Assembly: GCA_039591655.1 (NCBI GenBank)
Contig: JBDHDE010000054.1
Coordinates: 1-17,132 of the forward strand
Source: Gemmatimonadota bacterium
Lineage (GTDB): Bacteria > Gemmatimonadota > Gemmatimonadetes > Gemmatimonadales > GWC2-71-9
Direction of reading: 5' to 3'
Length of the DNA: 17,132 nucleotides
The translations under genes were made by a program, and so were the position numbers. The stretch's first letter is position 1; each line of letters starts with the position of its first letter. Shown here piece by piece: positions 1 through 17,132 of this stretch. Under the pieces are notes generated by a model. That model was not told the origin of the DNA and searched no databases. It was given only the letters and a program-made list of their open reading frames with translations.

Positions 1-431
1 CGCTTCACGTACGGCCGGTTCGAGCCAGTCCAGGCCTGGAGTGTGCGCTTCTTCGCCTGGAGCGACACCACTCATCCGGTGCGCCATCCGGATGCCTTCG
101 CAGCGCTACTCGCCTCTGCCCCACACCTCGCGCTAGAGGTCCCGCGGCTCGACTTCCAATGGTACCGTCCGGTCATCCCCAACCTGCCGCGCGAGCGAAT
201 CGCTCTCGAGGCAACTACCCACGTCGAGCTGACCCCTGGGAACTACACGCTCCGCACGATCAGCGACGATGCCATTGGGACCCGCACGGGTCCTCCGCTG
301 ATTTCGCTCCTCTCGAGGGCGGGCACCACACCATACGCGTTCAGTTCTATCAGGACCGGGGCTGGACGGAGCTGCGGCTCGAAATCCTGCGCGGCTCGGA
401 GTGGTCCACCGGCTCGCCGGGGCCACACTGA
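1..431 (+). pseudogene. 3' end of a gene with a C-terminal PA14-like domain, disrupted by an apparent internal deletion/frameshift at ~273-276; 5' part lies outside the window
   Basis: Frame 1 is open from base 1 to ...PGNYTLRTISDDAI. The PA14-like continuation HWDPHGSSADFAPLEGGHHTIRVQFYQDRGWTELRLEIL...* (stop ends 431) is in frame 3. The strand that usually follows 'SDD' in PA14 domains (RvwvDgxxvid, recalled consensus) is missing at the junction gcCATTggg. Confidence 0.6.
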
Positions 432-472
432 TCAATCTCGCTCGGAGGGCCCCGCTGGGACACTACCGCCAG

Positions 473-2590
473 TCATGGCACTGCAGCCACCCGGTCCCGA
501 CCGGTCGCCCATCGGAGCCGCTCAGGTGGATCCAACCTGTCGAGGTGCCTCCGTTGTGCACTTGTCAGCAGACTGAGCCCCACCTGGAACGAGGCGTTCA
601 TCCACCCAAAACCTTCGGGCGTCAGGTATTCGAACTCGGTGCCGACGTTGCCGTACTCTCCGAAGACCGCATGTGAGCGCGCCACCACGTCGTACTTCTC
701 GGGGATGGTCCCATTGTAGTCGACCGCGTTCCGGGTGATCGTGTAGAGCCAGCGGTACGCCAGCCGCTGCGCAGGGTTCACGAATCCCAAGTTCAGCAGG
801 CCGCGCCACGCCAGCATCTGATGGGGCGCCCACCCGTTGGGATAGTCCCACTGCCTTGCCGGACGCTCCGATGAGAGAGGACCCCGCGAGGCCTCGGTCG
901 AGCTCACGAGTCCGCCAGGCATTTCCAGAAGACGCAGCGCCACTTCAACTAGACGCTCCGTTTCGGCCCGCGAAAGCAGCCACAGTGCAGGATCCTCCGC
1001 GCCGCTCGCCCACAGAGGGTAAAACGTGGTCGCCGCTACGTACTCGCGGCGCTGCCCGGTCCGCACGCTGTAATCGAAGAACAGCGACCGGTTCGAATCC
1101 CATAGGTAACGCCGGATGCTGGCCCGTCGGCGGCGCGCTCGCTCGTACCACTCGGAACTGGAGACCACTCGACCGGTCGACAGCTCGAGTCGATCGGCCC
1201 ACTCCCGCTCCACGGTCCGGGCGATGTCGAGCTCGATCTTGTAGAGGAGCGAGTTGAGATCGACGGTCACGAAGTCGGTACAGCGGCTTCCGTCCACGTC
1301 CCACCGGTACGTGGTGTCGTGACCCGACTCTCGCATGCAGCGGTCATTGCGAAAGAACTCGTCGAGCTCCGCCTGTATTGAGTCGGGGAGGCGCGCCGCC
1401 GCATACAGCTCCTCCAGCGCACGCGGCCGGATTCCGTAAACCGCCCCGAACGCGGCGTAGGTCGGGTCGAAGTGGCCAGGTTCGACCTCCGGCGGCTGCC
1501 CCATGCCCTGCCCGAAGTACCGACTCAGCCCCGTCGTGGAGTCAAGCCGTTCGGGACCCGTCCAGACGGTCTCGTACTCCGCAATCGCTGCCTCCAACAC
1601 GCCGGCCAACCACACCCGCGCGGTATCGCCGCCGCCCAAGTGGTCGTAGACCGCGAGCGCCATTGACGTGAGAAACGGCGGCTGTGAGCGGGTCAAGTAG
1701 TACGTGCGATTCGCGTTGAGGATCTTGCCATAGTGCCGGAGCTGGTACACGAAGTTGTCGACCATCGCTCTGGCAAGGTCTACCCGGCCGTCCTCCAGGA
1801 GGCCCACCGCCTCGAAATAGCTGTCCCACCCGTACATCTCGTTGAAGCGCCCGCCGGGCACCACGAAGGGAATCCCAACCATCTCCCCGCTCGACGCCCG
1901 CTCGAGGCCGAGAGTCAACAGCCCGTGGCGGCCGCGCAAGGACTCGACATACTCGGGTGTGATCACTCTCGGGAGCCGTGCCAGTCGAAACGCCGGGATG
2001 CCTTCGGAGTGGGCGGCTTTCTCGAAGTGACGCAGCGCCGTCGTATCGGTGTACGGGACGTAGAGATACGGTATCCCGTCCAGCCCGATCTTCTCATCAC
2101 GCAGCACAGCTTCGATGTGCTCAGCGTCGACCCTCCTCGTGAGCGCATCCCAGTAACGCTCCCGAATGAGTCGCGAGATGCGCGCCGTTGGCGGCTCAAA
2201 CACGCGTCCAGCAGCGACCACGGCCGTGTCCCATCCCTCCAGCTGCGCTGCTCGCAGCTCCTGCAGGAGGTTCGAGAGGTGGTACGTCCGCCGGACTTCG
2301 ATCTCTTCACCGTCGATCAGCCGCAGCAGGAACTCCTCGTCACCCCGGCCGCGTTCGCCCGTCGGCCGATCATCGATCGTGATCCTGCGGTCACCGTCGG
2401 TGTCTTCCTCGGCCGCGAGACGATCGAGCGCGCTCCGCACGTCAACGATGAGCGAGTCGGGCACGCCCCGGGGAATCTCCCCTAGGCGAGAGTCGGGCCT
2501 GGAGCATGCCAAAAAGAGGAGCGCGGCAAGCAGGCCGGAGAGGCGTGGATGTAGGCCCGTGGCCACTGGGTGGCGCGGGCTAGACGGCAA
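473..2590 (-). CDS. GH37 alpha,alpha-trehalase, neutral-trehalase (Nth1)-like with Ca-binding motif; probable lipoprotein; start uncertain (TTG 2590 or GTG 2566)
   Basis: Motifs VPGGRFNEMYGWDSYF, GKILNANRTYYLTRSQPPF, RESGHD, RQWDYPNGWAPHQ, IPEKYDV and EGFGWMNAS; N-terminal EDTDGDRRITIDD; hydrophobic leader ending LLFLAC. Confidence 0.92.
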   Translation of the reverse strand: MPSSPRHPVATGLHPRLSGLLAALLFLACSRPDSRLGEIPRGVPDSLIVDVRSALDRLAAEEDTDGDRRITIDDRPTGERGRGDEEFLLRLIDGEEIEVRRTYHLSNLLQELRAAQLEGWDTAVVAAGRVFEPPTARISRLIRERYWDALTRRVDAEHIEAVLRDEKIGLDGIPYLYVPYTDTTALRHFEKAAHSEGIPAFRLARLPRVITPEYVESLRGRHGLLTLGLERASSGEMVGIPFVVPGGRFNEMYGWDSYFEAVGLLEDGRVDLARAMVDNFVYQLRHYGKILNANRTYYLTRSQPPFLTSMALAVYDHLGGGDTARVWLAGVLEAAIAEYETVWTGPERLDSTTGLSRYFGQGMGQPPEVEPGHFDPTYAAFGAVYGIRPRALEELYAAARLPDSIQAELDEFFRNDRCMRESGHDTTYRWDVDGSRCTDFVTVDLNSLLYKIELDIARTVEREWADRLELSTGRVVSSSEWYERARRRRASIRRYLWDSNRSLFFDYSVRTGQRREYVAATTFYPLWASGAEDPALWLLSRAETERLVEVALRLLEMPGGLVSSTEASRGPLSSERPARQWDYPNGWAPHQMLAWRGLLNLGFVNPAQRLAYRWLYTITRNAVDYNGTIPEKYDVVARSHAVFGEYGNVGTEFEYLTPEGFGWMNASFQVGLSLLTSAQRRHLDRLDPPERLRWATGRDRVAAVP

Positions 2591-2601
2591 CGCTCACGCC
2601 A

Positions 2602-3111
2602 TCACCCTTCCCCCGCGGGGGTGGGAGGGAACAGGCCCAATTGGGTGAGGAAGGCCAGGTTGTCCCACTCTACCCAGAGCTCGGCGATCTTCCCGTCTTC
2701 CAGACGGAAAATGGCGAGGAACTTGCTCTCTGCCCGTTTCCCGGTCGGCGGGAACTCCCCCATGGGACCGGTATGGGTCCCGGCGTAGGTCGCGTAGCCC
2801 GCGACTTTGTCGCCTTCGGCGATGAGCATCTCGGACGTGACGCTCTGGTCGGGGAAGCTCGCTAGGAATGACTCCTGCAATTGCTTGAACTCCTCGCGGG
2901 AGTTCACCTGCACGTCGGCTGTGGCCTGGCTGTGGCGGCGGAAGTCCTCGGTCACTACCTCATCAAGCGCATCCCAGTCAGCTGCGTTGAGGGCCTCGGT
3001 AAACCGCCGGACCACATCCTTGTTTGCCTCGAGCTGCGCTGTGGTCGAGGTGCCGCAGCCGGCCAGTACAGCCGCCAGCGCAGCCAAGAACACTAGAGAG
3101 TGCTGTCGCAT
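2602..3111 (-). CDS. SnoaL-like ester cyclase / NTF2-family lipoprotein (169 aa)
   Basis: NKDVVRRF, SFPD, GTHTGPMGEFPPTGK and FRLEDGKIAE..WDNLAFLTQLG are typical of SnoaL-like proteins; lipobox LAGC; SD GAGGAG just upstream of ATG 3111. Confidence 0.88.
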   Translation of the reverse strand: MRQHSLVFLAALAAVLAGCGTSTTAQLEANKDVVRRFTEALNAADWDALDEVVTEDFRRHSQATADVQVNSREEFKQLQESFLASFPDQSVTSEMLIAEGDKVAGYATYAGTHTGPMGEFPPTGKRAESKFLAIFRLEDGKIAELWVEWDNLAFLTQLGLFPPTPAGEG

Positions 3112-3169
3112 GATCTCCTCCACAGGTACCGCCTCTTGCCCGTAACGATGCGCTTTCCGGGCGCTCATA

Positions 3170-4162
3170 TCAACGCCCTTCCCTCCCCCCTAGCTTCTGC
3201 CCGAACCACGCCGCCACCTCAGCCAGTGCCCGCTGCCCGTGTTCTGGATGGTACCCCTCCGCTCCACGGAACTCGTGCCCCGTACCAGGAATGGCGATGC
3301 GTCGGCATTCCGCGCCCGCGGCCGTCAGGCCCGCACACACTGCTTCGCTGGGCTCCACGATGAACGGGAAGTCGTCTGTCCCGTAGATGATGAGGGTCGG
3401 TGGTGCCGTGGCGGTGAGGTGGTGCTTGAGTGAGAGCGAATCGAGGACTGCACGTTCCACCTGAAGTGCGGGGAGGGCCTGGAAGAGCTCTGGAAACCGC
3501 TCGGCGTCCGACGCGAAGTCGAAGCCGGCCGGGTAATAGACAGCGACCGTTCGTATCCCGGACCCGCCAGGCGCCGAGCGGTCTACCGATGCAGCCCCAC
3601 CGCCGCGCGTGAGCGCAAGGTAGAGCGCGAGGTATCCGCCGGAGCTCGCACCCCACACGCCGATCCGATCCGGGTCCACCTCGAGGTCGGCAGCATGGCT
3701 GCGCACGAACCTCACTGCGCGGTCGAGGTCATCCACGATCCCCGGGAGTCGGAATGTCGGGCTGCTGCCGTGCCGCACGTCAAAGACGGTGAGGCCCGCC
3801 TCCAGAAGCGGCGTGAAGCTGAACTGCTCCAGAAGGGGAATCGGTGTCGGGTCTCCCTCCAGGTGCAGCTCGTGCGCCTCGAGGTAGTGGTGAGAGTTCC
3901 ATCCGATCCTCTCATACTGGCGGGCCTGCCCGGAGACGAACCCGCCGCTGCTGATGAACAGCACGGCGCCACCGTTCGGATGCTCGGGGCGGAACACGTC
4001 GAATGTCAGGGCCATCCCGAGCTTGCGGGCGTACACGACGTCGGCCACGACCGTGACTGCCCGTGCCTCGCGGCTTGTGTCGGGACCGCCCCCGGCGCTG
4101 CAAGAGATCCCGAGAAACGCGAGTGCAAGTGTCCGGCAACGCGACGGCGATGTGAGTAGCAT
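3170..4162 (-). CDS. Alpha/beta hydrolase (esterase/lipase, BD-FAE-like), probably exported
   Basis: Nucleophile elbow GASSGG after DPDRIGVW; SSGGF oxyanion region; PPTLIIYGTDD (Asp); GTGHEF (His); hydrophobic leader ending in Cys. Confidence 0.88.
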   Translation of the reverse strand: MLLTSPSRCRTLALAFLGISCSAGGGPDTSREARAVTVVADVVYARKLGMALTFDVFRPEHPNGGAVLFISSGGFVSGQARQYERIGWNSHHYLEAHELHLEGDPTPIPLLEQFSFTPLLEAGLTVFDVRHGSSPTFRLPGIVDDLDRAVRFVRSHAADLEVDPDRIGVWGASSGGYLALYLALTRGGGAASVDRSAPGGSGIRTVAVYYPAGFDFASDAERFPELFQALPALQVERAVLDSLSLKHHLTATAPPTLIIYGTDDFPFIVEPSEAVCAGLTAAGAECRRIAIPGTGHEFRGAEGYHPEHGQRALAEVAAWFGQKLGGREGR

Positions 4163-4256
4163 GAGTGCCTCGGCGTGGAGTTGAGGGCTCTACGCAGGGC
4201 AGTGTTGATGGGTTTCGGAAGCCGGTGGTAAGGCTTCGAGCTGTGTCACTGAAGCG

Positions 4257-6668
4257 TCAGGGATCTTTCGGCGACGCGGCGAGCCTGGCTTCTGCCCCTT
4301 CGAGCTGCACGCGGGGCAGGATCACGTCTTGGAACCGAGGAGTGTCCCGGATCGGGGCCAGGATGGGGTCCCAGACGTTGTACTGGACCCGGAACGGCAT
4401 GGCGAAGACCATCTCCTCCAGCTGGTCCAGCGCTCGATCCGGCTCCCCGAGCAACATCCACGTTTGAGGCAGAACCCGTCCTGCGCCCTCTGGCAAGAGC
4501 GTCTGGTCCCCGGCCTCCAGAGCCTCACCCTGCAGGCGGAAACCGGCGGAGTCGGGCAGGTAGGAACCGAACCGATCGATCGCTTCCCGGTATCGGCCGT
4601 CGAACAGCATCAGGCGGCCCAGGACAGTCCGGAGGAAGTGCATGTCTCCGGCCGTGTCCATCGCGATCCCCTCCTCCAAGAGCGCTTCGGCCTCTTCCGC
4701 GCGGTCGTTCATGTACAGTGTGAAACCCTGTATATCCAGGCGGACGGGTGCCCGGTCGAGGGCCAGCGCCCGGCCGCTCTCTCGCAGCGACTCGTCCAGG
4801 CGCCCCATACCCCAGAGCAGCTCCGCATACTGGGTGTGCGCCTCCTCATTGTCCGGATCGAGCTCCAGCGCCCGGATGAGCTCCCGTTCGCCGTCCGCCC
4901 ACTCCCACCGGTCGCGGTGGACTCCACCGAGAGCCACGCGGGCCGAAGCGTTCTGCGGGTCCAGCTCGAGCGCGCGCCGGGCCGCCGCCTCCGCCGCCGC
5001 GAGGCTACGTGCCCACACCGTGGAGTCCGTGGACTCGCCCCCCAGCCCCGTATACAGAGGGCTTATGGCGCGGGCCTCAGCCAGCCCCGCCCACGCCGGC
5101 GCCCACGTGGAGTCCCTGGCGACGGCCGCTTCGAAGAGGCGTACCGCCTCCCCGACCCCGGGGCCCCGTCGACGCATCGCCGCCCGTGCGTTCAAGTACA
5201 ACTCGTACGCATCCATGTCGAGCGTGGGGGAGACGAGCGCTTCCTGGCTCAGGCCGAGTGGAACGCGGAGTGCCTCGGTGATTGCCTCAGCGATCTCCGT
5301 CTGGATGGCGAAGATGCTCTCGAGCCGGCGATCGTACGTCTGCGCCCACAAGCGGAACCCGTCCAAGGTGCTCACGAGTTCGGCACTGATGCGTACCTGA
5401 TCCCCCTCCTTCCGGACGCTTCCGCCGAGGAGGTACGCCACACCGAGCTCCTCGCCGACCTGCCGCAGGTCCAAGCCCCGGTCCTTGTAGACGAATGCGG
5501 ACGAGCGGGCCGCGACTCGGAGGTCACGGATCTTGGACAGCACAGTGAGGATCTCCTCTGAGATACCATCACTGAAGTACTCCTGGTCACCTTCCGGGCT
5601 CATGTCGGCAAAGGGGAGCACCGCGATCGCCGGGCGGGGATCGTCGGCCAGGTCCGGATAGGTCAGGTCCGATCCCGCGATGGCCGCCCCCGTCGAATCT
5701 CCCGCCGAGGGTTCACCGCCGCCCCGTCCTAGAAGCGCCCATGCGAGTACGGCCACCGCTGCTACGGGAACGGCGATTCGAGCAGCGCGTGACCATGGAG
5801 ACGGTGTCGTCACCTCGGCCGCAGAAGCGACCGCAGCCTCGCCGACGAGTGCGTCCGCAAATGCTTTGGTGTTCTCGAAACGATCGGCCGGCACTTTGGC
5901 CAGGGCCTTGTCCACTGCGGCTTCGATGTGTACGGGCACGGTGTCACGGATCGTACGGAGCTTCACCGGCGTCTCGCCGACGATCTTGGCGACGACGGCC
6001 TGCACGTTGGACCCAGTGAACGGTGGGTCACCGGCCAGCATCTCATACAGGACGCTTCCCAGAGCGTAGATGTCGGTGGTGGGTCTGGCCTCGCGGTCAC
6101 CGGTTGCCTGTTCGGGACTCATGTAAGAGGGTGTACCGACCGACAGCCCGGTCGCTGTGATGCGGTCGCCAGCTACGTGGGCGACCGCGAGGGCGATGCC
6201 GAAGTCCGCCACCATAGGCGTGCCCTCGTGCAGCATGATGTTGTCGGGCTTGATGTCCCGGTGGATGACGTCGCGGCGGTGTGCATAATCCAGTGCTTCC
6301 GCCACCGCGCGCGTGATCGAGACCGCTTCCTCAACGGAGAGCTGCCGTTCCCGATCGATCTTGTCACGAAGGGACTCGCCCTCAACGAACGGCATCACGT
6401 AATACAGATCCCCGTCCGCCTCACCAGAATCGTAGAGCTGCACGATGTTGGGGTGATGGAGGTTGGCGGTGACCCGAATCTCGTTGAGGAAACGATCCGC
6501 TCCAAGCACCGCGGCAAGCTCGGGTAGCAGAACCTTGAGGGCCACCTGGCGGTGATGCTTGACGTCGTGGGCGAGATACACCGTGGCCATCCCACCGCTA
6601 CCGATCTCCCGCTCGACGGCGTAGCGGTCGGCGAGGGCTGCTTTGAGGCGGTCCAACTGATCGGTCAA
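4257..6668 (-). CDS. Hanks-type Ser/Thr protein kinase with TM segment, TolB-like domain and TPR repeats
   Basis: GSGGMATVY, VALK, HRDIKPDN, DFG and GTPSYMSPEQ; TM IAVPVAAVAVLAWALL; AIAVLPFADMSPEGDQEYFSDGISEEI; repeated RALELDP; TTG start preceded by GAGGT. Confidence 0.95.
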   Translation of the reverse strand: MTDQLDRLKAALADRYAVEREIGSGGMATVYLAHDVKHHRQVALKVLLPELAAVLGADRFLNEIRVTANLHHPNIVQLYDSGEADGDLYYVMPFVEGESLRDKIDRERQLSVEEAVSITRAVAEALDYAHRRDVIHRDIKPDNIMLHEGTPMVADFGIALAVAHVAGDRITATGLSVGTPSYMSPEQATGDREARPTTDIYALGSVLYEMLAGDPPFTGSNVQAVVAKIVGETPVKLRTIRDTVPVHIEAAVDKALAKVPADRFENTKAFADALVGEAAVASAAEVTTPSPWSRAARIAVPVAAVAVLAWALLGRGGGEPSAGDSTGAAIAGSDLTYPDLADDPRPAIAVLPFADMSPEGDQEYFSDGISEEILTVLSKIRDLRVAARSSAFVYKDRGLDLRQVGEELGVAYLLGGSVRKEGDQVRISAELVSTLDGFRLWAQTYDRRLESIFAIQTEIAEAITEALRVPLGLSQEALVSPTLDMDAYELYLNARAAMRRRGPGVGEAVRLFEAAVARDSTWAPAWAGLAEARAISPLYTGLGGESTDSTVWARSLAAAEAAARRALELDPQNASARVALGGVHRDRWEWADGERELIRALELDPDNEEAHTQYAELLWGMGRLDESLRESGRALALDRAPVRLDIQGFTLYMNDRAEEAEALLEEGIAMDTAGDMHFLRTVLGRLMLFDGRYREAIDRFGSYLPDSAGFRLQGEALEAGDQTLLPEGAGRVLPQTWMLLGEPDRALDQLEEMVFAMPFRVQYNVWDPILAPIRDTPRFQDVILPRVQLEGAEARLAASPKDP

Positions 6669-6714
6669 GCGGGGACCTCGGCTGAAGCTGCCCTAAGGTA
6701 CGGATCGGTTGACG

Positions 6715-6818
6715 GTTAGGCTAACAAGTTTGGCACACTACTGGCACACAAATGCCGAGAGCGGGCGGATCAGCCTCGACCCGCTTGCCCCCTAACTTGT
6801 TTCGTTGAGTTGAGTTAC
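6715..6818. repeat. Possible island-end region: GTTAG-G-CTAAC palindrome, TGGCACAC direct repeats and an AT-rich TAAC...GTTA segment
   Basis: GTTAGGCTAAC at 6715-6725; TGGCACAC at 6731-6738 and 6742-6749 (11-bp period); taacttgtttcgttgagttgagttac at 6793-6818. Confidence 0.4.
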
Positions 6819-6838
6819 GCTAGCCGGGACGGCCGTCC

Positions 6839-6863
6839 CAGCTGCATGGCCTTGTTAGGCGGC
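6839..6863 (-). mobile_element. Half attC site (gene-proximal R''-L'' half)
   Basis: Minus strand reads GCC-GCCTAAC-AAGGC-CATGCAGC-TG (R'', 5-bp spacer, 8-bp L''), matching 14541-14562; lies just downstream of the SnoaL remnant. Confidence 0.7.
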
Positions 6864-6884
6864 CCGCTAGATGAGATCGTACTC

Positions 6885-7080
6885 TCAACCTCTGGCCGTA
6901 ATCTTCCCGGCCGTTTCTGCAGTCCACAGGATATAGGCGTAGTCGCCTTCTACCGATTGAGTCGTCATCGTAAACGAACTACCCGGCTTTCCAAACTCGG
7001 CTAGCATCGACTCGAACAACGGCTTGATGGCGTCGGGGCCCATCAGTGGCCCATCCGGAGTGAAAAGGACTGCATCTGCT
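6885..7080 (-). pseudogene. Truncated, internally deleted SnoaL/NTF2-family gene (cassette remnant)
   Basis: ADAVLFTPDGPLMGPDAIKPLF...VEGDYAYILWTAET joins directly to AGKITARG*. The family N-terminal helix and the final D-T-F...GKI strands (recalled consensus) are absent. Confidence 0.6.
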
Positions 7081-7166
7081 CCCTGTGTGGGTTGCTTTAG
7101 GGTGACGATCCAAGCTGGCACGTCCACGTTAGCCATTCCGAGGAAACCGCCGCGGGGCCTTGCTTT

Positions 7167-7266
7167 CCGACATTATGGCATGCAGTCTGCGGCAATGCAC
7201 GGCTCGGCGCCAACGGCGTGGAACTTCCTCTAGATTCCGCGCGCCTCCGCAGCGGTGACGTTAGGG
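7167..7266 (-). mobile_element. Degenerate attC-like site
   Basis: CGCCTCCGCAGC at 7242-7253 is identical to 14533-14544 and 15244-15255; GTTAGGG at 7260-7266; acttcctctaga resembles acttcctttaga in the 15724 site; gcatgcagtctgcgg is a possible eroded left arm. Confidence 0.5.
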
Positions 7267-7321
7267 GGTGCGGCGTAGGCGGCCCATACTGAGCCCTCGC
7301 GACGTCCGATGCCGGCGATCC

Positions 7322-8278
7322 CTACCGCTCCCGAAACCTCTCTGCATAACCGCTCTTCCGCAGGAAATCCTGGTAGTCGGTGATGGAGAGAATCTCCTGA
7401 ACCGCCTGTGTCTTGTCTTCGGCAGCCGCGTAGAAGGACTCCGCGATCCTCGCGCCCATCACGTAGCCGAGATCGACGGGCTGGTCGGGATCGCTTGGCT
7501 TCGCGAACATCCAGTCCCCAGGGCGCTCGTTGTTCATCTCGCTCTCGAACCGGGTCCACAGCGCCCGTTCGTTCTCGATCAGGTAGTCGTGGGCCGCCTT
7601 CTTGGCGTATGCTCCGGTACTCAGGTAGGTGAGGTACTCGGCGATGCCCTCCCTGAGGGCGAGGGAGAGGAGGCTCATCTTCGGGCCGAAGACCTGCATG
7701 TACTCCTCCATCCCAACGGTCAGCGCCTGCTGCACGTGAACCGTCTCGTGCACTAAGACGAGCCTGACCACAGAGGGATCTGAAGCCAGCTCCGTCATCG
7801 CAATCAACAACCCGTATTCGGACGGCTCGGCGTGGAGGCCCGCATGTCCGATCCCGACGAAGTAGTAGACAGGAATGAAGGCAGTGTTCGGGACTATGTC
7901 CCTGAGTCCTCTGAACGCATCGCGAACCGCTTCCTCTTGCGATGCGAGCTGGCCTTTCAGGTCCCTCAGCGCCACGAATTGGCTGGTCCTCTCACGGATC
8001 GCTGCGAGGAAGTCCCCGGCCCCGAGATCGTTCGCTCGGACGTATTCACTGAGCCCTGGGCTGGCCTTGTCGAGATACTCGGCTTGCAGGACCGCAGTGG
8101 AATCGACCTGATCTTCCATCACGTCGAGGGCTCGCACGAAGTTGGCCAGGTCATCGTAGCTCAGCAGGACCTCGGCAGGATCGTTCGTGATCTCGCACAG
8201 GAGCTGTGCCTTAACAGCCGTTTGAGGTGAAACCAGGCAGATAAACGCGAGAGCAGCAATGCAAGCCGTGGTCTTCAT
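7322..8278 (-). CDS. Secreted putative Zn-dependent protease (DUF2268/GldB-like, HExxH)
   Basis: LVLVHETVHVQQ, downstream EGIAEY, DLGYVMGARIAESFY; signal peptide MKTTACIAALAFICLVSPQTAVKA; GGGAGGG upstream of ATG 8278. Confidence 0.75.
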   Translation of the reverse strand: MKTTACIAALAFICLVSPQTAVKAQLLCEITNDPAEVLLSYDDLANFVRALDVMEDQVDSTAVLQAEYLDKASPGLSEYVRANDLGAGDFLAAIRERTSQFVALRDLKGQLASQEEAVRDAFRGLRDIVPNTAFIPVYYFVGIGHAGLHAEPSEYGLLIAMTELASDPSVVRLVLVHETVHVQQALTVGMEEYMQVFGPKMSLLSLALREGIAEYLTYLSTGAYAKKAAHDYLIENERALWTRFESEMNNERPGDWMFAKPSDPDQPVDLGYVMGARIAESFYAAAEDKTQAVQEILSITDYQDFLRKSGYAERFRER

Positions 8279-8402
8279 GATTCTGTCCCTCCCATTCCCT
8301 TGTGACCCACTCCTCTGCCTTTCACAATCCCCGACTCTCCCGAGCCAGCCGTTCATCTCAAGGGTTGCGCCTCGGTAGAGTCGGCGATGCCGGCGCGGCT
8401 GT

Positions 8403-9083
8403 CTACCCCTCCCCCAGCACCATCTCGCACATCAGGCTGGAGCCGTCGACTTCCGTAGTCCGACACTCAAGCCCACAGCCCGCAGCCATCAGGTGAAAGT
8501 CCTCGGGCGCCATCGCACGTGCTTGAAAGCCGTCCCGGCATGCAATAACCCCATCCCCAGTGCCCGCATAGTCAATCTCACCGACTAGTCCGTGCGCCGC
8601 CTGGATTCTGAACCACTCCAGTCGACGCTCCCAGAACCTGGCTGCGTAGCTCGAGAACAGCACTCTTCCACCAGGGCGCGTTACTCTGACAGCCTCGCTG
8701 GCTAGCCGCTGAGGATCCACACCAAAGACCGCAACACCGTTCTGGATGCACACGACGACGTCGAACTGCGCGTCCCGAATCCCCAAGTCGCCAGCGTTCA
8801 TGCGGCTGAGGCCGCATGTCGCCCTGTTAGGCAGGAGCTGGCGCGCGAGCCGCAGGCTGTCGTGGGACGTGTCAATGCCGAGCACGTACTCCGCCTTCTC
8901 GGCTACTCTTTGCAGAACGCGTCCATATCCACAGCCGAGCTCCAAGAAACGGTGATCGCGATCGACGCGGTCCGCCACGAACTCGACTTCCGCCATCAGA
9001 TACTGTTGGACTCGCGGCGGGGCAAGTTCGTAGCATTGCCGCAGCCGGGCACCCGATAAGGCCGTGGCGTAGTAGTCCTGCAT
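8403..9083 (-). CDS. Class I SAM-dependent methyltransferase
   Basis: Motif I FLELGCGYG, VLGIDTS, FDVVVC, RVTRPGGRVLF; GAGG upstream of ATG. Confidence 0.9.
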   Translation of the reverse strand: MQDYYATALSGARLRQCYELAPPRVQQYLMAEVEFVADRVDRDHRFLELGCGYGRVLQRVAEKAEYVLGIDTSHDSLRLARQLLPNRATCGLSRMNAGDLGIRDAQFDVVVCIQNGVAVFGVDPQRLASEAVRVTRPGGRVLFSSYAARFWERRLEWFRIQAAHGLVGEIDYAGTGDGVIACRDGFQARAMAPEDFHLMAAGCGLECRTTEVDGSSLMCEMVLGEG

Positions 9084-9117
9084 GGCCTCAATACAGAGAC
9101 GGCCGCTGTGCGGCGCA

Positions 9118-9143
9118 GGCTAACGGCTTCGCGCATGAGCTAC
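9118..9143 (-). mobile_element. Half attC site (L'-R' half) upstream of the methyltransferase
   Basis: + strand GGCTAAC-GGCTTCGCG-CATGAGCTAC aligns with 15127-15153 and 15724-15749; no matching second arm before the stop codon at 9183. Confidence 0.7.
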
Positions 9144-9182
9144 GTGCTGCCGCTCGGCAGCGCCCGAGCGCAGCGTCTTGAG

Positions 9183-9584
9183 TCAGTCTGTGGGCTGAGG
9201 CCACGCGATCATTACCACACTTTCCGTCTCATCGTACTTGACAACGATGGTGACCTCTCGATCGCCCCTCTGGGTTTCCAGGGTCGCCGTCATCGCACCC
9301 AAGTTCACCTCCGACACGCTAGTCCAGTCCCTGTTCGCGGGCCGCGAGATGATGTCAGCCAGCTCAAGTGTTTGTTGCTCGTCTCCAATCTCCATGATCA
9401 CGCGGGTCTCTTCAGCGCGCCACACACCCATGTCGACTCCCGAGTCGAGGACGGCCTTCCAGCCACCGCCCTCCAGTCTGCTGAATCGGATCATCGCCTG
9501 ATCGGAGCGTATTGTGAAGCTGCCAGCGTCTGGCGGTACGAAATGCACGCCGAGGAAGAACATGACCGTCATGATCACCGGCAT
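9183..9584 (-). CDS. Hypothetical protein with hydrophobic N-terminus, beta-rich (alternative start 9602)
   Basis: The ORF fills the gap between the half attC and the repeated block; AAAGGTGG lies upstream of ATG 9584; no family recognised. Confidence 0.6.
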   Translation of the reverse strand: MPVIMTVMFFLGVHFVPPDAGSFTIRSDQAMIRFSRLEGGGWKAVLDSGVDMGVWRAEETRVIMEIGDEQQTLELADIISRPANRDWTSVSEVNLGAMTATLETQRGDREVTIVVKYDETESVVMIAWPQPTD

Positions 9585-9628
9585 GGGATTCCCACCTTTC
9601 ATTTGAGAGGCAGCAACGCCGCGGCCAG

Positions 9629-9764
9629 GTGGGCGGGATTACCCTAAAAGAGTGCAGCCAAAACCCTCATTCGGCTAGGTCATCTGGGGGCATCGAGTGC
9701 CCCACCTACGAGGTCCCGGAATCCTGCAACAAGTCGGGTTCAATATCGGTGAGTTGTCTGGTGA
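9629..9764. repeat. Internally deleted copy of the 16709-17080 junction region
   Basis: 9629-9692 matches 16709-16772 at 56/64; the GGGGCA-N5-TGCCCC hairpin is conserved; 9713-9757 matches 17029-17073 at 40/45; the tRNA fragment in between is missing. Confidence 0.9.
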
Positions 9765-9894
9765 GTAGCCAAGGCCACAATGAATGCCCCTACCAGGGCT
9801 GACTGAGCGCTGCACGTAAGTTCGACAGACCCGCTTCACAATCCGCTTGCACACCGGCTCCCAAGCTGCACCTTTAAGGAGGAGTGTGAGAGGC

Positions 9895-10731
9895 ATGAGA
9901 ACGGTTCTGACCTACGTTCTGATCGCCGGGTTGCTGTCGACGAACGCAAGCACGCAGGCAGTCCCCGGTCAGGGTGGCGACCACGCGACCGTGTGGTACC
10001 TGCGCCATGCAGCCTGGGCGGTACGCCTTGGCGGCGCGCTGCTGGTCTTCGATTACCAAGAGTCGCTTGGGATGGAAGACGTCACTGCCGACACTCCGCG
10101 CAATCTCGAGAATGGACTCATCGATCCTCGAGAGATCAGCGATCTCGACGTGTTCGTCTTCGTGACACACGCCCACGGTGACCATTACGACCCCGCTATC
10201 TTCGAGTGGCAGGGCGAGATCGAGAACCTCACATACTTCATCGGGTGGGACGAACAGCCGGAGTCGCACTGTGAACGGTTCACCGGAGCCGACGCCGACT
10301 GTCACACCATGGGGGGATTGCGGGCAACGGTCGAGTCGGGTGACATCCAGGTCTACACTATCGATTCCGATCATAACGACATTCCCGAAGTGGCATACCT
10401 GGTCCGCTACGGTGACTGGATTGTGTATCACAACGGCGACTACATGGCCGAGCACGTTGATGACTACGCCTATCTTAAGACGATCAGCGACCGAATCGAC
10501 GTGGCGTTCGTGGCTGGGCTTCCGGGCCACAGATGGCCTCACTTGGCTCGGGCCGTTCACCTGGCTCGCGAGTTTGATGTGCCGGTGCTGTTCTCGATGC
10601 ACTTCCGCGATCGTGAGATGTGTGAGCGTTTCGTGGCTGAGGTGGCGGCGCAGGGTGTGAGCGCCGAGGTCAAGTGCCCGACGGCGCGGGGGCAGCGGTT
10701 CGTGGTGGCGAAGGGCGGTAGCGGGCGGTAG
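9895..10731 (+). CDS. Secreted MBL-fold metallo-hydrolase (UlaG/YtkL-like)
   Basis: HxHxDH motif THAHGDH; YHNGD; FSMHF; signal peptide; AAGGAGG/GAGAGG upstream of ATG 9895. Confidence 0.88.
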   Translation: MRTVLTYVLIAGLLSTNASTQAVPGQGGDHATVWYLRHAAWAVRLGGALLVFDYQESLGMEDVTADTPRNLENGLIDPREISDLDVFVFVTHAHGDHYDPAIFEWQGEIENLTYFIGWDEQPESHCERFTGADADCHTMGGLRATVESGDIQVYTIDSDHNDIPEVAYLVRYGDWIVYHNGDYMAEHVDDYAYLKTISDRIDVAFVAGLPGHRWPHLARAVHLAREFDVPVLFSMHFRDREMCERFVAEVAAQGVSAEVKCPTARGQRFVVAKGGSGR

Positions 10732-10760
10732 GGCGACCTTGGGGCTTGACCTCCGCTGTG

Positions 10761-10783
10761 GCTACCAGCTATCAGCTATCAGC
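10761..10783. repeat. Short heptamer tandem repeat (GCTAYCA x3)
   Basis: gctacca-gctatca-gctatca-gc between convergent genes. Confidence 0.6.
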
Positions 10784-10814
10784 CGGGAGGTGACTGCTCT
10801 CGAGGATGTGGATC

Positions 10815-13616
10815 CTATGCGCCTCTCTTGCCCATAACGGCGCTAAGTACCTTCTCTGCCGTTATCGGCAGATCATAGATCCTCACCCCGGTTGCGTCGG
10901 CGACCGCGTTGGCTATCGCACCCAAGACCGGCAGTGTTGCTCCCTCTCCAACCTCTTTGGCTCCAAAGGGCCCCTCTGGCTCGTAGCTGTCCACGAGCGA
11001 GCAATCGATGACGGGAGAGTCCATCGTCGTCGCCATCAAGTAGTTGTGCAAATCCGCATTGACAATCTTGCCGTTGCTATCGAATACCTCATTCTCAAGA
11101 AGCGTCTCGCTCAGGCCCATGACCACCGCACCTTCGACTTGTCCTTCAACGGCCAAGGGATTGATGGCGGTGCCGCAGTCGTGGGCGTCCCAGAAGTTGA
11201 GGACTTTGACCTTGCCGGTTTCCATGTCCACCTCGACTTCACACACGGCGGCAGAGAATGAGTAGGCAGGCGACGTGCCTACGGCGGCTCCTTTGTACTT
11301 GCCGCCTAACCCCCTCGGTGGCGAATAGTGACCTTTGCCAACCAGTGGACCATTCTCCGCAAAGAACGCGGTGGCCGCTTCGTGCCAGGAGATCGCCTTT
11401 TCAGGATCATCTTTGACGAACACCTTGTTGGCTCTCGCGTCCAACCTCTCTTTCGGCACTTCGAGTAGCTCCGCCGCTGCGGACAGAACCTGCGCCTTGA
11501 CTTCTTCACCGGCCATTTGGGACGCGTTGCCACCCATCAAGGTCACGCGACTGGAGTAGGCGCCGAATCCTAAAGGCGTCGTATCACTGTCTGCGGAGAC
11601 GACGTCGACACGATCAAGCGTGATGCCCATGGCCTCCGCCGCCATTTGCGCGAGCACGGTATCGGCGCCCTGTCCGATGTCCGCCTCGCCGCTGAACAGG
11701 ACGGCTTTCGATCCATCTTCCGCGACCTTGATCATCGCGTTGGAATGGGGGAACCGCGACCGGTAGATAGGGTACCCTGCGCCCGATACGAAGCCCCCGC
11801 ATCCGATACCGATGCCCCTCCCGCGAGGGAGCTTGCCCTTCTTATCGTCCCAGCCGGACTTCTCACGGACTCGCTCGAGACATGCCTTGAACTCGCACGA
11901 ATGGACGTCGAGATCGTTGCAGGTACGCGTCTCCGGTTCCATGGCATTCTTCACACGTATCTCAATGGGATCCATCCCGATGTCGTCCGCAATCATGCTG
12001 AGGAGGGACTCGAACGCAAATCGCGGATGAGGACAGCCGTGACCACGCATGGCACCGCAGGGAGGGAGATTCGTGTTCACACGGTACCCGTCATACTTGT
12101 AGTTGTGAATCTTGTAAAGCGTCGGAATCATGGAACCCGCATAATACGCGGTCACGACACCGAAGCTCGAATAGGCTCCTCCCTCGAGTACGGCCTTCTG
12201 CTTGACCGCCGTGATCGTGCCGTCCTGCTTGACGCCAATCGTCAAGTCGATGGTCTGCTTATGGCGCCCCCTTCCATAGAAGTACATCTCTGCGCGACTG
12301 AACCGCATCTTGACCGGGCGTCCTGCCTTCTTCGATAAGAGGATCGAGACGATCTCCAGGGGGTTGGTCGCCGCCTTCGCACCGAAGCCACCGCCGGTAT
12401 TGTGCATGACGACCCGAATCCTGCCTAGAGGGATTCCCAGGACCCGGGACAGCTGGTGGTGCACGTAATGGACGACCTGCGTCGAGGTGTAGAGCGTGAC
12501 CTTACCATGGTCGTCCCATTCGGCAATGGCGCAGTGGGGCTCCATGGGGTTCTGGCAGACTCGATTCCCCACGAATGTCGCTGTTCTTACGTGATCCGCC
12601 TCCGCGAGTCCCTTTTCGACGTCCCCGAAGTGGTGATCCACGCGCGTGTTGATGTTGTTCTCGTATTTGTGGTCAAAGAGTCTGGGAGCACCCTCTTTCA
12701 TGGCTTGGTGAGGGTCGAAGACGGCGGGAAGCTCTTCGTACTCGACATCAATCAGGTTGAGAGCCTTGTAGCAGGTTTCCTCGTCCACAGCCGCAACAGC
12801 CGCAACCACATCGCCCACGAACCGCACCTTGTCCTTCGCCAGAACGGTCTCGTCGTAACGCGCCGGGGAGGTGCCATAGGTGATGTCCGGCGTGTCCCGT
12901 CCTGTCATCACTGCATGAACACCACGAAGTGCCTCCGCCTTCCTGGTGTCGACTGACGTGATGTTGGCGTGAGGAACGGGGCTCAGGAGGAGCTTCCCAT
13001 AGATCATGTTTGGCAGAACAATGTCGTCTGTGTAGACTGCTCTACCGGTTGCCTTCGCGGGTGCATCGGGTTTCGGGAGACGTTTCCCGACCACCGAGAG
13101 CCCGGCCGCCGACTCTTGCGTGGGGATATCCGACTTTCCAGGCTCCTGGCCTCGAAGGTAGAGGGCGGCTGACTGTGCCGCCTCGATGATCTTCGTGTAC
13201 CCCGTGCATCGGCAGAGATTCCCACTGAGCGCCGCCCTTATCTCATCAGCCGTCGGTTGGGGATTGGCATCGAGGAGAGCCTTGGTGCGCACCACCAGTC
13301 CTGGCGTACAGAACCCACACTGGATAGCACCAGCCTCCACCAAGGCTCGTTGAACGGGATGAAGTCCGTCGCCGCTGGCTATTCCCTCGATGGTGGTGAC
13401 TTGCCTCCCCTCGGCCTCGAGAGCGAGCATCAGACACGAGTTCACCGCTCTGCCATCCACGAGCACCGTACAAGCTCCACAGTCGCCCAGCTCACAGCCC
13501 CTCTTCGCTCCGGTCAATCGGAGCTCGTCACGAAGCACATCGAGCAGCGTGGCCCCAGGCCTCACCGCTACTTCCTGAGCGCTGGCGTTGACCGTTAGGG
13601 CGACAATCTGCTTCAT
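10815..13616 (-). CDS. Xanthine oxidase-family molybdoenzyme: 2x[2Fe-2S] domain fused to the molybdopterin-binding large subunit (resembles 4-hydroxybenzoyl-CoA reductase alpha)
   Basis: GCELGDCGACTV..C, QCGFCTPG, GNLCRCTGY; Mo-binding motifs TSTQ, GGGFGAK, GAMRGHG, GQG, AYSSR; GPFGAKEVGE with the conserved Glu. Confidence 0.93.
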   Translation of the reverse strand: MKQIVALTVNASAQEVAVRPGATLLDVLRDELRLTGAKRGCELGDCGACTVLVDGRAVNSCLMLALEAEGRQVTTIEGIASGDGLHPVQRALVEAGAIQCGFCTPGLVVRTKALLDANPQPTADEIRAALSGNLCRCTGYTKIIEAAQSAALYLRGQEPGKSDIPTQESAAGLSVVGKRLPKPDAPAKATGRAVYTDDIVLPNMIYGKLLLSPVPHANITSVDTRKAEALRGVHAVMTGRDTPDITYGTSPARYDETVLAKDKVRFVGDVVAAVAAVDEETCYKALNLIDVEYEELPAVFDPHQAMKEGAPRLFDHKYENNINTRVDHHFGDVEKGLAEADHVRTATFVGNRVCQNPMEPHCAIAEWDDHGKVTLYTSTQVVHYVHHQLSRVLGIPLGRIRVVMHNTGGGFGAKAATNPLEIVSILLSKKAGRPVKMRFSRAEMYFYGRGRHKQTIDLTIGVKQDGTITAVKQKAVLEGGAYSSFGVVTAYYAGSMIPTLYKIHNYKYDGYRVNTNLPPCGAMRGHGCPHPRFAFESLLSMIADDIGMDPIEIRVKNAMEPETRTCNDLDVHSCEFKACLERVREKSGWDDKKGKLPRGRGIGIGCGGFVSGAGYPIYRSRFPHSNAMIKVAEDGSKAVLFSGEADIGQGADTVLAQMAAEAMGITLDRVDVVSADSDTTPLGFGAYSSRVTLMGGNASQMAGEEVKAQVLSAAAELLEVPKERLDARANKVFVKDDPEKAISWHEAATAFFAENGPLVGKGHYSPPRGLGGKYKGAAVGTSPAYSFSAAVCEVEVDMETGKVKVLNFWDAHDCGTAINPLAVEGQVEGAVVMGLSETLLENEVFDSNGKIVNADLHNYLMATTMDSPVIDCSLVDSYEPEGPFGAKEVGEGATLPVLGAIANAVADATGVRIYDLPITAEKVLSAVMGKRGA

Positions 13617-13631
13617 CCCGAATACCTCGTC

Positions 13632-14513
13632 CTACCTTCTCACGCGACCAAGGGCCACACTGAGTGCGCGGCGGGCGAGAATCGCGGTGATCTCCCGGCG
13701 GAACTCCGCGCTACCACGGATATCGGCGATAGGCTCAGCGTCCTCTGCAACGGCTTGTCCGACCAGTTTCGATAGAGCACTTCCCTCCGCAATATCCGAA
13801 ATCGGTTTGCCTCTTATGAGCTCCACCGCACTAGTTGAGACTTTCGGAGTCGGAGCCACCGCTCCCATGACGAAGCGCACGTCCTGACACTGCTCGCCGA
13901 CGACTCGGACCACGACTGCAATGGAGGCGACTGCTACGTTGGCCGCTTCTCGCAAGCCGAACTTCTTGAAAGCTGCCCCCGTTCCCGGTCCAGGGATAGG
14001 AACGATAATCCTTCTCAGTATCTCGCCCCTCTTGAGCGCTGCCTTCCGGTGATCGACGAAGAACTCCGCAAGTGGGAGCGTCCTCTGTCCTTGGCTGCCG
14101 CACATCTCGATTTCCGCACCGAGCGCGATGAGTATCGGAGCAGAATCTGCGCAAGATGCCGCGGTACAGAGGTTACCCCCAACGGTAGCCGTATTTCTTA
14201 TCTGTTCCGTGGCGATGGCCTCAGCTGCCTCGCTAAGGGCGTAACAGTGCTCTTGGATGAGCGATGAATGGATGAGTTGATTGTGGGTAACGGCTGCACC
14301 GATGACTAGTGTGTGCTCCTGCACGCCAATGGAGCGTAGTTCCTGTATGCGCGTCAGGGAGATGACATCCTGATGAAAGCGCTTTCCCTGCTTCAGCTCT
14401 ACGAGTAGATCGGTGCCACCAGCAAGAAGGACACCGTTTGGACTCGTCTCCAGAAGATGACAGGCCTCGCCGAGTGTCTCGGGCCGGTGATAGCGGAAAT
14501 CGGAGATGTACAC
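13632..14513 (-). CDS. FAD-binding medium subunit (CoxM/CutM-type) of a molybdenum hydroxylase; GTG start at 14513
   Basis: YHRPETL, LAGGTDLL, QIRNTATVGGNL, AD..P, GAVAPTP, PIADIRGSAEFRR. The ORF extension to 14567 only runs through the half attC. Confidence 0.92.
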   Translation of the reverse strand: MYISDFRYHRPETLGEACHLLETSPNGVLLAGGTDLLVELKQGKRFHQDVISLTRIQELRSIGVQEHTLVIGAAVTHNQLIHSSLIQEHCYALSEAAEAIATEQIRNTATVGGNLCTAASCADSAPILIALGAEIEMCGSQGQRTLPLAEFFVDHRKAALKRGEILRRIIVPIPGPGTGAAFKKFGLREAANVAVASIAVVVRVVGEQCQDVRFVMGAVAPTPKVSTSAVELIRGKPISDIAEGSALSKLVGQAVAEDAEPIADIRGSAEFRREITAILARRALSVALGRVRR

Positions 14514-14532
14514 GGTAGTTTCTCTTGGCTGG

Positions 14533-14562
14533 CGCCTCCGCAGCTGCATGCGCCTGTTAGGT
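14533..14562 (-). mobile_element. Half attC site (R''-L'') overlapping the stop codon of the SRPBCC-like gene
   Basis: Minus strand ACCTAAC-AGGCG-CATGCAGC-TGCGGAGGCG; the TAA in R'' is the gene's stop; R'' is the exact complement of GTTAGGT at the cassette start (15133-15127). Confidence 0.8.
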
Positions 14563-15120
14563 CGCACCCGCAGCGCTCGCGCGCGCAGAGAACCAGGGAT
14601 GTGTCCCGAACTGATCTCGAGGCACGGCCTCGCCTCGGGTCACGTACCACTCAAAGCCTCGCACAACTGATGACAAGTACTTCGTGAGCATGGGACGAAG
14701 GCGCAACCTGTGTGGGAGCCAGCGAATCACCACAGGCACCTGTTGCAGCACGTGCGGGTACACCGCAATTCGGAGCGTGGATTCGCCTGTGGCATTCGGG
14801 AGGATTCTCCACGAGACGAACGACATTCTGCCGGCACGCGTACCTATCTCAAGGTCATAGCCGACCCCGTCGATCCACCGACAGAACCGGCGCTCGAAGA
14901 CCCACCCACTGAGGTAGTGAATCTCATCCCGGGAGGCTTCACCAGGCCAGACATCTACAGGGTTCTTGGCACAGAACGGGTGACACAGCTCGAGATTCCC
15001 AGGAAGGGAGATAGCCTCCCACAGCTTATCCGCTGGTGCTGCGATTGGTGCCGCGACAGCAACTGGCCACTTGAAGCCTGGCTTCGGGTCATCCACCTCG
15101 GCGACTGGACGGACGGACAT
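14557..15120 (-). CDS. SRPBCC/START-like (polyketide cyclase-like) protein, gene cassette (187 aa)
   Basis: IAAPADKLWEAISLPGNLELCHPF N-terminal pattern and C-terminal helix; ATG 6 bp after GTTAGGT; stop inside ACCTAAC. Confidence 0.72.
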   Translation of the reverse strand: MSVRPVAEVDDPKPGFKWPVAVAAPIAAPADKLWEAISLPGNLELCHPFCAKNPVDVWPGEASRDEIHYLSGWVFERRFCRWIDGVGYDLEIGTRAGRMSFVSWRILPNATGESTLRIAVYPHVLQQVPVVIRWLPHRLRLRPMLTKYLSSVVRGFEWYVTRGEAVPRDQFGTHPWFSARASAAGAT

Positions 15121-15126
15121 GTGTCC

Positions 15127-15273
15127 ACCTAACGGTTTTCCCGCATGAGCTGCGGGCGACCCGCACTCGATGCGCAGCGTTGCCTGAGCGTTCATGGAGC
15201 TCGCCTGCCACTCCAACGGAACTCTCCCCTAGTCAACGTGTCACGCCTCCGCAGCTCCATGCGCGTGTCAGCC
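15127..15273 (-). mobile_element. Full-length attC site (147 bp), R'' mutated (GGCTGAC)
   Basis: + strand ACCTAAC-GGTTTTCCCG-CATGAGCTGCGGGCG ... CGCCTCCGCAGCTCCATG-CGCGT-GTCAGCC; arms pair with one extra base in L'' and further bulges. Confidence 0.85.
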
Positions 15274-15286
15274 GGCATTCGCCATG

Positions 15287-15469
15287 CTACTTCCGTCTCG
15301 CGCTGGTGAGACCGCCGCCCACCACAATGATGGTAGCTGCAGCGCCGCCACCAAGGATCAGCAACAGTTTGTCGTACAGCGGGGAGCCACGTGCAACTGA
15401 CGCAACTGCGGCGATCACGGCTGCCCAAATGATGGCGACTGCGATGAGGACGATACCGCTTCTTAGCAT
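15287..15469 (-). CDS. Small two-TM membrane protein (60 aa), gene cassette
   Basis: Two hydrophobic stretches, basic C-terminus; GGGGAG upstream; fills the space between two attC-like sites. Confidence 0.72.
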   Translation of the reverse strand: MLRSGIVLIAVAIIWAAVIAAVASVARGSPLYDKLLLILGGGAAATIIVVGGGLTSARRK

Positions 15470-15491
15470 ACGCCGGGCTCCCCTGTGGAAC

Positions 15492-15523
15492 GCCGTCTAA
15501 CGACTTCGCGCGGGTTAGACGGC
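15492..15523 (-). mobile_element. Collapsed mini-attC (R boxes only)
   Basis: Perfect 10-bp inverted repeat GCCGTCTAAC / GTTAGACGGC around 12 bp (GACTTCGCGCGG); no L boxes. Confidence 0.78.
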
Positions 15524-15527
15524 CCGC

Positions 15528-15701
15528 TTACTGATACCGGATCGCGTAGTAGATGACGTAGATCCATGACAAGATGCCGTGGATGATCGCCCAAATGATC
15601 GACTTGTTGGCGCTCCACGAGATCACGATGGCAAGAGCGGTGCCAAACCCGATCCCGACTTTAGCGGCGTCCTTGGAGCCAGCCATCCTTACCTCGGCCA
15701 T
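15528..15701 (-). CDS. Small membrane protein (57 aa; 52 aa from ATG 15686), gene cassette, not in the ORF track
   Basis: MAEVRMAGSKDAAKVGIGFGTALAIVISWSANKSIIWAIIHGILSWIYVIYYAIRYQ*; AAGGA/GAGGT SD candidates; bounded by GTTAGAC and GTCTAAC. Confidence 0.8.
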   Translation of the reverse strand: MAEVRMAGSKDAAKVGIGFGTALAIVISWSANKSIIWAIIHGILSWIYVIYYAIRYQ

Positions 15702-15723
15702 GTGGTAAGTCCTTTGCGGGTCC

Positions 15724-15873
15724 GTCTAACGGTTTCGCGCATCACCTGCGGGCGTTCTCCCCGCCAGGCGCGCTGTTTGATCAATGACCGGACCTGGATG
15801 GCCCGAGGCGCTCATATCAACGACTTCCTTTAGAAACGTGCTGCGCCTCCACAGGTGCATGTGCGTGGCAGAC
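15724..15873 (-). mobile_element. Full-length attC site (150 bp), R'' mutated (GTCTGCC)
   Basis: + strand GTCTAAC-GGTTTCGCG-CATCACCTGCGGGCG ... CGCCTCCACAGGTGCATG-TGCGT-GGCAGAC; the L arms co-vary relative to the 15127 site. Confidence 0.85.
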
Positions 15874-15881
15874 GGCAAACC

Positions 15882-16556
15882 TCACTTCTGGTCCGTGAGG
15901 GCCCAACCACGGGAGGTTCGGATGACGAGCGTGGTGTCCTGGTAATAATCCGTGAACGGCCAGACGCGCGTCAGCCGGATCGTGTCCAGCGATTGCCAGA
16001 GCACCTCCTGCGGCTCCCACTGCTCAGGCTCCACGGACCATTCCCGCACGAGGGTGTCACCACTGACGGCCCAGATGGTCAGCCGGTTTGGCCCGTACTG
16101 CGCCTCCAAATCCCCCGACGCGACGGCGAAACGGCTGCCATCGGGCGAGGGTGCCGGGACGTCATCCACGGCGAACACTGTTCCCGTCTCGGCGTGCACC
16201 AATCGCACCGAACTACCCTCAAAGTACTGCACCCACAAGGTGTGGTACGGCGGCTCCCTAAAGGTGCCGATGTACCAGGCCCGACTTTGCCACGAGGGGT
16301 GGCCGACCGCCCGCGGCGTGCAGCCAGACCACCCCTGGCCAGTGAAGCAGATGCTGTCCTCCGATACTCGAATGACTCCGGCGGCCACACCCAGCTTGTC
16401 TTCTTGGATCGCTGCGGCACACCGCTCGCTATTGTGGATCTCCTGGCACAGACCGCGTCCCCATGTGACGTCTGTGACTGGTGGGTAGGGCTGTTGCTCC
16501 GCGCACGCAGAGAAGCCGGCAATGGCCAGAAGCAAGATGAGTCGGGATACGTTCAC
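15882..16556 (-). CDS. Hypothetical lipoprotein (224 aa), first cassette of the array; GTG start at 16556
   Basis: MNVSRLILLLAIAGFSAC lipobox; SPDGSRFAV beta-blade-like motif; start 8 bp after GTTAGGC. Confidence 0.75.
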   Translation of the reverse strand: MNVSRLILLLAIAGFSACAEQQPYPPVTDVTWGRGLCQEIHNSERCAAAIQEDKLGVAAGVIRVSEDSICFTGQGWSGCTPRAVGHPSWQSRAWYIGTFREPPYHTLWVQYFEGSSVRLVHAETGTVFAVDDVPAPSPDGSRFAVASGDLEAQYGPNRLTIWAVSGDTLVREWSVEPEQWEPQEVLWQSLDTIRLTRVWPFTDYYQDTTLVIRTSRGWALTDQK

Positions 16557-16564
16557 GGTTTGCC

Positions 16565-16590
16565 GCCTAACTCCCAATATCGGGCTTCCT
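16565..16590 (-). mobile_element. Candidate attI site
   Basis: Minus strand GAAGCCCGATATTGGGA-G|TTAGGC precedes the first cassette; a perfect core with none of the L-box arm sequence of the local attC family. Confidence 0.45.
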
Positions 16591-16708
16591 CTCCCGCATC
16601 CCTGCACCCAACGACCACATAATCGCTCTTCTCCCACACATACGCAGCGCAGGGTGTCCGATAATGCGCCGTCGGATAACGTGGCATCTGCTGCGTCCGC
16701 GGTGCCGT

Positions 16709-16783
16709 GTGGGCGGGATTACCCCGATAGAGTGCAGCCGGGACCCTGATTCGGCTAGGTCATCTTGGGGCAGGAGCTGCCCC
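16709..16783. repeat. Conserved non-coding block, second copy at 9629-9703
   Basis: 56/64 identity plus a conserved GGGGCA-N5-TGCCCC hairpin. Confidence 0.85.
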
Positions 16784-16830
16784 GTCTGGGACATGACTCC
16801 ACCGGCCGGTCATGACTACTGGAGAAAGTC

Positions 16831-16848
16831 CGGTGAGAAGTTCGGTGA
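16831..16848. repeat. Arm-type-like direct repeats (CGGTGA, 12-bp period)
   Basis: CGGTGAGAAGTTCGGT matches 17063-17078 at 15/16; a related copy lies at 9747-9764. Confidence 0.6.
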
Positions 16849-16868
16849 CCTCCCAGCCAAGAGAAGAC

Positions 16869-16895
16869 GCCAGACGACCTAAGCGGTTGTCTGGC
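16869..16895 (-). terminator. Hairpin downstream of the tRNA fragment, putative terminator
   Basis: GCCAGACGACC-TAAGC-GGTTGTCTGGC (10/11 stem), followed on the minus strand by GTCTTCTCTT. Confidence 0.5.
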
Positions 16896-16908
16896 ATTTG
16901 GTTACCAA

Positions 16909-16953
16909 GTCGGGTACGGCGGGGTTTGAACCCGCGACCCCCTGAACCCCATC
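16909..16953 (-). tRNA. 3' half of tRNA-Pro(GGG); att-site remnant, not a complete tRNA
   Basis: Minus strand GATGGGGTTCAGGGGGTCGCGGGTTCAAACCCCGCCGTACCCGAC: anticodon loop ATGGGGT, T-arm GCGGG-TTCAAAC-CCCGC, acceptor 3' strand ending CCCGAC; no D-arm or 5' acceptor strand. Confidence 0.85.
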
Positions 16954-17004
16954 AATGCCCACCAGCACCCCATTTCCGACAACCCGCAGGGTTTTCGCGG
17001 GAAG

Positions 17005-17078
17005 ATCCTGCAAGATGCCGTCCCTTAAGTCCCCGAATCCTGCAACATGCCGGGTTCAATCTCGGTGAGATGTTCGGT
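17005..17078. repeat. Direct repeats on the distal side of the tRNA fragment
   Basis: ATCCTGCAAGATGCCG (17005-17020) and ATCCTGCAACATGCCG (17037-17052), 15/16, 32-bp period; CGGTGAGATGTTCGGT at 17063-17078. Confidence 0.65.
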
Positions 17079-17093
17079 ATATGGTGAAATCGT

Positions 17094-17131
17094 TACAATA
17101 GAGTCCCGTGTCACTGATCATGTAGGAGGTA
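17094..17131 (+). promoter_or_regulatory. Possible -10 element and Shine-Dalgarno for a + strand gene starting just beyond the window
   Basis: TACAAT at 17094-17099; AGGAGGT at 17124-17130; no clear -35. Confidence 0.4.
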
Positions 17132-17132
17132 G

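Follow-up and report, generated by a model that had tools for sequence, protein, structure and literature searches.

An attI-headed cassette array without an integron integrase on stacked, probably decaying tRNA-Pro islands of a Gemmatimonadota bacterium

Introduction

How does an array of gene cassettes come to lie behind the fragment of a tRNA gene, with no integron integrase beside it? We examined this question for a 17,132-nucleotide stretch of a Gemmatimonadota genome (hereafter the window, which is an entire contig). Tandem islands inserted by tyrosine integrases at tRNA genes, including those that grow by CIME-type accretion, show tRNA 3' duplications, arm-type repeats, attP-like joints and decayed members without an integrase. 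CALINs, i.e., attC clusters lacking intI, outnumber complete integrons and are commonly regarded as silent remnants, one reason being that no search for attI is possible. According to PMC4889954, a CALIN is at least two attC sites with no intI nearby and intI elsewhere in the genome, its proposed origin is loss or rearrangement of intI, attI is not searchable in most integrons, and Pc cannot drive a CALIN that has split off. We find that positions 6715–17090 of the window are stacked, probably decaying tRNA-Pro islands, and that the element as a whole is an attI-headed CALIN sited on tRNA islands, a new combination of parts already known.

Results

tRNA-Pro islands stacked in the window

The island borders comprise the following features:
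17029..17078, minus strand: arm A, an arm-type direct-repeat pair with its flank; end of an upstream, unassembled island; 89% identical to 9713-9757
16908..16952, minus strand: tRNA-Pro(GGG) 3' fragment; att core at which two stacked islands meet (attP-like junction)
16812..16907, minus strand: arm B, start of unit 1; repeat pair at 16848-16832
9713..9764, minus strand: second copy of arm A, closing unit 1 on its far side; the core and the arm after it are lost to deletion
6820..6860, minus strand: attC left half fused to a 14-bp tRNA-Pro 3' end remnant (6833-6820)
6725..6819, minus strand: arm of another tRNA-Pro island family
6668-4257: Ser/Thr kinase gene, beyond the 6725..6819 arm

The repeat pairs are putative integrase arm-type sites. 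A reading of the sequence alone had proposed tandem tRNA-Pro islands, and the attP-like junction, with the same arm repeat on either side of its core, supports this. The tRNA-Pro(GGG) 3' fragment named in that reading lies at 16952-16908 on the minus strand, covers tRNA positions 33-76 and, with one extra base, agrees with a same-genus tRNA in 43 of 45 columns; the two flanks described as fused without the core were likewise recovered, at 9619-9703 (83%) and 9713-9757 (89%). Unit 1 (16907-9713) is bounded on either side by arm repeats that point the same way (16848 and 9764), and it carries a platform, four cassettes and non-cassette cargo. At the unit borders, the tRNA segment is a 45-bp core at the near end, absent at 9713 and a 14-bp remnant at 6833-6820. 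Because the far core is deleted, unit 1 is likely immobile now.

All three arm types have counterparts elsewhere. The arm A repeat pair stands ahead of tRNA-Pro cores three times in genome G096, and the arm pattern gave 34 matches in 301 genomes, exact and tRNA-linked only in G096 and the window. Arm B is homologous to sequence downstream of Pro cores in contig C95, G152 and G160, and its pattern met a single contig, without a platform, in metagenome_contigs. The arm at 6725..6819 also follows Pro cores in G077, G140, G119, G166 and G083. Relatives have tRNA-Pro(GGG) intact, with fragments after it; ARAGORN found no tRNA-Pro(GGG) in the assembly, no contig extending the window rightward was found there, and an Rfam scan of the window gave no match at E up to 1. 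The absence of a tyrosine recombinase noted in the sequence-only reading was confirmed, as a genome search with PF00589 yielded four matches, none of them on the contig, and the window unit has no integrase gene of its own. In the assembly, IntI and island-integrase genes are present only as truncated forms, and the arm pattern led to no integrase cognate to arms A and B across the 301 genomes.

Assemblies tend to break at hairpins and tRNA repeats, a repeat terminates the contig, and two joints, the 14532 junction (bridged with only 11 bases to one of its sides) and that between core and arm B, are spanned by no listed piece. It is nevertheless hardly credible that misassembly of a metagenome bin produced the tandem layout and the half sites, since the two copies differ by 11–17%, and independent unitigs of even depth bridge 15601-16829, 16765-16895, 16931-17078, 9649-10098, 7338-9601 and 6600-6897. 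Most junctions are upheld by overlapping contigs; these are assembled from marine-sediment runs, among which the source sample may be present. Where attC halves are joined in the sediment runs, we took the joints to be other attC copies rather than excisions.

A cassette array without an adjacent intI

Array 1 and its leader read as follows:
16729..16795, minus strand: predicted activator-dependent cassette promoter; 42-bp box 16795-16754 (21-bp period) and -10 element 16734-16729
16565..16728, minus strand: attI platform; R-box-like repeats (16679, 16664), crossover G/TT at 16571
15882..16556, minus strand: cassette 1, 224-aa predicted lipoprotein; no Pfam or NCBIfam match
15724..15873, minus strand: attC 1, full length, degenerate R''; L 14.6, R 30.5, fold z -2.4
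15528..15686, minus strand: cassette 2, 52-aa hydrophobic protein (from translation)
15495..15520, minus strand: attC 2, collapsed to R'' and R' boxes; by eye, unscored; no hairpin
15287..15469, minus strand: cassette 3, 60-aa hydrophobic protein; no Pfam match
15127..15273, minus strand: attC 3, full length, degenerate R''; L 16.1, R 29.3, fold z -1.8
14557..15120, minus strand: cassette 4, 187 aa; weak polyketide-cyclase/SRPBCC-like match (PF10604, E 0.002, below cut-off)
14533..14562, minus strand: attC 4, left half only, score 26.5

Sites were scored with matrices built from 27 attC sites at 6 loci of relatives, for which the 95th percentiles of shuffled maxima were 14.7 (L) and 16.4 (R). 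The attC-family sites anticipated from the sequence are real in array 1: two full-length sites with weak R'', one collapsed site and one left half. A strict attC heuristic passed none of the sites in the window, their R'' boxes being degenerate. No intI or tyrosine recombinase was seen in the window, in line with the earlier description of the arrays as integrase-less. Array 1 thus has the at least two clustered attC sites of a CALIN (the two full-length ones, by our own matrices rather than IntegronFinder), while array 2 alone falls short. There is no intI on the contig, which stops 560 bp upstream of attI, and the tRNA att junction stands between attI and the right contig end. As to a complete integron, an attI with a GTT crossover does head the array, judging from homology to post-intI sites and from cassette 1, the outer 9 nt of whose start complement its own end 9/9 (3–6 for other ends); the adjoining intI is missing, and the sole intI in the assembly is a fragment on contig C97, truncated 5' and encoding IntI residues 127-331.

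The leader as an attI platform behind a predicted promoter

The sequence-only reading had described the leader as a conserved block, and this needs correcting: it comprises a predicted promoter and an attI platform homologous to the spacer downstream of intI. BLAST of the leader against 301 genomes of the order gave only six weak matches outside its own genome; because these were few and weak, we used profiles to find homologues. The platform of the window (W1) co-aligns with the post-intI spacers of C97, G083 and G179 up to the GTT crossover, and the C97 spacer scored 133 against a shuffled maximum of 29. By eye, most of 30 intI loci have the inverted-integrase layout, i.e., the array downstream of intI on the same strand, with IntI identified by TIGR02249 above cut-off. 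By homology, the leader is the platform that follows intI in the inverted-integrase integrons of this genus. Earlier candidates (a structured RNA, an oriT or a transposon end) were dropped once the leader had been aligned with promoter regions and post-intI spacers. Matches of model R2 in G088, G085, G138, G002, G042 and G019 were also dropped as chance-like, and the leader pattern over genome_contigs gave one match, in an unrelated organism.

Upstream of attI, W1 has Pc-like features, namely a conserved box and a -10-like element. The 42-bp box, with its 21-bp period (0.60 vs at most 0.37), is a predicted AraC-type box. Its motif has nine sites in the genome (0–2 in shuffles), of which five are platforms, and the best adjoins a divergent HTH_18 gene; the window copy scores low (15.3). 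An AraC-type box precedes attI in this genus only (1/27 loci in the survey of relatives). Recurrence of the repeated blocks away from tRNA-Pro and attC had been named as evidence against a composite unit, and here the outcome was mixed: the first 42 bp, a promoter motif found throughout the family, do occur away from tRNAs and attC, but the whole unit recurs beside tRNAs. Such a promiscuous box, which precedes many ordinary genes, could mean that an attG-like secondary site took up the cassettes by off-target insertion and that the leader is an island promoter only, especially as the L box of W1 is degenerate and does not match the commoner attI motif. We consider this very improbable, since homology of the leader to post-intI spacers extends over ~230 bp, far beyond the box, and reaches the crossover.

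Platforms at other tRNA genes

The genome itself holds eight platform matches, seven of them without intI. Four of these seven are directly beside a tRNA-Pro or tRNA-Leu att junction, and the enrichment holds at two distances: 4/7 lie at most ~450 bp from a tRNA junction, as does 1.2% of the genome, and 6/7 lie within 3 kb, as does 6.3%. Among relatives, a tRNA or fragment occurs within ~500 bp upstream of 5 of the 16 intI-less attI sites having ≥700 bp upstream, and these five tRNAs are all different (Gln, Ala, Leu-TAG, Leu-TAA and Pro-GGG); the binomial probability, 3e-6 to 8e-5, overstates the case because the genomes are related and acquired DNA gathers at tRNAs anyway. The other 11 sites have no tRNA just upstream, and in the platform-model search 5/7 of the relatives' intI-less platforms had none in the DNA fetched. 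For the five tRNA-adjacent cases, arms were found by computation in two, by eye in two and in one not at all. The family attI motif heads attC arrays in 9/16 of the intI-less contigs fetched. The repeating order of att junction, leader and cassettes that had been proposed for the window is seen again, at tRNA-Leu(TAG) in the same genome and beside tRNAs in relatives.

Where platform and island meet, the tRNA-Leu arms of contig C5 and G152:C200 are identical up to the first half-site and diverge beyond it, the G152 tRNA-Leu island carrying non-cassette genes and a 417-aa integrase. Arm B with the box occurs without attI in G152:C249 and G008:C25, but between arm and box W1 shares no homologous spacer with either G152 or G008. 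We found no island that combines an integrase of its own with an attI platform.

An alternative history would have a whole inverted-integrase integron arrive with an island, or sit beside a tRNA, and lose its intI from the 5' end in place, so that the box was never an exchange point. The closest platform to W1, that of C97 (66% identity, support 0.90), indeed keeps a 5'-truncated intI, 5'-eroded genes were verified at C97 (127-331), G076:C27 (222-331) and G152:C46 (299-327), a tRNA-Gly lies just upstream of intI in 1/20 loci (G162:C3), and deletions are many across the array. Against this, a tRNA-Pro or tRNA-Leu arm lies upstream of intI in none of the 20 loci (DNA fetched, ~7 kb in most), the junction of arm and box is present in islands having no attI, and three independent deletions that stop at one and the same base (C9, C5) are less simple than a single joint passed on to all three. 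We regard erosion in place as a serious though unlikely account. On balance, unit 1 is probably an integrase-less integron platform, with a predicted promoter ahead of attI and four cassettes, flanked by tRNA-Pro island arms; the tandem array to which it belongs has likely lost its mobility and is falling into decay.

Cargo and the second unit

Beyond array 1, the window contains:
10815..14510, minus strand: xanthine-dehydrogenase-family molybdoenzyme, non-cassette cargo; FAD subunit, fused Fe-S and Mo subunit; GC 59%
9895..10731, plus strand: metallo-beta-lactamase-fold protein, non-cassette cargo; PF13483
9619..9712, minus strand: second promoter copy; first half-site lost, no attI
6885..9602, minus strand: decayed array of unit 2; 139-aa ORF, attC right half 9146-9118, methyltransferase, 318-aa protein, SnoaL-like fragment

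Unit 2 is a relic, consisting of arm, promoter and half attC sites only, without attI. Its attC scores are 21.7 for the right half (9146) and 20.7 for the left half (6860), with a weak remnant near 7265. The expectation that each copy of the block heads a cassette array thus holds for unit 1 and fails at 9619-9764, where attI is missing and array 2 has no whole attC.

This state of decay also bears on whether the units are live non-autonomous elements, as the sequence-only reading had it, which a helper tyrosine integrase would still excise and integrate and an IntI acting in trans would reload. Unit 1 does bear the same arm repeat at each end, tRNA-Leu platforms head differing first genes, and a further copy of arm A was present in runs X1 and X2. 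Yet unit 1 has lost its far core to deletion and shows one additional base in the near one, attI, arm B and the greater part of the core are missing from unit 2, the helpers in the assembly are truncated only, and the copies, being 66–89% alike, are not recent. No circle joint was listed among the assembled contigs of the runs. That the units are still live is improbable.

Discussion

The favoured reading, an integrase-less platform between island arms, suggests the following history. The islands would have entered the tRNA by ordinary tyrosine-integrase recombination, their integrase since lost or supplied by a neighbour. The 42-bp promoter box, common to island ends and integrons, is the likely point at which the platform was joined to the end of an island. 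Because the predicted promoter lies after intI rather than inside it, a platform without intI would stay transcribed and loadable. Cassettes may then have been loaded in trans by an IntI whose gene lies elsewhere; of IntI, the assembly encodes residues 127-331 only. The cassette promoter was likely switched on by an AraC-family regulator on contig C20, and later deletions would have removed cores, attC halves and the second attI. A bolder and doubtful proposal, which we put forward tentatively, is that the integron of this bacterial family is a distributed one: its tRNA islands would carry satellite docking stations (activator-controlled promoter and attI), swapped at the shared AraC box and stacked at several tRNAs, with one IntI loading all of them in trans and one regulator, beside a small secreted-peptide gene, switching the arrays on together.

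Tandem tRNA islands of the CIME type resemble the window in tRNA 3' duplication, arm repeats, internal attP-like joints and decayed members, but here the cargo slot is the recombination site of a second integrase family, and we saw neither conjugation nor phage modules. With CALINs, as delimited in PMC4889954, the window shares an attC cluster without intI nearby and an intI elsewhere in the genome, whereas it keeps a recognisable attI platform and a predicted promoter, set against a tRNA att arm. Unlike the inverted integron-integrases of the Treponema type, as described in PMC4889954, the platform is detached from intI, and in the genus of the window it begins with a predicted AraC-type box. 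Another parallel is the cryptic Shewanella prophage M16-3, where, according to PMC9892861, attI heads an intI-less array in an integrated element whose own integrase is dead; that is one prophage, whose element also carries an intact intI, while the window type consists of small tRNA islands at several tRNAs, across genera, with no phage genes seen. Helper-dependent elements have been framed as 'hitchers' in PMC11389934. We did not find the combination described in PubMed Central open-licence papers or bioRxiv.

With a lineage-specific attI profile, many CALINs prove to keep a docking site and a predicted promoter, some of them at the ends of tRNA islands. If functional, such platforms would offer several first positions for new cassettes in one cell, and entire capture sites would travel from locus to locus, or from cell to cell, by way of island integrases. 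The pairing of platform and tRNA likely lets a cell spread gene-capture sites round its chromosome, behind a predicted regulated promoter. For the study of in-trans loading and of regulated cassette expression, the lineage supplies named parts: IntI, attI variants, the promoter box and the regulator.

Partly decayed attC array headed by a predicted attI platform

The window carries a partly decayed, attI-headed cluster of attC sites without intI (CALIN) on a tRNA-Pro island, a new arrangement of known parts. CALINs and inverted integrases are already described (PMC4889954), and a single CALIN headed by attI has been reported from a cryptic prophage (PMC9892861). Among open-licence PubMed Central papers and bioRxiv, the searches gave no account of attI platforms recurring at the arms of tRNA islands, nor of an AraC-type cassette promoter; supplementary CALIN tables could contain similar cases.

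The window leader matches positions 6776-6918 of contig C97 of the same genome, directly downstream of a 5'-truncated integron integrase. IntI-like matches occurred in 117 of 201 family genomes, and at most of 30 loci, judged by eye, the intI stop was followed on the same strand by a spacer, then a GTTAG crossover, then a gene. Compared with post-intI spacers, the leader scored above shuffles in C97 only, and the spacers of relatives G083 and G179 were joined to it by multiple alignment. By this homology, the leader is an attI platform, of the kind that belongs to an inverted-integrase integron; the recurring conserved leader of the sequence-only reading is a real block, with its identity corrected. 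The start of cassette 1 is complementary to the end of that cassette, with 9 of 9 outer bases pairing. For cassettes 2 and 3 the cognate pair came out ahead or level in this comparison, which failed for cassette 4.

Using attC matrices built on 27 sites from 6 loci in relatives, two full-length attC sites and one left half were scored in array 1, and half sites only in array 2. Past attC 4 come genes that are not cassettes: an operon encoding a molybdoenzyme and a gene for an MBL-fold protein. Together with the arm A copy at 9764, these features give the order of unit 1: it opens with arm B, continues with the promoter, attI and four cassettes, and closes with the cargo and arm A, with no far core. 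At 9619-9764, arm A is fused to a promoter lacking the first half-site and attI. Unit 2 is a relic, and the proposal that each leader copy heads a cassette array holds for array 1 only. The low-GC molybdoenzyme operon (10815-14510) has fused Fe-S and Mo subunits (933 aa), with 4-hydroxybenzoyl-CoA reductase alpha as best NCBIfam match, just below cut-off. Six more contigs of this genome (C105, C107, C130, C137, C33 and C35) have attC arrays, many of which gave scores for half sites alone, and no platform was found on them.

Tandem islands at tRNA-Pro(GGG)

Both the tRNA-Pro(GGG) 3' fragment and the tandem islands suspected from sequence alone were borne out.

16952-16908, minus strand: tRNA-Pro(GGG) 3' part, by sequence match to tRNA
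6833-6725, minus strand: left boundary of the array, with 14 bp left over from the tRNA-Pro 3' end and an arm, then a kinase gene (6668-4257)

Direct-repeat pairs of 12-bp period, which we take to be arm-type sites as in lambda-like integrases, flank the fragment at 17078 and 16848, both pointing the same way, with a third at 9764. In relatives, an intact tRNA-Pro is followed by more 3' fragments, all of them bounded by pairs of this kind, and several relatives carry a tyrosine integrase. The left-end arm is also found after the Pro cores of G077, G140, G119, G166 and G083, with the same arm-kinase order in G140. With this arm and tRNA remnant at the left and a repeat-flanked tRNA fragment at the right, 6725-17132 belongs to a tandem island array. 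Intact tRNA-Pro(GGG) is absent from the source genome's assembly, which has fragments on four contigs.

The window is one whole 17,132-bp contig of a bin (3.31 Mb, 95% complete, GC 67.5%) whose gene types fit Gemmatimonadota, and the runs containing it are marine sediment metagenomes. Junctions were mostly bridged by unitigs at even depth in runs X1-X4 and X6, among which the source sample may be; the 14532 junction and the core-arm B joint had no bridging unitig among those listed for these runs. At the contig end (17095-17132), a hexamer resembling a -10 element and a sequence resembling a ribosome-binding site are directed off the contig, and the roughly doubled depth of this stretch in run X1 suggests a repeat.

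In the family, genes of the Ser/Thr kinase-TPR type recur behind the arms of tRNA islands (window 4257-6668; loci L039, L098, L151, L160) and may be island cargo. In several relatives, palindromic inserts near the anticodon, either real insertions or assembly artefacts, break tRNA-Pro(GGG) copies (L095, L106, L107, L108). A 53-bp block upstream of the MBL-fold gene (9818-9870) is 83% identical to positions 539-591 of contig C6, downstream of tRNA-Pro(CGG), and is possibly another promoter motif.

Recurrence of platforms beside tRNAs

The source genome has 8 platform matches, 7 of them without intI. Three of these 7 lie behind a tRNA-Leu(TAG) 5'-side arm (contig C9 once, C5 twice), one behind a Pro arm, two <3 kb from tRNA-Ile or from a piece of tRNA-Pro, and the last with a Leu junction on either side. 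Among 201 genomes of the family, 25 had matches to an attI core pattern; search tallies of genomes include unpublished genomes, on which no other claim rests. Of the 39 matches, 27 were examined as loci outside the source genome, with its own 5, the two unpublished genomes and 5 matches that lacked a locus set aside: 7 had intI or a remnant upstream, 4 had <400 bp upstream, and 16 remained, with a tRNA or fragment within ~500 bp of 5 and, against a tRNA link, none at 11. Also against it, 5 of 7 platforms from searches with platform model R2 and DNA showed no tRNA in the DNA retrieved. Upstream of 20 intI loci there was no Pro or Leu arm, and one had a tRNA-Gly. The window's tRNA-adjacent platform is part of a pattern that recurs in the family.

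The tRNA-Leu(TAG) loci (C5 2300-19000 and C9 400-6732; L160, L161) form a second island array, in which the 5' half of the tRNA is duplicated along with the region upstream of it, instead of the 3' end; the array carries four attI platforms and no integrase. Elsewhere, an attI core lies within a tandem tRNA-Ser array (L292, G083:C3 1447-8377), and two tandem platforms 1.4 kb apart follow an arm-like repeat without tRNA match (L289, G053:C101).

Origin of the platforms and the promoter box

On a tRNA-Leu island of relative G152 (contig C200), the arm is the same as on C5, with identity that reaches as far as the box's first half-site and then breaks off, and with non-cassette genes and an integrase beyond; G152 and G008 also have arm B and box without attI. 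The simplest reading is that the box, common to island ends and integrons, would be the joint at which platforms were joined onto island ends. As the main rival, intI may have eroded in place, leaving the platform beside the arm: the unit 1 platform groups with that of C97, whose intI is 5'-truncated, and three eroded intI remnants were verified. On either origin, a platform with its promoter downstream of intI would be able to persist once that gene is lost. The predicted box promoter of this family lies there; in class 1 integrons Pc is within intI (PMC8618304). No intact helper integrase is assembled in the source genome, no island with both integrase and attI was found, and present mobility of units 1 and 2 is unlikely.

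The box, the first 42 bp of the leader, extends beyond integrons: its model matched 13 of 151 genomes, mostly ahead of ordinary genes. A matrix built on 18 such sites from other genomes found 9 sites in the source genome, where two shuffles gave 0 and 2. Of these 9, five are attI platforms, the window's being the weakest of all, and the highest-scoring one is flanked by a divergent HTH_18 gene and a gene for a small secreted peptide. The box has a 21-bp period, with an A/T-rich element ~21 bp later. A direct repeat of 21 bp that spans the -35 region fits AraC-family activators, and the box is a putative binding site of this type.

At C20 13058 (L162:2257-3341), the gene of an AraC-family regulator stands divergent to that of a predicted small lipopeptide, a conserved pair that is also present at L113, L114 and L130. 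The predicted lipopeptide ends in a GSGT-like motif, and a TPR-like gene adjoins in the source genome; the pair is possibly a signalling module heading a promoter-box regulon.
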